64,000 nt of DNA, taken from the NCBI GenBank assembly GCA_037128935.1, contig JBAXVQ010000002.1:10391-74390 (forward strand). The letters run 5' to 3'. This DNA is from a bacterium (GTDB lineage: Bacteria > Patescibacteriota > CG2-30-54-11 > JBAXVQ01). Below the pieces are notes generated by a model, which saw only the letters and a program-made list of their open reading frames with translations, was not told where the DNA came from and did not search any database. Shown piece after piece: positions 1-64,000 of the stretch (position 1 is the stretch's first letter; each line of letters starts with the position of its first letter). The position numbers and the translations under genes are program-made.

Positions 1-342
1 ATGGAATTGCTTATAAAGCTTTTTCCCAATGATGTGCAGTATATGTATACTGAATTACTTTCAAAGCAGCGTCTAAAACTTCAGGATTCTACCAACACTC
101 CATCTTCAGTTTTTTTGAAACACCTCTTTTCCAGCAAAAAAGAGTATTCAGAATTTGGTTTTGAACGAGCTCGACAAGTTACTGAGTTATTTAAAACAGC
201 TTCTCTTGCATTGGATACTGAGGAGTATTTTGAAGCATTGGTAAAAAAATCGATCCAGCAACAAGAAAGTTTAGAAAAAAGTGATAAGGTATCTTTTGAT
301 GATTATATTAAGCTAAAAAGCACTTTTTCTCACTCTATCTAA
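1..342 (+). CDS. gshA: glutamate--cysteine ligase, C-terminal fragment (5' end outside the window)
   Basis: The ORF is open to the window edge. The tail TPSSVFLKHL..EYSEFGFERARQ...KVSFDDYIKLK resembles the C-terminal region of proteobacterial-type GshA. This is recognised from memory only. Confidence 0.5.
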   Translation: MELLIKLFPNDVQYMYTELLSKQRLKLQDSTNTPSSVFLKHLFSSKKEYSEFGFERARQVTELFKTASLALDTEEYFEALVKKSIQQQESLEKSDKVSFDDYIKLKSTFSHSI

Positions 343-352
343 GGCACATACT

Positions 353-1576
353 ATGGTAGATTTTGTGTATCAGAAATTTTATGACCAATATAAGCCTGAG
401 TGTTATGAGCAGTATCTTCAGAATCTATCTGAGACTATTGGTGTTTCTTATAAATTTAGCTCTACCCCGATACTTATTTCTTCTGAACAATGGGAGCGTT
501 TGCGAGAGACCACAACTGCAGTTTTAGATTTACTGCGTTCTAGCGAGTATCAATCAAGTATTGCTAAACAATCATGGTTTCTTCCAGTGCAACCTCTTAC
601 GGAAAATGATTTTTATGGTTGTGTAGATTTTCACTTGGGGTCTGATGAAGAGAAGATCATTGAGGTTAATTTTTTTCCGCCAGGTTTTTCTAGTGTTGCC
701 GAGTTGATGGAAAGAACGTTTATTAAGCATTTTCAATTACCTCAAAAGGGGCTATTTGAGGGTTTTGAAGAGTTATTAATTAGTGCTATTACGGATAACT
801 ATAGCCATTCGAAGGTCGCAGTATCTGATATTTCTATTGATCAACAGTATACGCTTGGTGAGTTCTATTATTTGTTGAAATTAATGCAACAACATGGTGT
901 TGATGCACAACTTTGTAATGCCGAACGAGTGGCAATATCTCCTGATGGTTATCCGGTTTGGCACAACCAAGAATTTAAACGTGTGTATTCGCGTTTGATT
1001 CCTTATGATTGGGAGTATTCTAAAGAACGGTTGGGGTGTTATACAGAAATGTATACTAAGCACCCTGAAATTTTTTTCACCAACCCGTTTGGTTGGAGAC
1101 TTGCAGATAAACGCTTTCTTTCTGTGCTTTCCACTTTGCAAGATGGAGATTATGGTCTTGATGTAGTTTCTGTTGCATCTATAAGGCGAGCAACTTTGGT
1201 GACGAGGATGTTACAGGATTTTGTTGATTTGCAAAGTGTCAAAGATTGTTTTGGTAGTGTGAAAAATATAATTGTTAAGCCTGTTGATAATTTTGCAGGA
1301 CATGGGGTTCTTTTAAAGCCTACTGTTGGAGGTTTGGAGCGGCTGTTATCAAATGATAAGGCAAGAAATAACTATGTGGTGCAACAGCTTTTTCCAGCAG
1401 ACAAGTTACGCTACATTACAGATGCTGGTAAACAAGAGCCGATGAAGTATGATGTGCGGGTTGTTTTCTTGAGAGGAAATGTAGTAGGAGCTTATGGACG
1501 CGTGTATGAGGGGAGTATTACTAACTTTAGAAGTGAAGCAGGTGGCTTTGCACCTGTACTAGTATACGAAAAGTAG
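353..1576 (+). CDS. ATP-grasp family ligase, possible glutathione-synthetase-like partner of gshA
   Basis: 407-aa ORF starting 10 nt after the gshA stop. The C-terminal half has ATP-grasp-like blocks (IIVKPVDNFAGHGVLLKP, YVVQQLFP, YDVRVVFLRG, NFRSEAGGFAPV). Substrate is not determinable. Confidence 0.45.
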   Translation: MVDFVYQKFYDQYKPECYEQYLQNLSETIGVSYKFSSTPILISSEQWERLRETTTAVLDLLRSSEYQSSIAKQSWFLPVQPLTENDFYGCVDFHLGSDEEKIIEVNFFPPGFSSVAELMERTFIKHFQLPQKGLFEGFEELLISAITDNYSHSKVAVSDISIDQQYTLGEFYYLLKLMQQHGVDAQLCNAERVAISPDGYPVWHNQEFKRVYSRLIPYDWEYSKERLGCYTEMYTKHPEIFFTNPFGWRLADKRFLSVLSTLQDGDYGLDVVSVASIRRATLVTRMLQDFVDLQSVKDCFGSVKNIIVKPVDNFAGHGVLLKPTVGGLERLLSNDKARNNYVVQQLFPADKLRYITDAGKQEPMKYDVRVVFLRGNVVGAYGRVYEGSITNFRSEAGGFAPVLVYEK

Positions 1577-1590
1577 AGCAAGGAAATATG

Positions 1591-1881
1591 TTATTCTGTT
1601 GCTGTATCAGTAGGGATGGTTTCTTCTGTAGTGTTTTCGGATTCAGCAGGCGTTGTTTTGCCTGATTTGTGCTGAACAGCAGCTGATGCAGCAAGACGTT
1701 TCTTAAATTTATCAACTTGTCCAGCTGTATCGACAAGTACGTCTTTTCCACTATAGAGAGGGTGGCAAGCAGAGCAGATTTCGATTTTGATTTCAGGTCT
1801 GGTGGAACGTGTTTTCCATGTATTGCCACAAAGGCAGATTACGGTTGAGTCGTTATAGTTTGGGTGGATGCCTTTTTTCAT
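1591..1881 (-). CDS. rpmE: 50S ribosomal protein L31
   Basis: MKKGIHPNY... with CxC...CSACHPLYSG zinc-type L31 motifs. Carries an acidic, Thr-rich C-terminal tail. Confidence 0.9.
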   Translation of the reverse strand: MKKGIHPNYNDSTVICLCGNTWKTRSTRPEIKIEICSACHPLYSGKDVLVDTAGQVDKFKKRLAASAAVQHKSGKTTPAESENTTEETIPTDTATE

Positions 1882-2459
1882 GATTCTGATGGCCTTTTCC
1901 TATTAAATAAGTTCATTGCAGTTACAAAGTCATATTCTAACGCATGGTCAAGTACTTTGCAAGCTTCGTTTGTAAAATTTGGCAATGCGAGTTGTTCTTC
2001 CTTGGAAAACTTTGAAAGAACAAAATCAACAGTGTCGATGTTCTGTTTATGTTCGTTGCGGATTCCCATGCGTATCCTAGAAAAACTATTTGTTCCGATA
2101 GATTGAATGATCGATCTGATGCCTTTGTGTCCACCATCCCCTCCATCGAGACGGAGTTTCAGCGTCGAAAAGGGAACATCTATATCGTCGTAGATAAGCC
2201 ATAGATTGGTTTCTGGAGAGATTTTATAGAAGTTGAGTGCAGTTTGTACGGCACGACCAGAATTATTCATGAATGTTTGCGGTTTGAGTAGGAGTATTTT
2301 TTTTCCGCGGATGGTTACTTCTGCACTTTCTGACTCAAATTTTTTATTTGTTTGAAATGGGGATTTTACAAAGACATCAAGCGTCATAAACCCGATATTA
2401 TGTCGAGTTTTCTCGTATTCTTTTCCAGGATTTCCAAGTCCAACTATTATAGTATGCAT
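1878..2459 (-). CDS. pth: peptidyl-tRNA hydrolase
   Basis: N-terminus IIVGLGNPGKEYEKTRHNIGF and GGHKGIRSI motifs. Its stop overlaps the rpmE start by 4 nt. Confidence 0.9.
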   Translation of the reverse strand: MHTIIVGLGNPGKEYEKTRHNIGFMTLDVFVKSPFQTNKKFESESAEVTIRGKKILLLKPQTFMNNSGRAVQTALNFYKISPETNLWLIYDDIDVPFSTLKLRLDGGDGGHKGIRSIIQSIGTNSFSRIRMGIRNEHKQNIDTVDFVLSKFSKEEQLALPNFTNEACKVLDHALEYDFVTAMNLFNRKRPSES

Positions 2460-2518
2460 ATATAAGGTTTAGTGAGGGATAACAGTTTTGTTGGTTGCAT
2501 TTGTTTATGATGATTTGA

Positions 2519-3010
2519 TTAGCGGTAGTTGGTGAAAGACAAAGGAAATTCAAAGTCTTCCATTGCGTTTAAAAATGTCATAATCTCCTGGAGGATGTCC
2601 TTGCTTTTATCGCTGACACGTACAACTTCTCCTTGAATACTTACTTTTGTTTTCTTGAATTTGTCTTTAATTTTTTTCAATATTAACTTTGCTGATTCCT
2701 GATTTAATTCTTTTCGAATGTTAATTCTTTGCCTTACCATGCTGTTTGCAGCATTTTCTTCGAGTTGGGGGTCGAAAAGCTTGGGAGATAATCCTCTTTT
2801 GTAGCCTTTTTCACGGACCAACGTTATGACAGCCTGAAGACGCATGGTGCTTTCTGTTGTAATCAGTAATCCTTCCTTATCACTTTCAATTTCAGTTTTG
2901 CTTCCTTTGAAATCGTAGCGGTTGGTTATTTCTCTTCGAACTTGGTCTAGTGTGTTGATAAGTTCCTGTTGGTTGAAGTCAGCGACTATGTCAAAAGAGT
3001 ATTCTGCCAT
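2519..3010 (-). CDS. yajQ: YajQ family (UPF0234) nucleotide-binding protein
   Basis: MAEYSFDIVADFNQQELINTLDQVRREITNRYDFKGS is a typical YajQ N-terminus; 163 aa. Confidence 0.85.
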   Translation of the reverse strand: MAEYSFDIVADFNQQELINTLDQVRREITNRYDFKGSKTEIESDKEGLLITTESTMRLQAVITLVREKGYKRGLSPKLFDPQLEENAANSMVRQRINIRKELNQESAKLILKKIKDKFKKTKVSIQGEVVRVSDKSKDILQEIMTFLNAMEDFEFPLSFTNYR

Positions 3011-3220
3011 TTCGGCTCCTTGCTTGTAGGATTTTTTTTCAGTATACCTTATATTTGACTTGGACCGAAGAGTTAATGGGTTTATGAAACATTATTGTTG
3101 TAGTGAACGTCTTATTATTGAGTGGTGTTGTTATTTTGAGATTGCGATATCAGGCGTAACAATTCTTGTTACGGTTTGTTACTATAACAGATGATAGCAA
3201 ATGTTGTTGTTAGGTTCCTA

Positions 3221-3248
3221 TTGACTATTAGGACAGTTTCTCTATACT
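3221..3248 (+). promoter_or_regulatory. sigma-70-type promoter candidate (TTGACT-N16-TATACT) upstream of the ECF sigma gene
   Basis: TTGACT at 3221-3226 and TATACT at 3243-3248, 68 nt upstream of the ATG at 3316. The same -10 hexamer recurs at 21357 and 37376. Confidence 0.45.
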
Positions 3249-3315
3249 GTATCTTTTTTCTTACTAAAATAAGCATTAAAAACTCAATGTAATAAATCAC
3301 GACTGATATCGTTTT

Positions 3316-3963
3316 ATGACTATAGATGCTACTAACAACTCGTTGCAAGAACAGGATTCTGTTGTAGGGACAGATCCTACACCTGAGATTCTTAACAGAT
3401 GGCTGGAAGATGCTCGAACTGGGATGACGGCTTTTGACAACCTTTATGATTACTATTTTCCGAAAATTTATAATTATGTTTATTATCGAGTCGGAAATAG
3501 GGAGCATGCAGAAGATATGACATCAGAAGTTTTTATAAAAGTTATTTCGCGATTTGAGACCTTTTCAGGTGATTGTCAAGCCTTTACTGGTTGGATCTAT
3601 CGCATTGCAGGTAACTCTATTACTGATTATTATCGTTTGGGTCAACGGAAGACTCAGGTGCATTATGTTGATGAAACTGACCTTATTGGACTTGTGGATT
3701 CTTCTGCTACTGAGGTGGAAGTCAATTTTATTGATGCCATTGATAAGGAAAGACTGATGAGCGAGGTTCGAGAATCTATTAATACCTTGCCGGCTATTGA
3801 ACAGGAAATTATTACTTTGAAGTTTTTTGAAGGTTTGGATAACAAGACAATTGCTGAAGTTATGAATATGAAACAAGGCAATTTTAATGTTCGACTTCAC
3901 CGAACGGTTGAGAAACTCAAGACTCTTCTCGGTGGAAAAATGGGTACTGTTCATCATGTCTAA
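3316..3963 (+). CDS. ECF-type RNA polymerase sigma factor (sigma-70 regions 2 and 4)
   Basis: Region 2 block (EDMTSEVFIKV...FTGWIYRIAGNSITDYYR) and region 4 HTH (LPAIEQEIITLKFFEGLDNKTIAEVMNMKQGNFNVRLHR). Confidence 0.85.
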   Translation: MTIDATNNSLQEQDSVVGTDPTPEILNRWLEDARTGMTAFDNLYDYYFPKIYNYVYYRVGNREHAEDMTSEVFIKVISRFETFSGDCQAFTGWIYRIAGNSITDYYRLGQRKTQVHYVDETDLIGLVDSSATEVEVNFIDAIDKERLMSEVRESINTLPAIEQEIITLKFFEGLDNKTIAEVMNMKQGNFNVRLHRTVEKLKTLLGGKMGTVHHV

Positions 3964-6148
3964 GCAAAGACCAATACGGAACAATGATTTTACAGATGGG
4001 CAATTTGAAGCCTTGTTGACTATGGCTCGTCCTGGTGTTGCCTCTCCCCGCCTGGATTTTAAAGAAAATTTGCGTTCGAATCTTCGAAGTATTTATGCCA
4101 AGAAAGTTTCTGAACAACGCTCTGTTTCGTCAAGTGAACAGTACTCTTTAGTTGAACGTTTTCGTCATGCTGTTATGATGAGATTTCCTCGCTGGGTTCT
4201 CGCTCCTTTTGTATTTATGCTTTTTGCCTCTTCACTCACTACGTATGCATACACTAATTCTAGTGTTACAAATAAAAGTTCTCTTTTTATTCTGAAGCAG
4301 ACTATCGAGAGTGTTCAACTTTCTCTAGCATTTTCTCAGCAGAAGAAGGTTGAGACCTATTTAGCTTTTTCAGAGAGAAGGCTTCAGGAAGCTCGTTTTC
4401 TTGCCAGTCAGGGCGAGCTTGATCCTTCAACATTGATTGAGATAAATGAGAATCTTAACCAGTCTCTTCAAGTGCTTCAACAGGTGAAAGACCCACAGGA
4501 ACAGCAAAAGTTGATTGCTCTTGTAACTTCTACGTCTTCCCAGAATCTTACTGGGTTACGTGAGATTGCTTCACAAGTTGTTGAACATAATGACGAATAC
4601 TCATCACTTGATCAACCGAATACGACATCTGCGTCGGTTTCTCCTGAAGTGGCGTCTCTTGCCCAGGTAATGAATAATGTTACAAATACCACTTCTTCTG
4701 ACTTTATTCAAGAAAAAATTGATTCATCTTCCTCTCCCACAGCTTTTTCTGAACTTCATCATATCAATATTAGTAGTGTTCCTCCGCAGATTTTAGGAAC
4801 AAAAGGTTCATCAACTATTGTTGCTGCTCTGTTTGATCAGGCTGGAAATGATGTTACGAAACGGAATGATATTGTTTATTCTTGGAAAATACTTTCTGGG
4901 GCAGGTAATTTACAACAGATTCAGCCTAATCAAGTATTTTACACAACTTCTGAGATCCCTTCTGATTCAAAAACGGCTGTTATAGAGGTGATTGCTTCTT
5001 CAAACGGAAATTCAGTATCTAATAAGGTTTCGATTTTATTTGTTCACCCTATTGAAACTGTTGATATTGTAACTACCTTTGGTTCTGCTTTGTCGCTTTC
5101 TGGATTTACAAATGCTCAATTGAGTGCCAAGGTTGGAGTAAAATCAGAATTTTCAGACATTGGTCAACGGTTAGTTTATAAATGGACTGTACTTGACGGT
5201 AAGGTTCTGCTTTTAAATCCTTCTGCCCAGTCTACTACTATTCAACCTCAGCAATTGGGCAATGCTACGGTTCAACTTGATGTGTTCTATGGTGATGATG
5301 TAATAAGTCGACAATTTACGTTTACGGTTTTATCAGATGGTGAAACTGTTACAATAACGCCAGACATTTCTTCTTCCCCTACTGTTCCACTTCCTCAAGA
5401 AACAAAAGTAAAAACACCTTATCCAGTACTTTCTACTACACCCGAAGCTTCAGATAAGAAATATTATGTACGTATGACTTCTTCAAGTCAGGCTTTGACT
5501 GGTGGTCAGACTGCTCAAGTTAAGTTTGTTGTAAGTGATGAAAACTGGGTGCTTTATCCTGATGAGTTAGTGAAGGCGATCTTGACAGGCATAGGTTCTT
5601 TATCAGGAGTTAACAGCAATGGGGATGGCACATATACAGCTATCTATACTGCTCCTGCGACCATTGCCCACCAAACGACGGTGACGATTTCAGCTACTAT
5701 TAGTAATCGTTTTCAACCAGTGCAGTCATCACTGGTGCTTACTCTTTACCCTAAAAATATGGGTATTACTGCGGGTTCTGTTTCTGGGAAGCCTGGAGAT
5801 ATTGTAGCGATTCCTTTAACATTTTTGGTCCCTAAATATGTTTCGCTTCAAACGTGTGATTTTGTTGTGCGTTTGCCGTATAACACTCGTTTTGTTTCTG
5901 GGGGCGAACTAGTCGGTAATAATGTTCATTACAACTGCTCTTCTGAAGGTGCTGCAATGCTTAGAGTACAGATAAATGAGAGTGTGCAAGCTACTAGTTT
6001 AAGAATTATTATTCTGAACGCCACAGCTGTTGATGCTACAGGGGAAACAATTGGGGTAAAACTAACTTCTGGTGTGATTGAAATTAAAGGGTTAACGCCT
6101 ACACCTGCACCAGTTTATACAAAAATTCCTGCAAATAAATCTCTTTAA
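3956..6148 (+). CDS. membrane-anchored putative anti-sigma protein with DUF5667-like, Ig-like and C-terminal cohesin-like regions
   Basis: The ATG at 3956 overlaps the sigma stop (ATGTCTAA). One TM segment (WVLAPFVFMLFASSL) is followed by a helical DUF5667-like segment, repeated beta-rich segments, and a C-terminal ITAGSVSGKPGDIVAIPLTFL... block resembling a cohesin domain. The ORF track gives an upstream alternative start at 3887. Confidence 0.55.
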   Translation: MSKQRPIRNNDFTDGQFEALLTMARPGVASPRLDFKENLRSNLRSIYAKKVSEQRSVSSSEQYSLVERFRHAVMMRFPRWVLAPFVFMLFASSLTTYAYTNSSVTNKSSLFILKQTIESVQLSLAFSQQKKVETYLAFSERRLQEARFLASQGELDPSTLIEINENLNQSLQVLQQVKDPQEQQKLIALVTSTSSQNLTGLREIASQVVEHNDEYSSLDQPNTTSASVSPEVASLAQVMNNVTNTTSSDFIQEKIDSSSSPTAFSELHHINISSVPPQILGTKGSSTIVAALFDQAGNDVTKRNDIVYSWKILSGAGNLQQIQPNQVFYTTSEIPSDSKTAVIEVIASSNGNSVSNKVSILFVHPIETVDIVTTFGSALSLSGFTNAQLSAKVGVKSEFSDIGQRLVYKWTVLDGKVLLLNPSAQSTTIQPQQLGNATVQLDVFYGDDVISRQFTFTVLSDGETVTITPDISSSPTVPLPQETKVKTPYPVLSTTPEASDKKYYVRMTSSSQALTGGQTAQVKFVVSDENWVLYPDELVKAILTGIGSLSGVNSNGDGTYTAIYTAPATIAHQTTVTISATISNRFQPVQSSLVLTLYPKNMGITAGSVSGKPGDIVAIPLTFLVPKYVSLQTCDFVVRLPYNTRFVSGGELVGNNVHYNCSSEGAAMLRVQINESVQATSLRIIILNATAVDATGETIGVKLTSGVIEIKGLTPTPAPVYTKIPANKSL

Positions 6149-6226
6149 TTTTGAAGTTAAATTGGCTGGGTTTAAAAATGGGAGAAGGTAAGTTTTTTTA
6201 TATGTTTATGGCTCATTGGATTTAGC

Positions 6227-6302
<76 letters not shown>

Positions 6303-6376
6303 AATTTTGCCTTAATGATCATAGCATTCAGAGTTGAGAAGGTGAAGAGGGGAATTTTTGATGGTTTTGGAGTGGG

Positions 6377-7051
6377 TTATACAACTGTTTTCTTGCGAGA
6401 AAATAATGTTTTAGGAATTTCAAAGGGGCTTCCTTCGCCGTCTTCTTCATGAGCTTTAGACGTAGTGTGACTAGATCCTGATGAGTGTTCATCGTTTGAA
6501 GATGAGGATCTTGGGATAAGGTTTTCTATTGTAGCCCATTCGCTGTTAAATGTTGAGGGAATAATGATGGCTACTTCATCCCCAACCTGAGCTCGATAGT
6601 AGGAAACTGAAGCAGCTAGTACTCTGTATTGTTTGTTGGCAACAGCTACTTTGTATGTTTTTCCGTCTTGAACCAAAACACCTGTGGTAAATTTTCTATC
6701 GACAGGTCCGATTTGTTTGTATGTAAAAGTTCCATCAGGTCCAATTATCAGTTTTAATTTGTCACCATAGACAAGTTTTGATTTACTGGCGTAGTTTGGC
6801 GGGACGGAGTATTTCTTTTTGTCTGGGCCGTACATACTTTCACCGTCAAACACACCTTCGATAACTTTGCCATCTTCAGACATCGATAGGTCCGAAAGTT
6901 GAAGCTTTCCGTTGGATTGGTAATCTATTTCTTCTGGGGGCCCAGTTGCGGTACCACCAAGGATCTGATTCAGCAGTTCTTTTGCTTGTGCAATGTTCGT
7001 TTCGGCATTTACCAATAACGATCGCACAATTTCGATTTTGTTTTTATCCAT
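6377..7051 (-). CDS. hypothetical protein
   Basis: 224-aa ORF with a helical N-terminus, a beta-rich core and a Ser/His/acidic tail. No family recognised. Confidence 0.5.
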   Translation of the reverse strand: MDKNKIEIVRSLLVNAETNIAQAKELLNQILGGTATGPPEEIDYQSNGKLQLSDLSMSEDGKVIEGVFDGESMYGPDKKKYSVPPNYASKSKLVYGDKLKLIIGPDGTFTYKQIGPVDRKFTTGVLVQDGKTYKVAVANKQYRVLAASVSYYRAQVGDEVAIIIPSTFNSEWATIENLIPRSSSSNDEHSSGSSHTTSKAHEEDGEGSPFEIPKTLFSRKKTVV

Positions 7052-7149
7052 CTAGAGTCTCCTTACATCTTTTTTTGTTTTTTTTTAGTATTAGATTACA
7101 ATAGTAACAGAAATACTACTGTTTGTCAACGTTTTAGAAGGATAATCCT

Positions 7150-8043
7150 ATGGGTTTTGTGCAAAATCTTCAGAAAAATATTTCGAAAAATAACAGTCTT
7201 TTGTGTGTCGGTTTGGATGCTGATAAAGCAAAATTACCACAGTCGGTTTTACAGTTGCCTCTACCCCAGTTTGCTTTTAATAAAGCGATTATTGATGCAA
7301 CCTTGCAATATGTTTCTTGTTATAAACCAAATAGTGCATTTTATGAATCTTGCGGTAAAGAAGGTTTGGAGTCACTTGAGAAGACCATTGAGTATTTACA
7401 CCAAAAAGATGTCCCTGTGGTTTTGGATGTTAAGCGCGGGGATATTGGTAATACTGCACAACAGTTTGCAATTTCTGCATATGATGAATTGGGTGCGGAT
7501 TCAGTTACATTAAATCCTTATATGGGATTGGATGCCATAGAGCCATTTTTAAATTATAGAGACAAGTATTCTTTTGTTTTAGTGAAAACGTCAAATAGCA
7601 CTTCTGGTGATTTTCAGGATCTTTATGTCACTTCTTTGCCTAGTATTTCGCCAGTTCTGGGTGTTTTTCGAGCTGGTGAACAGGAAAATGTTTATGGAGT
7701 GGCAGTGACTACCCCTTCCCCGCTTTATATGCATGTTGCTAGAAAAGTACTCCAGTGGAATGAGTTGTATAACAACTGTGGTATGGTTGTTGGCGCTACA
7801 TATCCTGAACAACTTGCTGAAATTCGTGCTTTGTCAGAACAATCATGGATATTGGTACCTGGTATTGGCAAACAAGGTGGTGATTTGGAAAAAACCTTGA
7901 AGGCAGGTTTGAATAAAGATAAAGAAGGTTTGATATTGGTTTCTGCTAGAGAGATTATCTTTGCATCCTCTGGGGGAGATTTTGCTGAAAAAGCTGGTGA
8001 GAAAGCAAAAGAAACAAGAGATGCAATTAATCTCTATCGTTAG
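7150..8043 (+). CDS. pyrF: orotidine 5'-phosphate decarboxylase (long, type 2 form)
   Basis: LCVGLDAD, KPNSAFYE and LDVKRGDIGNTA motifs. Confidence 0.85.
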   Translation: MGFVQNLQKNISKNNSLLCVGLDADKAKLPQSVLQLPLPQFAFNKAIIDATLQYVSCYKPNSAFYESCGKEGLESLEKTIEYLHQKDVPVVLDVKRGDIGNTAQQFAISAYDELGADSVTLNPYMGLDAIEPFLNYRDKYSFVLVKTSNSTSGDFQDLYVTSLPSISPVLGVFRAGEQENVYGVAVTTPSPLYMHVARKVLQWNELYNNCGMVVGATYPEQLAEIRALSEQSWILVPGIGKQGGDLEKTLKAGLNKDKEGLILVSAREIIFASSGGDFAEKAGEKAKETRDAINLYR

Positions 8044-8074
8044 TTTTTACTTACTTTAGTGTAATTACTTTATA

Positions 8075-9439
8075 GTGAATGTGAGTGCTATGCGTCTTTT
8101 GTTAAAGCATGGTTTGCTTGTGATGGGGCATGAATCTTTTTATGGTGATGTTTTTATAGAGAATGGTGTGATTGAGGAAATCAACTCTTCTATTTCCCGC
8201 GTCTCGGATAAGGAAATTTCCTGTGAGGGGAAATTCATACTCCCTGGGATGATTGATACTCATGTCCATTTTCGTGATCCTGGATTTACCCAGAAAGGTG
8301 ATGCACTAACTGAATCAGTCGCAGCAATAAGTGGTGGGGTCACGACTATCTGTGATATGCCCAACACGAAGCCGCAAACTACGACAGTTGATTTGGTACT
8401 GGAAAAGCAAGTACTCTACGCAAACAAGTGTCTGTGTAATTTTGGGATCTATATTGGTGCTACAAAGACCAATCTTGATGAGTTGAAGAAAGCTGATGAG
8501 TTAGATACTATTCCGGCAATCAAAGTTTTTATGGCGGAAAGTACAGGTGAGATGACTTTGGCAGATGATGGATATCTATCTGAGATATTTAGTAATACTA
8601 AGAAATTAATTGCCACACATGCAGAGAGTGAAGCAAGAAGATTATTGAGAATGGGATTGTTTTCTGAAGGGAAGCTTCCTGGGGCAGAACATATACTTTT
8701 TGATGATCCCTACCAGCATGTATTAGTTCGTGATAATGAAGTTGCTGCACTAGGTTCAAAACATGCGGTGGAGTTGTCTTTGAAGTACAAGCGGAAAATG
8801 CATATATTGCATGTTTCGGCCAAGGAGGAACTTGCTTATATTGAACAAGGAATTCAGGCTGGTTTTGTAACAGCAGAAACTTGCCCACATTATTTATGGT
8901 TTACTCGTGAAGATGTTCGATCTCATGGCATGTATAGGATAATGAACCCTTCATTAAAAGGGGAAGAAGATCGAGAGGCATTGTGGGATGCTTTGCGTAG
9001 CGGTGTTATTTCCCAGATTGCGACTGATCATGCTCCTCACTTGCCCGTAGAAAAAGATTTGCCCTACGGGCAAGCGCCAGCTGGATTGCCGGGTGTAGAG
9101 TTTGCATTGCCTTTGCTGTTGCATGCGGTTTCAGAAGGAAAATTGAGTTTGCCTCAAGTTGTACGATTATGTTGTGAACATCCTGCAATGAATTATGGTA
9201 TTCTTCATAAAGGATTTCTGGAAGAGGGATATGATGCTGATCTTGTGATTATTGACCCTAATGTTTCATTAGAAATAACTAGGGAAAGTATTCGGTCTAA
9301 ATGTGGATGGTCCCCCTATGAAGGGATGACTTTGAAGGGTGGAGTGGTAGAGAAAACCATTGTTAATGGTGAGTTGGTGTTTGATAATGGCACTATGGTT
9401 AGCGCTGCTAAAGGTAAGTCTATACAAGTTGTAATCTAG
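8075..9439 (+). CDS. pyrC: dihydroorotase (cyclic amidohydrolase family)
   Basis: DTHVHFRDPG metal-binding motif and ATDHAPH; sits in pyrimidine gene context. The true start may be the ATG at 8090. Confidence 0.8.
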   Translation: MNVSAMRLLLKHGLLVMGHESFYGDVFIENGVIEEINSSISRVSDKEISCEGKFILPGMIDTHVHFRDPGFTQKGDALTESVAAISGGVTTICDMPNTKPQTTTVDLVLEKQVLYANKCLCNFGIYIGATKTNLDELKKADELDTIPAIKVFMAESTGEMTLADDGYLSEIFSNTKKLIATHAESEARRLLRMGLFSEGKLPGAEHILFDDPYQHVLVRDNEVAALGSKHAVELSLKYKRKMHILHVSAKEELAYIEQGIQAGFVTAETCPHYLWFTREDVRSHGMYRIMNPSLKGEEDREALWDALRSGVISQIATDHAPHLPVEKDLPYGQAPAGLPGVEFALPLLLHAVSEGKLSLPQVVRLCCEHPAMNYGILHKGFLEEGYDADLVIIDPNVSLEITRESIRSKCGWSPYEGMTLKGGVVEKTIVNGELVFDNGTMVSAAKGKSIQVVI

Positions 9440-9459
9440 GTTATGAGGAGTAACTATCG

Positions 9460-10356
9460 TTGAGAGAGAAAATTCAATGGGCTTCACTTCTTATACTGGG
9501 ATCATTCCTTACCGCTACAATTTATATTGATATTAAAGTTTCTTCAGGGACACTTTCGTCTTTGGGTTTGGCTTTTCTGAGACTTTTCTGGGCATCAGTT
9601 GGGATTTTGATTTTTCAGTTAATTTCTAAACGATCTTTTGCCGTTGAGCTGGTTGATTTATTACCGTTGGGTTTATTGGGTATTTTTGGACAAGGGATAC
9701 CGGTGTTGTTGGTTATTATTGCAACACGTATGACCGATTCTGCAGTTTCTTCTTTGTTTACCAATACATCACCTTTGTGGGCGTTGCTTCTTTGTTTTTT
9801 TTTAAAAAGAGAAAAGTTATCATGGGTAAAAGTGATTGGAATTATGCTGGGAATTGTTGGAATTATTTTTGTTTTGTTTTTCCATGCAAATAAATCCGTA
9901 CTATTTTCTTTGAGTCCTACTGTTACTTTGGGACTTATTGCTGCGGTGGGAGCTGCAATGGGTTTTGCTTCTTTTAATGTGTTTGGTGGCAGGTTTGGGA
10001 AAAAGTATGGTGCGCTAAAGGTGAATCTTTATTCGTTTTTTATTGCTACTTTTTTTTCACTGCCTTTTGTTGCGTTTTTCACAGGTTTTTCTTTTGAAGA
10101 ATTTTTTTCTATGCATAGTTTGTTGGTTGGTATGTTGGCTGGAGTTTTTGCAACGGCGTTACCAAGAATAATACAGATTTCTGCGCTTAAACATTTTTCG
10201 GCTTCAGTAGTAACGATGTTTTTCTTACTGGTTCCACCATTTGCAACATTGTTTGAGATTCTTTTTTTTCATAGTAGCTTTTCGATTTATTTTGTTTTTG
10301 GAGGTTTGCTTTCCCTTGTTGGGATTTATTTAACACAATGGGGAAAGAAAGCTTAG
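9460..10356 (+). CDS. EamA/DMT family transporter
   Basis: About 10 predicted TM helices in two similar halves; 298 aa; TTG start. Confidence 0.65.
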   Translation: MREKIQWASLLILGSFLTATIYIDIKVSSGTLSSLGLAFLRLFWASVGILIFQLISKRSFAVELVDLLPLGLLGIFGQGIPVLLVIIATRMTDSAVSSLFTNTSPLWALLLCFFLKREKLSWVKVIGIMLGIVGIIFVLFFHANKSVLFSLSPTVTLGLIAAVGAAMGFASFNVFGGRFGKKYGALKVNLYSFFIATFFSLPFVAFFTGFSFEEFFSMHSLLVGMLAGVFATALPRIIQISALKHFSASVVTMFFLLVPPFATLFEILFFHSSFSIYFVFGGLLSLVGIYLTQWGKKA

Positions 10357-10459
10357 ATAGCAGAATTTGTGGTTGTATGCTGAGTGTAATGAGGGGTTGG
10401 TAATAAAAAGTGTTTTGTCATAAAATTAAATTACTGTCACTACATAAGGGAGTTTATAA

Positions 10460-11134
10460 ATGACAAATTCCATCAGTCTTGAAACCGCCAAGATACTTCT
10501 AGATATTAAGGCTGTTGTACTTTCTCCTCAGAAGCCAATCAGATTCACATCTGGTATTTTGAGTCCCATTTATGTAGATAATAGGTTGCTTTGTTCACAA
10601 GTAGCGGAACGTGAAAGAATTATTGAACTTTTGGTTCAGACTATTCGTGAGAAGCAGTTACAGCCTGACGTGCTTGCTGGTACTTCAACTGCAGGCATTC
10701 CTCATGCAGCTTGGATTGCTGATGCTATGAAGCTTCCTATGGTCTATGTACGCTCTACTCCAAAAGGTCATGGCATGGGAAAGCAAATTGAAGGTGGTCT
10801 TTTGAGTCCTACACAAAATGTTCTTGTTGTGGAAGATATGATTAGTACTGCTAAAAGTTCGGCTATCACGATCAACGCGGTTCGTATTGAAGGTGGCGCT
10901 CAGTGTAAGCATGTTATAGCTATTTATACTCACGAGATGCTAAAAGCAGCCACAACCTTTTCTGAACTTGGTGTAGGGTTAACTACGCTTACAAATTTTT
11001 CAGATTTGGTACATTATGCTGTTGAGCGGGGTTTTGTGAAACAAGAGGACAAGGATTTGGTTCTAGAGTGGAATAAAAACCCTCAAGCTTGGACAGAAAA
11101 GATGGAGCCTGTTGCTCAGGCTGCAGGTGTGTAG
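10460..11134 (+). CDS. pyrE: orotate phosphoribosyltransferase
   Basis: FTSGILSPIYVDNR and the PRPP-binding loop VLVVEDMISTAKS. Confidence 0.85.
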   Translation: MTNSISLETAKILLDIKAVVLSPQKPIRFTSGILSPIYVDNRLLCSQVAERERIIELLVQTIREKQLQPDVLAGTSTAGIPHAAWIADAMKLPMVYVRSTPKGHGMGKQIEGGLLSPTQNVLVVEDMISTAKSSAITINAVRIEGGAQCKHVIAIYTHEMLKAATTFSELGVGLTTLTNFSDLVHYAVERGFVKQEDKDLVLEWNKNPQAWTEKMEPVAQAAGV

Positions 11135-11213
11135 GTTTGTAACTCACTGGTTGGTCTTGTTAAGTATGGGTATGTGTTGTGTAATGGTAGTGTAGTTACT
11201 TACTTTTCTTGCA

Positions 11214-12599
11214 TTGAAGAAATATTTATTTTATTTTCTTGTTGTTTTTGCAGTTTCTTTTTTCTTTTTTATTTCCTTTGTTCAAGCTGCTAGGAGTGAT
11301 GGACTTGATACTGAATTGCAGCTTCCGGATCTTTGTGGCAAAGGTGGGACGGAATTTATTTTTGCGGCTACTGGGGATACATTTCCTCATGAGAACATTC
11401 AGGCTGTGGGTCAGAGGAAGGGATATGATTACCTGTTTGATTATGTACGACCATATCTGAAGGTCTCGGATATTAGTTACACTAATTTTGATGGTGCGAT
11501 GTTGAAAGGAAGTCCCCAAAGTGCTTACCCGATGTTTAACTACAATCCTGCATTGGCTAAAGCTCTTAAAAATGCAGGGATTGGCGTTGTTTCGATTGCG
11601 AACAATCATATTTTGGATCGTGGTCCGAAGGGTTTGGATGCGACTATTGGGGTGTTGAATGATGCAGGTATTTTGCACCATGGTTCAGTTACGTCAACAG
11701 AGTCAAAAAATCCTCCCCCACCCTATTTGCCGATTATGATTAGCCGTGATGGTGTGGACGTGAAAATTGGTTTTATATCTGCTACATGGGGGACGAATGG
11801 GAATGCTGATCCTTTTCGTCAGGTAAGTTTATTATGGAACAGTAACCAATATGGGAAGCAGAGTGGACCGATTAGGCAAGAGGTATTGGATGCTGTCAGG
11901 AAGGCAAAGAAGGAGACAGATTTTGTAGTTGTGGCGGCGCATTGGGGTGTGGAATATCAATTCTATCCTCATGCTGGTCAGATTGATGGGGCGAAGCAGT
12001 TAGCGAAGGCTGGTGCTGATGTAATTCTTGGAGCTCAACCCCATACTCTGCAACCGGTTGATTTGCTTGAGGTTGATGGACGAAAAGTATTGGTTGTTTA
12101 TTCTCTTGCTAATTTCATTGCATCACAAGGTATGTATCAAGCGAAAAGTTACAGTGCAACTTCGGTTATTTTTTACTTCACGTTTGTGAAGGAAAAAGAT
12201 GGAGCAGTTCATCTGAGTGGGTATCGTTATCTTCCCACTATTCATGTTGACAAGGATACACGGCCGGCTCCCATAAAAACCGACGAACTAAGAGGTGTGC
12301 AAGAACATGTGCGACTGATCATGCGTGATTTTTCAGGTAAACGACAGATTCAGCCTGATCCTAGTAAAGCTTTTGAACAGATCGCTACTTGTCCAGTACA
12401 AGAAATCACACCAAGTGTTGAAGGTGGTGTGTTGACAGTTACACCTTCGGTTGGTTTTTTTAAAATGGCTATGACAGTTGATACAGATAGTCCTTCAGAT
12501 TCCGGTATCTCGAAAATTAGCGTCATAATCTGGTATAGTGTTGGTGGGATGTTTCTGTTTCTTTTTGCCTATTTTCTTCTTCGCCATTTTGTTAAGTAA
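11214..12599 (+). CDS. CapA/PGA_cap family metallophosphatase-like protein, N-terminal signal/TM and C-terminal TM
   Basis: FAATGDTFPHE, SIANNHILDRG and VVAAHWGVEY blocks typical of CapA. Confidence 0.7.
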   Translation: MKKYLFYFLVVFAVSFFFFISFVQAARSDGLDTELQLPDLCGKGGTEFIFAATGDTFPHENIQAVGQRKGYDYLFDYVRPYLKVSDISYTNFDGAMLKGSPQSAYPMFNYNPALAKALKNAGIGVVSIANNHILDRGPKGLDATIGVLNDAGILHHGSVTSTESKNPPPPYLPIMISRDGVDVKIGFISATWGTNGNADPFRQVSLLWNSNQYGKQSGPIRQEVLDAVRKAKKETDFVVVAAHWGVEYQFYPHAGQIDGAKQLAKAGADVILGAQPHTLQPVDLLEVDGRKVLVVYSLANFIASQGMYQAKSYSATSVIFYFTFVKEKDGAVHLSGYRYLPTIHVDKDTRPAPIKTDELRGVQEHVRLIMRDFSGKRQIQPDPSKAFEQIATCPVQEITPSVEGGVLTVTPSVGFFKMAMTVDTDSPSDSGISKISVIIWYSVGGMFLFLFAYFLLRHFVK

Positions 12600-12614
12600 T
12601 TATATTTCAATACT

Positions 12615-13349
12615 ATGTCTTCAATTCAGCGGTTCTATATTTCTGATCGTATTTCAGTTTCTGGAGTAGTTTTTTCTGCTGAACAGACGTTGCAGATTTC
12701 TAAAGTTCTCAGATTACAGGTTGGAGATTCTGTTACTGTTTTTGACGGTTCTGGAAAAGAGTACTTGGTTGAATTGATTCAGGTTGAACGAAGGAAAGTT
12801 ATTGGTAACATTGTTAATGACGTCGTTACCGATACTGAATTGCCTGTGACAATCAGATTGTTTCATGGTTTGTTAAAAAACAAAGCCCAAGCATTTCTTC
12901 TTCAAAAAGCTGCTGAATTGGGTGTGCAAGAGTTTTTTCCATTTACTTCTTCACGAAATTCTAATAAACATTTGGGTAAAGAGCATTTCGAAAAAGTATT
13001 AGTTGAGGCTTGTGAAATTGCTGGTGGAGTCTGTGTTCCTAAGCTTCATGAAGAAAGATCATTTGCTGAGCTTTTTCTTGACAAATCTTTGTTTGCTGTT
13101 GAGAAGAGCGTTTCTTTGTTGGCGTGGGAGGAAGAAGGAGTTAGTACAATTGTTTCCGCCGATGTATTGGGTAATAATCAGGTAATCAATTTGCTTATAG
13201 GTTGTGAAGGTGGATTTTCTCCTGAAGAGGTTGCATTGGCGAAGAGGAATAATGTACATATTGTTTCGTTGGGTAAAAGGATATTACGCGCAGAAACAGC
13301 TGGAGTTGTTTTTGTCAGTAGTGTTTTGGTGAAGTTGGGATTGATCTGA
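12615..13349 (+). CDS. rsmE: 16S rRNA (uracil1498-N3)-methyltransferase
   Basis: N-terminal RFYI...KVLRLQVGD PUA-like region and C-terminal IGCEGGFSPEEV...LGKRILRAETA SPOUT knot motifs. Confidence 0.8.
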   Translation: MSSIQRFYISDRISVSGVVFSAEQTLQISKVLRLQVGDSVTVFDGSGKEYLVELIQVERRKVIGNIVNDVVTDTELPVTIRLFHGLLKNKAQAFLLQKAAELGVQEFFPFTSSRNSNKHLGKEHFEKVLVEACEIAGGVCVPKLHEERSFAELFLDKSLFAVEKSVSLLAWEEEGVSTIVSADVLGNNQVINLLIGCEGGFSPEEVALAKRNNVHIVSLGKRILRAETAGVVFVSSVLVKLGLI

Positions 13350-13418
13350 TTTTGGAAAATATTGACAGTTCTATGTTAGAGTTGATTCAGTAAAAGGCAG
13401 TATTGCGAGGAGCTTTCT

Positions 13419-14738
13419 TTGTCTAAGTTAATTCAACCCCGAACTCTCAAAGGTTTTCGTGATTTTTCTCCTGAAAAGATGCGTGTTAGGAAGTATTTGA
13501 TTGGTGTTTTGGGTCACGTATTTGAGCAGTATGGTTTTCAGCCGATGGATACACCAGTGATGGAATATGCAGATATTCTTGAAGGTAAATATGGGGCTGA
13601 GGGTGAACAGTTGATGTATAAGTTTGTTGATCATGGTGAGCGGCGGGTGGCGATGCGGTATGACCTTACGATTCCATTTGCTCGTTTTATGGCAATGAAT
13701 CAGCAGATTCCGCTACCCTTTCGTCGATATCATATTTCACCTGTTTGGCGTGCAGATAACCCACAGCATGGAAGATTTAGAGAATTTTGGCAATGTGATG
13801 TGGACATTGCTGGGGCTTCTTCGTATTTAGCTGATGTTGAGTTGCTTTCTTTAGCTTATGATGTTTTTTCTGCTTTGCGACTACAGGGTTTTGTTATTCG
13901 AATTAACGATCGACGAGTTTTAAATGGTTTGTTGCACTGTTTTTCTTTTGCTGAAGATGAGTATGGTGAAGTACTGAGAATTGTTGATAAACTTGACAAA
14001 ATCGGGGTTGAGGGAGTTGCGAAAGAAATGGCTGGCAAAGGGTTTTCATCTGATCACGTTAGTGCCTTTCTTGCCTTATTAACGATGAATTTGAGTGCTG
14101 ATGAAACGATTGTGATGTTGAGGGACAAACTTGCTGAAAATGCTGTTGCTATGCAGGGTTTGGAAGATTTATCTAAAATCTTTTCTTTGTTGAAGAAGAA
14201 GAGTCGTGGGCCTGGATTTTTTTCTTTAGATCTTTCCCTAGCTCGAGGGCTTTCTTACTATGACGGCACGATTTTTGAAGCTGTGGTTGAGAAACCGAAG
14301 ATTGGTTCAGTGTTGGGTGGCGGGCGTTATAATGGTTTGATTGGTATGTTCTCTGGAAAATCAATTCCTGCTGTTGGTTTGTCGTTTGGGTTTGAGCGTT
14401 TGGTGGCGGTTTTGGAAGAGCTTGAGTTGGTTCCGACATCGATTCAGGGGACGACAGTATTGGTGACTATTTTTTCAGCTGAACTTGCGCACTATTCGAT
14501 AGAAGTGGCAGAAGAGTTAAGAAAAGCCGGAATTGCAACTGAAATATATCCTGCTGATGGCGCAAAACTAGGGAAGCAATTTGAGTATGCTGATAAATTG
14601 CATATACCTATTGCGATTGTTGCGGGCCCTGATGAAGCGGCTCAGAACAGGGTTACAGTGAAAGCTCTTGGAACTGGTAATCAGGAAGTTGTGGAGATTG
14701 TGGAGTTGGTGAAGAAGGTTAGAGAAATGTTGAGGTAA
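13419..14738 (+). CDS. hisS: histidine--tRNA ligase
   Basis: PRTLKGFRDFSPE, RYDLTIPFARF, FREFWQCDVDI and GGGRYNGL class II motifs. Confidence 0.9.
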   Translation: MSKLIQPRTLKGFRDFSPEKMRVRKYLIGVLGHVFEQYGFQPMDTPVMEYADILEGKYGAEGEQLMYKFVDHGERRVAMRYDLTIPFARFMAMNQQIPLPFRRYHISPVWRADNPQHGRFREFWQCDVDIAGASSYLADVELLSLAYDVFSALRLQGFVIRINDRRVLNGLLHCFSFAEDEYGEVLRIVDKLDKIGVEGVAKEMAGKGFSSDHVSAFLALLTMNLSADETIVMLRDKLAENAVAMQGLEDLSKIFSLLKKKSRGPGFFSLDLSLARGLSYYDGTIFEAVVEKPKIGSVLGGGRYNGLIGMFSGKSIPAVGLSFGFERLVAVLEELELVPTSIQGTTVLVTIFSAELAHYSIEVAEELRKAGIATEIYPADGAKLGKQFEYADKLHIPIAIVAGPDEAAQNRVTVKALGTGNQEVVEIVELVKKVREMLR

Positions 14739-14742
14739 TTTT

Positions 14743-15006
14743 TTAGGTAATCCCACTGTTCTGGTTTGATATTTTATACTTTTTTAGCTTCATGTTTTGG
14801 ATGAGTTTGATTCCGTCATAAAGCACGAAGCTAATCTGTGGTAGAAAGAACCACAGGTAGCGGTAAGGTTGTACGCTTTCCCAGTTCATGCCGAGAATTT
14901 TTTCCCATTGGATGCCGTATGAAATTAAACAGCTAAAGGTAAGGATATTGGCACGAAATATGTACTTCTTTTCTCCAGTTAGTAAAGCGACTGGAAAAAG
15001 CCACAT
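14743..15006 (-). CDS. hydrophobic 87-aa ORF, in frame with and immediately downstream of the 15013-16128 gene (possible detached C-terminus)
   Basis: Same reading frame as the upstream ORF and separated from it only by TAG plus two codons. The sequence contains TM-like stretches. Confidence 0.35.
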   Translation of the reverse strand: MWLFPVALLTGEKKYIFRANILTFSCLISYGIQWEKILGMNWESVQPYRYLWFFLPQISFVLYDGIKLIQNMKLKKYKISNQNSGIT

Positions 15007-15012
15007 GGCATA

Positions 15013-16128
15013 CTAGGGGTGAAAAAGTTTTGTTCCGATTATAAGGTACCAAAGTATCGTGTGATAGATGCCCCAAAGAGTTGTTCTTTTGCCTTTCCAG
15101 ACAAGAAAGGTAATAGTGACGAAACTACTATAAAATAAGCATTCACCTATAATAAAGGGGATATGCAAAGCTCCACTTAGTGAAAAGAATGATGCAAGAA
15201 CAATTGTGCTTTGTTCATATATTCCATAGAAAATTTTTTTGTTGGCAAAAGGGGTGAAAGAGATTATTGCTGTAGCTAGCAAAATAGCGATTCCTTGAGT
15301 AATGGTAATAATTTTTTTGCTATTTTTAGTTAGTTTGATGAATAGTAGTGGTAACAGTAGTATTGGAATATATTTTGTTAAAACTGCAATGGAAAAGGTA
15401 ATAAAAGTTGCAGTTTTTTTATGATGAAGCAAGAGAATTATTGCAACTACAAGAAAAAACATCATAACAGCTTCGTTGTGCCCGTTGATTCCGATATCAA
15501 CTAGGAGTAGTGGGTTCCAGAGTACTGCTACCAGCAGCATTATGCGGTTGGCGATTTTTTCTCTCTGGTTATGGTAGTCAAGTGTAGCAGCAGTTGATAG
15601 AAATAGTAGAATGACTAAAACTTTCATGAGGATGATATTAATAAGCAGATTTTTCTGTGCAATCAGTGTGGGAATAATAGAAATAAACGTCCAGACTGGG
15701 CCGTAAACATTGGTAATATTCAGTGTGGTTAACTCAGCAAGCCTGCTGTGCTCAACTGTCTCGGGGAGTGTGATGTAGGGATTCATTCCATAAAGCACTA
15801 TTGTTCTGGCATGCATGACGTAGATAAGGATATCATCGGCAAATCTTGGATAGGTTGCAGTGCTGATGATAAGTGCAAATACTGGTGCTATCCAATAATA
15901 ATAGTATGGTATCACTGTGAAATATCGTCTGGTGAGCAGAAGCATCAGACAGTAGGCTGCACACACAATAATAGTCCAGAGCAAAAGATTATCTGAGATT
16001 GGTTGTGGCTTTATGTTTTCACTGATCGTTGCATGAAGGGTGCCGAAGATTCTTAGAAGAACAGCGAAATAGCTAACAAGAGTCAAGGATAGGAGAATGA
16101 AAACAAAATACTGCCATTTGGGATGCAT
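15013..16128 (-). CDS. polytopic membrane protein, GT-C-fold glycosyltransferase-like (DUF2029/GT87-like)
   Basis: About 10 TM helices. An early loop with DDILIYVMHARTIVLYGMNPY resembles GT87/DUF2029 proteins. Ends at a TAG that is followed in frame by more ORF. Confidence 0.5.
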   Translation of the reverse strand: MHPKWQYFVFILLSLTLVSYFAVLLRIFGTLHATISENIKPQPISDNLLLWTIIVCAAYCLMLLLTRRYFTVIPYYYYWIAPVFALIISTATYPRFADDILIYVMHARTIVLYGMNPYITLPETVEHSRLAELTTLNITNVYGPVWTFISIIPTLIAQKNLLINIILMKVLVILLFLSTAATLDYHNQREKIANRIMLLVAVLWNPLLLVDIGINGHNEAVMMFFLVVAIILLLHHKKTATFITFSIAVLTKYIPILLLPLLFIKLTKNSKKIITITQGIAILLATAIISFTPFANKKIFYGIYEQSTIVLASFFSLSGALHIPFIIGECLFYSSFVTITFLVWKGKRTTLWGIYHTILWYLIIGTKLFHP

Positions 16129-16130
16129 TA

Positions 16131-18887
16131 TTATAGTACCACAGTATCATTTTTCTTCACTTCCCCTCGCAACATTTTGTCAGCGAGGAGATTTTCGACT
16201 TCTTCCTGAATAACACGTCTTAGTGGGCGTGCTCCGAATTGAGGATGATAGCCTTTTTGCACTAGATATTGAAGGAATTGAGGTGAGATTTCAAGGTTGA
16301 TTTCTTTTAGCGCAAGTTGTTTTTTGATACTGTTTATCATCAGTTGTGCAATTTTGTAGAGTTGTTCCTGATCAAGAGGTTTGAATAATATCACGCCATC
16401 ATAACGGTTTATAAATTCTGGCCGGAAGGTTTTTTGGAGTTCAACAAGTAGTTGTTCTTTGATCTGTTCCTGTGACCATCCCTGCTGCATCGCTTGTTGT
16501 ATAAATAGGGCTCCAACGTTGGAGGTTGAGATGATGATTGTATGCGTGAAGTCGATTGTGATGCCACGGCTGTCGGTGAGTCTTCCATCATCAAAAACCT
16601 GAAGAAAAATATCCCAGACTTTGGGGTTGGCTTTTTCCAATTCGTCTAGCAGAACAAGAGAAAAAGGTGCTTGTCGAACAGCTTCGGTGAGATACCCTCC
16701 AGCTTTGGTATCTGCTGATCCAGGTGGGGATCCTATAAGTTTAAAGAGATCGTTAGCATTTTGATATTCGGACATATCTAAACGGATAATATTTCTTTCT
16801 GAGCCAAAGTAGACGTCAGCTAGGGCTTTTGACAGTTCAGTTTTTCCAACACCTGTTGGTCCCATAAAGAGGAAAGTGGCGATTGGACGTGTTTCATCTT
16901 TCAAGCCAGACCTAGCTCTACGCATGGCAGACGATACTGCCTTCACGGCTTCTTCTTGTCCAATAACGCGGTCGTGAAGGAGGACTTCCATGTTGAGAAG
17001 TTTTTTTGATTCTTCTTCTCCTGCATCTTGAACTGGGATACCAGTTTGCTTGGTTACAAGGTCAATTATTACATCGTCATTTACGTTATATATTTCTTTT
17101 TGTTTACATACCACTGCGGCCTCATCCAGAAGGTCGATGGCTTTACTGGGGAGTGCTTTTCCCTTGATATAACGGTGAGATAATTTTACGGCAGCTTCCA
17201 CTGCGGGATAGGAAATTACTACTCCGTGTGCGCGTTCGATGCCAATAGCCAAGGTTTTCACCATGTGAATGGCAGTTTCTACGTTTGGTTCATCCACCTT
17301 AACCACTTGAAAGAAACTAGCGAACGTCTCGTTCATTTCTAAGGTCGCTTTGTAGTTCGTCGGGTCGGTGATCCCAATGGTTTTAAAAACGTTATTTTCA
17401 ACAAACGGACGCATTACTGCAAAGGCGTTCATCCCTTGTCCTTGAGATGAAAACAGCAGATGGATGTCTTCGAGTACTAGGATAACTTCACCTGTGCCTG
17501 CGAGTTCATGCATAATGTGTGAAAGAATTTCAGATGTTCCGGAACCAGAAGATACATCCATTGAACCATCAGGAATATTTTTTTCAGAAAAGAGCGCGGC
17601 AATGTTGAGGCTTACTACACGATAATTTTTTAAGTTGAAAGGTACATTTCCACCCACAATTCTTTGGGCAAGACCATTTACTACTGAACTTTTTCCTACA
17701 CCTACTTCACCCACAAGAAGTGCATGGCTTTTTGTTACGCGGTCTAAGATGTGCAAGAGACTTTCAATTTCTGTTTGCCTTCCTACCACAGGGAGAAGGT
17801 AGCCGTCTCTGGCGTATGATGTGAGATCTTGGCTGTATTGATTAAGCAGCATTGTCCAGCCAGATGTCCAACCTGCATCGGCTTTTCCTTTCCGGTGATA
17901 TGGTTTTTTCCAATAGTATTTGCGACTTTTCTGACCTTCAATCATTTGTTCGGTCCAGAAGACAGTATTTTGAAAATCTTCAAGCTTTACGTTGTACTCT
18001 TGAAAAATCTCGTAGATATGTTCAATTCTGATAAGTCCTAGCAGAATAGAGTAGGTGAAAAACACTTCTTCCTGAAGTTGGAGGAGAAACCAAAGAGTGT
18101 AGAAAAGTGATTCTTTGAAATCTGGAGAATGGTATATTTTGTTTCCGTGTTGTTCTTTCGGTTGTTGATCAAGTAAACCTTGAATTTTTTGCAAAAAGCC
18201 ATGGTATTCAATATTTAAGCGTCCAAGCGTTTTTTGAAAGTAGGGTCTTTTGCCAATTTGATAAAGCGTATGAAGTGCTGTTATATGGCCTTTTTCTTCG
18301 GACTTTACTTTGAAAAGTGAAAATAGTAGCGAGATTTTAAAGTGATAACTGAAGCTTTGCGATATATCTATTGTCTCTAGGTTTTTTAATGCTTCGCCAA
18401 CTTGTGGAGGAGGTGGATTTTCAACAGGTTGGGGTTGTCCAATAAGTTTTGTTAGTGGCTTGATATTTTGTTGTCCAACTTGAGTCCAGTAAAAGATAAT
18501 CAACCAAGCAATCCATCCACCCCAGAAAATGAGGTTAAGCCAAGTACGGGCATATATTTGTTCTGAGATTAATAAAGCTTCTTCGTTAGAACGCCAAAAA
18601 TAGAGTATAAATACCAATGGTGCGGCAAGGGCTAGTAATTTTAGAACCCACTCTACAATAACTGTGAGATATAGTCTTTGCACGAATGGCCAAGAGAATG
18701 ATGTAGGGTTATGGGGATAGCCAATGTAAAGCAGTTTATTTGTGTTGTAAATGGCGTAAATGCCGTGTCCCGCACATTGGGGGCATTTCTTATACTCGTT
18801 GTTGTGTCCCCAGCCTTCGCATGTTGAGCAGCGGACGATTTGCAGCGGTATGGGGAGTTGTTCTTTCTTGGTTTTGCTTTGTGTCAT
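16131..18887 (-). CDS. Hsp100/Clp-family double AAA+ ATPase with N-terminal zinc ribbon and two TM helices
   Basis: N-terminus has CSTCEGWG...CPQCAGHG followed by two hydrophobic helices. D1 has Walker A GEVGVGKSS. D2 has GPTGVGKTE, LVLLDELEKA, LIGSPPG and GARPLRR. No IGF/L ClpP-docking loop and no long M-domain were seen. Confidence 0.8.
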   Translation of the reverse strand: MTQSKTKKEQLPIPLQIVRCSTCEGWGHNNEYKKCPQCAGHGIYAIYNTNKLLYIGYPHNPTSFSWPFVQRLYLTVIVEWVLKLLALAAPLVFILYFWRSNEEALLISEQIYARTWLNLIFWGGWIAWLIIFYWTQVGQQNIKPLTKLIGQPQPVENPPPPQVGEALKNLETIDISQSFSYHFKISLLFSLFKVKSEEKGHITALHTLYQIGKRPYFQKTLGRLNIEYHGFLQKIQGLLDQQPKEQHGNKIYHSPDFKESLFYTLWFLLQLQEEVFFTYSILLGLIRIEHIYEIFQEYNVKLEDFQNTVFWTEQMIEGQKSRKYYWKKPYHRKGKADAGWTSGWTMLLNQYSQDLTSYARDGYLLPVVGRQTEIESLLHILDRVTKSHALLVGEVGVGKSSVVNGLAQRIVGGNVPFNLKNYRVVSLNIAALFSEKNIPDGSMDVSSGSGTSEILSHIMHELAGTGEVILVLEDIHLLFSSQGQGMNAFAVMRPFVENNVFKTIGITDPTNYKATLEMNETFASFFQVVKVDEPNVETAIHMVKTLAIGIERAHGVVISYPAVEAAVKLSHRYIKGKALPSKAIDLLDEAAVVCKQKEIYNVNDDVIIDLVTKQTGIPVQDAGEEESKKLLNMEVLLHDRVIGQEEAVKAVSSAMRRARSGLKDETRPIATFLFMGPTGVGKTELSKALADVYFGSERNIIRLDMSEYQNANDLFKLIGSPPGSADTKAGGYLTEAVRQAPFSLVLLDELEKANPKVWDIFLQVFDDGRLTDSRGITIDFTHTIIISTSNVGALFIQQAMQQGWSQEQIKEQLLVELQKTFRPEFINRYDGVILFKPLDQEQLYKIAQLMINSIKKQLALKEINLEISPQFLQYLVQKGYHPQFGARPLRRVIQEEVENLLADKMLRGEVKKNDTVVL

Positions 18888-19003
18888 GGTTTTTTGCTAT
18901 GGACTGTGGAACATGCTTTGTTTTCATAATACGGAAGTGAGAGGGTTCGAGCAAGTGGAGGCTTTGTTGTGTGCTATTATTTGTTAGTAATGGAGGAATT
19001 GTT

Positions 19004-19924
19004 ATGAAAAAAATACTTGTTACCGGTGGAGCGGGATTTATTGGATCTCATGTTGTTCGTGCTCTATTGAATCACTCTTACGAGGTGACGGTGTTTGATA
19101 ATCTTTCTGGTGGTTATAGGGATGCTGTTCCTGAAGGAGTTCGATTTATTGAGGGGGATGTGATCAATAAGGATGATTTAGAACGTGCGCTAATTGGGCA
19201 TGATGCAGTGGTTAACATGGCTGGGTTGATTTCCGTCCCTGAGTCAGTAGTAAAACCGATGGAGTACTTTTCTGTAAATACGATGGGTGGTTTAGTTTTG
19301 TTAGAGGCTATGAAGAATGTGGGGGTTACAACGCTGGTTTTTTCTTCTACTGCTGCAGTTTATGGGAATCCTAAGTCAGTTCCTATTCACGAAGATGCTA
19401 TTAAGTTACCAACTTCCCCTTATGGTGCTTCAAAGTTGGCTTTTGAGCATTTTATGAGTGCATATTGTGCGAACTTTGGGATGAATGCAGTGGCTTTGCG
19501 CTATTTCAATGCATATGGCCCTGATGAGCGTCACCAACCGGAAACGCATGCGATTCCTCGCTTTATTGATGCTATTTTACATAATAGACCTATTACTATT
19601 ACTGGTAGCAGTGAACAGGTTCGAGATTTTGTATTTGTTCGAGATATTGCAGAAGCTCATGTAATGGCATTGTCATTGCAAGGTTTTAATTATTTTAATC
19701 TCGGGAGTGGTGACGGTGTGAGTCTTGACGAATTGGTTACGACTTTGGGTGAAGTTGCTGGGGTTTCTGTTGCTGTTGAGCATGCTCCTGCACGTCCAGG
19801 TGATCCTGAGAAACTTATTGCCGATGCAGAAAAGATTAGGAAAACATTAGGTTGGGAGCCAAAAGTTAGTTTGCAGGATGGATTAAGGGAGACTGTTGAA
19901 TATTTTAAGCGAGCTTTGCGTTAG
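19004..19924 (+). CDS. galE: UDP-glucose 4-epimerase / NAD-dependent epimerase
   Basis: MKKILVTGGAGFIGSH Rossmann motif, SSTAAVYG and YGASK catalytic motif. A GGAGGA RBS lies upstream of the ATG at 19004. The ORF track start of 18971 is unlikely. Confidence 0.85.
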   Translation: MKKILVTGGAGFIGSHVVRALLNHSYEVTVFDNLSGGYRDAVPEGVRFIEGDVINKDDLERALIGHDAVVNMAGLISVPESVVKPMEYFSVNTMGGLVLLEAMKNVGVTTLVFSSTAAVYGNPKSVPIHEDAIKLPTSPYGASKLAFEHFMSAYCANFGMNAVALRYFNAYGPDERHQPETHAIPRFIDAILHNRPITITGSSEQVRDFVFVRDIAEAHVMALSLQGFNYFNLGSGDGVSLDELVTTLGEVAGVSVAVEHAPARPGDPEKLIADAEKIRKTLGWEPKVSLQDGLRETVEYFKRALR

Positions 19925-20030
19925 GTGAATATTTTTAGAGTAAGTGCTCATAGCTCTGCCACAATCATGTTCCGACGCTCCAGAGAGTCGTATTGATGGA
20001 TTCTCGCAACAATCTATATCTTGCAAACGG

Positions 20031-20076
20031 GGTTCTTTGTGAAAATGCCGTCACTACGGCATTTTCACAAAGAACC
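20031..20076. other. perfect 21-bp inverted repeat / hairpin with a 4-nt loop
   Basis: GGTTCTTTGTGAAAATGCCGT-CACT-ACGGCATTTTCACAAAGAACC, in the 254-bp gap between convergent genes. No U-tract on either strand. Confidence 0.8.
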
Positions 20077-20178
20077 AAAGAAGCGGAACAAAAGCACTAT
20101 ACGTCTTAGGTTTCTTTGCCAATAACGAATATGTGGCTTCAGATTTCTGCTTTGTCGGAGAGGCAACCCTGTGAGCAG

Positions 20179-21309
20179 TTACTTTTTAGCTAACTGGATT
20201 CTTTTACTGATGGATGGGTGTGAGTAAAAGAGAAATTCTACTATTGGGTTAGGTGTGTTGTCGGCGAGATTGAGCTTTCCCAATTTTTCCATTGTTGATA
20301 CAAAAGATTCTTTGTTTTTTGTTGTTTGAATGGCGAAGGTATCTGCTTGTCGTTCAAGTTCACGAGAGAACATGTTCTGGAGCGGCATGATGATGAATCC
20401 TAATGGGATGGAGAGTAGTGCTAGTAGTGGGAGTGCTGCTGGTTCTGCCAATGAGGTAAAGCCGAATTGGGTAACTAAGTTTCCGTATGTCATTGCGATG
20501 CAGTAAAACATACCAAACTGCACTATTCCTCCAACAATCAGCATTTGCCAGATGTGACCCAATTTCATATGACCTGCTTCGTGTGTGAATACTGTTGCTA
20601 TTTCTTCTTGTGTAAATTCTTGGAGTAGTGTGTCGGAAAGAATAATCCGTTTACTTTTCCCTATTCCTGTGAAAGCGGCATTGGCTTTTTTAGTATTTTT
20701 GCTGAGATCAAAGGCGTAGATGCCTTGGGTTTTGATTCCCAGTTTAATGCAATAGCTTTCGAGATATCTTGCGAGCTCTTTGTTTTCGAGGGGTGTGATT
20801 TTATAAAAGAGCGGTAGGATAAAGATTGGCGCGAGACGAGAGAGAACCAGACTGAAAAAGAATAAAAATCCTGCAACTGGTAGCCACCAGCTATTGCCAA
20901 ATATGAGAAGGCAACTATAAAAGACGGTGAGTATTGGTAATCCAATTATTCCACCAATCAGTATTCCTTTCCCTTCTTCGATAAGCCATTTAGTGAAAGA
21001 TTGATTCGAAAGGTTATATTTGTGTTCGATTATAAAGCCAGCATAGAACGAGATTGGAAAGGTTAACACTGCTTCTAGAATTCCGGCTACTATAATGAAT
21101 AGGAGAAAAACTACGTAATTGTGTTGCCAACAGAATCCTGTAGTATCACACCAAAGTGGAATATTTTCGTCTAAAACAATCTGCGTTTTTTGTGAAGTTT
21201 CTGTGAAGAAGAATAATGCAATGAGGATGATGGTGAGTATTGTCTGGGAAAGTGAAAGAATCAGCTTTTCTCGATTGTATGCTTTGGGGGTAGTTTTTTT
21301 ATCGTCCAT
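20179..21309 (-). CDS. M48 family (Ste24/HtpX-like) membrane zinc metalloprotease
   Basis: HEAGHMKLGH (HExxH) plus a downstream ELERQAD glutamate motif; multiple TM helices. Confidence 0.8.
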   Translation of the reverse strand: MDDKKTTPKAYNREKLILSLSQTILTIILIALFFFTETSQKTQIVLDENIPLWCDTTGFCWQHNYVVFLLFIIVAGILEAVLTFPISFYAGFIIEHKYNLSNQSFTKWLIEEGKGILIGGIIGLPILTVFYSCLLIFGNSWWLPVAGFLFFFSLVLSRLAPIFILPLFYKITPLENKELARYLESYCIKLGIKTQGIYAFDLSKNTKKANAAFTGIGKSKRIILSDTLLQEFTQEEIATVFTHEAGHMKLGHIWQMLIVGGIVQFGMFYCIAMTYGNLVTQFGFTSLAEPAALPLLALLSIPLGFIIMPLQNMFSRELERQADTFAIQTTKNKESFVSTMEKLGKLNLADNTPNPIVEFLFYSHPSISKRIQLAKK

Positions 21310-21333
21310 TTATCCCTTCTTTCTTGTTCTGAC

Positions 21334-21362
21334 TTGACAAAGTGTTGTTTTGTCTTTATACT
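21334..21362 (+). promoter_or_regulatory. near-consensus sigma-70 promoter (TTGACA-N17-TATACT)
   Basis: TTGACA at 21334-21339 and TATACT at 21357-21362, directly upstream of the pilin-like gene. Confidence 0.5.
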
Positions 21363-21378
21363 GTAGAGATTATTTTAA

Positions 21379-21753
21379 TTGTATAATATGTATATAAAAA
21401 TAAAACAATGTATCTGGTATTACGGTTGGTTGTTGCTCTTTTTTCCTGCGTTCTCTTTTGCCTGGCAAGTTGAATCCATTTTTGGTTTCACCGTGAATTC
21501 TGATAAAGGACCTGTTGTTGGGGCATTTATTGACGGGGTGCTGAATGTAATTTATGGGATGAGTGGCTTGTTGATTGTGTCACGAATTGTTATGGGAGGA
21601 TATGCATACATGAATGCTCGAGGAAATCCACAGGAAGTAAAGCTGGCTAAGAAAAAGATCTGGCATGCTGTTGAAGGCTTATTGATTATTTTTTGTGCAT
21701 TTATTTTTGCCCAGTTGGTTGGTGGTGATATTTTAACACGATTTCTATACTAG
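21379..21753 (+). CDS. T4SS-type pilin-like small membrane protein (TrbC/VirB2-like, PF18895-like pattern)
   Basis: Signal/TM segment followed by FIDGVLNVIYGMSGLLIVSRIVMGGYAYMNARGNPQEVKLAKKKIWHAVEGLLIIFCAFIF. This matches the remembered hairpin pattern (TM - GG.xY..s.Gnp....Ak - TM). The track start is TTG; an ATG lies at 21388. Confidence 0.55.
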   Translation: MYNMYIKIKQCIWYYGWLLLFFPAFSFAWQVESIFGFTVNSDKGPVVGAFIDGVLNVIYGMSGLLIVSRIVMGGYAYMNARGNPQEVKLAKKKIWHAVEGLLIIFCAFIFAQLVGGDILTRFLY

Positions 21754-21771
21754 CATCCTGGTTTAGGGTTT

Positions 21772-24700
21772 GTGTCTTTTAGACGGTTAAGCTTTTGGAT
21801 TACTATGAACAAAAAACAAAAAACAATTTTTTCTTCACTGTTCTTGATGGGCTATATTTTCTTTATTACCCAACCACTTTTGGTTCAAGCCGCCGTTTCG
21901 GCAGATCAGTTGGTGAATGTTCCCTACTACAGTGATGTGGATAAAGAAAATGCATTAATTTCCTTGGCAGAAAAGCAGTACTTGGGCGGAACGTCTAGTT
22001 CTAGGAGTAAAGATGCACTTGGAGCAACACAGTTGTATTCGACCACTTCTCAGCTTGCTAGTCGTGTGGAAAGCGAAATTCTAAGAATTTCAAAATCTAA
22101 AAACGGCAAGCAGAAAGATGAAATTGATACTCTTTTAAAAAGTATCTACAACGATGCATACATTAGTCCTGATAAAACAGATCCTTCTAAAACAGCACCT
22201 GCAGTGGTTGATAGTGTAAAGGGTGTGGTTAACAGTATTGAGGAAGTACTTGATAGTTGGACGGTGCCAAAAGGAGAAACTGATACTAGTGTTTTAAATC
22301 GTTTACGAGATGTGTATGGGTTCTATTTAACTGATGCAAAAGCAAACACTCTAATTTATACCTCTTCAACGCCTGAAACTATCCAATTTCCTAATTTGGA
22401 TCAGATAAAGGATCGGATTAAGAAATTACAGGCTTATACTGAAAAGGATATTGCCCCCCTGACCAGCGCGCCAAATGATCAAACCAACACATTGTTGCCT
22501 GAGTTTACCCTGCTCGGGAGAAATTTACAGGTTATGCTTACTTCTCAGCGAAGTCCGATTACAGGCAAAGCTTCAGTTGATTGGCCTGATATCGATCAGA
22601 AGGCAGCATCGGTGAATTTACTCGACATCGCTTCGGATTATAAAAATCTTGCAGCAACAAGGTATACTGTGGTTTTGCAAAAGTATTTGGTCAAAAAACA
22701 AGCGCAATCGAATTTGGCTACCAAATTGCATAAAGAGGTTTCTGATATTGCCGGAACGGTTTCTGCATCGCCGTATGACATGGATACTATTTCTGCGACG
22801 CTTGATGCTAAATATTCAACCATCCAACAGTTGGTTTCCGCTCCTGCTGATTTAAAAGAGAGTGGCTTTGATGGTTGGGTTTCTCCTTCTGCGGGAATAG
22901 AACCTATGAAGATTGATTGGGATAAGGCAGGTGTTGATGCAAAAATAGTAGCCATGAAGACTGATGTAACCAACTATTTGGATATTTATCGCCAATTTCC
23001 TAACTTATCAAATCCTCAAACTCAAGATGCTTGGAAAAAAGCTCGAGCATCAGTTATTGCGACACGTGATGAACTGTTGAAAGTGCTTAATCAAGTGCAA
23101 ACGATTGCTTCTTCACGCATTTCCGAGGTTAGTAGTAAGATTGATGATCTTAACAACAGCATCAAGTCAGCAAAAGAGACAGTAACTGGATTGAATACCA
23201 TTTGGAATGATATGAATGCTACATTGGTGTCTCTTGTTAGTTGGGTGATGGGAATTTTTAGTAGAAGTTTAAATATCGGAATTGAGCAGATTAGTAAAAA
23301 CACTTACTTGAAAGAAATACATGGTTTGACTCGTGATTTGGCAAATATGTTTTTTATTTTGTTCTTAGTTGTTGCGGGTTTAGCTACAGCGTTTGAATTC
23401 AATCCCAGAGAGTATAGTATACAAAAGCTTTTTCCTCGTTTTATTCAGGCGGTTGTCTTGGTTAACTTTAGCTTACTGATTTGTCAGATTGTCACCGACT
23501 TATCTTTGATTCTTTCAAATGTGATTCTTGAAAAGGCTGGGGACATTGGAAATATAGGCTCGGCAATTGCGACTACAGGCACCAATGTCTATGGGATTTC
23601 TGGTGCTGCGCCTGCGCTGTTGTTCGGGGATATTCTTACAAGTCCCCAAGCTAGTGTGTTGGGTGGAGTTTTTGATAATCCATTGGCTTCGGTGATTATT
23701 ATGTTGTTTATTTTTCTTATAACAATGGCTGTTGATGTTTTTCTTATTATCCGAGCAGCTGCGATTTGGTTTTTAGTGGCGCTATCTCCAGCAGTTTTTT
23801 TGATGTGGTTTTTACCAAACTTTAGTAATATGGCTAGAGTTTGGTGGAGAAATTTTCTTAAAGCTGTTTTTCTTGGTCCTGTTGTTGCACTTGTTTTTCT
23901 TATTGGTGTGAGTTTTTCACAAATTAGTTTGGCAGATAATTTTCTAAAAATAATTATTGGACTGGCGACGTTTGGTTTGATTTTGTTTCTACCGAGTATG
24001 ACAGGTGTTGCTACGGAAGGTTTTCAAAAAATTGGCGATTCGTTTTCACCACTGTTAAAAAGTTACTTACCACTCCTTTCGAATATTGTGATGGCTTCAT
24101 CGCAAAGCAGAAGTGACTCGTCTTCAGGAGTTTCACGATCAGGGTCTGAAACGAGTGAGGAAAAGCAAATGCAGTCTCAGTCGCAGTTTCTTCAATTAAA
24201 ACAGACGCCAGCAATCGATTTGAGAAAGCTTTGGCAGGATAATCAAAATAAAGTGGCATCACGATTGCAAGAACTTCAGGGAATTGCAAGTAATGAGACG
24301 GCTGATGAACAACGAAGGGGTGTTTCTGATGGTGTTGCGCTTCCAGTTTCTTTGGAGCATGTGGGGTTGTCGTCAGAAAATGGAAAAACTGGTAGACAAA
24401 TAAGTTCTTCCAATTCAGGAACTATAATTACGGCATTACCAAATATTGATAGTGCAAAGGTTGCTGCGACGGAAAAGATGTTGCTACAAGATAGTAGTGT
24501 TCAGCTAAGCGCAAACAGTGTTCAAGCTGTTTCTAGTTTAGGAATGCCAGAACTTTCGGCTGTGTATCGAGGCGCATCTTCGCAGGTGCGGGATAAACTC
24601 TTACTCTCTCTTGACTCAAAAGATGGAAATAATGTGCCCCTTTGGACTTCAAAAGGCCAAGAACAGATGATTTCACTTGCTGCGCGTGATTATATTGAGA

Positions 24701-26895
24701 GTATTCCATCCATTTCTAGTAGTGAAGTTAAACCACGATCGCTTGATCACTATCATACTCCTGCAGAATTTACTTCTGCTGTTGCGCAGAATCCTCCTTT
24801 ATCTAAGGAAGCAATCGCTGATGTTGTGTTGTCACAAACTCCTCTGAAGGCTGTTCCGCTTGCAACTCTTGAACAGGCGTACGCGAATGGAACAGATGAT
24901 ACCAAGGATTTTCTATTGAGTACTTTGGGCTCAGGTATTCAAGACAAAGTTTGGTCTTCCGAACAGGTATCTTTGCTCACTCGTCTTGCTGGGCAGGAAC
25001 GTATTGAACAAGCAAAACAAAATATTTCGACTCAGGCTGAGCCTGTGCAAACACAACCAATTGCCCCATCGCCAAAACTTCAAACTACTACTGTTCAACC
25101 ATCACTTACTTCTTCAGGGGGTAATTTTTCACAGAATGGGTTGGAGGCAACTATTTCGATGGTTTCTCCTGCTTTACTAGGCCGGCGAGCGCAGGAGCAG
25201 TCTTTGTTACATTCTCTTGGACAGCAAGTATTTTCTTCGTTGCCTCTAACTTCACTTTCTTCTGGAGATTTGATTGGCTCTTTGGGTAATCCTGATGTGT
25301 CAGGAATTTCAAATATGCGTGATTTTGCATTAAGTTTAGATAGAAAAAATCAGGAGAACCTTTTTCATCTTGTTGGAAGCAATGATGTTTCTGGAAGTAG
25401 ATTACTTTCTAACTCCCAAGAGGAACAACTTGTGTCGTTTCTCGGAGAGCAATATTACCAGTCACTGAGCAATCCAGTTCTTCCACCATTGGCACCAGAA
25501 CTGAAGAGCTCTTTACAAACATTAACGCCAGTTTCAATGTCGAATGCCGAACTTGGGCAAATGTATTCTTCTGCTGACAATCTGCAAAATCGGGATATGT
25601 TACTTTTTCTTTCGGAAACGTCTTTAACTACTCCTGATACAAAAAACGAAGTAGGAAGATTATTGGATAAGGAAATGCAAGACCGAGCAAGAATGCTCTC
25701 AAAAGAAATTATGGATTTACCTGATGACCCCAAGCAGTCTCCGCTTACAGCAGAGTCGTTGCAGGAGTTAATTGAAAATAAACAACCAATTTCAACTGAT
25801 CAGTTAGGGCAAACTTTCAAAGCGGGAATTCCGATGAAGTCTTTACCTATGGCTGATCTTCAGGGTTTGTATGAGTCATCTTCCCCACAAGAGCGTGATT
25901 TACTTCTTGGTTCCAGCAAAATTCCTGGAGTCTGGACGCAAACTCAGAAAGATTTTATTACTAGCCTGGCATCTGAGGATGAGAAAAAGAATGCTTTGAA
26001 TACCACACAGGAATATCTCGATGCTATGGATAAAGAAAAAGCTTTGCCAGTGCTTACATCGAGTACGGATGGATTAAAGAGTTTACAACGGGACTTACAG
26101 AATCCTTTGATGAGTTCCAGTACTATGACTGCTTTGGCTTCTGACTCAGGAATGCAGTCCTTACAAACAGCTTTGAAAAATCCTGAGCTTCAAGAAGAGA
26201 CTAAAAAAATACTTTCGGGTATTGCAGATAAAATTGATAAATCTAGTACGACTGATCCAGTCAATAAGCCACTTCATGATTTTGCAAACAAGGTTGCTGA
26301 TTCTTTTGGTAAAGATCTTCAAGCGCTTCCTAATAAGGATGTTGTGGTTAGAATGCAGAATTATGCCAAACAGCCTTTTGATAGTTTAAGTGAACCAAAA
26401 CTTACCGCGACGGCTGACATCACTATGCCATCTATAACGGTTAAGCCTCCATCTGTAACAGTAGAGCCAAAAATGGAAGGAACACCGCCTCAGGGTGAGA
26501 GCAAGGATCAATCCAAGGAGCAAAATTTGGTAAATGCTAAACAACAGCGGCAACAACCTGCAGTTGCACGTGTTGTTCAACCGCTGCCATCAAGCCCACA
26601 AAGCGGTAATGGTACGTTGCAGTCGAAGGATGCTTCTAAAATGGGAATAGTTGGTGAAAGTGATGGAGGTAAGATTCATACTGATGTGAGTGAATATAGA
26701 AAAAGCGCAGAATTTGCCAACGCGAGTGTTGAATCAACAGCTGCCTACGCTCGAGGTAGTAGTTCGGCGGCAGGAAATAAAACTCTTTCTCCCGTTCCTA
26801 AACCTGCATTTCCACTTTCGCCACCTCCAGTGCCTCGTAATGGTATGCAAGAACCCCAGATTGTATCGCCAAACTCTAAAGTACCAAATACCTGA
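21772..26895 (+). CDS. giant (1707 aa) membrane protein: secreted N-domain, polytopic VirB6/TrbL-like core, long repeat-containing cytoplasmic tail
   Basis: Signal-like MNKKQKTIFSSLFLMGYIFF (probable start 21805). Roughly 6-8 TM helices are encoded at 23341-24010. A Ser-rich linker precedes five divergent repeats and a Pro/Gln-rich end. Confidence 0.6.
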   Translation: MSFRRLSFWITMNKKQKTIFSSLFLMGYIFFITQPLLVQAAVSADQLVNVPYYSDVDKENALISLAEKQYLGGTSSSRSKDALGATQLYSTTSQLASRVESEILRISKSKNGKQKDEIDTLLKSIYNDAYISPDKTDPSKTAPAVVDSVKGVVNSIEEVLDSWTVPKGETDTSVLNRLRDVYGFYLTDAKANTLIYTSSTPETIQFPNLDQIKDRIKKLQAYTEKDIAPLTSAPNDQTNTLLPEFTLLGRNLQVMLTSQRSPITGKASVDWPDIDQKAASVNLLDIASDYKNLAATRYTVVLQKYLVKKQAQSNLATKLHKEVSDIAGTVSASPYDMDTISATLDAKYSTIQQLVSAPADLKESGFDGWVSPSAGIEPMKIDWDKAGVDAKIVAMKTDVTNYLDIYRQFPNLSNPQTQDAWKKARASVIATRDELLKVLNQVQTIASSRISEVSSKIDDLNNSIKSAKETVTGLNTIWNDMNATLVSLVSWVMGIFSRSLNIGIEQISKNTYLKEIHGLTRDLANMFFILFLVVAGLATAFEFNPREYSIQKLFPRFIQAVVLVNFSLLICQIVTDLSLILSNVILEKAGDIGNIGSAIATTGTNVYGISGAAPALLFGDILTSPQASVLGGVFDNPLASVIIMLFIFLITMAVDVFLIIRAAAIWFLVALSPAVFLMWFLPNFSNMARVWWRNFLKAVFLGPVVALVFLIGVSFSQISLADNFLKIIIGLATFGLILFLPSMTGVATEGFQKIGDSFSPLLKSYLPLLSNIVMASSQSRSDSSSGVSRSGSETSEEKQMQSQSQFLQLKQTPAIDLRKLWQDNQNKVASRLQELQGIASNETADEQRRGVSDGVALPVSLEHVGLSSENGKTGRQISSSNSGTIITALPNIDSAKVAATEKMLLQDSSVQLSANSVQAVSSLGMPELSAVYRGASSQVRDKLLLSLDSKDGNNVPLWTSKGQEQMISLAARDYIESIPSISSSEVKPRSLDHYHTPAEFTSAVAQNPPLSKEAIADVVLSQTPLKAVPLATLEQAYANGTDDTKDFLLSTLGSGIQDKVWSSEQVSLLTRLAGQERIEQAKQNISTQAEPVQTQPIAPSPKLQTTTVQPSLTSSGGNFSQNGLEATISMVSPALLGRRAQEQSLLHSLGQQVFSSLPLTSLSSGDLIGSLGNPDVSGISNMRDFALSLDRKNQENLFHLVGSNDVSGSRLLSNSQEEQLVSFLGEQYYQSLSNPVLPPLAPELKSSLQTLTPVSMSNAELGQMYSSADNLQNRDMLLFLSETSLTTPDTKNEVGRLLDKEMQDRARMLSKEIMDLPDDPKQSPLTAESLQELIENKQPISTDQLGQTFKAGIPMKSLPMADLQGLYESSSPQERDLLLGSSKIPGVWTQTQKDFITSLASEDEKKNALNTTQEYLDAMDKEKALPVLTSSTDGLKSLQRDLQNPLMSSSTMTALASDSGMQSLQTALKNPELQEETKKILSGIADKIDKSSTTDPVNKPLHDFANKVADSFGKDLQALPNKDVVVRMQNYAKQPFDSLSEPKLTATADITMPSITVKPPSVTVEPKMEGTPPQGESKDQSKEQNLVNAKQQRQQPAVARVVQPLPSSPQSGNGTLQSKDASKMGIVGESDGGKIHTDVSEYRKSAEFANASVESTAAYARGSSSAAGNKTLSPVPKPAFPLSPPPVPRNGMQEPQIVSPNSKVPNT

Positions 26896-27028
26896 TTTTT
26901 AGTGTTTTTTGTTTTTTTCTTCTTTTCTACGTTACAATGTTGGTGGTGTTCTCACTTGAGTTTCTTTTAGTTGTATATTTTGCTTTTTCCTTCTAGCTGT
27001 TTCGTCGTGTATAACAAAGAACAAATTC

Positions 27029-27934
27029 ATGAATTTACAACCTTTTGTATCCGTAATTATTCCGACGTATAACCGCGAAGATGTACTTTGTAATACGTTG
27101 AGTTTTCTTTTTTCCCAAAAATATCCTACTTTTGAAATTATTGTAGTTGATCAGAGTCGTCGGCATCTTCCTGAGACCGAGAAGTTTATACAGGAACATC
27201 AGAGCAAGATGCAGTACCATCGGATAGAAAAAGTAGGTACATCCCATGCTAAGAATTATGGTGCGTTACGAGCTAAAGGGGAATTGTTGGTGTTTTTTGA
27301 TGATGATATTGTTCCTCATGATGATTATCTGATTCAAAGGCATGTGGACAATTATCAAGATGCAAAGGTGGGTGGTGTTGGTGGTCGAGTGATTGTAAAA
27401 GATAATTCGATGTCTAATAACCCCAAACATATTGCTTATGTTTCTAAGGCTGGTATTTTTTATGATAATTTTTCATTAACAACAAAAGGGGTGATTGACA
27501 CTGTTCATGGTTGTAACATGTCTTTTCGTAAAGCCTTGTTTGAAGAAGTGGGGGGATTTGATGAACATTTCACTGGTAATGCATTTCGAGAAGAGTCTGA
27601 CCTTTCTTTCAGAGTAAGAAAAAAGGGATATACGTTAGTTTTTGAACCTGAAGCTGAGGTGCTTCATGTTCGATGTTTCTCTGGTGGAACTAGAAGTTTT
27701 GAAGACAAGATAACGTGGTATTTTCATCTGTTTCATAATGAGACGCTGTTTTTTCTTAAAAATATGCCTAAGCAGTATTTTCCACTTTTTCTTTTAGGAA
27801 AGTGGCGACCTATACTTGCCTGTATGTTCTGGTATGGGAAAGGCCGACCAAAAGCTCTTTTGACACCCTTGAATGGGATTATTTCTGGCATTAGGCATTA
27901 TCGACTGGGGAGGCGGCGAGGTTTGTATGATTAG
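27029..27934 (+). CDS. family 2 glycosyltransferase
   Basis: VSVIIPTYNRE and FFDDDI (DxD) motifs. Confidence 0.8.
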   Translation: MNLQPFVSVIIPTYNREDVLCNTLSFLFSQKYPTFEIIVVDQSRRHLPETEKFIQEHQSKMQYHRIEKVGTSHAKNYGALRAKGELLVFFDDDIVPHDDYLIQRHVDNYQDAKVGGVGGRVIVKDNSMSNNPKHIAYVSKAGIFYDNFSLTTKGVIDTVHGCNMSFRKALFEEVGGFDEHFTGNAFREESDLSFRVRKKGYTLVFEPEAEVLHVRCFSGGTRSFEDKITWYFHLFHNETLFFLKNMPKQYFPLFLLGKWRPILACMFWYGKGRPKALLTPLNGIISGIRHYRLGRRRGLYD

Positions 27935-27982
27935 ACGCTATAAAAATCAAATAATAACTAGAAATACGTAGGGTTGTTTTTA

Positions 27983-29125
27983 ATGAAAAAAATTATGAGA
28001 ATTGCTATTGATGTCAGGCCTGCGATACAGAATGCGGCAGGGATTGGGCGATATACGAGAAATCTATTGAAGGCACTTTCGTCGATGGACAAAGTGAATA
28101 GTTATACACTACTCAGTGAGCCTTTTTCTTCGTTGCCGATGCCTCTTGGTGCTAATTTTCACTACCATCAGCTCTATAAGAAAGGCATTTCCTGGCATAT
28201 GCAGGCAATGCGGGAAATTGTTAAAGAAAATGTTGATCTTTACTTTTCTCCTTCCAGTTTATTGGTTCCCTCTTTCGCTTCATCTCCTACAGCCGTGATG
28301 ATTCATGATCTTTCGGCATTGAAATTTCCTCACTTTCATCAAAGAAAAACAAGGGTGATGGAACGTTTGCTTATGAAACGAGCTTTACAGCGAAGTAAAT
28401 TGTTACTTACCCCTGCTGAATCAACGAGAGAAGAACTTATTTCCGGTTTTGGTCTTGAACCTGACAAGGTGGTTGTTATTCCTCATGGGGTTGAATCTTC
28501 TTTTCATCCTAGACCTGTAAACGAGTGGTCGGGTTTTTCTAGCGATTTAGTTAAGGAACACTCTGAGGTTAGTATGTTGAAACGGGGAGACTATTTTCTT
28601 TTTGTTGGCACTTTAGAACCAAGAAAAAATTTAACGGCTTTACTTCGCGGTTTTCATGAGTACAGATCGAAAGGTGGAAAGAAAAAATTGGTAATTGTAG
28701 GAAAAAAGGGGTGGTTTTTTGCTCCAATATTTAGATTGTATCATGCATTAAAACTGCAAGATGACGTCTTGTTTCTTCACCATATTTCATCTGAGCATTT
28801 GTGTGGTTTTTATGCGTTTGCCTTTGCATTTCTCTACCCTAGTTATTATGAAGGTTTTGGATTGCCGTTGTTGGAAGCGATGGCTTCAGGATGTCCAGTT
28901 GTTAGTTCTAACACCTCTTCTATGCCAGAAGTGGTTGGGGCAGCAGGGTTATTGGTTGACCCGCTGTCATCTGATGAGTTATGTTCTGCAATGTTTAAGC
29001 TTGAAGGCTCCCCTGCCCTCTATGAACGTTTTCGAAAGGAAGTAGTTTTAAGAGCAAGTACATTTACATGGGAGAAGACTGCTGAGAAAACGCTGGAAGC
29101 TTTTAGGAAAGTAGTTGGAAATTGA
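27983..29125 (+). CDS. family 4 (GT-B, GT1-like) glycosyltransferase
   Basis: C-terminal YPSYYEGFGLPLLEAMASGCPVVSSN EX7E motif. The start is taken at MKKIMRIAIDV. Confidence 0.8.
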   Translation: MKKIMRIAIDVRPAIQNAAGIGRYTRNLLKALSSMDKVNSYTLLSEPFSSLPMPLGANFHYHQLYKKGISWHMQAMREIVKENVDLYFSPSSLLVPSFASSPTAVMIHDLSALKFPHFHQRKTRVMERLLMKRALQRSKLLLTPAESTREELISGFGLEPDKVVVIPHGVESSFHPRPVNEWSGFSSDLVKEHSEVSMLKRGDYFLFVGTLEPRKNLTALLRGFHEYRSKGGKKKLVIVGKKGWFFAPIFRLYHALKLQDDVLFLHHISSEHLCGFYAFAFAFLYPSYYEGFGLPLLEAMASGCPVVSSNTSSMPEVVGAAGLLVDPLSSDELCSAMFKLEGSPALYERFRKEVVLRASTFTWEKTAEKTLEAFRKVVGN

Positions 29126-29185
29126 TACGTACGGCGGGATTGTTTGTCTTGTCTTGTCTATTCTTACATTTTTGAAAGTATACTT

Positions 29186-30229
29186 ATGTCAAACTCAGGA
29201 ACACGTTCAGTTGGAAACTGGTTGAAAGGAAACGCCAAGTTTATTTTGGGGATAGTGGTTTCTTTGTTGTTTTTATATCTTGCTTTTGGAGGTTTACAAT
29301 TTGATAAAGTATTTCAAGAATATCAACGGATAAATTCATGGTATTTGCTTCTGGCTGTTGGTTTTTTCTTTATGGATGTGTTTTGGGTTTGTATACGATG
29401 GAGTTACCAGTTGCATAACTTGAATATCCGCAAAGATTTGAAAGTTACTTTTCCAATTACTCCTATTTCAGTTATTCCTTCTGTAGCTATTGGGTATTTT
29501 GCTAATAATATTTTTCCTGCTCGTGCTGGTGAGTTTTTTAGAACATTTTCTTGGTGTAAAAAAACAGGAATGGGAAAAAGTGTTGTGCTTGCAACTGTAG
29601 TTGTAGAACGAATTTTTGATGGTTTGGCGATGGTTACTTTGGCTGTGGTTTCCTCGTTTTTTATTAAAGATAAGATTGATGGATCTATTGCTTTTGTTAT
29701 TCAACTTGGAGCGTTTATTTTTCTAGGAATTCTTGTTTTTGCTTTTCTTATGCTTTTTTTCCCAAAGCCAATGGAGAAAATTCTTGATTCACTGGTAGGA
29801 TTTATTCCCCATACTAAGATTCAAGATTCGATAAAACATATTTACCATTCATTTATAGATGCGTTCAAGCTTCTTCCGAATTTTAAGAGTGTTGGTTTGC
29901 TTTATTTTTTTTCATTAATGAGTTGGCTGTTTGAAGGTCTAGTATATATGATAACTGCCAAGGCATTTGGTTTTGATTTGCCGGTGTATGCTTTTATTTT
30001 CACAGCAGCTTTTGCAAGTTTATGGACCCTGATTCCTTCTACTCCTGGGTATGCTGGAACATTTGATTTTGCTGTAGTCAAAGCTATGGGGCTTTTTGCA
30101 GTTTCAGCTTCAGTGGGAGCAGGGTATACAATCTTGTTGCACTTAGTGTTGTGGTTGCCGATAACGTTGATTGGCGCTTTTTTTGCATGGCGAGAAGGTG
30201 TGAAAAAAATAGATAAAGTTGTAACTTAG
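29186..30229 (+). CDS. UPF0104 / flippase-like (LPG-synthase TM domain) membrane protein
   Basis: Eight or so TM helices and the FANNIFPARAGEFFR motif typical of this family. Adjacent to the two GT genes. Confidence 0.6.
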   Translation: MSNSGTRSVGNWLKGNAKFILGIVVSLLFLYLAFGGLQFDKVFQEYQRINSWYLLLAVGFFFMDVFWVCIRWSYQLHNLNIRKDLKVTFPITPISVIPSVAIGYFANNIFPARAGEFFRTFSWCKKTGMGKSVVLATVVVERIFDGLAMVTLAVVSSFFIKDKIDGSIAFVIQLGAFIFLGILVFAFLMLFFPKPMEKILDSLVGFIPHTKIQDSIKHIYHSFIDAFKLLPNFKSVGLLYFFSLMSWLFEGLVYMITAKAFGFDLPVYAFIFTAAFASLWTLIPSTPGYAGTFDFAVVKAMGLFAVSASVGAGYTILLHLVLWLPITLIGAFFAWREGVKKIDKVVT

Positions 30230-30285
30230 CATAGTTGTTTATTTCTGATGAATATTAGTATATTTTTTCTTTGGGATGTTGTTTT

Positions 30286-31035
30286 ATGTATCACAAAACT
30301 GAATTTATAGTGCTTAAACGGATCAATTATAGTGATAATCATCGTATTCTTACGCTTCTTTCTCCTGAAAAAGGAAAGTTTACCGCTATCGCAAAAGGGA
30401 CAAGGAGTTTGACAAGCAAGTTGGCGCTTGGGATCGAGCTTTTTTGTCATAGTAAGGGAACTTTTGCTGAAGGGAAGTCGATGGATGTGTTGACGCAGGT
30501 GGCTTTGGTTGAGTACTTTGCACCGTTGCGGCAAGATTTTGAAACTATCAGCCGTGCACTTTATTTGCTTGAGTTGTGCGCTACGGTTGCTCAAGAAGAT
30601 CATGATCAGGGCGATCTATTTTCGTTATTGCTTCAAACACTTGATGGGTTATCTCGCCGTATTGCTGATTCGACTATGCTACTTTATTTTTTCGAAATGC
30701 ATTTGTTGTCGATTTTAGGTTTTCAGCCACAACTGTATACTTGTGCACAATGCGTTGCGCCGCTCACTCGTGAAGTAGCTGAATATGCGGTAACAGACCA
30801 TGGTATCATTTGTAAGCAGTGTCTTTTTCGCACCTTTCCAGCTTTGGATGAATATCCGTTACAGCGGGTTAGTTTTGAACAATTGATGCGTTTGCAAGAG
30901 TTGCAGACCATGGAGTGGGCTGATGTCTGCCAACCGCAGTCATTTTTGAAGGAAATTCGTGATCTTCCTGGGTTATTTCTCTCTTCTGTATTGGGAAGGG
31001 AGATGCGGACTCGGCAGTTTTTTTCCAGCAGCTAG
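30286..31035 (+). CDS. recO: DNA repair protein RecO
   Basis: N-terminal OB-fold pattern (EFIVLKRINYSDNHRILTLLSPEKGKFTAIAKG) and a C-terminal CxxC...CxxC zinc motif (CAQC...CKQC). Confidence 0.8.
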   Translation: MYHKTEFIVLKRINYSDNHRILTLLSPEKGKFTAIAKGTRSLTSKLALGIELFCHSKGTFAEGKSMDVLTQVALVEYFAPLRQDFETISRALYLLELCATVAQEDHDQGDLFSLLLQTLDGLSRRIADSTMLLYFFEMHLLSILGFQPQLYTCAQCVAPLTREVAEYAVTDHGIICKQCLFRTFPALDEYPLQRVSFEQLMRLQELQTMEWADVCQPQSFLKEIRDLPGLFLSSVLGREMRTRQFFSSS

Positions 31036-31064
31036 GTTATTGTTTACTATACATGAGGTATTGT

Positions 31065-31709
31065 ATGAAAACTGTTCTTTTATTCTATCCTCGGTTATTG
31101 AAAGCGAATTGGAGGTGGCTTGTTCTTTCAGGATGTGTTTTTGTTGTGGGACTTGCGATGGGGTGCGTTGTGTATACGCTATTTCCCGATATGGTAAATA
31201 AGCTGCTGGAGAATTCATTTTCTTCTTTATCACAGATAGCTTTGGAACTTGAGAAGCTTTCATTTTTGCAACAGGTGTGGATGATTTTGAGACAAAATGT
31301 AATTGTAGTAAGTATTATGCTGATTACTGGTGTCTTTTTTGGTGTTTTTCCTTTTCTTTTATTATTTAGCAATAGTTTTTTTATTGGTGTGTTGGGAGGG
31401 ATTTCTGTTGGTAAGATGAGTAGTGAGCTTTTCTTTTCAGCACTGGCTCCCCATGCTTTTTTTGAACTTCCAGCGTTATTCATTGTTGCGGCTTGGGGGA
31501 TGAAACTCGGACATCGAACATTTCTTCTTGTGACATCGCCTTTTCGCCAAAAACAGAAGTATAAAAATATTGGAGCGGAGTGGCAAAACACTTTTAATGA
31601 ATGCGGTTATATTTGGCTTCTGGTTGTTTTGCTTTTGATTGTTGCTGCTTTTATTGAGATTGGAGTTAGTTACAGGTTGGTTCAAGGGGCGGTTAATACA
31701 GGGCTTTGA
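31065..31709 (+). CDS. SpoIIM-like (stage II sporulation protein M family) membrane protein
   Basis: Four to five TM helices and the APHAFFELPALFIVAAWGMKLG motif. Confidence 0.6.
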   Translation: MKTVLLFYPRLLKANWRWLVLSGCVFVVGLAMGCVVYTLFPDMVNKLLENSFSSLSQIALELEKLSFLQQVWMILRQNVIVVSIMLITGVFFGVFPFLLLFSNSFFIGVLGGISVGKMSSELFFSALAPHAFFELPALFIVAAWGMKLGHRTFLLVTSPFRQKQKYKNIGAEWQNTFNECGYIWLLVVLLLIVAAFIEIGVSYRLVQGAVNTGL

Positions 31710-31781
31710 TCAGTAATTGCTGATGACATTCCGCCTCAGGCACAGTATGCTTTAAAAGGTTTTAGATAAGGAAATTATCTT

Positions 31782-33179
31782 ATGTTCAATTATACGACGT
31801 ATCTTTCAACATTCACTCATCGTTATGGAACTAACGCTATGAGGACGTTGTTTTCTGACGTGATGACTAGAAAGTTGTGGAGAAAGGTTTGGGTTGCATT
31901 GGCAAAAACGCAATCTAAATATGGTCTAGTTACTTTGGAAGAATTAGCTGATTTGGAAAAAAGTGCTGAAAGTATAGACATTGAAGCGGCATTGAAAATT
32001 GAAAGTGAAATTCATCATGATGTGATGGCAGAAATTAAGACATATGCTAGTCAATGTCTTATTGGTGGTGGAAAAATTCATCTAGGTGCAACATCGATGG
32101 ATGTGCGTGATAATGCTGAAGTGTTACAACAGAAGATGGCTCTGGAATTAGTAAAATGTCAGCTTCAGGCAATTTTATTACAGTTAAAATCGCTCATTGA
32201 ATTGCATCAGGAAACTGTGTGTATGGGGTTTACGCACATTCAGCCAGCCGAACCAATTACATTGGGGTATCGGTTTGCCAATTATGCCCAAGATTTTTTA
32301 ATGGATCTTGATGAGGTGAAGCGTTTGTTGACATCTATTCGTGGAAAAGGAATCAAGGGTGCTGTTGGAACGGGTGCAAGCTATCACCAGTTACTAGAGG
32401 ATAAGGGCGTTTCCCTTCTAGAGTTTGAAAAGGAAGTAATGGATAATCTCAGCTTGGCTGTTTTTCCTGTTTCAACGCAGGTATATCCTAGGAAGCAAGA
32501 TTTTCTCATTCTTTCAGTATTGGCAAGTATCTGCCAATCTGCTGCTAAGTTTGCTTTGGATCTTCGTTTATTGCAGTCACCTGTTTTTGGTGAAATGGCT
32601 GAGCCATTTGGCAAAAAACAGGTTGGCTCATCAGCAATGGCGTTTAAACGTAATCCTATTGTTAGTGAACGAATTTGTTCCCTAGCGAGACTAGTTCCTT
32701 CCTATGCTCAAGTTGCTTGGCAGGATGCTGCGCAGAATATTCTTGAACGAACTTTGGATGATTCGGCAAATCGTCGCACAATTATTCCTGAAAGTTATCT
32801 TGCTACTAGTGAGGTGCTTCGGTTGTTAGGAGATAAAATTTTACCTGGTTTGGTTGTTAATGATGTTGCTATTACGAGAAATTTTAATACCTACGGTATT
32901 TTTGCCGGTACGGAGCCACTGTTAATGGCTCTCGTTGAAAAAGGTGAAAATCGCCAGGAAGGCCATGAGGTGATTCGCGAACTTTCTCTTGAAGCATGGA
33001 AATCAATTCAGGAGGGAAAAGAAAATCCTCTGCTCCAACTATTAGAAGACCATTCGATGGTAAAAAAACATTTTACACCTTCTGAAGTTTGTCGATTAAC
33101 TGATGCTAAAAAACATGTTGGAAATGTTAAAGAAAAATGTGGAAAAATTCTAGAAGAAATTTCATCATCGGTTATTTAG
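31782..33179 (+). CDS. purB: adenylosuccinate lyase
   Basis: Fumarate-lyase signature GSSAMAFKRNP, and THIQPAEPITLG. Confidence 0.85.
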   Translation: MFNYTTYLSTFTHRYGTNAMRTLFSDVMTRKLWRKVWVALAKTQSKYGLVTLEELADLEKSAESIDIEAALKIESEIHHDVMAEIKTYASQCLIGGGKIHLGATSMDVRDNAEVLQQKMALELVKCQLQAILLQLKSLIELHQETVCMGFTHIQPAEPITLGYRFANYAQDFLMDLDEVKRLLTSIRGKGIKGAVGTGASYHQLLEDKGVSLLEFEKEVMDNLSLAVFPVSTQVYPRKQDFLILSVLASICQSAAKFALDLRLLQSPVFGEMAEPFGKKQVGSSAMAFKRNPIVSERICSLARLVPSYAQVAWQDAAQNILERTLDDSANRRTIIPESYLATSEVLRLLGDKILPGLVVNDVAITRNFNTYGIFAGTEPLLMALVEKGENRQEGHEVIRELSLEAWKSIQEGKENPLLQLLEDHSMVKKHFTPSEVCRLTDAKKHVGNVKEKCGKILEEISSSVI

Positions 33180-33268
33180 ATAGAAAATTTATACAGGGAT
33201 CTGGTTCTTTTGGGGTTCTGGTATACTAGCTAAAGACACTTTGTTATCTGCGAGGTTTTTTACATACT

Positions 33269-34069
33269 ATGGCTACAGCAGTTGGTGTTCGTGTTCAAAA
33301 GCTTGGGCTTATCCATTTTGTTGATCCTAAAGAATTAGAGCTTTCAGTAGGTGAATCTGTGGTTTTCGAAACGAAACATGGTTTGGAACTGGGACAGGTT
33401 GTGAACGTTAAAGAGCAGCCAAATCGAACAGATGATGAACAGCTAATGACGGTTGTTAGACGTGCTAAGCAGAATGATTTGTCTCAGGCGACTCATTTTT
33501 TGGAAAAAGAACTGGAAACTCATGCTTTGTGTCTTTCCAAGATTCAGCATCATGCTTTACCAATGAAATTGGTTAAGACTGATTATAACTTTAATGGCAC
33601 TCACGTGACGTTTTCCTTTACTGCTGAGGGGCGTGTGGATTTTCGTGAATTGGTGAAAGATCTTACACAGTCATTAAGGACAAAAGTAGAGTTACGTCAG
33701 ATTGGACCTAGGGATGAGACTAAAGTTGTGGGTGGGATTGGTAAATGTGGTCGTGTGCTTTGTTGTTCTTCTTGGATGCCAAAGTTTAAGTCAATTAGTA
33801 TGGATATGGCTTACAATCAGTATTTGGGGACGAAAAATCCTGATAAAATTACGGGTGTTTGTGGAAGACTTCTTTGTTGCCTTTCCTATGAGGATGAGTA
33901 TTATCGTGATGCTCGAAAAGAATACCCTGAAATCGGTGTGAAGATTAAAACCAAAGAAGGTACTGGCCACGTTATAGATATCAATATTTTTCGCGAAAAA
34001 ATTAAAGTTTCCATCGATGGTGGAGCCATTGTCGAGGTAGACAAGCATGATTACGAACTTACTTCCTAA
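33269..34069 (+). CDS. PSP1 domain protein (YaaT/RicT-like)
   Basis: Cys-rich GKCGRVLCCSSW...GVCGRLLCCLSYE motif characteristic of PSP1/YaaT. Confidence 0.75.
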   Translation: MATAVGVRVQKLGLIHFVDPKELELSVGESVVFETKHGLELGQVVNVKEQPNRTDDEQLMTVVRRAKQNDLSQATHFLEKELETHALCLSKIQHHALPMKLVKTDYNFNGTHVTFSFTAEGRVDFRELVKDLTQSLRTKVELRQIGPRDETKVVGGIGKCGRVLCCSSWMPKFKSISMDMAYNQYLGTKNPDKITGVCGRLLCCLSYEDEYYRDARKEYPEIGVKIKTKEGTGHVIDINIFREKIKVSIDGGAIVEVDKHDYELTS

Positions 34070-35297
34070 CTTTCTGGCTTTGACGGTGCTGGCTTTTTTT
34101 GTACTTGTTGTTACGAAGCTTGCCAAACCTAAACTTGCTTTGTCACGGCATCAGGTTAAAGAGGTTGTTGGGCAGGCACTTGCTTTGCAGATTACAGAGG
34201 AAACATTACCGTTTGTTCTTGATGAAATTACTTTGGCTACACAGAATAAAGATTTTAGTCGTGCGGAAGACCTATGTAATCAGCTTATTGGTGTTATACC
34301 TGAGAGTATTTTTTGTTCGTTTCTTCTCTATAAATCTCAACAGTATCAAAGTAACTTTTCTAAAGCCGAGATAGCTTTGCGTAAAGTTATTGAACTTCAA
34401 CTAGCGGAAGAAAATGTAAAAAAGTCTGTCCCAAGACAATATATTCGATCAACAAAATCTATAGCCGAAATTCTTAAAGAAAGTCCAGTCATTAAGCAAC
34501 GAGAATCTGAAGTCCCAACTCTTTTTGAAAATCTTTTTGAGTTGGGGCGAATTTTGCAACAACAAAATAAAAATGATTTGTCACCAACTGATTGGCTTGA
34601 TTCGAGTATCTCGGTTTTTCGAAAATGTTTGGAGTTGGATGCACATTATGCTCCTGCTCATTTCACGGTTGGAACAATTCTTCAGGAGCATGATTGTCCC
34701 GTTGAAGAGTATTTGCCTTATTTCGAAGCAGCTTTTCGATATGATCAATCAATGCTCGAAGTTGGTATTATGCTAGGTAATACTTTTGTTTTACTTAAAG
34801 ATTACGCTAAAGCTACTCTTATGTTTAATAAAGTGTTGAGTCATGATCCTAAAAATTCACTTGCTCACCAAGGGCTTGGGGTTGTTTATCTTCAACAAAA
34901 ACAGCTCGTTCGAGCAAAAGCAGCTTTCGAAAAAGCAATAGAAACGGGGATGGAGGATGTTGGATTATTTACAAGGATAGCGTCTGTATATAATCAGCTT
35001 GAAGAATATTCTGACGCTGAGGCATTTTATCGGAAGGCTATTGCTTTGGAGCCTACTGCTTCGCGCTATTTTCAGCTAGGACAGGTTTGTTTGCTTTTAA
35101 AGAAAAAGACTGCGGCTTTGGAATCATTTGCGAAGGCTGTGGAGCTTGAAGATGATCGAGCTCAATATATTGAGGCTTATGCCGAGTTGTTGCAAGAACT
35201 TGGTGAAGAATTAAAAGCAAAACCTTTTTGGGAAAAGCTTTTGAAAGTGGATGCAGCTAATAAGAAAGCTGTTCAGGCTTTGGCTCGGTTGGTTTAA
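34047..35297 (+). CDS. TPR repeat protein with N-terminal TM anchor
   Basis: Multiple 34-aa TPR-like units (A..F.KA..L.P) in the C-terminal 200 aa. Overlaps the upstream gene by 23 nt. Confidence 0.7.
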   Translation: MITNLLPNFLALTVLAFFVLVVTKLAKPKLALSRHQVKEVVGQALALQITEETLPFVLDEITLATQNKDFSRAEDLCNQLIGVIPESIFCSFLLYKSQQYQSNFSKAEIALRKVIELQLAEENVKKSVPRQYIRSTKSIAEILKESPVIKQRESEVPTLFENLFELGRILQQQNKNDLSPTDWLDSSISVFRKCLELDAHYAPAHFTVGTILQEHDCPVEEYLPYFEAAFRYDQSMLEVGIMLGNTFVLLKDYAKATLMFNKVLSHDPKNSLAHQGLGVVYLQQKQLVRAKAAFEKAIETGMEDVGLFTRIASVYNQLEEYSDAEAFYRKAIALEPTASRYFQLGQVCLLLKKKTAALESFAKAVELEDDRAQYIEAYAELLQELGEELKAKPFWEKLLKVDAANKKAVQALARLV

Positions 35298-35374
35298 GCT
35301 ACTTTTGAATCCTCAATCTTTCAATCCTTTTTTCTTTTACCTACAATAGAAACCAACAAACTGAGGTATTTTAT

Positions 35375-36808
35375 ATGTCTGTACGTGTTCGCATGGCACC
35401 CTCCCCTACTGGTTTTTTTCACGTTGGGAGTGCAAGAACGGCTTTATTTAATTATCTTTTTGCTAAGCATAATAATGGAACATTTATTCTTCGAATTGAG
35501 GATACTGATCAGGAACGCTCGAAACTTGAACATGAAGCATTAATCTATAAGGCTTTTGCTTATCTGGGGATTGATTACGATGAAGGACCTGAAAAGCCAG
35601 CTCAATATGGACCTTATCGTCAGTCAGAACGAATAGGTTTTTATCCTAAATATGCTCAACAGTTATTGGATGCAGGCAACGCTTATTACTGTTTTTGTTC
35701 TCCTCAGGATTTGACTTTAGAACGTGAAGAACAAGCTAGAAATAAGGTAGCTCCACGGTATAGTGGGAAATGCAGAAATTTGACTAAAAAGCAACAAGAA
35801 GTACTGCGAAAAGAAGGTCGAAAACCTGCTTTACGGTTTGCAATTCCTGATGTCGAGGTTGTGTATTCCGATATGATAAGAGGGGAAGTACGCTTTGATG
35901 CTAGTTTGTTTGGAGATATGGTTATTATGAAAGCAGATGGTTTTCCTGCTTACAATTTTGCTTGTGTAGTTGATGATGCGTTGATGGAAATTTCTCATGT
36001 AATTCGTGGGGAGGATCATATTTCCAATACACCGAAACAGATTCTTTTATATGATGCCTTAGGATTTTCTTTGCCGGATTTTGCGCATCTACCTTTGATA
36101 CTCAATCCTGACCGTTCAAAAATGAGCAAACGCAAGGGTGACTGTAATCTTTTTGATTATCAACAGGCAGGGTACATGTCTGAGGCTTTCGTTAATTTTT
36201 TAGCTTTGGTTGGATGGTCGCCTGGTAATGACAAGGAGTTATTTACCAAGACTGAACTAGTGCAATTGTTTTCTCTCCTTCAGGTGGGGAAAAGCGGAGC
36301 GATATTTAATCGAGATAAGGTTGATTGGTTTAATGGAATGTATATTCGTCAACTTTCACTTGATGAATTGTTGCGTCGTTGCACTCAGTATATTCCTGAA
36401 CAGTGGCAACAAGACAAGGAAAAACTCAAGAATATTTTGAAGTTGGTTCAAGAACGTTTGGTCGTTTTTTCTGAGGTGAAGGAGCAGATATCGTTTGTTT
36501 TTGAGTCAATCATTCCCGACAAGCTATTGTTACAACCTGCTAAAAAGACCGCGGAAGAAGCTATTCTGGCTTTGGGATCAGTGAATGAACTATTTGCATC
36601 AGTTAGTTGGGATCATGGTAGTTTAGAACAAGCTTTTCGCGAGAAGGCTATTGAGCTTGAATGGAAGACCGGTGAGCTATTTATGCTTGTTAGGATTGCA
36701 GTTACTGGAAGTAAGGCTTCGCCTCCTCTATTCGATACATTATTGGTGTTAGGTAAAGAATGTGTGATTGAGCGTGTTGAACGTGCTATTGTACTTCTTA
36801 GTTCATAA
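35375..36808 (+). CDS. gltX: glutamate--tRNA ligase
   Basis: RMAPSPTGFFHVGSARTA (HIGH) and KMSKRKG (KMSKS) motifs. Confidence 0.9.
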   Translation: MSVRVRMAPSPTGFFHVGSARTALFNYLFAKHNNGTFILRIEDTDQERSKLEHEALIYKAFAYLGIDYDEGPEKPAQYGPYRQSERIGFYPKYAQQLLDAGNAYYCFCSPQDLTLEREEQARNKVAPRYSGKCRNLTKKQQEVLRKEGRKPALRFAIPDVEVVYSDMIRGEVRFDASLFGDMVIMKADGFPAYNFACVVDDALMEISHVIRGEDHISNTPKQILLYDALGFSLPDFAHLPLILNPDRSKMSKRKGDCNLFDYQQAGYMSEAFVNFLALVGWSPGNDKELFTKTELVQLFSLLQVGKSGAIFNRDKVDWFNGMYIRQLSLDELLRRCTQYIPEQWQQDKEKLKNILKLVQERLVVFSEVKEQISFVFESIIPDKLLLQPAKKTAEEAILALGSVNELFASVSWDHGSLEQAFREKAIELEWKTGELFMLVRIAVTGSKASPPLFDTLLVLGKECVIERVERAIVLLSS

Positions 36809-36822
36809 AAAAGTGATTCTTT

Positions 36823-37332
36823 ATGGTAGAAAAACAAAGGGTATTGACCCACAGAGAAGTTCATCATGCAGCAAATGAAGCGTTGCTTCATGGCTATAAA
36901 GAAAGAGATCTTGTTCGATATTTTAGAGAGAAAGGGTTTTCACACTTTGAAATTTTTAAAATAATTTCAAGTACCCGCTTTCGGCTCTATCAATCTTTGA
37001 TAAAACGTATTGGAGATGTTGGTTTTGTTAATATGGCTTTAGGACTACTTTCTATTGTAATTGCTTTTCCATACAAGCGTGATAGCTGGTTCTCGTATTA
37101 CTTATTATTTTCAGGAGTGATTTTCTTGGGAGTCTCTTACTACAGTGTAAGAACAAAACGATGGGTGTTATTTAGTGGTTTAGGTCTGGTCGTTTTTGAT
37201 TTTATTTTATGTTTATTTCTAGTTGGAAGTATTGAGAATGTTTTGTTGTTGTTGGTGATCAAAATCTGGCTTACATCTTTGGTTTTTTTGCAATTGCTTT
37301 ACCACCCTAAAGGCAATAAGCCGAAAAAATAG
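36823..37332 (+). CDS. hypothetical membrane protein
   Basis: 169-aa ORF with a soluble N-terminal 60 aa followed by four hydrophobic helices. Confidence 0.45.
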   Translation: MVEKQRVLTHREVHHAANEALLHGYKERDLVRYFREKGFSHFEIFKIISSTRFRLYQSLIKRIGDVGFVNMALGLLSIVIAFPYKRDSWFSYYLLFSGVIFLGVSYYSVRTKRWVLFSGLGLVVFDFILCLFLVGSIENVLLLLVIKIWLTSLVFLQLLYHPKGNKPKK

Positions 37333-37352
37333 AATTTGAGCTAGTATGAGGT

Positions 37353-37381
37353 TTGCATTTATTGATTTATACTTCTATACT
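37353..37381 (+). promoter_or_regulatory. sigma-70-type promoter candidate (TTGCAT-N17-TATACT) with a roughly 90-nt leader
   Basis: TTGCAT at 37353-37358 and TATACT at 37376-37381. The leader contains the small hairpin GTTACAC-TTTTTT-GCGTAAC. Confidence 0.45.
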
Positions 37382-37473
37382 TGTAGTAGTCGGAGTTACA
37401 CTTTTTTGCGTAACAAAGGTCGTTCCGTCAACCATGTGCGTCATGTTTATGTTTAGAATGGAAATTTTGTTCA

Positions 37474-37764
37474 ATGAGTAAGACACTTTATGTAGGGGGC
37501 ATCTCCTACAAAACCAATCCAGAATCCCTTAAAGAGCATTTCTCAGCAGCCGGTTCAGTGGAATCTGCACAGATTATCACTGATCGTATGACTGGTAAAT
37601 CTCGTGGATTCGGCTTTGTCGAAATGTCAACGGAAGAAGAAGCTCACCAGGCAATCGAGTTATTCGATGGCAAAGAGTTTGAAGGTAGAACCTTAACCGT
37701 TAACATCGCAAGGCCAAAAACAGATCGTCCTCCACGACGTTCTGGCCCAGATGATGAATCCTAG
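37474..37764 (+). CDS. RRM-type RNA-binding protein
   Basis: RNP-2 (LYVGGI) and RNP-1 (RGFGFVEM) motifs; 96 aa. Confidence 0.85.
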   Translation: MSKTLYVGGISYKTNPESLKEHFSAAGSVESAQIITDRMTGKSRGFGFVEMSTEEEAHQAIELFDGKEFEGRTLTVNIARPKTDRPPRRSGPDDES

Positions 37765-37802
37765 CGCTCGTTTTAACACATACTACGCACGCTGATCAGC
37801 AA

Positions 37803-37835
37803 AGCTCCCCCGCAGAAATGTAGGGGAGCTTTTTT
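37803..37835 (+). terminator. rho-independent terminator
   Basis: AGCTCCCC-(12 nt)-GGGGAGCT followed by TTTTT, 39 nt after the stop. Confidence 0.7.
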
Positions 37836-37859
37836 ATGAAACTTTACCACCACTTTTTT

Positions 37860-39458
37860 TCAGTTGAGATAGTAGGTTAGGCTGTAGATATAACTGGGTA
37901 CAAGATTTTTTTCAACGCCATCATTCCAGAGTTCTTTAAAATACCAGCCAGCGATTTCTCTGGTTCCTTTGGTTCCCACGATTTTAACTTTCCAGACTCT
38001 TTCTGAAGGATCCCTAATGAAGTCTAATGCTTGTATGCTACCTGTGTCACTAATGAGGTTTTTAAGAAATGTTTTTCCTGAAGGGTATTCTGTGCTTTGG
38101 ATACTAAGAAGGTTTGTTATTTGCTCATAAGAAAATGGTTCTGTTTTCCATTTCCAGTTTGTCCACGGACCTGGTAAGGCAAATGAGTTGTCATTTACCG
38201 ATTTGATGTAGGGTAGAGCGTCGGTTTCTCCAGAGAAATCACTCCATACTGTTGCATGGTTTGCCGTTCCATGTCCTTGATTATTGTCTGATGAGTAAAA
38301 GGCCTGAATGATTTTTCCGTTGTATCTGATTACCTGTCCTCTGGTTTCATCAGCAGCCCATTTTTTTCTTAATCCGCCTTTGTATACTTGATCTCCTGCA
38401 TCTGTACGAAGAGTTCCTTGTTTTGCAAGCGCGTATGATCTAGCTGCAATAGTTTGTGCTTTTATTGATTCTTCTGGCCAACAATCCCATACAGTAGATG
38501 ATGAGTCAACTACGTATTTATCGGGATTTCTTGCTACCTGGGCGTCAGTTCCGCAGGCTTTGTCAGGTATTTCTCCAAGGCCAGCTACGTACTCTTCTAT
38601 GTCCATAGTTCCAGTTGATGAAATGTTTACCGTTCCTTTTCCATCTGCTGAAATAGTTACTCCAGTGTAGTAAAACTTTACGATTTGTTCAGCAGTGTAT
38701 CCTTTTAATGCTGCTCCATAAGCTCCAAACTGGGACATACCCAGACCATGTCCTTGGTAGAGATCTCTTCCTTGGCCAGAAAAGACCAAATTCCCTGAGG
38801 GGGTGTTGGGGTGTGATGTTGTTGTAGCTGTTGGAATAGGTGTATTAGCTTGTTTTTGTGGGATTACCTTTATTGGTACCCAAATGTGTGCAACACCTGA
38901 TGGATCGCCAGTTCCTGGCCTCCCAAGTGAGTCCAGCTTATAGGCTGGTGCATTTGCATACATCCACGCTTGTTGCCCGCCTTCATCAATTGCTAGTGAT
39001 AAGTCTTCATAATACTCGCCTGGGGGGGTATCAGGAGGAATACTAAAGGTTAGTTCAAGTGAGGCTGTTTGATTCTTTTTTGTGCTTTGTTGAATACAGG
39101 ATGGGCGATGAGCATTAACCCATGTGGTGTTTTTCCAGTAACTAGTTCCAAACCGTGATGCAGATGGTTTGTCAAAGTCGGAAATGGGTGCTGTTTTTCG
39201 TGTCGGGTCTTTATATACGTTGAGACATACACCACTGCTCCAAGTTGCTTCTCCTGTATTTTTGTAGGTTACGTTTAATGTGAACGAACTTCCAGGTGAA
39301 TATGCATTGTTTACAGATGATTGCTTGATCCAAGTTGCTTCATAACTTATTGCTCTGGGTGGGTTTTTACTTGCATCTATTGTGAATGCCCAGGTGGATG
39401 AACTTCCCAAACATAAAAGGAGAGTCATGCTTGAAAGCAAGATGCTTTTATTTCTCAT
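37860..39458 (-). CDS. SpoIID/LytB domain protein with N-terminal NBR1-Ig-like module
   Basis: Signal peptide. GHGLGMSQFGA and AFYSSDNNQGHG motifs of SpoIID. The N-terminal roughly 170 aa resemble the C-terminal module of the 60819-63062 protein. Confidence 0.8.
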   Translation of the reverse strand: MRNKSILLSSMTLLLCLGSSSTWAFTIDASKNPPRAISYEATWIKQSSVNNAYSPGSSFTLNVTYKNTGEATWSSGVCLNVYKDPTRKTAPISDFDKPSASRFGTSYWKNTTWVNAHRPSCIQQSTKKNQTASLELTFSIPPDTPPGEYYEDLSLAIDEGGQQAWMYANAPAYKLDSLGRPGTGDPSGVAHIWVPIKVIPQKQANTPIPTATTTSHPNTPSGNLVFSGQGRDLYQGHGLGMSQFGAYGAALKGYTAEQIVKFYYTGVTISADGKGTVNISSTGTMDIEEYVAGLGEIPDKACGTDAQVARNPDKYVVDSSSTVWDCWPEESIKAQTIAARSYALAKQGTLRTDAGDQVYKGGLRKKWAADETRGQVIRYNGKIIQAFYSSDNNQGHGTANHATVWSDFSGETDALPYIKSVNDNSFALPGPWTNWKWKTEPFSYEQITNLLSIQSTEYPSGKTFLKNLISDTGSIQALDFIRDPSERVWKVKIVGTKGTREIAGWYFKELWNDGVEKNLVPSYIYSLTYYLN

Positions 39459-39738
39459 AATTTTATTTCTCCTTTTAAGTGTAGCTACCAGTCTCTGTAA
39501 AATATGTACAAGAAAACATTTATGACGATTTGTACTTTTTTTGTTATGTATTACTTTTTTAAATCACCTAATGTTATCAGTCTTCACGCCTTTTGTCAAG
39601 CTCATTACCCCTCTTTTGAATTGCATTATTTGTTATGTTTGTGCAATTTTTTAGTTTTGGTGGTATTCTTGCTTTCGGGCAATTTTTTCTTGTATTTTGG
39701 TGGTTTGGCTTTTGATTAGGTATTAGCCTCATTCTGCA

Positions 39739-41694
39739 TTGAACAACCGGCGGGATATGGGTAAGCTAGAGTCAACTCTTGTTAACAAGGAACCACCAAT
39801 GGGGCAATATGACAGCATCATCTCCACCTACCTCTCCAACCTCCAACGAGAATACGCCACCGGACAAGCTCGTGAGCATTCTTACCGCCCTGCTCTCAAA
39901 GCCTTGATCGAAGGGCTTGCCCCGCAGGTGATGGCACAGAACGAACCCGCACGGGTGCAGTGTGGTGCCCCTGATTTTATCGTCACTCGGAAAGGCATCC
40001 CACTTGGCTACATCGAGGCAAAAGATATTGGCTCCAGTGATCTCAAAGGAACGAGTAAAGCAGGAAACAAAGAACAGTTTGACCGTTACAAAGCCTCGTT
40101 GAGTAACATCATTTTCACCGACTACCTCGACTTCCACCTCTACCATGACGGGGAACTGATCACCACTATTGCTCTTGCCGAGCTGACGGACAAAGGCTTG
40201 CAACCACTTCCCGAACACTTTTCGCTGTTCGAGAACTTGATCAAAGACTTTTGCACACACAGTGGGCAAACTATTCGGAGTTCAAAAAAACTTGCAGAAA
40301 TGATGGCGGGGAAAGCTCGGTTGCTTTCTGACGTGTTGGAGAAAGCACTCACCAGCGATGAGTCCTGCAACGAGGACAGCACCCTCAAAGACCAGATGAA
40401 TGCATTTAAGCAGATTCTTATTCACGACATCACGCCAAAAGCCTTTGCTGACGTGTACGCACAGACGATTGCCTATGGTATGTTTGCCGCTCGGTTGCAT
40501 GACCCTACGTTGGCAACCTTTAGCAGGCAGGAAGCCGCTGAACTCATCCCGAAATCTAATCCTTTTCTTCGTAAACTCTTTGGCTATATCGCTGGACCGG
40601 ATATTGACGACCGTATACTTTGGATCGTTGACGATCTTGTGGATATTTTCCTCGCTTGCAACGTTGAAGAACTGCTCAAAGACTACGGCAAAGCTACAAA
40701 GATGGAAGATCCCATCATTCATTTCTACGAAACATTCTTGAGCGAATACGACCCCGCACTCCGCAGAGCCCGTGGTGTTTGGTATACCCCGCAGCCTGTT
40801 GTCAGCTTTATCGTGCGAGCCGTTGACGATATTCTCAAAACCGAGTTTGGGTTACCGATGGGGCTGGCGGATAGCAGCAAGATTTCCATCACCTTACCAG
40901 GGCAAGGGAAAAAGGGCACAACAACGCGGGAAGTCCACAAAGTCCAAATCCTCGACCCCGCCACCGGAACAGGAACGTTCTTGGCAGAAGTGGTCAAACA
41001 TGTTCACAAACGGTTCGAAGGGCAGCAGGGGATATGGAGTACCTACGCAGAAAACAACCTTTTACCCCGTCTCAACGGCTTTGAGCTCCTCATGGCGAGC
41101 TACGCCATGGCACACCTCAAACTCGACCTCCTACTCACAGAAACAGGCTACAAACCGACAAAAGACCAGCGTTTCCGTGTCTATCTCACGAATAGTCTCG
41201 AAGAACACCATCCCGATACAGGAACGCTTTTTGCTAGCTGGCTGAGTACCGAGGCGAATGAGGCGAACCATATCAAGCGGGATGCTCCGGTGATGGTGGT
41301 GATGGGGAATCCGCCGTATAGTGTGAGTTCTTCAAATTCCGGTGACTGGATTACTCACTTGATGAAAGACTACAAAAAAGACCTAAATGAGCGAAACATT
41401 CAGCCATTGTCTGATGATTACATCAAATTTATCCGCTTTGGACAGCATTTTATTCAGAAAAACGGTGAGGGGATTTTGGCATATATTTCCAACAACAGCT
41501 TTATCGATGGGATTATTCACCGCCAGATGAGGAAAGATCTCATGGAAACATTTGATAAAGTCTACATCTTCGACCTCCACGGCAATGCCAAAAAGAAAGA
41601 AACCGCTCCAGATGGGAGCAAGGATGAGAATGTGTTTGATATTCAGCAGGGTGTGAGTATCAATATTTTTGTAAAAAAGAAACCTTCCAGTTAG
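39739..41694 (+). CDS. N-terminal part of a fused Type IIG/IIL-like restriction-modification enzyme (PD-ExK nuclease + gamma N6-adenine methyltransferase), truncated by a stop
   Basis: EHSYRPALK...GAPDFIV...GYIEAKDIG (PD..EAK) is encoded at 39970-40023. Other motifs are HFYETFL..YDP..R...GVWYTPQPVV, motif I ILDPATGTGTFL (40954-40974) and motif IV NPPY (41308-41319). The probable true start is MGQYD at 39799. Codons are visibly C-ending, unlike the neighbouring genes. Confidence 0.75.
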   Translation: MNNRRDMGKLESTLVNKEPPMGQYDSIISTYLSNLQREYATGQAREHSYRPALKALIEGLAPQVMAQNEPARVQCGAPDFIVTRKGIPLGYIEAKDIGSSDLKGTSKAGNKEQFDRYKASLSNIIFTDYLDFHLYHDGELITTIALAELTDKGLQPLPEHFSLFENLIKDFCTHSGQTIRSSKKLAEMMAGKARLLSDVLEKALTSDESCNEDSTLKDQMNAFKQILIHDITPKAFADVYAQTIAYGMFAARLHDPTLATFSRQEAAELIPKSNPFLRKLFGYIAGPDIDDRILWIVDDLVDIFLACNVEELLKDYGKATKMEDPIIHFYETFLSEYDPALRRARGVWYTPQPVVSFIVRAVDDILKTEFGLPMGLADSSKISITLPGQGKKGTTTREVHKVQILDPATGTGTFLAEVVKHVHKRFEGQQGIWSTYAENNLLPRLNGFELLMASYAMAHLKLDLLLTETGYKPTKDQRFRVYLTNSLEEHHPDTGTLFASWLSTEANEANHIKRDAPVMVVMGNPPYSVSSSNSGDWITHLMKDYKKDLNERNIQPLSDDYIKFIRFGQHFIQKNGEGILAYISNNSFIDGIIHRQMRKDLMETFDKVYIFDLHGNAKKKETAPDGSKDENVFDIQQGVSINIFVKKKPSS

Positions 41695-41707
41695 GAGAAA
41701 ACGAAAC

Positions 41708-41935
41708 ATGACCAATACAAAAGAACGATCTTCCCAAGGAATTTTTGAGAGTATCAGAAAGTACGATGAACAGAGGAACGAGTACTGGAATGCTCGTGAT
41801 TTAGCCAAAATACTAGAATACGATGATTATCGCAATTTCAAGAAAGTCATTGTTAAGGCTGTTGAATCCTGCAAAAACAGCGGTATAAAGCCACAAAACC
41901 ATTTCGTTGACTTCAACGAAATGGTTTCTAGTTGA
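41708..41935 (+). pseudogene. dinD: 5' fragment of a dinD-like (DNA-damage-inducible protein D / BRO-N-like) gene
   Basis: The 75-aa ORF ...YWNARDLAKILEYDDYRNFKKVIVKAVESCKNSGIKPQNHFVDFNEMVS parallels the remembered first third of E. coli DinD (about 270 aa) and stops abruptly. It has its own GGAG RBS. Confidence 0.55.
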
Positions 41936-41950
41936 AAAAAGGGACAACCA

Positions 41951-43891
41951 ATGAGTAATAATGACAAACGCAAAAAACCGCTCGCACAGGTCTTTCATAG
42001 TGAAATCTATGGGTTACGGGAAGAGAAGTATGCTTTTCTGGATGGTAATTCATTGGGTACTATTCCTTGGAGTAAGCTGGAGGTGAGTGCGCCGAATTAT
42101 TTCTTTGTGAAGAAGGATTTTGCAGGGAGTGGGGTGTATGAGTCGGGGGTTAAGATTGATGAGATATTTCCTTTGAATTCAAGTGGTGTAAAAACACATC
42201 GTGATGATTTTGTTATTGACTTCGATAAAACAGTTCTGCAACAGCGAATTGCACGGTTCTATAGCAAAGAAATGATGGTGGCGGAGGCTGCGGAAAAGTA
42301 TGGTTTAAAAGATAATCGTGATTGGCAGATAGAAAAAGCAAAAAGGCTTGGTGTTTTTGATGAACACAAAGTGAGCAAAATACTATATCGTCCTTTTGAC
42401 GAACGTTGGATTTATTATGATAGTAATGTTATTGATTTTGATCGAAGAAAAGTGATGAGTAATATTACTATCACTAAAGAAAATTTAGGATTAGTGACGT
42501 GTAGACAGCAAAGTTCTTTTGATTTTCAGCATGTACTTATAAGCAGAAATCTAGTTGATATGTGTACTGTTTCATCACAAACCAAAGAAACTGGTTATGT
42601 TTTCCCCCTCTACCTCTACCCCGAACCCACCACTCAGCGGAACGGGGAAATCCCCCTAGCCCCCTTTGAGAAAGGGGGGACTGGAGCGGATCAAAGTCCC
42701 CTTTATCAAAGGGGATTTAGGGGATTGCATGATGAAAATGAACATCCTCATAGAACCCCCAACCTCAACATGGCCATCGTCAAAGAGATTGAAGAAAAGC
42801 TAGGATTGCGGTTTGTGGCGGAGAAAGGGGAAATCCCCCTTGCCCCCTTTGAGAAAGGGGGGACTGGAATGGAGACTGCTCAAAGTTCCCTTTCACAAAG
42901 GGGATTTAGGGGATTAAAGATTAATCCTGAAATAGTAAACATCCCATTCAATCCCAAACTTAAAGAGCGAGCAACACAGTTGAGAAATAATGCAACACCT
43001 GCAGAAAAAAAACTTTGGGATGAAGTCCTTTCGCAGGATCGTTTTGAAGGGCTGCGATTTCTCAGACAAAAACCGATTGATAATTTCATAGTTGATTTTT
43101 ACTGTTCAAAACTACTACTTGTTATCGAGCTTGATGGTGAATCACATGATGAGACACAAGAATATGATGAAGATCGAACAGCTAAACTGGCTGAGTTTGG
43201 GATACGTGTGATCCGTTACGCCAATGATGAAGTACTGAAGAATATTGACGGGGTGTATGAGGATTTGTTGAAGAAAGTGGAGGAGAGAGGGAAGGAACTG
43301 GAAGAAATCCCCCTAGCCCCCTTTGAGAAAGGGGGGACTGGAGTTCCAGCTGCCGAAGGCAGTAATCAAAGTCCCCTTTCTCAAAGGGGATTTAGGGGAT
43401 TTCCCCCTGCATTTTCCCCCATCGACCTTCTCGACTACATCTACGCCGTCCTCCACAGCCCCACCTACCGAGAAACCTACAAAGAATTCCTCAAAATCGA
43501 CTTCCCCCGCGTTCCATACCCCACCAACCCCGATACTTTCTGGCAGCTCGTCACCCTCGGTGGCGAACTCCGCCAAATCCACCTCCTCGAATGCCCCACT
43601 GTCGAGAACTACATCACCCAATACCCCATCGACGGTGACAACACTGTCACCAAAACCGAATACAAAGACGGCAACGTCTACATCAACCCCACCCAATACT
43701 TCGCCAACGTCCCCGAGACCGCTTGGAACTTCTACATCGGAGGCTACCAACCCGCCCAAAAATGGCTCAAAGACCGCAAAACCCGAACACTCCAGTTTGA
43801 AGATATCCTCCACTACCAGAAAATCATCGTGGCACTCACAGAAACGGCGAGGATTATGGGGGAGATTGATGCGGTGGGAGTGGAAGAATAG
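41951..43891 (+). CDS. C-terminal part of the restriction-modification enzyme (Type ISP C-terminal-domain-like), carrying three element insertions and a DUF559 module
   Basis: AQVFHSEIYGLREEKY, YRPFDERWIYY, LYLYPE, PNLN..IVKEIEEKLGL, DLLDYIYAVLHSPTYRETYKEFLKIDFPRVP and FYIGGYQPAQKWLKDRK blocks match the remembered PF18135-type domain. Confidence 0.75.
   Translation: MSNNDKRKKPLAQVFHSEIYGLREEKYAFLDGNSLGTIPWSKLEVSAPNYFFVKKDFAGSGVYESGVKIDEIFPLNSSGVKTHRDDFVIDFDKTVLQQRIARFYSKEMMVAEAAEKYGLKDNRDWQIEKAKRLGVFDEHKVSKILYRPFDERWIYYDSNVIDFDRRKVMSNITITKENLGLVTCRQQSSFDFQHVLISRNLVDMCTVSSQTKETGYVFPLYLYPEPTTQRNGEIPLAPFEKGGTGADQSPLYQRGFRGLHDENEHPHRTPNLNMAIVKEIEEKLGLRFVAEKGEIPLAPFEKGGTGMETAQSSLSQRGFRGLKINPEIVNIPFNPKLKERATQLRNNATPAEKKLWDEVLSQDRFEGLRFLRQKPIDNFIVDFYCSKLLLVIELDGESHDETQEYDEDRTAKLAEFGIRVIRYANDEVLKNIDGVYEDLLKKVEERGKELEEIPLAPFEKGGTGVPAAEGSNQSPLSQRGFRGFPPAFSPIDLLDYIYAVLHSPTYRETYKEFLKIDFPRVPYPTNPDTFWQLVTLGGELRQIHLLECPTVENYITQYPIDGDNTVTKTEYKDGNVYINPTQYFANVPETAWNFYIGGYQPAQKWLKDRKTRTLQFEDILHYQKIIVALTETARIMGEIDAVGVEE
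42644..42726 (+). repeat. GC-rich quasi-palindromic element, copy 1 (83 bp)
   Basis: GGGGAAATCCCCCTAGCCCCCTTTGAGAAAGGGGGGACTGGA-GCGGAT-CAAAGTCCCCTTTATCAAAGGGGATTTAGGGGATT; translated as GEIPLAPFEKGGTGADQSPLYQRGFRGL. Confidence 0.85.
42827..42915 (+). repeat. GC-rich quasi-palindromic element, copy 2 (89 bp)
   Basis: Same arms as copy 1 with the central spacer ATGGAGACTGCT; translated as GEIPLAPFEKGGTGMETAQSSLSQRGFRGL. Confidence 0.85.
42916..43300 (+). mobile_element. DUF559 (Vsr-like PD-(D/E)xK endonuclease) module bracketed by element copies 2 and 3, in frame with the host ORF
   Basis: NPKLKERATQLRNNATPAEKKLWDEVL...LRFLRQKPIDNFIVDFYCSKLLLVIELDGESH...RTAKLAEFGIRVIRYANDEV is the canonical DUF559 pattern. 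The segment is AT-rich, between GC-rich flanks. Confidence 0.6.
43301..43407 (+). repeat. GC-rich quasi-palindromic element, copy 3 (about 105 bp)
   Basis: GAAGAAATCCCCCTAGCCCCCTTTGAGAAAGGGGGGACTGGA-GTTCCAGCTGCCGAAGGCAGTAAT-CAAAGTCCCCTTTCTCAAAGGGGATTTAGGGGATTTCCCCC. The right end is the reverse complement of the left end. Confidence 0.85.
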
Positions 43892-43992
43892 TAGCTTTGA
43901 GCTTTATTTTCCTCGTTGCAATAAATGATGAACAAGGCTGGATTGAAATCCGTAGAAAGTTTCGTTATAGCAGTGAAAACACTTGATTTGAA

Positions 43993-44068
43993 TGGTGCGC
44001 CAGGCAGGAATTGAACCTGCGACCCACGGTTTAGAAAACCGTTGCTCTATCCTCTGAGCTACTGGCGC
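43993..44068 (-). tRNA. tRNA-Arg (anticodon TCT), CCA encoded
   Basis: The reverse complement GCGCCAGTAGCTCAGAGGATAGAGCAACGGTTTTCTAAACCGTGGGTCGCAGGTTCAATTCCTGCCTGGCGCACCA folds as a cloverleaf. The anticodon stem is ACGGT/ACCGT with loop TTTCTAA. Confidence 0.9.
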
Positions 44069-44076
44069 ATAAAGTG

Positions 44077-44460
44077 TTATTTACTACGTAGAGGATCTTT
44101 TCCCCGGATATCTTCACCTGTTAATGTTGCTTCATTATTCTCGTATATATAGTACCAGAGATGACGATCTGGGCATCCTGTGATATTGCAATTATCTCCT
44201 AACCAAAAGGTTAAATATAATTTTCCATTGGTTAATTTATACTCTATGTCCGAGGAACATCCTGCAAACTGTGTACAAGGTTGAACGTTGGCAAGAGCAG
44301 GATTTTCTTCTTTTATAAGGTCAATTGCTTGTTGTGTCTGGGCATCGATATTTTTTGAGATTATGTCGATTTTGTTATTTCCTCTGCATGAAGTCAGCAA
44401 GGTTAAAGAAATAATACTTAAGACTAATACGGTTATGCGCAAAGACATTCGTTGTTCCAC
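44077..44460 (-). CDS. hypothetical lipoprotein
   Basis: Signal peptide with lipobox LLTSC; 127 aa; Cys-containing mature part. Confidence 0.55.
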   Translation of the reverse strand: MEQRMSLRITVLVLSIISLTLLTSCRGNNKIDIISKNIDAQTQQAIDLIKEENPALANVQPCTQFAGCSSDIEYKLTNGKLYLTFWLGDNCNITGCPDRHLWYYIYENNEATLTGEDIRGKDPLRSK

Positions 44461-44591
44461 AAGTTTTTTTACAATGTTAATGGTACTAAGTTTTCTTGAA
44501 ATGTAAAAGTATAGGTTTTTTGTCGTAATGTTCTATTTGCTAATTGGTTTGTTATTTTCTTATACTGATGATGGTAGAAACGCTTAATTTT

Positions 44592-45839
44592 ATGTTCAAA
44601 AAAGAACTAAGACTTCCTCTTGTGATTATTGGTACGGTACTTATTATCCTTATAATGTTACTTGTCTTTTTTGTTGTGCTTGATCAGTATCAGAAAAATC
44701 AGCCTCAGACTCAATTTGTGCATAAAACTATCACCATGCCTTTTGATACGGAAACTGTTGAGGATTGGGAGAATTTTTCGAATATGCCTCCCCAGATTGT
44801 TCAGCCGGGAATTGAGGGCATTGTTCAAGAAAGCTGGAAAGTGGTTACTGATGCAAATGGTAGAACTATTTCAGAGGAAAAGATTGATAGTGAATCAAAA
44901 GTGACTGTTGAGGTAAAAAATAAAATTATTAAAAAGGGAATGCTTAATTATGAAGATGTTTTTAGGCAGGTTCGACAAGAAGGTCAGAAGTCGATGGATT
45001 ATTGGAAAGCAAAAGATTATGAAAGTTTATATGGAACTCTTGCTGCTGACGACAAATCTTTGTTACAAACCGCAGATATAAAAAATATTATCGATAAAAC
45101 AGAATTCAAATTGGATTCCTTTGTTTTTACTGGAAGTGCAACGTTTAAATATGAAGATGTCAAAAAAGATGTTAATTCGAATACGTTGACACCTACTGTT
45201 GCCACTAGTCCTCGCTTGATTGCTTCTCTTCCGATTGAATATACATTCACTTCAAAGATCACTGGGGGGCAGAAAGTTGTTGCCACACTTGATTTAATTC
45301 ACGAAGATAAGAATGTTTGGAAAAATTTCTATCTAGGTCCTACGAAATATGTCTCTCTTTCTTCGAAACAAACAGGGAATGATGGTAGCAAAACTATTGC
45401 TTACCCTCTTTCCTTTGAGGTTGAGCTGACAGGCGTCTATGTGTTTTCTCATCCTAATTTTATGTTTTTCAGCTATTCTACAGCCAACACTACCAAACCA
45501 AGCAAAGAACTTGATTTGGTTCTTGATGAAAAAACGAAGCAACTTGCAACTACTACTGTTACTGTAGATAAGAAATCTCAAAAAAAGTTAACAGCAGACC
45601 TTGAGATTGTACAAGCAATTGTTAAAGATGATGCGCAGACTGCTTATCAATTGGTCGGTAGAACGATTACAGATAAACCTTGGGTAACTGTTCCTCCAGG
45701 TGAAAAGGCTTTTGGGTGGTTGAAGGTTGTTCCTGCCCCCTCTCGAGATATGTCCTCGATAATTTTTTCTGTGCAATGTTCAATGGCAGGTTTATATACT
45801 ACTGATGTCACTTTTGGAACTATAGATTTGTTGAAATGA
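44592..45839 (+). CDS. membrane-anchored G5 domain protein
   Basis: N-terminal TM segment, then TITMPFDTETVED...IVQPGIEGIVQESWKVVTDANGRTISEEKI...VTVEVKNKIIKKG, which matches the G5 domain pattern. The track start of 44544 is less likely. Confidence 0.6.
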   Translation: MFKKELRLPLVIIGTVLIILIMLLVFFVVLDQYQKNQPQTQFVHKTITMPFDTETVEDWENFSNMPPQIVQPGIEGIVQESWKVVTDANGRTISEEKIDSESKVTVEVKNKIIKKGMLNYEDVFRQVRQEGQKSMDYWKAKDYESLYGTLAADDKSLLQTADIKNIIDKTEFKLDSFVFTGSATFKYEDVKKDVNSNTLTPTVATSPRLIASLPIEYTFTSKITGGQKVVATLDLIHEDKNVWKNFYLGPTKYVSLSSKQTGNDGSKTIAYPLSFEVELTGVYVFSHPNFMFFSYSTANTTKPSKELDLVLDEKTKQLATTTVTVDKKSQKKLTADLEIVQAIVKDDAQTAYQLVGRTITDKPWVTVPPGEKAFGWLKVVPAPSRDMSSIIFSVQCSMAGLYTTDVTFGTIDLLK

Positions 45840-47317
45840 ATTTTTTAAAGCGTTTTTTTTCACGTACATTTATATTTCGTCGTGAATACTATTTCTTTGC
45901 GTGTGTTGTTCTTCTATTTCTTTTCTATACCTGTAAAATCTGGGTAGTAGGTGATGGAATAGGGTATTATGCTTGGTTACGGTCGTTTGTGTTTGATCAT
46001 GATTTACATTTTGTAAATGAATTTACTACTTTTAATTATACTCATAGTGCTGTGCCCATTTCATCTACACCATATGCCAACATGTTTTCTGTAGGGCCTG
46101 CGTTGTGCTGGTTTCCTTTTTATGGGATTGTGTATTTGATTGCTTGTGTTCGGGGTGTGTTTATTCCTTCTCAGCAGTTAAGTGGTTACGAATTTCCTTT
46201 TTTACTTACGGTTAGTAGTGTTTCTTTACTCGCAGGGTTTATAGGGGTGTTGTGTTGCTTTGAGCTTCTTTTTTTTGCTGTTGGCAAAAGATTTGCATTG
46301 TTAGCAACATCGTTGATCTTGCTTAGTACTCCATTACTACAGTACTTGTTTGACGAAATGAATTATGCGCATGTGTTTTCTTTTTTGTTTTCGTCTCTAT
46401 TTTTATTATTTTGGTATCGATTTTCTAAGCAACAGTCTACTACAAAGTATTTTTTTCAAGGTTGTTTGATTGGGGTTTTATGTTTGATGCGTTGGCAGCA
46501 GATTATTTTTCTTGTGTTTCCTCTGTTTGAACTGTTATCGAACAATCGCCAGCATTTGAAGGATAAACTAAAAAAAATATTGATCTGTTTTGTAGGGGTG
46601 ATTACTTTTTTTTTGCCACAAATGGTGGCGTGGAAATTTACTTTTGGGAAATGGTTGCTTATTCCTCAAGGTGAAGGTTTTGTTTCTCTGTCGCATGCTT
46701 TTTCTTTGCAAAATAATCAATTACTTCTTTTTTTGTTTTCTTCTTTTCATGGTTTATTCTATTGGCATCCAATATTTATAGTATCTTTTGTAGGTCTAGT
46801 ACTTTACTCTTTTAAAGAGCCTAAGTATGGTTTACCGTTACTAGTAGTTGCAGCATTAGAAGTTTTACTACTATCTTCTGTTGTTGATTGGTGGGCTGGA
46901 TCAAGTTTTGGTGCTAGGCGAATTGTTGACTCACTTCCTTTGTTTGCAGTTGGTTTGGGGTATTTTTTTCAACATTATTTTTCAAGAAAACAGTATTTAT
47001 TTCCTTTTGTTGTATGTGTTGGTGCTTTTTTTTCTTTGTGGAATTGTATACTTTGGTTGCAGTATCTAACGGTTCTGTCTCATGATGGAGAGTTAAATAT
47101 CTTTCAGATGTTTAGAAATTGTAGATACCTTCACCGTGAATTTTTGGATGTGATTAGACGTAGTAGTTTTTTTTCTTTTATTATCGAGGGGGCTTTTGAC
47201 AAAGCTGTTTTTCTCGGATTGGTTTACTTTGTTATAGTAGTTTTTGGATTGTTTTTCTCAACTATTCTGCAAACTTGGTTTGTTTCTATGTCCAACTATA
47301 AAGGTAAGAAATTATGA
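45836..47317 (+). CDS. polytopic GT-C-fold glycosyltransferase-like membrane protein (ArnT/PMT-like)
   Basis: More than 10 TM helices and an early loop with GDGIGYYAWLRSFVFDHD. Its start overlaps the upstream stop (ATGA). Confidence 0.5.
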   Translation: MNFLKRFFSRTFIFRREYYFFACVVLLFLFYTCKIWVVGDGIGYYAWLRSFVFDHDLHFVNEFTTFNYTHSAVPISSTPYANMFSVGPALCWFPFYGIVYLIACVRGVFIPSQQLSGYEFPFLLTVSSVSLLAGFIGVLCCFELLFFAVGKRFALLATSLILLSTPLLQYLFDEMNYAHVFSFLFSSLFLLFWYRFSKQQSTTKYFFQGCLIGVLCLMRWQQIIFLVFPLFELLSNNRQHLKDKLKKILICFVGVITFFLPQMVAWKFTFGKWLLIPQGEGFVSLSHAFSLQNNQLLLFLFSSFHGLFYWHPIFIVSFVGLVLYSFKEPKYGLPLLVVAALEVLLLSSVVDWWAGSSFGARRIVDSLPLFAVGLGYFFQHYFSRKQYLFPFVVCVGAFFSLWNCILWLQYLTVLSHDGELNIFQMFRNCRYLHREFLDVIRRSSFFSFIIEGAFDKAVFLGLVYFVIVVFGLFFSTILQTWFVSMSNYKGKKL

Positions 47318-47976
47318 AGAAGGCAGTTGTTCTTTTGTCGGGAGGCTTGGATAGTGCTACAGCCTTAGCAGTTGCTATTAATGCTGGTTATGCGGTTTAT
47401 TGTTTAAGTTGCTCTTATGGGCAGAGACATGTTCAAGAGCTTAAAGCCGCATCCAATATTGCTATTCATTATAAAGCTTTTGATCATAAAGTCATTAGTT
47501 TTGATCTTGGGAACTGGGGAGGATCTGCACTTACAGATGCACAGTTGAAAATTCCTAAAGGTACATTATCACCTGAAATTCCAATAACTTATGTGCCTGC
47601 AAGAAATATGATTTTTCTATCTTTTGCTCTTTCATATGCCGAAGTTTTGCATGCTGAGGCGATTTTTATTGGTGTGAATGCTTTAGACTACTCGGGATAT
47701 CCTGATTGTAGGCCTGAGTTTATTGCGGCATTTCAAGAAGCTTCCCGTCTTGGTACAAAATGCGGGGTTGAAGCCTCTAACGTGATTAACATTAAGACAC
47801 CATTGATTGGTCTTAAGAAAAGTGACATCATCTTGTTGGCTAAACAACTAGACGTTCCATTGCATTTAACACGATCTTGTTATGATGATGGTATCAAGCC
47901 ATGTGGGAGTTGTGATAGTTGTTTACTAAGAGCTCAGGGGTTTAGAGAGGCTAGTCTTGATGATCCAGCTCTATAA
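47314..47976 (+). CDS. queC: 7-cyano-7-deazaguanine synthase
   Basis: AVVLLSGGLDSATAL PP-loop and the C-terminal Cys cluster CYDD...CGSCDSCLLR. Confidence 0.9.
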   Translation: MKKAVVLLSGGLDSATALAVAINAGYAVYCLSCSYGQRHVQELKAASNIAIHYKAFDHKVISFDLGNWGGSALTDAQLKIPKGTLSPEIPITYVPARNMIFLSFALSYAEVLHAEAIFIGVNALDYSGYPDCRPEFIAAFQEASRLGTKCGVEASNVINIKTPLIGLKKSDIILLAKQLDVPLHLTRSCYDDGIKPCGSCDSCLLRAQGFREASLDDPAL

Positions 47977-47984
47977 GTGGTTGA

Positions 47985-48443
47985 TTATTTCTTTTTCTTA
48001 AGCAATTTTTGTGAGAGATCTTCAATTTCTTGTAATTCTTTGGTAGATAGTGTGTCTATAATGCTTAGTAGTTTTGTGGTAGCAGGTAATTTCTTTTCAA
48101 GTTGAGTGCTTTGAGTACTGGACTGATATGATGATGGTTGCTCTTGCAGGAAAAGCTCTTTGCTTTCCTTGTTAATTTGATATTTCTTGTCTTTAGATAA
48201 TGCGAGTAATTCAGGAACATTTTTATTTATTTTATCTTCAGCAACCCATTCTTGGATGATCCTTAAATCTATTTCTAGAGAAGCTGCAAGTCTTTTTTGT
48301 ACGTCTGCATTGGGAAGAAATTTTCCATTTAGTATTTCTAGAAATGTAGAATATGGCACTTTTGCTTTCTGTGAAATTTTGAGTTTGGAAGTTTTCTTTT
48401 CTTCGAGCAGCTGTAGCATTTTTTGATTAAAGTATTTTTTCAT
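47985..48443 (-). CDS. HTH (XRE-like) regulator with a coiled-coil C-terminus
   Basis: KISQKAKVPYSTFLEILNGKFLPNADVQKRLAASLEID resembles an HTH_XRE fold. Divergent from the XRE gene at 48798. Confidence 0.55.
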   Translation of the reverse strand: MKKYFNQKMLQLLEEKKTSKLKISQKAKVPYSTFLEILNGKFLPNADVQKRLAASLEIDLRIIQEWVAEDKINKNVPELLALSKDKKYQINKESKELFLQEQPSSYQSSTQSTQLEKKLPATTKLLSIIDTLSTKELQEIEDLSQKLLKKKK

Positions 48444-48671
48444 AGTTACCAAAAATTCCTTTCGTTAAGTGTTTCGGAGGTTGCTTCGAAACATGTCAAC
48501 CCTTTAATTTCTTTGCTGCATAATACTTTAATATATTTTTATTCCAAAGTAAATATCAATTTTTTCTCTTAAATTATATGACAAAAAAACGATCTTGTTT
48601 TTATCGTATGCGTGTGGTATTATTGCTCTACGTTTGTTGTTGAAGCAAGGTGTTTATTTGCTAATAGTCTG

Positions 48672-48763
48672 TTTTGTGCACTATGTACATTTGTACTTTT
48701 GTATCATTTTGTACAATTTTTTCTATTATTATTGGGATTTATTTTGTAGGCAATTGTTTGTAA
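48672..48763. promoter_or_regulatory. array of TTTGTA(C) motifs including palindromes GTGCAC, ATGTACAT and TTGTACAA (candidate operators)
   Basis: Five copies at 8-10-bp spacing (48672-48716) plus two more (48742-48763), in the 345-bp gap between divergent HTH genes. Confidence 0.4.
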
Positions 48764-48797
48764 AAAAATATCTAACAGTGCGTTATTATGGATAGCA

Positions 48798-48986
48798 ATG
48801 AAAAATCGAATAAAAAAACTTCGAAAATCTTTAAAAATATCACAGAAAGAGCTGTCAAAAATGACTGAAATTACTCAGTACCGTCTTAGTTTAATAGAAA
48901 ACAATAAAATAAAGGATATGAGATATAGTACTGTAAGGAAAATTGCTTCAGCTTTGAAATGCACAGCTGAAATGCTTTTTGATTAA
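48798..48986 (+). CDS. XRE family transcriptional regulator (62 aa)
   Basis: IKKLRKSLKISQKELSKMTEITQYRLSLIENNK is a canonical HTH_3 pattern. Confidence 0.8.
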   Translation: MKNRIKKLRKSLKISQKELSKMTEITQYRLSLIENNKIKDMRYSTVRKIASALKCTAEMLFD

Positions 48987-49007
48987 GTTTTTTGAAGGAG
49001 TTTATAA

Positions 49008-49208
49008 ATGCAAAATCTTGAAGTCTATCTTAAAGAAAAGATTCAGACTGTTAATAATGAAAAAGATTTGTTGGTCAGTAAACGTTTTGCTAGTTTCACG
49101 TATGAGGTTGAACTTTTGCAAAAAATGTCGGCATGTAATGCAAAAATTAAAGCTTATACCGAGGTGCTAGATTTTCTTCAGAACGAAAACGTGATGACTG
49201 CGAGTTGA
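49008..49208 (+). CDS. hypothetical small helical protein
   Basis: 66-aa ORF starting 21 nt after the XRE gene stop, with a GGAG RBS upstream. Confidence 0.4.
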   Translation: MQNLEVYLKEKIQTVNNEKDLLVSKRFASFTYEVELLQKMSACNAKIKAYTEVLDFLQNENVMTAS

Positions 49209-49306
49209 GCTTTTTGCAATTTATGCAATTTGTTGAAAATTAAGTCTAGTAGCTCGTATTTCTTTTTTAAAGTATACTGCAAATGTATAACAGAAAAAGG
49301 AAGCAA

Positions 49307-50089
49307 ATGTCTTATCTTCAGGCTGTTTTAATGGGTATTATTGAAGGATTGACTGAGTATCTCCCAATTTCTTCCACCTTTCATGAAATTACATTTGCCT
49401 CGATTTTGGCCATACCAACCACTGAGTTTGTGAAGCTTTTTGAAGTCGTTATTCAATCTGGAGCAATCCTTTCCGTTTTTATCCTGTATTTTCCTCTTTT
49501 GTTTCGCGATCGTACTTTATTAAAAAATACTTTCGTAAGTTTTATTCCTACCGCTGTTTTGGGGATTATTCTTTATAAGGTTGTAAAAGATGTTTTTTTA
49601 GTAAATGTTGCTTTACGTTTATCTGTTTTTGCATTAGTAGGAGTAATTTTTATACTGTTTGAATATTTTGTTAAGGCTAAAAAGATCTCGTTGACACGTT
49701 CTGTGCAAGGTATTACTTTACATGAAGCGTTTCTTATTGGCATAATTCAGGCTATTGCGTTTATTCCTGGAGTGTCACGTTCTGGTGCGGTGATTGTTGG
49801 TATGATGTTTTTGAGGTATAAACGTGATGAAGCTGCAAAGTATTCTTTCTTGCTTTCTATTCCGACTATTTTTGCCGCATCTGCTTATGATATGTATAAA
49901 GCAAAAGATTTGCTTTTAACATCTTCCAGTTCTTTTTTGATTCTTCTTGTTGGTTTTATCGCCGCTTTTATGTCTTCGTTTGTTGTTATTAAATGGTTTT
50001 TGACCTATTTGAAAACACGTACTCTTACTGTTTTTGGTATTTATAGAATTGTATTAACTATGGTTATTTTAGCGTTGGGATTTTATTAA
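49307..50089 (+). CDS. uppP: undecaprenyl-diphosphate phosphatase
   Basis: GIIEGLTEYLPISST and PGVSRSGA motifs of BacA/UppP. The start is taken at MSYLQAV. Confidence 0.85.
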   Translation: MSYLQAVLMGIIEGLTEYLPISSTFHEITFASILAIPTTEFVKLFEVVIQSGAILSVFILYFPLLFRDRTLLKNTFVSFIPTAVLGIILYKVVKDVFLVNVALRLSVFALVGVIFILFEYFVKAKKISLTRSVQGITLHEAFLIGIIQAIAFIPGVSRSGAVIVGMMFLRYKRDEAAKYSFLLSIPTIFAASAYDMYKAKDLLLTSSSSFLILLVGFIAAFMSSFVVIKWFLTYLKTRTLTVFGIYRIVLTMVILALGFY

Positions 50090-50618
50090 GATGTTCATGA
50101 AATGTTGAAGAGTTGTTTAGGATAGTTGCTTCCTCTTTGCACCAGGGCGAGTATTTTTCTGGGTCGCTTTTTATACTGGCTAGGAATTTTTTCCACGTGA
50201 TCCATGAAATCTCTTCTATTTCGTTTTTATTGATTGTTGGTGTTTTCATTGTGTATCCAAACAAAATCGGACAAATTTCATTTTCCATGATGTCGTCTTT
50301 TGTAAAGCAGTAGCGGTAAGGTGAAATTTTAGTTAGGTAAACATCTCGAAGCCCCAGTTCCTCAGATAATCTTCTTTTTGCTGCTTGGTCTGTAGTTTCG
50401 TTAAGTCCTGGGTGTCCACAACAACTGTTGGACCATGCGAGAGGCCATGTTTGTTTTTCATTGCTTCTTTGTTGAAGAAGAAGCTCTTTTCTCTCGTTAA
50501 AAAGGAAGATAGAGAAACCACGATGAAGCGGTGTCTCTTTTCTATGTACACTAGATTTTGGCAATGTGCCAAGCACGTTATTTTTTTCATCTACAAGCAC
50601 AACTAGTTCTGTGTTCAT
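50064..50618 (-). CDS. idi: isopentenyl-diphosphate delta-isomerase, type 1 (Nudix)
   Basis: HRGFSIFLFN...LLLQQRS..K..WP..WSNSCCGHP pattern with the Nudix-like E..AA.RRL.EELG. Confidence 0.8.
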   Translation of the reverse strand: MNTELVVLVDEKNNVLGTLPKSSVHRKETPLHRGFSIFLFNERKELLLQQRSNEKQTWPLAWSNSCCGHPGLNETTDQAAKRRLSEELGLRDVYLTKISPYRYCFTKDDIMENEICPILFGYTMKTPTINKNEIEEISWITWKKFLASIKSDPEKYSPWCKEEATILNNSSTFHEHLNKIPTLK

Positions 50619-50622
50619 AATT

Positions 50623-51249
50623 TTATGTGCTCGTTGTTGTTGATTCTTTTGTAATAGTGGAAGTAATTAGTGTGGCTAAAGAAATTTTTATAAAATCGCC
50701 TGGTATGAATGGCAACATTCCGGTATTTAAAGTCTGTATAATCGTTGGCCAAGTTGAATCTTTGTGATGCATCCATGTTGCTAGTTGTATTGCTCCTATA
50801 CCATGGATGATAATGAAATTTGCAAAGATGAAGAGTAATAATTGCATTGTTGGTTGGTGAAGAAATTTGTAGTTATTTAAGCAATGACCGATGAATGCTG
50901 TGGCTAGAATAAACCCAATGAGGTAGCCCCCTGAAGGACCGATGATGGTTTGTACCCCTCCCCTAAAATCAGAAAACCAAGGGATTCCAAGGCACCCTAA
51001 TCCTACATAACTTGCTTGACTTATTGTGCCCCAAATCTGACCTAGAACTACACCAGAAACTAGTATTGCTAGTGTTTGTCCGGTAATCGGGACTGGAGTT
51101 CCTGGAATGTATAACTTGATTTGAGCAAGTAGTCCAGTTAATGAGGCCATACCTAAAGACATAAAAAATAGCTGGATTTTTGTTCTTTCTTTTCGCCAAG
51201 TGAGATATCTTGATTGTATGCTTGATATTTGCATGGTTGATGTGGGCAT
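50623..51249 (-). CDS. bioY: biotin transporter BioY
   Basis: PGTPVPITGQTLAILVSGVVLG and MLPFIPGDFIK motifs; six TM helices. Confidence 0.75.
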   Translation of the reverse strand: MPTSTMQISSIQSRYLTWRKERTKIQLFFMSLGMASLTGLLAQIKLYIPGTPVPITGQTLAILVSGVVLGQIWGTISQASYVGLGCLGIPWFSDFRGGVQTIIGPSGGYLIGFILATAFIGHCLNNYKFLHQPTMQLLLFIFANFIIIHGIGAIQLATWMHHKDSTWPTIIQTLNTGMLPFIPGDFIKISLATLITSTITKESTTTST

Positions 51250-51461
51250 TGTTGATTCTCCACTAATTTCATTATTATACCAAAGTAAGAAAAAGCGGCT
51301 AGTATTTGCTATGATTCTGAACGAGTTTTTCTTGTGTGTCTTACAAAATAGCTTTATTGTTTAGTTCTCATAGGAATGGGTTTCTATTCTTGTCATCATC
51401 AATACATACTGGTACAGTAATCTTGTTGTAAATTTGGTTTTAATAAACCTAAGTAAACTTT

Positions 51462-52520
51462 ATGTTTGATTATTTTTTCAGTCTTTTTTCTCAAGATATG
51501 GGTATTGATCTTGGTACGGCAAATACACTTGTGTATGTTAAGAACAAAGGTATTGTCATTAATGAACCCTCTGTTGTCGCTATAAATAATAAAACAAAAC
51601 AGATTCTTGCTATCGGCGCACATGCAAAAGATATGGTAGGCAAGACTCCTGGCAATATTATGGTAATACGTCCTCTTCGGGACGGAGTTGTTTCTGATTA
51701 TAAAGTTACTGAGCAGATGCTTCGCTATTTTATAAATAAAGTGCATAGCAAATATTCTTCGACTTGGCTAGTTCCAAGACCTGCTGTAGTTATTGGTGTG
51801 CCATCTGGGGTTACTGAAGTTGAACGTAGAGCTGTAGAAAATGCTGCAAGAAATGCAGGCGCAAGAAGAGCGTATCTTATTGAAGAACCAATGGCTGCAG
51901 CTATTGGTGCACGTTTGCCCGTTACTGACGCTGGTGGAAGTATGATTGTTGATATTGGTGGAGGAACAACTGAAATTGCAATTATCTCTCTCGGAGGTAT
52001 TGTTTTAAGCAGATCGATGAGATTGGCTGGAGATAGAATGGATGATGATATAGTGCAATTTGCAAGAAATGAGCTTAATTTGATTATTGGTGAAAGAATG
52101 GCAGAACGTGTAAAAATTGAGATTGGATCCGCTCATCCTGATATAGAAAAAATGGAAACTTTGATTCGAGGTCGGGATATTATTTCAGGGTTGCCTAAAG
52201 CGGTTAAGATTTCTAGTCCTCAGATAAGAAAAGCTATTCAAGCTTCAATAGATGCAATTGTTGATGCAATTAAAATGACTTTAGAGGAGACGCCTCCTGA
52301 GCTTATTGCTGATATCCTAGAACGTGGGATTATGCTGGCTGGTGGTGGAGCATTAATCCGTGGGCTTGATCGTTTGATTTCTGATGAATGTAGAATGCCA
52401 GTGTATGTTGCTGAAGATCCGCTTAGTTGTGTGGTTCGCGGTACAGGTATAGTTATTGAAGATTTAAAATCACTCGAAGAAGTTCTTATCACCTCTAGGT
52501 ATTCAAAGAAACTACGCTAA
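51462..52520 (+). CDS. mreB: rod shape-determining protein MreB
   Basis: DMGIDLGTANTLVY, VIGVPSGVTEVERRA, DIGGGTTEIA and LAGGGALIRGLD actin-fold motifs. Confidence 0.9.
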   Translation: MFDYFFSLFSQDMGIDLGTANTLVYVKNKGIVINEPSVVAINNKTKQILAIGAHAKDMVGKTPGNIMVIRPLRDGVVSDYKVTEQMLRYFINKVHSKYSSTWLVPRPAVVIGVPSGVTEVERRAVENAARNAGARRAYLIEEPMAAAIGARLPVTDAGGSMIVDIGGGTTEIAIISLGGIVLSRSMRLAGDRMDDDIVQFARNELNLIIGERMAERVKIEIGSAHPDIEKMETLIRGRDIISGLPKAVKISSPQIRKAIQASIDAIVDAIKMTLEETPPELIADILERGIMLAGGGALIRGLDRLISDECRMPVYVAEDPLSCVVRGTGIVIEDLKSLEEVLITSRYSKKLR

Positions 52521-52644
52521 ATTTTCTTACTTTCTTAATTAGCTTTTTCTAGTTTTTTTACGACGATGTTTTGTTAAAAAAAATAAATTGTTTGGTTTTA
52601 TTCCAAACTATCTCTCAAGGTAATTTAAGCTAAAGAGATTTTTA

Positions 52645-53481
52645 ATGCTCCAGCGTTGGAAAGAATTTACAATCTGGCAAAAGTCCATAGTTTTTTTAGT
52701 TCTTGGTATCGTTATTTTACTTTTGTTTAATACTGGTATCGGAGCTCCTGTTGCTTCTTTGCAAGCGTTTATTTTTACACCTGTTGTCAGGCAGACCAAT
52801 TCGTGGAGCGCTTCTTTACAGTCATTTAATCAGGGTTTGCTAAATCTTGGGATGTTGCGAAAAGAAAATGTTACTCTACGAAGTGAAAATGAACGATTGG
52901 TGGCGGAGAACGCTAAATTAAAAGAACTTGAAGGAGAAAATGAAAGCCTTCGAGATTTGGTCGGTCTGGAGAGGGAACTACATCTGTCATTAGTTCCTGC
53001 TGAGATTATAGGTAAAGAACCTTCAAATTTTATTCAGGTACTTACTATTGATAAAGGCGCTCGAAATAAAATTAAAAAAGGGCAACCTGTTGTTACCTCG
53101 ATGGGGCAAGGGACTATTGGTGTTCTGGTCGGTCAAATTATTGAAGTTACTGAGACTACCGCAAAAATACTGGTTATTACTGATAAAGATAGTGTAATTC
53201 CAGCTAAAGTTCAGTCCTCAAGTACTGAAGGTTTAGTGAAAGGAGAAGGTCTTGGATATAGTCTAGTTATGGAATATATTCAACAAGAGGATGTTTTTAA
53301 AGAAAAGGATGTTGTTGTCACATCAGGCTTAGGATCTGAAAAAGGTCTATTATTTCCTAAAGGTTTGTATATTGGTGTTGTGAATAAGATTGAAGGTGAT
53401 CCCTCTGATGTGTTTCAAAGAGCGACAATTCGTTCTTTGGTTAATTTTAACCAACTTGAAATGGTTGCTGTACTCATTTAA
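52645..53481 (+). CDS. mreC: rod shape-determining protein MreC
   Basis: TM anchor, coiled coil (LRSENERLVAENAKLKELEGENESL), then beta domains with VVTSGLG...FPKGLYIGVV. Confidence 0.8.
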   Translation: MLQRWKEFTIWQKSIVFLVLGIVILLLFNTGIGAPVASLQAFIFTPVVRQTNSWSASLQSFNQGLLNLGMLRKENVTLRSENERLVAENAKLKELEGENESLRDLVGLERELHLSLVPAEIIGKEPSNFIQVLTIDKGARNKIKKGQPVVTSMGQGTIGVLVGQIIEVTETTAKILVITDKDSVIPAKVQSSSTEGLVKGEGLGYSLVMEYIQQEDVFKEKDVVVTSGLGSEKGLLFPKGLYIGVVNKIEGDPSDVFQRATIRSLVNFNQLEMVAVLI

Positions 53482-53521
53482 TTTTACTTTTAGTTTGCTG
53501 TTCTAACTCAAGTTATTACTG

Positions 53522-54031
53522 GTGGTTTTCAGTATGCATATAGTCAAACGGTTGGTGTTTTTTACAGTGCTTCTTCTTCTTCAGGTGACTTTTTTTTCAA
53601 AATTTCCTCTTGCTTCCGTTATTCCTGATGTATTATTTGTAGGTGTTGTTGTGTTGTGCTTGAGAGTTTCGCCAAACGAAAGCCTTTTCTGGGCTTTCCT
53701 TTGTGGATTGTATCTTGATGTTACTATGCATGCACCATTTCTTTTTTCCACACTGTTTTACTTTTCTATTCCTTTTATTTTGCATTATGTAAAAACAAAT
53801 ATATTTTCTAATCAGTTTTTACTTGGAGTTCTTTCTGTTATTGTCGGTTCTATGATCTATTATTTGATCTATTATTTCATTATTGTTTTTTCACTTCAGC
53901 ATTATTCACTTGAGAATTATCTTAATCAATTGTTTCTTCCTGTGCTGCTCTATAATCTAGCTCTCTTGCTCATTTTATATCCTTTAAGTAGAATGCTAGT
54001 TGCTACAGAGAAGCAGGTTATGGACTTATGA
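53522..54031 (+). CDS. mreD: rod shape-determining protein MreD
   Basis: Small five-TM protein between mreC and PBP2. Its stop overlaps the next start (ATGA). Confidence 0.6.
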   Translation: MVFSMHIVKRLVFFTVLLLLQVTFFSKFPLASVIPDVLFVGVVVLCLRVSPNESLFWAFLCGLYLDVTMHAPFLFSTLFYFSIPFILHYVKTNIFSNQFLLGVLSVIVGSMIYYLIYYFIIVFSLQHYSLENYLNQLFLPVLLYNLALLLILYPLSRMLVATEKQVMDL

Positions 54032-56073
54032 AGACACCTTTTTCCTCTATTCAATCCGTTTTTCCAAATTTTCTATCAAAAGATGGCGATGAAGAGTATT
54101 TTCTTCCGGAAAAGGAAGAAGATGTTGTTTTGAATGATACTCTTTATCCTGGCGGAGAGAATGCTGTACTTCGTAAGGAAGTTCTTCGTGGGCTCAACCG
54201 ACTTCCTTATTACTATGCTTTGGTGACTATTGGGATATGCTTGCTTCTTGGACGTGCTTGGCAATTACAGGTACTTAGAAGTAGACAGTTTGCTTTGCAA
54301 GCTGAAGGACATAGAGTTACCTCTGTGCCAGTTTCTTCGACTAGGGGTATTTTATATGATCGCAATAAACGTGAATTAGTAAAAAATCTTCCAACTTTTA
54401 GTGTTTACATTGTTCAATCTTCTCTTCCACAATCTAAGGTTGAACGATTTGAGGTGTATAGGAAGCTTGGAGAACTGCTCCAACCATCTATTTCCCCCGA
54501 AGTAATCGAACAGATTGTTAATGCTGCAGATCTTCCCCCTCTTACACCTATTCTTATTCAGGCCAAAATTGATAGATCGGTGGCTTTGTTGATAGAAGCT
54601 TATAAACTGTCACTTTCTGGTGTATTAGTGAAGAGTGGTGGTCTTCGTGAGTATAAGAATGTAGTTAATGACCAGAAAGTGCTTTCACTTTCTCATCTGC
54701 TTGGTTATGTTGGTTCTGTAACGCAGGATGATCTCAAAGATTATCCTGATTACGAGATTACCGATTCTTTGGGAAAAGTAGGACTTGAGGCTAAGTATGA
54801 GACACAACTTCGTGGTGTAACTGATTTTCAACAGATGGAAGTTGATAATGTGGGTATGCCTGTAAAATTATTAAAAAAAGCTAATCCGATTCCTGGTAAA
54901 AATCTTACTTTGACAATTGACCTTCTTTTGCAACAGAAAGTAGAAACAGTATTGAAAAAGTATATTGATCAGGCTGAGAAAAAAATGCATTCGGGCGAAG
55001 GAGCTGGTGTTGCTATTTTGCAAAACCCGAAAAACGGTGAGATTTTAGCGATGGTTTCTTTGCCCTCCTATGACAACAATCAATTTGCAAAAGGAATTTC
55101 ACAAGCTGATTTTCAAAAACTTATGGAACCGTCAGCTAAGAAACCACTTTTCAATCGAGCGGTGACTGGTGTATATCCTCCTGGCTCGGTTTTCAAACCT
55201 TTTGTTGCATCTGCTGCTCTGCAGGAAGGAAATATCACTGCGTCGACTCAGATTGAAGATGTTGGCTTTTTCAAAGTATTTGAAACTATTTATTCCAACT
55301 GGTATTGGACGCAATCACATGGTGTTGACGGTTGGATTACTGTCGAAGAGGCATTGGAGCGATCAAATGACATTTTCTTTTATAACCTTGCTGGATATAC
55401 AGATTACAACAAAAGAAGTGGTATTGGATCAGATAATGTTGCTCAATATGCAAAAATGTTTGGTTTTGAGAAGAAAACTGGCATTGATTTACCTGGTGAA
55501 GCAATAGGAACGATTCCGTCTCAAACTTCAATGCAAAGCGAGGGGTTACAGTGGCGTCAGGGAGACACGTATCTTATGAGTATTGGACAAGGATATGATC
55601 TGGCGTCTCCTCTACAGATAGTGAATGCAACTTCTGCGGTTGCGAATGGGGGAACGCTTTTTAAACCGCATTTATTGAAAGAAATGAGCTCTTTCAATGG
55701 GTCGGATGTACAAACGATTCAGCCTGAAGTATTAAATCAGAATTTTATCAACGCCAAGCATCTTGCGACTGTACGACGTGGAATGTCCCTTGTCACTCAG
55801 AACACGCAAGGTACTGCTTATTCATCTTTTCGAGGTTTTTCTGTTAAAGTTGCAGGTAAGACAGGGACAGCGCAGTACGAGGGCAACAAGAAAGAACATG
55901 CTTGGTTTACAGCTTTTGCGCCTTATGATAACCCCGAAATATCGCTTGTTGTATTGGTAGAAGGTGGTGGTGAAGGATCTCAAGTTTCTGCTCCGGCAGC
56001 AAGGGAAATTCTGGAATACTATTTTGGTGATTATCAACGTGATAAAGCAACTGTTAATGCAAAAACCAATTAA
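54028..56073 (+). CDS. mrdA: penicillin-binding protein 2 (class B transpeptidase)
   Basis: PPGSVFKP (SxxK), ERSNDIFF (SxN) and KTGTAQ (KTG) motifs. Confidence 0.85.
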   Translation: MKTPFSSIQSVFPNFLSKDGDEEYFLPEKEEDVVLNDTLYPGGENAVLRKEVLRGLNRLPYYYALVTIGICLLLGRAWQLQVLRSRQFALQAEGHRVTSVPVSSTRGILYDRNKRELVKNLPTFSVYIVQSSLPQSKVERFEVYRKLGELLQPSISPEVIEQIVNAADLPPLTPILIQAKIDRSVALLIEAYKLSLSGVLVKSGGLREYKNVVNDQKVLSLSHLLGYVGSVTQDDLKDYPDYEITDSLGKVGLEAKYETQLRGVTDFQQMEVDNVGMPVKLLKKANPIPGKNLTLTIDLLLQQKVETVLKKYIDQAEKKMHSGEGAGVAILQNPKNGEILAMVSLPSYDNNQFAKGISQADFQKLMEPSAKKPLFNRAVTGVYPPGSVFKPFVASAALQEGNITASTQIEDVGFFKVFETIYSNWYWTQSHGVDGWITVEEALERSNDIFFYNLAGYTDYNKRSGIGSDNVAQYAKMFGFEKKTGIDLPGEAIGTIPSQTSMQSEGLQWRQGDTYLMSIGQGYDLASPLQIVNATSAVANGGTLFKPHLLKEMSSFNGSDVQTIQPEVLNQNFINAKHLATVRRGMSLVTQNTQGTAYSSFRGFSVKVAGKTGTAQYEGNKKEHAWFTAFAPYDNPEISLVVLVEGGGEGSQVSAPAAREILEYYFGDYQRDKATVNAKTN

Positions 56074-56094
56074 TAATGACGAGGTAAGATTATT

Positions 56095-58056
56095 ATGTGT
56101 GGGATTATTGGATATATTGGTAGTCAACAAGTATTACCTATATTAATTGCTGGACTGGAGCGGTTGGAATATAGAGGGTATGACTCGGCGGGTGTTGCGA
56201 TTAAGGAGACTGGAGATGCGATTACAGTGGTAAAACAGGTTGGTAAGGTTGAAAATCTCAAGCAAGAATTAGTAACGCGCAAAATTGAAGGTACTCTAGG
56301 AATTGGACATACTCGTTGGGCTACTCATGGTGGAGTTACTAATAATAATGCGCATCCACACTTCGACTATCATAAAACAATTGCGCTGATCCATAATGGA
56401 ATTATTGAAAATTATTCTGAAATTAAAGAACGTTTGGTGTCTCAAGGACACCAGTTTAGTTCAGAAACTGATACAGAGGTTTTGGCACATCTCATCGGAG
56501 AAAAATATCGTGAACTTGTAGAAGGAATGCATGCTTTGGGGTTAACAGGAAAACCAGATAAACAGGTTTTTCTTGAAGCTACGAGAAAAGCACTTACCCT
56601 TATTGATGGAGCTTATTCAATAGTTGTTATCCATAAAGATCATCCTGATTGTATTGTTGCTGCGCGTCTTTTTTCGCCTTTGATTCTTGGCTTAGGTAAA
56701 GATGAAAATTTTATCGCATCAGATATTCCTGCAATTTTGCAATATACGAATGAGGTTGTGGATTTGGGAGATGAGCAGATTGCCTGTGTGACAGCTACTG
56801 ACTATACGATTACTGATATTCACGGCAATTCCGTTACTGCCCCTCGTCGGACGGTTTCATTCAATCTTGAAACGGCAGAAAAACAGGGATATCCTCATTT
56901 TCTGATCAAAGAAATACATGAAAGTTCTAGGGTTATTCAAGATGTGATTCGTGGGAAGATTTATAATCATCAACTGGTTGCTGCTGGTTTAGGTTTGAGT
57001 TCGGCAGATGCTCAATTGATTCAGCATGTACAATTGATTGCCTGTGGGACTGCGTATTATGCTTGCTTGATTGGGAAATATTTATTCGAACAGTGGGCTG
57101 GTGTTTTGACTGAGGCTATTACGGCATCAGAGTACCGTTATCACACTCCAGTTACTACCAAGAATTCGTTGGTTATCGGAGTTAGTCAATCAGGGGAGAC
57201 TGCGGATACGATGGCCGGATTGCGGAAGGTGGAAACAAAACCACACCTTGCTCTCATCGGACTTACGAATGTGATTGGAAGTTCTCTTGCACGAATGATT
57301 GAAACTGAGCATTTGATTTTATTAAATGCTGGTCCTGAAATTTCAGTTGCTTCTACTAAAGCATTTACGTCTATGGTGATGGTACAGACGTTGCTTGCGT
57401 TATTTGTGGCTAGGGAAAAGGGTTTAGTGACAGAGAATACTACAACTGAGATTCTTGATGCTGTTGAGCAGCTTCCTGCACAGATTGATCAGATTCTCGA
57501 TCAGAAAAAAGAGATTGCTCGTGTTGCTATGCAATATGTTCGTTGGAATAGTATGTATTTTCTTGGTCGGGGTATTAATTATCCAACGGCCTTGGAAGGT
57601 GCTTTGAAGCTGAAAGAAATTTCATATATTCATGCTGAAGGCTATCCTGCTGGTGAAATGAAGCATGGCCCCATTGCGGTGCTGGAGAAAGGTTTTCCAG
57701 TGGTTGCTATTGCAACGAAGAGTGTGGTGTATGACAAGATGCTTTCGAATATTCAAGAGGCGGCAGCTCGGGAAGCTGATCTTATTATTCTTGCGAATCC
57801 TGGGGATAAGAAGGCAGAGAAGATTGGCAAACATTGTTTGTGGGTGCCGGAGACTCGTGAGGAACTTTCACCGATTTTGAATAATATAGTATTGCAGCTT
57901 TTTGCCTATTATACAGCCCTTTATAAGGGATATAGTATCGATAACCCTAGGAGTTTGGAAAAATTTTACCCAGATCCTGATGATTTAACCGCACCTCCAG
58001 TGAGTATTGATATTGATAAGCCGAGAAATTTAGCTAAATCTGTGACTGTGGAGTAG
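56095..58056 (+). CDS. glmS: glutamine--fructose-6-phosphate aminotransferase (isomerizing)
   Basis: MCGIIGYIG N-terminal nucleophile, two SIS domains (GVSQSGETADT) and the C-terminal KPRNLAKSVTVE. At 653 aa it is longer than usual. Confidence 0.9.
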   Translation: MCGIIGYIGSQQVLPILIAGLERLEYRGYDSAGVAIKETGDAITVVKQVGKVENLKQELVTRKIEGTLGIGHTRWATHGGVTNNNAHPHFDYHKTIALIHNGIIENYSEIKERLVSQGHQFSSETDTEVLAHLIGEKYRELVEGMHALGLTGKPDKQVFLEATRKALTLIDGAYSIVVIHKDHPDCIVAARLFSPLILGLGKDENFIASDIPAILQYTNEVVDLGDEQIACVTATDYTITDIHGNSVTAPRRTVSFNLETAEKQGYPHFLIKEIHESSRVIQDVIRGKIYNHQLVAAGLGLSSADAQLIQHVQLIACGTAYYACLIGKYLFEQWAGVLTEAITASEYRYHTPVTTKNSLVIGVSQSGETADTMAGLRKVETKPHLALIGLTNVIGSSLARMIETEHLILLNAGPEISVASTKAFTSMVMVQTLLALFVAREKGLVTENTTTEILDAVEQLPAQIDQILDQKKEIARVAMQYVRWNSMYFLGRGINYPTALEGALKLKEISYIHAEGYPAGEMKHGPIAVLEKGFPVVAIATKSVVYDKMLSNIQEAAAREADLIILANPGDKKAEKIGKHCLWVPETREELSPILNNIVLQLFAYYTALYKGYSIDNPRSLEKFYPDPDDLTAPPVSIDIDKPRNLAKSVTVE

Positions 58057-58313
58057 GTTTTATCTTTTCTTCCCCCTTCCCTTTCTGTAAATTCCTTGTA
58101 ATTCTATCGGGTTCATGTATCCCAAGGGATTGCCACGTCGCAAAAGCCTCCTCGCAATGATATGTAATTGATAAAATGTGATAACACTAACATTTTTATG
58201 TCGAATTTACATTAGCTAAACACATATGAAACTTTTTGTTTTTGCATGACGTATAAGCAGTGTACAAACGTTTAGTACAAAAAAAAGTGCAAATTACGAA
58301 AGGAAAAGACATT

Positions 58314-59042
58314 ATGCTCAGCAAGAAAAGTTTATACACAGCGCTCTCTGTTCTCACAATCGCTGGTACCCTCGGTGTTGTTGCAGTTGGTGCACAAAGT
58401 GCTACGACTAGTGGAACGCCAACAACAAGTACGCATGCTCGCGGTGAACATGGTGAGCGTCAGCGTTTCTCTCCTCGTGTGGGAGGAGTTGTTACTAACC
58501 TTACAGCTAGTCAGTTTACTGTAGCTGTAAAGACTGGTGAAACAACAACCAAAGAAGTTACGGTCACGTATGATGTTTCTACTACAATAGTAACTAAGCT
58601 TGGTGGAGCTACAACAACGCTTGCCAATGGACAAACGGTTGAAGTACAGAGTGATATTGCTACAACTGATACTCAGACCACAGTGGCTGCAAAACGTATC
58701 ACTGTAGTTGATAAAGCTGCTTTAGAAGCCAATTCTGTACGCGGTACTGTGCAATCAGTTGATGGTCAGACCATTGTAGTCAAAAAAGAAGACGGAACAA
58801 CTGCAACTGTTACACTTTCAAGTACAACTGTTGTAAGAATTTCAGTAGAAAATACTGGTTCTTTGGCTGTTGATCTTGCTGGTAAAACAATTGGCGTTAA
58901 CGGTGACAAGCAAACTGATGGATCTTATGTTGCAAAAAATGTTGTTATTGGTTCACAAGGAATGGGTAAGGGTGGAGAAGGTTTTAGAGGGTTTCCAGGT
59001 AAAAAAGGTGATAAGGCTACTACAACACCAACTGCTCTTTAA
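58314..59042 (+). CDS. secreted Thr-rich protein with two DUF5666-like beta repeats
   Basis: Signal peptide MLSKKSLYTALSVLTIAGTLGVVAVGAQS. Contains two units of the pattern G.V.s....tv.vk...g....VtvtssT.v.......G..v.V.g.......A..v.v. Confidence 0.55.
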   Translation: MLSKKSLYTALSVLTIAGTLGVVAVGAQSATTSGTPTTSTHARGEHGERQRFSPRVGGVVTNLTASQFTVAVKTGETTTKEVTVTYDVSTTIVTKLGGATTTLANGQTVEVQSDIATTDTQTTVAAKRITVVDKAALEANSVRGTVQSVDGQTIVVKKEDGTTATVTLSSTTVVRISVENTGSLAVDLAGKTIGVNGDKQTDGSYVAKNVVIGSQGMGKGGEGFRGFPGKKGDKATTTPTAL

Positions 59043-59076
59043 CAGAAATTTGCTGTAAAGCATTTCGTGGTTATGT

Positions 59077-59101
59077 CCGCTACAGGCTTATTCTGTAGCG
59101 G
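59077..59101 (+). terminator. hairpin, possible terminator
   Basis: CCGCTACAG-GCTTATT-CTGTAGCGG followed by ATAGTTTTG; the U-tract is weak. Confidence 0.4.
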
Positions 59102-59107
59102 ATAGTT

Positions 59108-59725
59108 TTGCCTTCATTGTCGCAAATGGTATATCCTAAGCTTATGCAAGATCAAGTTAGTGAACAACACTTTACCGATGCGGAGCTAGTCGATCAGGCC
59201 TTACAGCAAAGAGATAGCTTTGAACTGTTGGTTGAACGTTACCAACACAGAATTTTTCGTTTTATTTTTGGTTACTGTGGTGATCAGGTGATGGCTGAAG
59301 ATATAGCGCAAGAGGTTTTTGTTAAAGCATATTTTGCACTTAAGACTTTTGATAAGAAGAAATCCTTTTCCACGTGGTTGTTTACTTTGGCACGAAATCA
59401 TAGCATTGATGTTTTGAGAAAAGGTAAGTTGACCAAAACCATTTCTATTGAAGAGAATGAACTTGATCAGGTACTCGTGAGTAAGGACGAAAGTCCAGAT
59501 GATTTGGTTTCATCAATTTTCAAACATGGGTTGATTGTAAATGCGCTTCAAGATTTGCAACCCAAGTATCGAGAGGTTATTCTTCTTTTTTATATCCAAG
59601 AGCTTTCTTATGAAGAAATTGCAGAAGTCATAAAAAAGCCTCTAGGTACTGTTAAAACCCATCTTTCGCGGGCAAAAGATGCCCTCAAACTTATTTTACA
59701 AGAATATAGAGATGAATTATTATGA
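59108..59725 (+). CDS. ECF-type RNA polymerase sigma factor
   Basis: Region 2 (AEDIAQEVFVKAY...FSTWLFTLARNHSIDVLR) and region 4 (REVILLFYIQELSYEEIAEVIKKPLGTVKTHLSRAK). Start uncertain: the track gives TTG, with ATGs at 59126 and 59144. Confidence 0.85.
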   Translation: MPSLSQMVYPKLMQDQVSEQHFTDAELVDQALQQRDSFELLVERYQHRIFRFIFGYCGDQVMAEDIAQEVFVKAYFALKTFDKKKSFSTWLFTLARNHSIDVLRKGKLTKTISIEENELDQVLVSKDESPDDLVSSIFKHGLIVNALQDLQPKYREVILLFYIQELSYEEIAEVIKKPLGTVKTHLSRAKDALKLILQEYRDELL

Positions 59726-60144
59726 ACGCTCTCAATGATCAACAACTTCAACAAATTTTGCATCATCTTTCACCTGCACGTCTTTCACACGGCTTTTCTG
59801 CTCGTGTGATGGAAAAGATTTATGCAATGGAAGAGGCTGACTCACGATTGTTGCGAAAAATTCTTTTTGTCGTGTGGGGAGTTTTACTTTCCACTCTTGG
59901 TGGTTTTTCTGTACTGGCTTACAAGGAAATGATGCAGAGTGGCTTTTTTGACTATGCTGGTTTACTTTATCAGAATTTTGCCAGTGAGTATCGGGCGACA
60001 CTTTTTTCATCATTATTGTCTACACTTCCTTTACTGCCAGTGTTTGGTTGTTTACTTTTCTTTATTCTTACTGTATTTTGTTTCATTATCACTAAAAAGA
60101 TTTTTTCTTTTTCTCGTAGGATGAGGACAGGTCATTATGCTTGA
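59722..60144 (+). CDS. putative anti-sigma factor, membrane protein
   Basis: Start overlaps the sigma stop (ATGA). Short cytoplasmic N-terminus followed by two or three TM helices. Confidence 0.5.
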   Translation: MNALNDQQLQQILHHLSPARLSHGFSARVMEKIYAMEEADSRLLRKILFVVWGVLLSTLGGFSVLAYKEMMQSGFFDYAGLLYQNFASEYRATLFSSLLSTLPLLPVFGCLLFFILTVFCFIITKKIFSFSRRMRTGHYA

Positions 60145-60688
60145 TTCATTAAAATCTGTTCGGGTTGCACTTTCAATCGTTTTGGTTGTTGCGTTTGGTG
60201 GGTTGACGTTTTTAAGCGGTTATTTTGTTGGTTCTTTGAAGACTAATACTCGTTTGGCTCGACTAGAACACGAAATGTCTGCGTTGACGCAAGATAAAGA
60301 TAAACCTCTTCTTCGCCGTCCTGCTTTCGAAAATGGCAGTATGAAGTTATTTCGAGACGAGATAGAGAAAAATGGTGGAGTTGGAATTGTCGGTGGTATT
60401 GTTGAACGCGAAGAGTCTAGCGATGAAAATAGCTCACTTGTTTTGTTGGTTTTTACCCCACAAGGGCCTGTTCGTGTGATAGTTGGAGCAGACACTAAAA
60501 TCGATAATCATGGTGTTGTTGCAGGAGTTGAGTCTCTTATAGTTGGGAAAGAAGTTGGGGTTGTTGGTGATCCTGTTGCAAAGCAAAATGGCGTTTTGAC
60601 TGCTAAACTAATAACTTTGATGGATAAAATGAAACAACCAACTGTTGAAGGATTCACACCTAGAGGAAGAGATACGCCAGCACAATAA
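60137..60688 (+). CDS. membrane-anchored protein with one DUF5666-like unit
   Basis: TM anchor, then VRVIVGADTKIDNHG...LIVGKEVGVVGDPVAKQNGVLTAKLITL. Overlaps the upstream gene by 8 nt. Confidence 0.5.
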   Translation: MLDSLKSVRVALSIVLVVAFGGLTFLSGYFVGSLKTNTRLARLEHEMSALTQDKDKPLLRRPAFENGSMKLFRDEIEKNGGVGIVGGIVEREESSDENSSLVLLVFTPQGPVRVIVGADTKIDNHGVVAGVESLIVGKEVGVVGDPVAKQNGVLTAKLITLMDKMKQPTVEGFTPRGRDTPAQ

Positions 60689-60717
60689 AATATTTTATTT
60701 GTTTATATTGCTATGGT

Positions 60718-60749
60718 AAAAGCTTTTCTATATAGAAAAGCTTTTTTTT
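60718..60749 (+). terminator. rho-independent terminator
   Basis: AAAAGCTTTTC-TATATA-GAAAAGCTTTT followed by TTTT. Confidence 0.7.
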
Positions 60750-60818
60750 ATTTGTGAATTTCACCTTTAAAATAGTTTATACTGGTAGTATAAAAACAAC
60801 TATAAAAGGAATTAAACT

Positions 60819-63062
60819 ATGACAAAAAGGTTACTTGGTGTTTCTGTATCCTTTGGGGTTTTGCTATTGCTGTTGGTTTTTCTTGTTTCTCGAGTTCGAG
60901 CTCAATCTCAGGTGACGTTGGCAGTCGATGCGAGTAAATCGGTTCATGCGTTTTCTCATGACATGTTGGGTATGGGGTATGTAAACTGGGATCATAGCTG
61001 GGGAAAGCCATTTCTTGGTAATATACCGGGGCTAGCTGAGGCTACAGGCGAATTAAAGCCGGGCATAATTCGTTATGCCGGTGGACTTTGGGCGAACAGT
61101 GTGGGATTTGATGGTACGGCTGAGCAGCGTACACCATATAAGAAATGGAATTATCCAGGTGATTCGAGTGATTATTGGTTTCACTATAGTACCAATGAAA
61201 TCGATAGTCTTGCTAGTTATGCAAAAGCTGTTGGTTCAGAGGTGATGATTCAGGTGAATGTGAATAATAACAATCCGAAGATGTGGGCTGAGATGGTGCG
61301 TTATACCAATGTTGAAAAGGGGTATAAGTTCCGTTACTGGGAATTGGGTAATGAAATGGATCTGGAGAATAAAGTTTCTGCTGAGGAGTATTCGAGAAGA
61401 ATTCAGGAATATATAAAGCAAATGTTGGCGGTTGATCCGACCATAGAGATTATTGGGGCGGCAACTGCTGGACCTATACAACAAGATGATGGTAACTCTG
61501 TTATGAAAGGGTATATGACACAGCCGCTCCCAGCTTCAAGAGCAGCTGGTAAGGATCTTGCGGCAATAACGTATCACTGGTATCAATCTTGTAACGGTGG
61601 CAGTGTGGATGGCATCACTCGCTATGCTTGGTACAACAACGATGGTTCACCTATTGATCCACTCAGCTGGAGAAATGCATATAGCCGAATTTGGGCAAAG
61701 TTGATTCCACAGCGCGTACAAAAAGAAGTACTTTCTGGTTATCCAAATACTCGTCAAGGTATTACTGAGTTGAATGTGGAAGCTTGCAACTTTGGTAGTC
61801 CAGTTAATGGCAGTTTTATGTCGGCTCTTTGGTTTACTGATGTATTGGGTAATTTAGCTTATAATGGTGTGGATTTTGTGACTATGTATATGGGGTATGG
61901 GGCCAAAGGTGAACCTTATGGTCTGACGTATGCAGATAATGATACTAATCCTTCCAGAATTTTTGTTCGTCCTACTTATTCTGCCTTACTACTTTATGCG
62001 CGATATTTTGGTGACACGATGGTACAGGCTTCTTCAAGTGATCTAGACCATGTGAGTATTTATGCTTCTTTAGACAGCAAAGACACTGGTAGATTGAAGC
62101 TGATGGTTGTTAACCTTTCAGGGAATGATATTACTGCCCCGATCTCGTTGCAAGGATTCACTGCAAACTCTGGTAGTCTTTATCAGCTTAAAAGTTCCAA
62201 GCCAACCGATCTTTCAGATTGGGGAGCTAGTGAAGATGCTCCTGTTACGATAAATGGGGTACACCTTGTTGGTTCATCGATTGCTGACTCTATAAGCAAA
62301 ATTAATCCAGTTGCAGTTACGGTTTCTGGCTCGTCACTTGAAGTTACATTGCCTGCGTATACAGCAAATGTGTTTGTACTGGATGGTGAAGGTGCTCTTG
62401 TTACTCCTATTCCTAGCCCTGTTGTTACTGTTACTTCGGTTGCTACTGCTGTTTCTTCTCCTGCCCTAACTGTTTCTGTTACTCCAGAATTGGGTGAAGA
62501 AACAAAGGCTGATGATGATAAAAAACATAAAGATTTTTACGCTTCTGGCTATGCAGCTCAATGGGTTGCTCAACGACAGGCATCGGACTACGAAGGCAAT
62601 GCTAATGATGGAGATGAGTATTTTGATGCACCTCGCTGTGCTGTGGTGGATTTCTGGGCTGAGTTGAAGAACGTCGGTACTAAGCCTTGGCTTTCCAGTA
62701 AACAGATCAAAGCTTCAGCTGGAAATGAGTTTACTTTTGCAACATATAAGGATTCAAAGGCTAAGTCTGCACCTTCATGGACTGGTTTTGATTCCTGTCC
62801 TGGTAAAAACTGTGGTAAAAGTTATTTTCATGCAGACTCATGGGTGAGTGATTATCGAATTGGTACCTTAGAGAAAGATGTGACAAATCTTGGGGAAACT
62901 GCAAAAATTTCGATGCAGTTTAAAGTCCCTTGTGATGCGGAGATTGGACGCTATCGTGAGGATATTTCTGCGGCTTCTGGAAAGTATTGGGTGCGAAATA
63001 AAGTGAATGGGGATCCTTTGCAGGTGATGCATATTTGGTTTGGAGTAGATGTGAAGAAGTAG
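60819..63062 (+). CDS. secreted clan GH-A-like glycoside hydrolase with C-terminal NBR1-Ig-like module
   Basis: Signal peptide. IRYAGGLWAN, YWELGNEMD (acid/base NE) and ITELNVE (nucleophile-like) are reminiscent of GH51/GH79/GH44-type (beta/alpha)8 enzymes. The family is not resolved. Confidence 0.55.
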   Translation: MTKRLLGVSVSFGVLLLLLVFLVSRVRAQSQVTLAVDASKSVHAFSHDMLGMGYVNWDHSWGKPFLGNIPGLAEATGELKPGIIRYAGGLWANSVGFDGTAEQRTPYKKWNYPGDSSDYWFHYSTNEIDSLASYAKAVGSEVMIQVNVNNNNPKMWAEMVRYTNVEKGYKFRYWELGNEMDLENKVSAEEYSRRIQEYIKQMLAVDPTIEIIGAATAGPIQQDDGNSVMKGYMTQPLPASRAAGKDLAAITYHWYQSCNGGSVDGITRYAWYNNDGSPIDPLSWRNAYSRIWAKLIPQRVQKEVLSGYPNTRQGITELNVEACNFGSPVNGSFMSALWFTDVLGNLAYNGVDFVTMYMGYGAKGEPYGLTYADNDTNPSRIFVRPTYSALLLYARYFGDTMVQASSSDLDHVSIYASLDSKDTGRLKLMVVNLSGNDITAPISLQGFTANSGSLYQLKSSKPTDLSDWGASEDAPVTINGVHLVGSSIADSISKINPVAVTVSGSSLEVTLPAYTANVFVLDGEGALVTPIPSPVVTVTSVATAVSSPALTVSVTPELGEETKADDDKKHKDFYASGYAAQWVAQRQASDYEGNANDGDEYFDAPRCAVVDFWAELKNVGTKPWLSSKQIKASAGNEFTFATYKDSKAKSAPSWTGFDSCPGKNCGKSYFHADSWVSDYRIGTLEKDVTNLGETAKISMQFKVPCDAEIGRYREDISAASGKYWVRNKVNGDPLQVMHIWFGVDVKK

Positions 63063-63077
63063 GTTTATTGTTTTTGC

Positions 63078-63114
63078 AAGAGCGTCCTGAAGGATTTTGG
63101 GGCGCTCTTTTTTT
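63078..63114 (+). terminator. rho-independent terminator
   Basis: AAGAGCGTCC-(11 nt)-GGGGCGCTCTT followed by TTTTT. Confidence 0.65.
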
Positions 63115-63159
63115 ATTTTGCTCTATTTGTTAGAGTGCTAGGTAACACTAGGAGTTTCT

Positions 63160-63735
63160 ATGGGAAAAACACGGCTTGAGGCATTTAGTGATGGGGTTCT
63201 TGCAATTATTATTACCATAATGGTGCTAGAGCTGAAGGTTCCTTTGGGAGATGATTTAACGGCATTATATGAATTACTTCCGGCTTTTTTGAGTTATCTG
63301 TTAAGTTTTGTGTATGTTGGTATTTATTGGAACAATCATCACCACATGTTGCATATTAGTAAACAAGTGAATGGGGCTGTGCTATGGGCTAATCTTCATC
63401 TTTTGTTTTGGCTTTCGTTGATTCCTTTTTCTGCACGTTGGATGGGGGAGAGTCATTTCGCAGTGTTACCTGTTGCGTTGTATGGAGTTGATCTTCTGCT
63501 TTCGGCTGTTGCGTATTATATCCTCAGTCACTCTCTTCTTGCGCTTCATGGGAAGGAATCAACTCTTGCGAAGGCGCTTGGTGCGGATTATAAGGGTAAG
63601 GTTTCAGTTGTGCTGTATGCTATTGCCCTTCCCTTTGCGTTTTTTCAGGTTTGGGTGGCGTGTGCGTTATATGTTCTTGTTGCGTTGATTTGGTTTGTGC
63701 CGGATAAGAGGATTGAGGATGTGGTAGTTAAGTAA
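63160..63735 (+). CDS. TMEM175 family (DUF1211) potassium channel-like protein
   Basis: The RLEAFSDGVLAIIITIMVLEL signature in helix 1; six TM helices. Confidence 0.8.
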   Translation: MGKTRLEAFSDGVLAIIITIMVLELKVPLGDDLTALYELLPAFLSYLLSFVYVGIYWNNHHHMLHISKQVNGAVLWANLHLLFWLSLIPFSARWMGESHFAVLPVALYGVDLLLSAVAYYILSHSLLALHGKESTLAKALGADYKGKVSVVLYAIALPFAFFQVWVACALYVLVALIWFVPDKRIEDVVVK

Positions 63736-63752
63736 TGTACCCGAGTAAAATG

Positions 63753-64000
63753 TTACTCTGCTAGGGCTGAGTCGATCATTGGTTTTATCTGGGAGTATGA
63801 TTGGGAGCCGAAGATTAATTGAATTTTTCCTTTTCTACCGATGATGATAGAGGTCGGAGTGCCATAGATTCCTGATGTGGTGCCGTCTTGGATTTCGTTG
63901 TTGATGTGGTTGGTATAGCGGTCGCTCAGGAGGCAGGATGTGAACGTTTTTGTGTTGATTTTTAGGGTGCGGGCGATGGCGGTAAGTTCGTTTATTGAGG
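63753..64000 (-). CDS. thioredoxin-fold DsbA-like protein, C-terminal fragment (5' end outside the window)
   Basis: Not in the ORF track. My own translation of the minus strand gives ...SINELTAIARTLKINTKTFTSCLLSDRYTNHINNEIQDGTTSGIYGTPTSIIIGRKGK...ALAE*. The G(I/V).GTPT.ii motif is typical of DsbA-like proteins. Confidence 0.5.
   Translation of the reverse strand, partial: SINELTAIARTLKINTKTFTSCLLSDRYTNHINNEIQDGTTSGIYGTPTSIIIGRKGKIQLIFGSQSYSQIKPMIDSALAE

Follow-up and report, generated by a model that had tools for sequence, protein, structure and literature searches.

The window analysed here, a 64-kb stretch of DNA, carries on its forward strand a restriction-modification (RM) gene that is split into two open reading frames. 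The upstream frame (39739..41694) encodes the N-terminal half of the enzyme, with a PD..EAK nuclease-like N-terminus and a gamma-class N6-adenine methyltransferase (Pfam N6_Mtase, 5.4e-12; Eco57I, 2.2e-8; MmeI_Mtase, 1.3e-7); its Pfam match to HSDR_N (0.0041 only) is under the cut-off of that family. It has 79% amino acid identity to the matching part of a Bacteroidota homologue (L116). The linker that splits the gene holds a 75-codon DinD-like gene fragment on the same strand (41708..41935), which matches NCBIfam NF008573 (DNA damage-inducible protein D; E = 1.1e-23) over profile positions 3-74 of 288 only; in homologous loci the same linker holds a DUF1016/YhcG gene (L116, L117) or a KilA-N gene (L213, L214). 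The downstream frame (41951..43891, forward strand, 646 codons) encodes the C-terminal (specificity) half, and all of the insertions described below lie within this one open frame. Its Pfam matches are PF18135 (Type_ISP_C; E = 4.7e-91), split into two stretches, and PF04480 (DUF559), and its predicted structure resembles the C-terminal regions of LlaGI, DrdV and LlaBIII (E about 1e-11). The C-terminal block of the host domain (43408..43891, forward strand) is highly conserved, with many invariant columns and 75-81% amino acid identity to uninterrupted homologues. GC content is 0.50 at 39739-41300 and 0.53 in this C-terminal block, versus 0.39 in the window as a whole.

The first-pass annotation had labelled the host by its Type ISP C-terminal domain. 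The domain label stands, and the enzyme class does not follow from it: Type ISP enzymes also have a helicase-like motor in the same polypeptide, and no such ATPase motor was found in ORF 39739..41694, where only the methyltransferase matches and the weak nuclease match were seen. Full-length homologues of the host, of about 1050 amino acids, combine N6_Mtase/Eco57I/MmeI_Mtase with Type_ISP_C, and among structural peers that have no motor, DrdV (Type IIL) ranks best. Because it lacks a helicase, the host is a split, Type IIG/IIL-like RM enzyme bearing a Type_ISP_C domain, not a Type ISP enzyme proper.

Three copies of one 83-107-nt double-hairpin palindrome, all starting in codon phase 0, were found on the forward strand of ORF 41951-43891, which confirms the first-pass observation of three in-frame palindromes, two of them bracketing a DUF559 module. 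Copy 1 (42644..42726; nhmmer 91.8 bits) is solitary and occupies a variable linker between LYLYPE.. and ..RTPNLN (aa 232-259). Copy 2 (42827..42915; 101 bits) forms the 5' flank of the DUF559 cassette, straight after the conserved ..LGLRFVAEK (aa 293-322), and copy 3 (43301..43407; 94.8 bits) forms its 3' flank, followed by FPPAF and the conserved SPIDLLDYIYAVLHSPTYR block (aa 451-486). The left-arm 26-mer and the right-arm 20-mer have three exact matches each in the window, where shuffles gave expectations of 0.00 and 0.01. No further site for either was present in the 64 kb even at 3 mismatches, and no fourth copy was detected there by an nhmmer profile built from the three; the window is not densely populated by this element. 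The boundaries are approximate by a base or so, because the lengths of 83, 89 and 107 nt are all 2 mod 3.

Each copy is a long imperfect hairpin containing smaller ones, as had been proposed. The arms of 29-46 nt are 76-88% complementary, and single-strand folding gave -23.2, -20.8 and -33.5 kcal/mol for copies 1, 2 and 3 (z = -3.7, -2.7 and -5.6), copy 3 being the strongest hairpin. All five of the perfect GC-run mini-hairpins (stem of at least 7) in the whole window lie inside the three copies, including those at 42660-42678 and 42697-42715 in copy 1 and at 43317-43335 and 43372-43390 in copy 3. The earlier statement that only the frame in use is open holds for copies 1 and 3; in copy 2, as its wording implied, frame +1 is open too. 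In an AlphaFold model of the C-terminal half (mean pLDDT 80), the DUF559 and host parts are confident and pLDDT falls below 50 at aa 229-264, 295-318 and 455-478, which correspond to the three element-encoded stretches. The host domain and DUF559 are thus predicted to fold independently, with the element-encoded peptides as disordered tethers.

Several known kinds of element were considered for these sequences and rejected. Rfam at gathering score returned two tRNAs and nothing else in the whole window, and a permissive search of 41500-44200 gave a tRNA and chance-level hairpin matches only (miRNA and snoRNA models, far under gathering score). An intein was rejected in the absence of any Hint-type domain in the Pfam scan. 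The ends were compared by eye with those of integron attC sites, imperfect palindromes with conserved asymmetry, and are unlike GTTRRRY/RYYYAAC; no integrase was seen.

The uninterrupted homologues P0016 and P0034 read ...LYLYPEPNGQQTIDETEKRTPNL... and ...LGLTFTNEKETSKDTFAPIDILDY..., without the EIPLAPFEKGG/QRGFRG peptides; they have a 6-aa linker in place of copy 2, DUF559 and copy 3, and a plain linker in place of copy 1. The element peptides are therefore insertions in linkers and not ancestral protein sequence, as the first-pass annotation had maintained. In other homologues (P0013, P0003, P0005, P0046, P0062) the copy 1 linker holds unrelated hairpin peptides. Full-length members of the window's element family, the existence of which had also been anticipated, were found in other genomes. 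The family is thinly spread over many phyla; elsewhere its members lie in frame within unrelated genes (enolase, CysRS and a PHP-UvrD fusion), and it is translated in several frames. A profile of the three element peptides had no match in the protein collection, a search that was insensitive, as it missed the window's own protein also. The terminal inverted repeat (TIR) of a Bacteroidota cassette described below is likewise read in two frames (FPSxGGV.. and NSPPLEGC..; TPPxEGN and TTPxxGHPSxGGEF). To judge from this reading of the repeats in differing frames across lineages, the element would appear to act at the level of DNA and not of peptide.

DUF559 is one of the large bacterial families of unknown function, and its members carry the NCBI label 'endonuclease domain-containing protein'. 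The module between copies 2 and 3 (42916..43300, forward strand; GC 0.39), which had been recognised as DUF559 from the sequence alone, is intact, lacks a stop codon of its own, and matches PF04480 over profile positions 2-108/109 with E = 1.5e-34 to 7.7e-36 and 118.5-122.7 bits, against a curated cut-off of 20.6; MTES_1575 and DUF2726 are weak additional matches. It is a Vsr-fold PD-(D/E)XK nuclease domain: PDB 3hrl was matched by sequence profile at E = 3e-29, and the modelled domain superposes on 3hrl with TM 0.82 (33% identity) and on its second-best structural neighbour, the catalytic domain of I-Bth0305I (3r3p), with TM 0.73. The family-invariant D/E/D/H/D columns, inferred to be catalytic by analogy with Vsr, are all present in the window. 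No extra DNA-binding domain was detected by Pfam in the module of about 110 amino acids.

An in-frame ATG (42869..42871, forward strand) lies in the middle of copy 2, immediately behind the left-arm 26-mer (last base 42868), and had been put forward as an internal start. The right arm of copy 2 together with LKINP is the conserved leader of free-standing DUF559 relatives, of which P0125, reading SSPLFQRGFRGLKINP..IPYNP, has the leader closest to that of the window cassette. The called start of P0125 (L206, at 4001) is just upstream of the SPLxQRGFRGLKINP leader common to both, and is positionally equivalent to ATG 42869. The proposal is strengthened by this, and the codon is a candidate for the original start of the cassette ORF; its use as a start in the window has not been shown.

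The insertion of DUF559 into this domain is recurrent. Among the best 120 host homologues, 32 other proteins have an embedded DUF559, 30 at the window's site and two at a second loop, flanked by GC-rich repeat peptides that were confirmed as inverted repeats on the DNA in four loci. The embedded modules fall into four subfamilies with 26-54% identity between them, two of which occur at both loops, giving six subfamily-by-site combinations. These comparisons point to insertions that arose independently across phyla at two fixed loops of the same domain. The window's DUF559 averages 40% identity to the other embedded modules (maximum 44%) and 52% to free-standing ones (maximum 60%), and its best 120 matches are all DUF559-only proteins of 109-216 amino acids; on these identities, the window cassette appears to be of independent origin from the other embedded ones. 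The protein search could return only cases with host and DUF559 in one ORF, so the in-frame state is partly an effect of ascertainment.

Direct evidence of gain or loss comes from relatives. In two syntenic loci that are 91-96% identical, one filled (L213) and one empty (L214), 568 nt replace 13 nt, and the breakpoints fall exactly at the outer ends of 42-nt TIRs, the TIRs and the gene being missing together; L215 is also empty at this site. The pair shows that gain or loss involves the whole cassette at once and that the breaks fall at its terminal inverted repeats. The cassette concerned is of the Bacteroidota type and lies at the other loop; for the window's own gene, no empty allele was found. 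The embedded DUF559s of L116, L117 and L118 also lie between TIRs, here 25-63 nt long and 83-100% complementary, and in the Bacteroidota loci all 27 CCCCTCC..GGAGGGG hairpins are in RM genes, with none in flanking DNA. There is no clear target-site duplication at the L213/L214 junctions. Direct repeats of 51 nt around the cassette of L158 could not be read as a target duplication; they belong to a larger local duplication.

The association of hairpins with DUF559 extends to genes that are in no host. The window's DUF559 subfamily is overwhelmingly free-standing and mostly extragenic, and 78 metagenome loci with free-standing DUF559 relatives were surveyed for hairpins. Within 150 nt of DUF559 the density of GC-run hairpins is 5.5 per kb, as against 0.28 per kb in distant intergenic DNA and 0.054 per kb in distant coding DNA, a 20-100-fold enrichment of GC-rich hairpins at the ends of the gene, and at least one side of DUF559 has a hairpin in 70 of the 78. 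The two flanks have an inverted repeat in common in 29 loci (8 in the control) and a direct repeat in 21 (5 in the control), and hairpin orientation is biased 20:7 on each side, with the G4AT/ATC4 ends facing the gene. Hairpin repeats at the two ends are thereby shown to be a general feature of DUF559 genes. In P0125, P0135 and P0140 it is the window's own element that lies upstream of DUF559, in frame. The two bracketing copies in the window belong to the DUF559 cassette and are not independent insertions. No phage vector could be identified, because DUF559 relatives are rare in viral contigs: only 5 viral contigs contain the right-arm 20-mer, and DUF559 relatives were found in 3 viral loci.

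The segment at 42827-43407 is probably a selfish, palindrome-bounded Vsr-fold DUF559 nuclease cassette, similar in behaviour to a homing endonuclease gene and persisting where it happens to be in frame, although its mechanism of mobility is inferred. In it, copies of the GC-rich double-hairpin palindrome make up both the 5' leader and the 3' end of a DUF559 ORF, and the whole has entered the specificity half at the short linker that joins ..LGLxFxxEK to FxPIDxLDYIYAVLHSP. Copy 1 (42644-42726) belongs to the same repeat family and stands alone, in another linker that accepts insertions. Empty sites or palindromic repeats would be broken or nicked by the nuclease, and repair by recombination would then copy the cassette in, with the repeats serving as recognition sites, homology arms or both. 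The observed insertions would be in frame because purifying selection spares only those that lie in a tolerant loop and leave the host frame open. Translation of the nuclease from the internal ATG is probably also kept low by the strong hairpin upstream. Optional presence at a fixed site with clean boundaries, a trait of homing genes, is met in relatives (L213 versus L214 and L215); housing in a self-splicing intron or intein, or beside the target, is not, as no Rfam intron or Hint domain was found and the cassette is read through in the host frame. No report of cleavage, homing or transposition by any DUF559 protein was found in the literature, and activity of the element in this genome is not shown, because the 64-kb window contains no other copy. 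The interpretation offered in the first-pass annotation is supported overall; the outcomes that it had named as refuting it (the same peptides in unrelated homologues with non-palindromic DNA, an absence of further element copies, a DUF559-like segment without a match to PF04480) were each looked for, and none was encountered.

DUF559 might instead be a domesticated accessory domain, taken over by the RM enzyme as a functional part, for instance for a nicking or mismatch-directed activity, for dimerisation or as a regulatory module, with the hairpins as flexible linkers that came in with it. The D/E/D/H/D columns are kept in 33 of 33 embedded copies, which is equally expected under recruitment by the host; selection for the fusion could account for the arrival of independent subfamilies in the same two loops; the frame stays open over 646 codons; and P0125 is located immediately after a different Type IIG gene, so that the association of DUF559 with RM systems extends beyond this domain. 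Against recruitment, DUF559 is absent from 87 of the best 120 homologues, including near-identical alleles (P0105 versus P0031), the enzyme already has a PD..EAK motif of its own at the N-terminus, and the tethers are predicted to be disordered and are made of repeats whose reading frame differs between lineages. The predominantly free-standing, extragenic life of the same subfamily also argues against domestication, which is considered unlikely.

A chance arrangement, in which resident MITE-like palindromes gather in tolerant linkers and DUF559 arrived separately by illegitimate recombination, would make the bracketing accidental. Solitary hairpins without DUF559 do occur in the same three linkers (copy 1, P0013, P0018, and the third loop of P0003, P0007 and P0012), and the window's element family does lie in frame in enolase, CysRS and the PHP-UvrD fusion. 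However, the enrichment and orientation bias of hairpins at DUF559 ends hold over 78 unrelated loci, the right-arm leader is conserved along with the ORF in free-standing relatives, the indel between L213 and L214 takes out TIRs and gene together, and neither the lack of other copies in the window nor the confinement of the Bacteroidota hairpins to RM genes is what scattered residents would give. Coincidence is thus very improbable.

Still less credible is an invertible switch, in which the inverted repeats flanking DUF559 would be recombination sites and inversion would place stops in the host frame, turning the RM system off (phase variation). The annotations 'DUF559 domain-containing protein' (odds ratio 14.3) and 'Endonuclease domain-containing protein' (9.6) are enriched as targets of predicted programmed inversions, with DUF1016 and RhuM family proteins as enriched neighbours (PMC9881135), and L117 has two tandem specificity modules with repeated handles. 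Inversion of the window cassette would indeed truncate the host protein, because its reverse strand has an ORF of only 69 codons. The published inversions are predictions, however, and their enrichment may simply reflect TIR-bounded cassettes such as those documented here. A programmed-inversion RM locus is expected to have inverted repeats with a recombinase, silent modules or both; the inverted arms in the window are short and imperfect, only 29-34 nt long and 79-88% complementary, the scanned genes beside the RM gene showed no invertase or recombinase, the 64 kb contain neither a second specificity module nor a long inverted repeat, and free-standing DUF559 genes, which have these flanks too, have no gene to switch. 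An assembly or chimera artefact can practically be dismissed: the contig is from a metagenome-assembled genome, in which repeats can mis-assemble, but the ORF is continuous with host blocks collinear with homologues, a JGI assembly yielded the same protein (P0001), and the same architecture is found in dozens of independent assemblies, including a 3.75-Mb contig.

Beyond this locus, it is possible, on a tentative view that the present evidence does not yet make probable, that DUF559 genes with double-hairpin terminal repeats are unrecognised cross-phylum mobile nuclease cassettes. Gene conversion initiated by the nuclease would carry them into palindromic repeats or into fixed loops of conserved genes; in Type IIG/IIL RM enzymes they would persist in frame and without splicing, and, with the DUF1016, KilA-N or DinD genes of the neighbouring linker, they may promote exchange of the specificity module. 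The results give DUF559 a testable biology: it behaves like cargo in a cassette that is bounded by repeats, is gained and lost whole, and repeatedly colonises the same loops of a defence enzyme. Beside introns and inteins, this is a third way for a nuclease gene to reside inside an essential or selected ORF, in frame and on disordered tethers. The cassettes are also a source of mis-annotation, by which RM specificity subunits are named 'DUF559 domain-containing protein', and, usefully for engineering, their insertion sites mark loops of Type IIG/IIL enzymes in which added domains of 130 to >180 residues are tolerated.

Full-text searches of the literature on DUF559/PF04480, in-frame palindromes and homing yielded no description of this cassette, in agreement with the first-pass view that no described class fits; the independent recurrence of such insertions in many unrelated bacteria points to a type of selfish DNA not found described there. 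Rickettsia palindromic elements (RPE), reportedly described by Ogata et al. 2000, are said to be in-frame palindromic repeats in protein genes. Like them in form, the window copies are palindromic repeats of about 100 nt within an ORF, tolerated at surface or linker sites with the frame unbroken. RPEs are high-copy within one genus and have no cargo, whereas the window repeats bracket a nuclease gene and belong to a family spread thinly over many phyla, with three copies in 64 kb, all in one gene. The GC clusters of yeast var1 and the double-hairpin elements (DHEs) of Allomyces, the latter reportedly from Paquin et al. 2000, are short GC-rich double-hairpin palindromes in AT-rich DNA; these mitochondrial elements can be in frame in protein genes, optional between strains and linked to mobile endonuclease ORFs. 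They are organellar and not bacterial, and have no DUF559, so that the resemblance is one of design only. With MITEs and REP/BIME elements the cassette and its relatives have in common terminal inverted repeats (the arms of the window element, the TIRs of 25-63 nt in relatives), strong secondary structure, small size and non-autonomous solitary copies. Unlike those elements, the cassette has no clear target-site duplication, no DDE, HUH or RAYT transposase partner and no GTAG or CGTC tags; its sole associated gene is a small PD-(D/E)XK nuclease, not of a known transposase family and unable by itself to carry out strand transfer.

Vsr-like (EDxHD) homing endonucleases are found in group I introns, in split inteins or as free-standing phage genes, and I-Bth0305I has an N-terminal NUMOD/HTH DNA-binding region (PMC3239194, in which the 'fractured gene' ORFs of Dassa et al. 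2009 are cited). Likeness to these enzymes lies in the shared fold (TM 0.73 to 3r3p), in a common PD-(D/E)XK clade that unites VSR, DUF559 and a group I intron homing endonuclease (PMC3424549), and in presence or absence at a fixed site in a conserved gene. PF04480 proteins differ in lacking the NUMOD/HTH region, the structural similarity being confined to the catalytic domain, and no intron, intein or Rfam match was found at the window cassette. The nearest concept is the ShiLan insertion element (PMC11855218), in which an HNH endonuclease is hidden in another reading frame, without palindromic termini. As in the window, that insertion bears a nuclease, lies in a gene of a DNA-methylase family, has no splicing signature, is read through in the host frame and is predicted to loop out of the host fold; the nuclease of the window differs in being a Vsr-fold DUF559 that is encoded in the frame of its host and bounded by hairpins.

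The three copies of the double-hairpin palindrome lie exactly where the first-pass annotation had placed them (42644-42726, 42827-42915 and 43301-43407), and all start in codon phase 0 of ORF 41951-43891, the specificity half of a restriction-modification (RM) enzyme. The left part of each copy consists of GGGGAAATCCCCC, TAG and a hairpin (CCCCCTTT/GAG/AAAGGGGG), followed by a variable centre; the right part consists of a second hairpin (TCCCCTTT/NNN/AAAGGGGA), TTTA and GGGGATT(TCCCC). The arms are 76-88% complementary, and single-strand folding of the copies beats that of shuffles on either strand (z -2.7 to -5.9). The left-arm core (26 nt) and the right-arm core (20 nt) each occur exactly three times in the 64-kb window, with no further occurrence there at up to three mismatches and none in shuffled sequence. 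No fourth copy was found in the window with an nhmmer profile of the three, and the five perfect GC-run hairpins that the window contains all fall inside them. Copies 1 and 3 are open only in the host frame, and copy 2 is additionally open in the +1 frame.

The ORF (646 codons) matches Type_ISP_C in two pieces (E = 4.7e-91), and between these pieces lies a full-length match to PF04480/DUF559 (E = 1.5e-34), the identity that had been proposed for the nuclease cargo. Upstream is the N6-adenine methyltransferase half (39739-41694), with N6_Mtase, Eco57I and MmeI_Mtase matches and a PD..EAK N-terminus. Because the window enzyme has no helicase motor, its full-length relatives are of about 1050 amino acids and its best structural peer without a motor is DrdV, a Type IIL enzyme, it is Type IIG/IIL-like and not Type ISP. 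A 75-codon DinD-like fragment (41708-41935; N-terminal, profile positions 3-74 of 288) separates the two halves. At the equivalent point homologous loci have a DUF1016/YhcG or KilA-N gene, and the split thus reflects a conserved layout and not gene decay. A 32-nt near-perfect palindrome (41896-41927; AACCATTTCGTTGA..TCAACGAAATGGTT) closes the fragment just 5' of the specificity half. The GC content of the window is 0.39; that of the conserved RM blocks (39739-41300 and 43408-43891) is 0.50-0.53, with a strong C excess. Values of 0.37-0.40, like that of the window, hold for DUF559, the DinD-like fragment and the variable specificity region (0.37-0.39 for these three) and for the end of the methylase half, so that 39739-43891 forms a mosaic that suggests module exchange. 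A tRNA-Arg(TCT) gene on the reverse strand (43993-44068) lies about 100 nt 3' of the RM gene stop codon and would fit a tRNA-linked island, although an integrase and a tRNA-end repeat were not looked for.

The element-encoded peptides are insertions and not ancestral sequence, as the first-pass annotation had argued: uninterrupted homologues lack them, as judged from the homologue consensus and from P0016, which reads ..LYLYPEPNGQQTIDETEKRTPNL.. and ..LGLTFTNEKETSKDTFAPIDILDY.. at the two linkers. The first linker of the window gene holds copy 1, and the second, between EK and F..PID, holds the cassette of copy 2, DUF559 and copy 3 (42827-43407), with an empty site reconstructed as ..GTGGCGGAGAAA directly followed by TTTTCCCCCATCGAC... 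In an AlphaFold model of the protein (mean pLDDT 80), the host segments and DUF559 are confident, and values under 50 occur at residues 229-264, 295-318 and 455-478, which correspond to the three element-encoded stretches. Structural matches to the modelled host part are LlaGI, DrdV and LlaBIII; for DUF559, 3hrl comes first (TM 0.82), followed by I-Bth0305I, a homing endonuclease, in its catalytic domain (TM 0.73).

Among the best 120 of 3977 homologues, 32 other proteins have an embedded DUF559, 30 at the same site as in the window and two (P0104 and P0031) in another loop, which is flanked by ..YPIDGDNxVxKP.. and ..VYINxxQYF... The modules belong to four subfamilies with mutual identities of only 26-54%; since two subfamilies are found at both loops, the number of subfamily-by-site combinations is six. 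GC-rich peptides flank every embedded DUF559 of the set, and in the DNA of three metagenome loci (L116, L117 and L118) these flanks are terminal inverted repeats (TIRs) of 25-63 nt, 83-100% complementary, with a mini-hairpin in each. In the Bacteroidota loci, CCCCTCC..GGAGGGG hairpins are confined to the RM genes (27/27, none in flanking DNA). The Bacteroidota repeat is read in two frames in different proteins, as FPSxGGV.. or NSPPLEGC.. upstream of DUF559 and as TPPxEGN or TTPxxGHPSxGGEF downstream, so that what selection sees is the DNA element and the mere fact of an open frame, rather than a peptide. That the DUF559 domain has been recruited for a function in the enzyme is considered unlikely. 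Four near-identical proteins (P0006, P0008, P0009 and P0011) differ by whole 14-amino-acid hairpin units (SPPxEGWSKTGVV) beside DUF559, and another homologue, P0010, has five tandem TTPVFDHPSGGGE units; the number of flanking repeats is therefore subject to change within short times. L117 (1-8200) contains two tandem [DUF1016][Type_ISP_C+DUF559] modules with a SLFN/AlbA_2-HATPase gene between them, and short copies of the 3' end of the methylase half (homologous to window 41581-41680) before and after the modules, a layout resembling an array in which alternative specificity cassettes come with recombination handles.

The loci of P0031 (L213, filled) and P0105 (L214, empty) are syntenic ([methylase half][KilA-N][specificity half][PLD-like]) and 91-96% identical in DNA, reaching 98.6% in the variable specificity region. 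Their sole large difference is a stretch of 568 nt (3544-4111) in L213 in place of 13 nt in L214, so that the net difference is 555 nt (185 codons). Both breakpoints coincide exactly with the outer termini of the two TIRs, AAAATTCCCCTCCACTGGAGGGGTGCCCGCAGGGCGGAGTGGTT and ACCACCCCACCCTGCGGGCACCCCTCCGCAGGAGGGGAATTT, and no target-site duplication is evident at the junctions. At the other DUF559 site both loci have a solitary TIR-type hairpin (TTPPVGHPSxGGEF; one copy at L213 3280 and about 1.5 copies at L214 3280-3316), which could be the footprint of an earlier cassette there.

The window DUF559 has a mean identity of 40% (maximum 44%) with the other embedded modules, as against 52% (maximum 60%) with free-standing DUF559s, and its best 120 database matches are all DUF559-only proteins of 109-216 amino acids. 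Judged from sequence comparison, the window cassette arrived independently of the other embedded ones. The element is present in frame upstream in several free-standing relatives, namely P0125 (..SSPLFQRGFRGLKINPTIHHIPYNP..), P0135 and P0140. In the DNA of locus L206, a different Type IIG gene ends and is directly followed by left arm, centre, right arm, leader and DUF559, in this order. The called start of P0125 lies a short way 5' of the right arm, and so does the ATG at 42869 in the window. P0125, the free-standing DUF559 with the leader nearest to the window's, is found at L205-L207 (e.g. L206 546-5640), 140 nt past the stop of the Type IIG gene (N6_Mtase/MmeI_Mtase/Eco57I/TaqI_C, 1104 amino acids), and its stop codon overlaps the start of a 391-amino-acid ORF without a Pfam match; this position may be another RM-associated landing site. 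In a word-indexed protein search, the DUF559 query and the element-peptide profile both missed the window's own protein (P0001), which is present in the collection, and negative word searches with short or low-complexity queries are therefore not trustworthy.

At 78 metagenome loci encoding DUF559 relatives, the density of GC-run hairpins is 5.5 per kb in the 150 nt next to DUF559; farther away it is 0.28 per kb between genes and 0.054 per kb in coding DNA. Such hairpins occur on at least one side of the gene in 70 loci and on both sides in 29, with an orientation bias of 20:7 on each side (G4AT / ATC4 ends toward the gene). Inverted repeats are common to both flanks in 29 loci (8 with mismatched partners as control) and direct repeats in 21 (control 5). 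The right-arm 20-mer, with the left-arm variant allowed, was found at more than 115 genome loci in very many phyla (chance expectation for the entire collection about 17, by our own estimate), and full-length relatives at many of these bear out the expectation that the element has further copies beyond the window. DUF559 is within about 450 nt in 11 of these loci, and full-length relatives are mostly extragenic, with 6/55 in open frames of at least 200 codons, among them a PHP-UvrD fusion. That unrelated repeats and a DUF559 gene have merely come together by chance is regarded as very unlikely beside the hairpin densities. The open frames also include a cysteinyl-tRNA synthetase gene with three in-frame IPLTPFxKGG-type hairpin copies (L046, reverse complement 5537-7117) and an enolase gene with an in-frame array (L105 1-1410; QIPLTPFVKGAEFVKGAEF...); both are insertions of the window repeat family, like Rickettsia palindromic elements, in housekeeping genes of uncultured bacteria. 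Desulfobacterota-type MAGs contain the hairpin motif in tandem arrays of four units about 42 nt apart (L012 2023-2169 and L061 4643-4762), and at L173 (54-508) three full elements spaced by 170 nt lie upstream of a DUF559 gene.

The data show a discrete, TIR-bounded DUF559 unit that near-identical alleles may have or lack, that has recurrently inserted into the same loops and that the host protein accommodates in frame, as a domain on tethers predicted to be disordered. The window cassette is probably a selfish cassette; any specific repair route for its spread is inferred and held with considerably less confidence. The nuclease would start its own spread by breaking or nicking the empty site or a solitary palindrome, and repair from a filled copy would then put the cassette in. 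The palindromic repeats could serve as homology: if a solitary element were broken in its centre, repair would leave a complete element to the left and to the right, an arrangement seen in the window and at L176 and L152. Frame-breaking insertions would be lost, and the upstream hairpin plausibly throttles internal initiation. DUF559 annotations are enriched among predicted programmed inversions (PMC9881135), which raises the possibility of an invertible on/off switch; this reading is regarded as very unlikely. Assembly artefact can be discounted almost entirely.

Several known systems share features with the selfish cassette favoured here. Rickettsia palindromic elements are in-frame palindromes, like the window element, but carry no cargo, whereas a nuclease is carried here. 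MITEs likewise have terminal inverted repeats, but the window cassette has no transposase partner. The ShiLan element (PMC11855218) is similarly an endonuclease insertion in a methylase gene that is not spliced, but its nuclease is of the HNH type, out of frame and without terminal repeats. Vsr-like homing endonucleases (PMC3239194; PMC3424549) share their fold and clade with DUF559, but have a DNA-binding extension and are housed in introns or split inteins. No description of DUF559 cassettes was found in the literature searched, and they are therefore classed as a new combination of known kinds; that they form a distinct, widespread class of mobile element can be suggested only tentatively. 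The window cassette itself would combine an in-frame selfish insertion with a homing-type nuclease.
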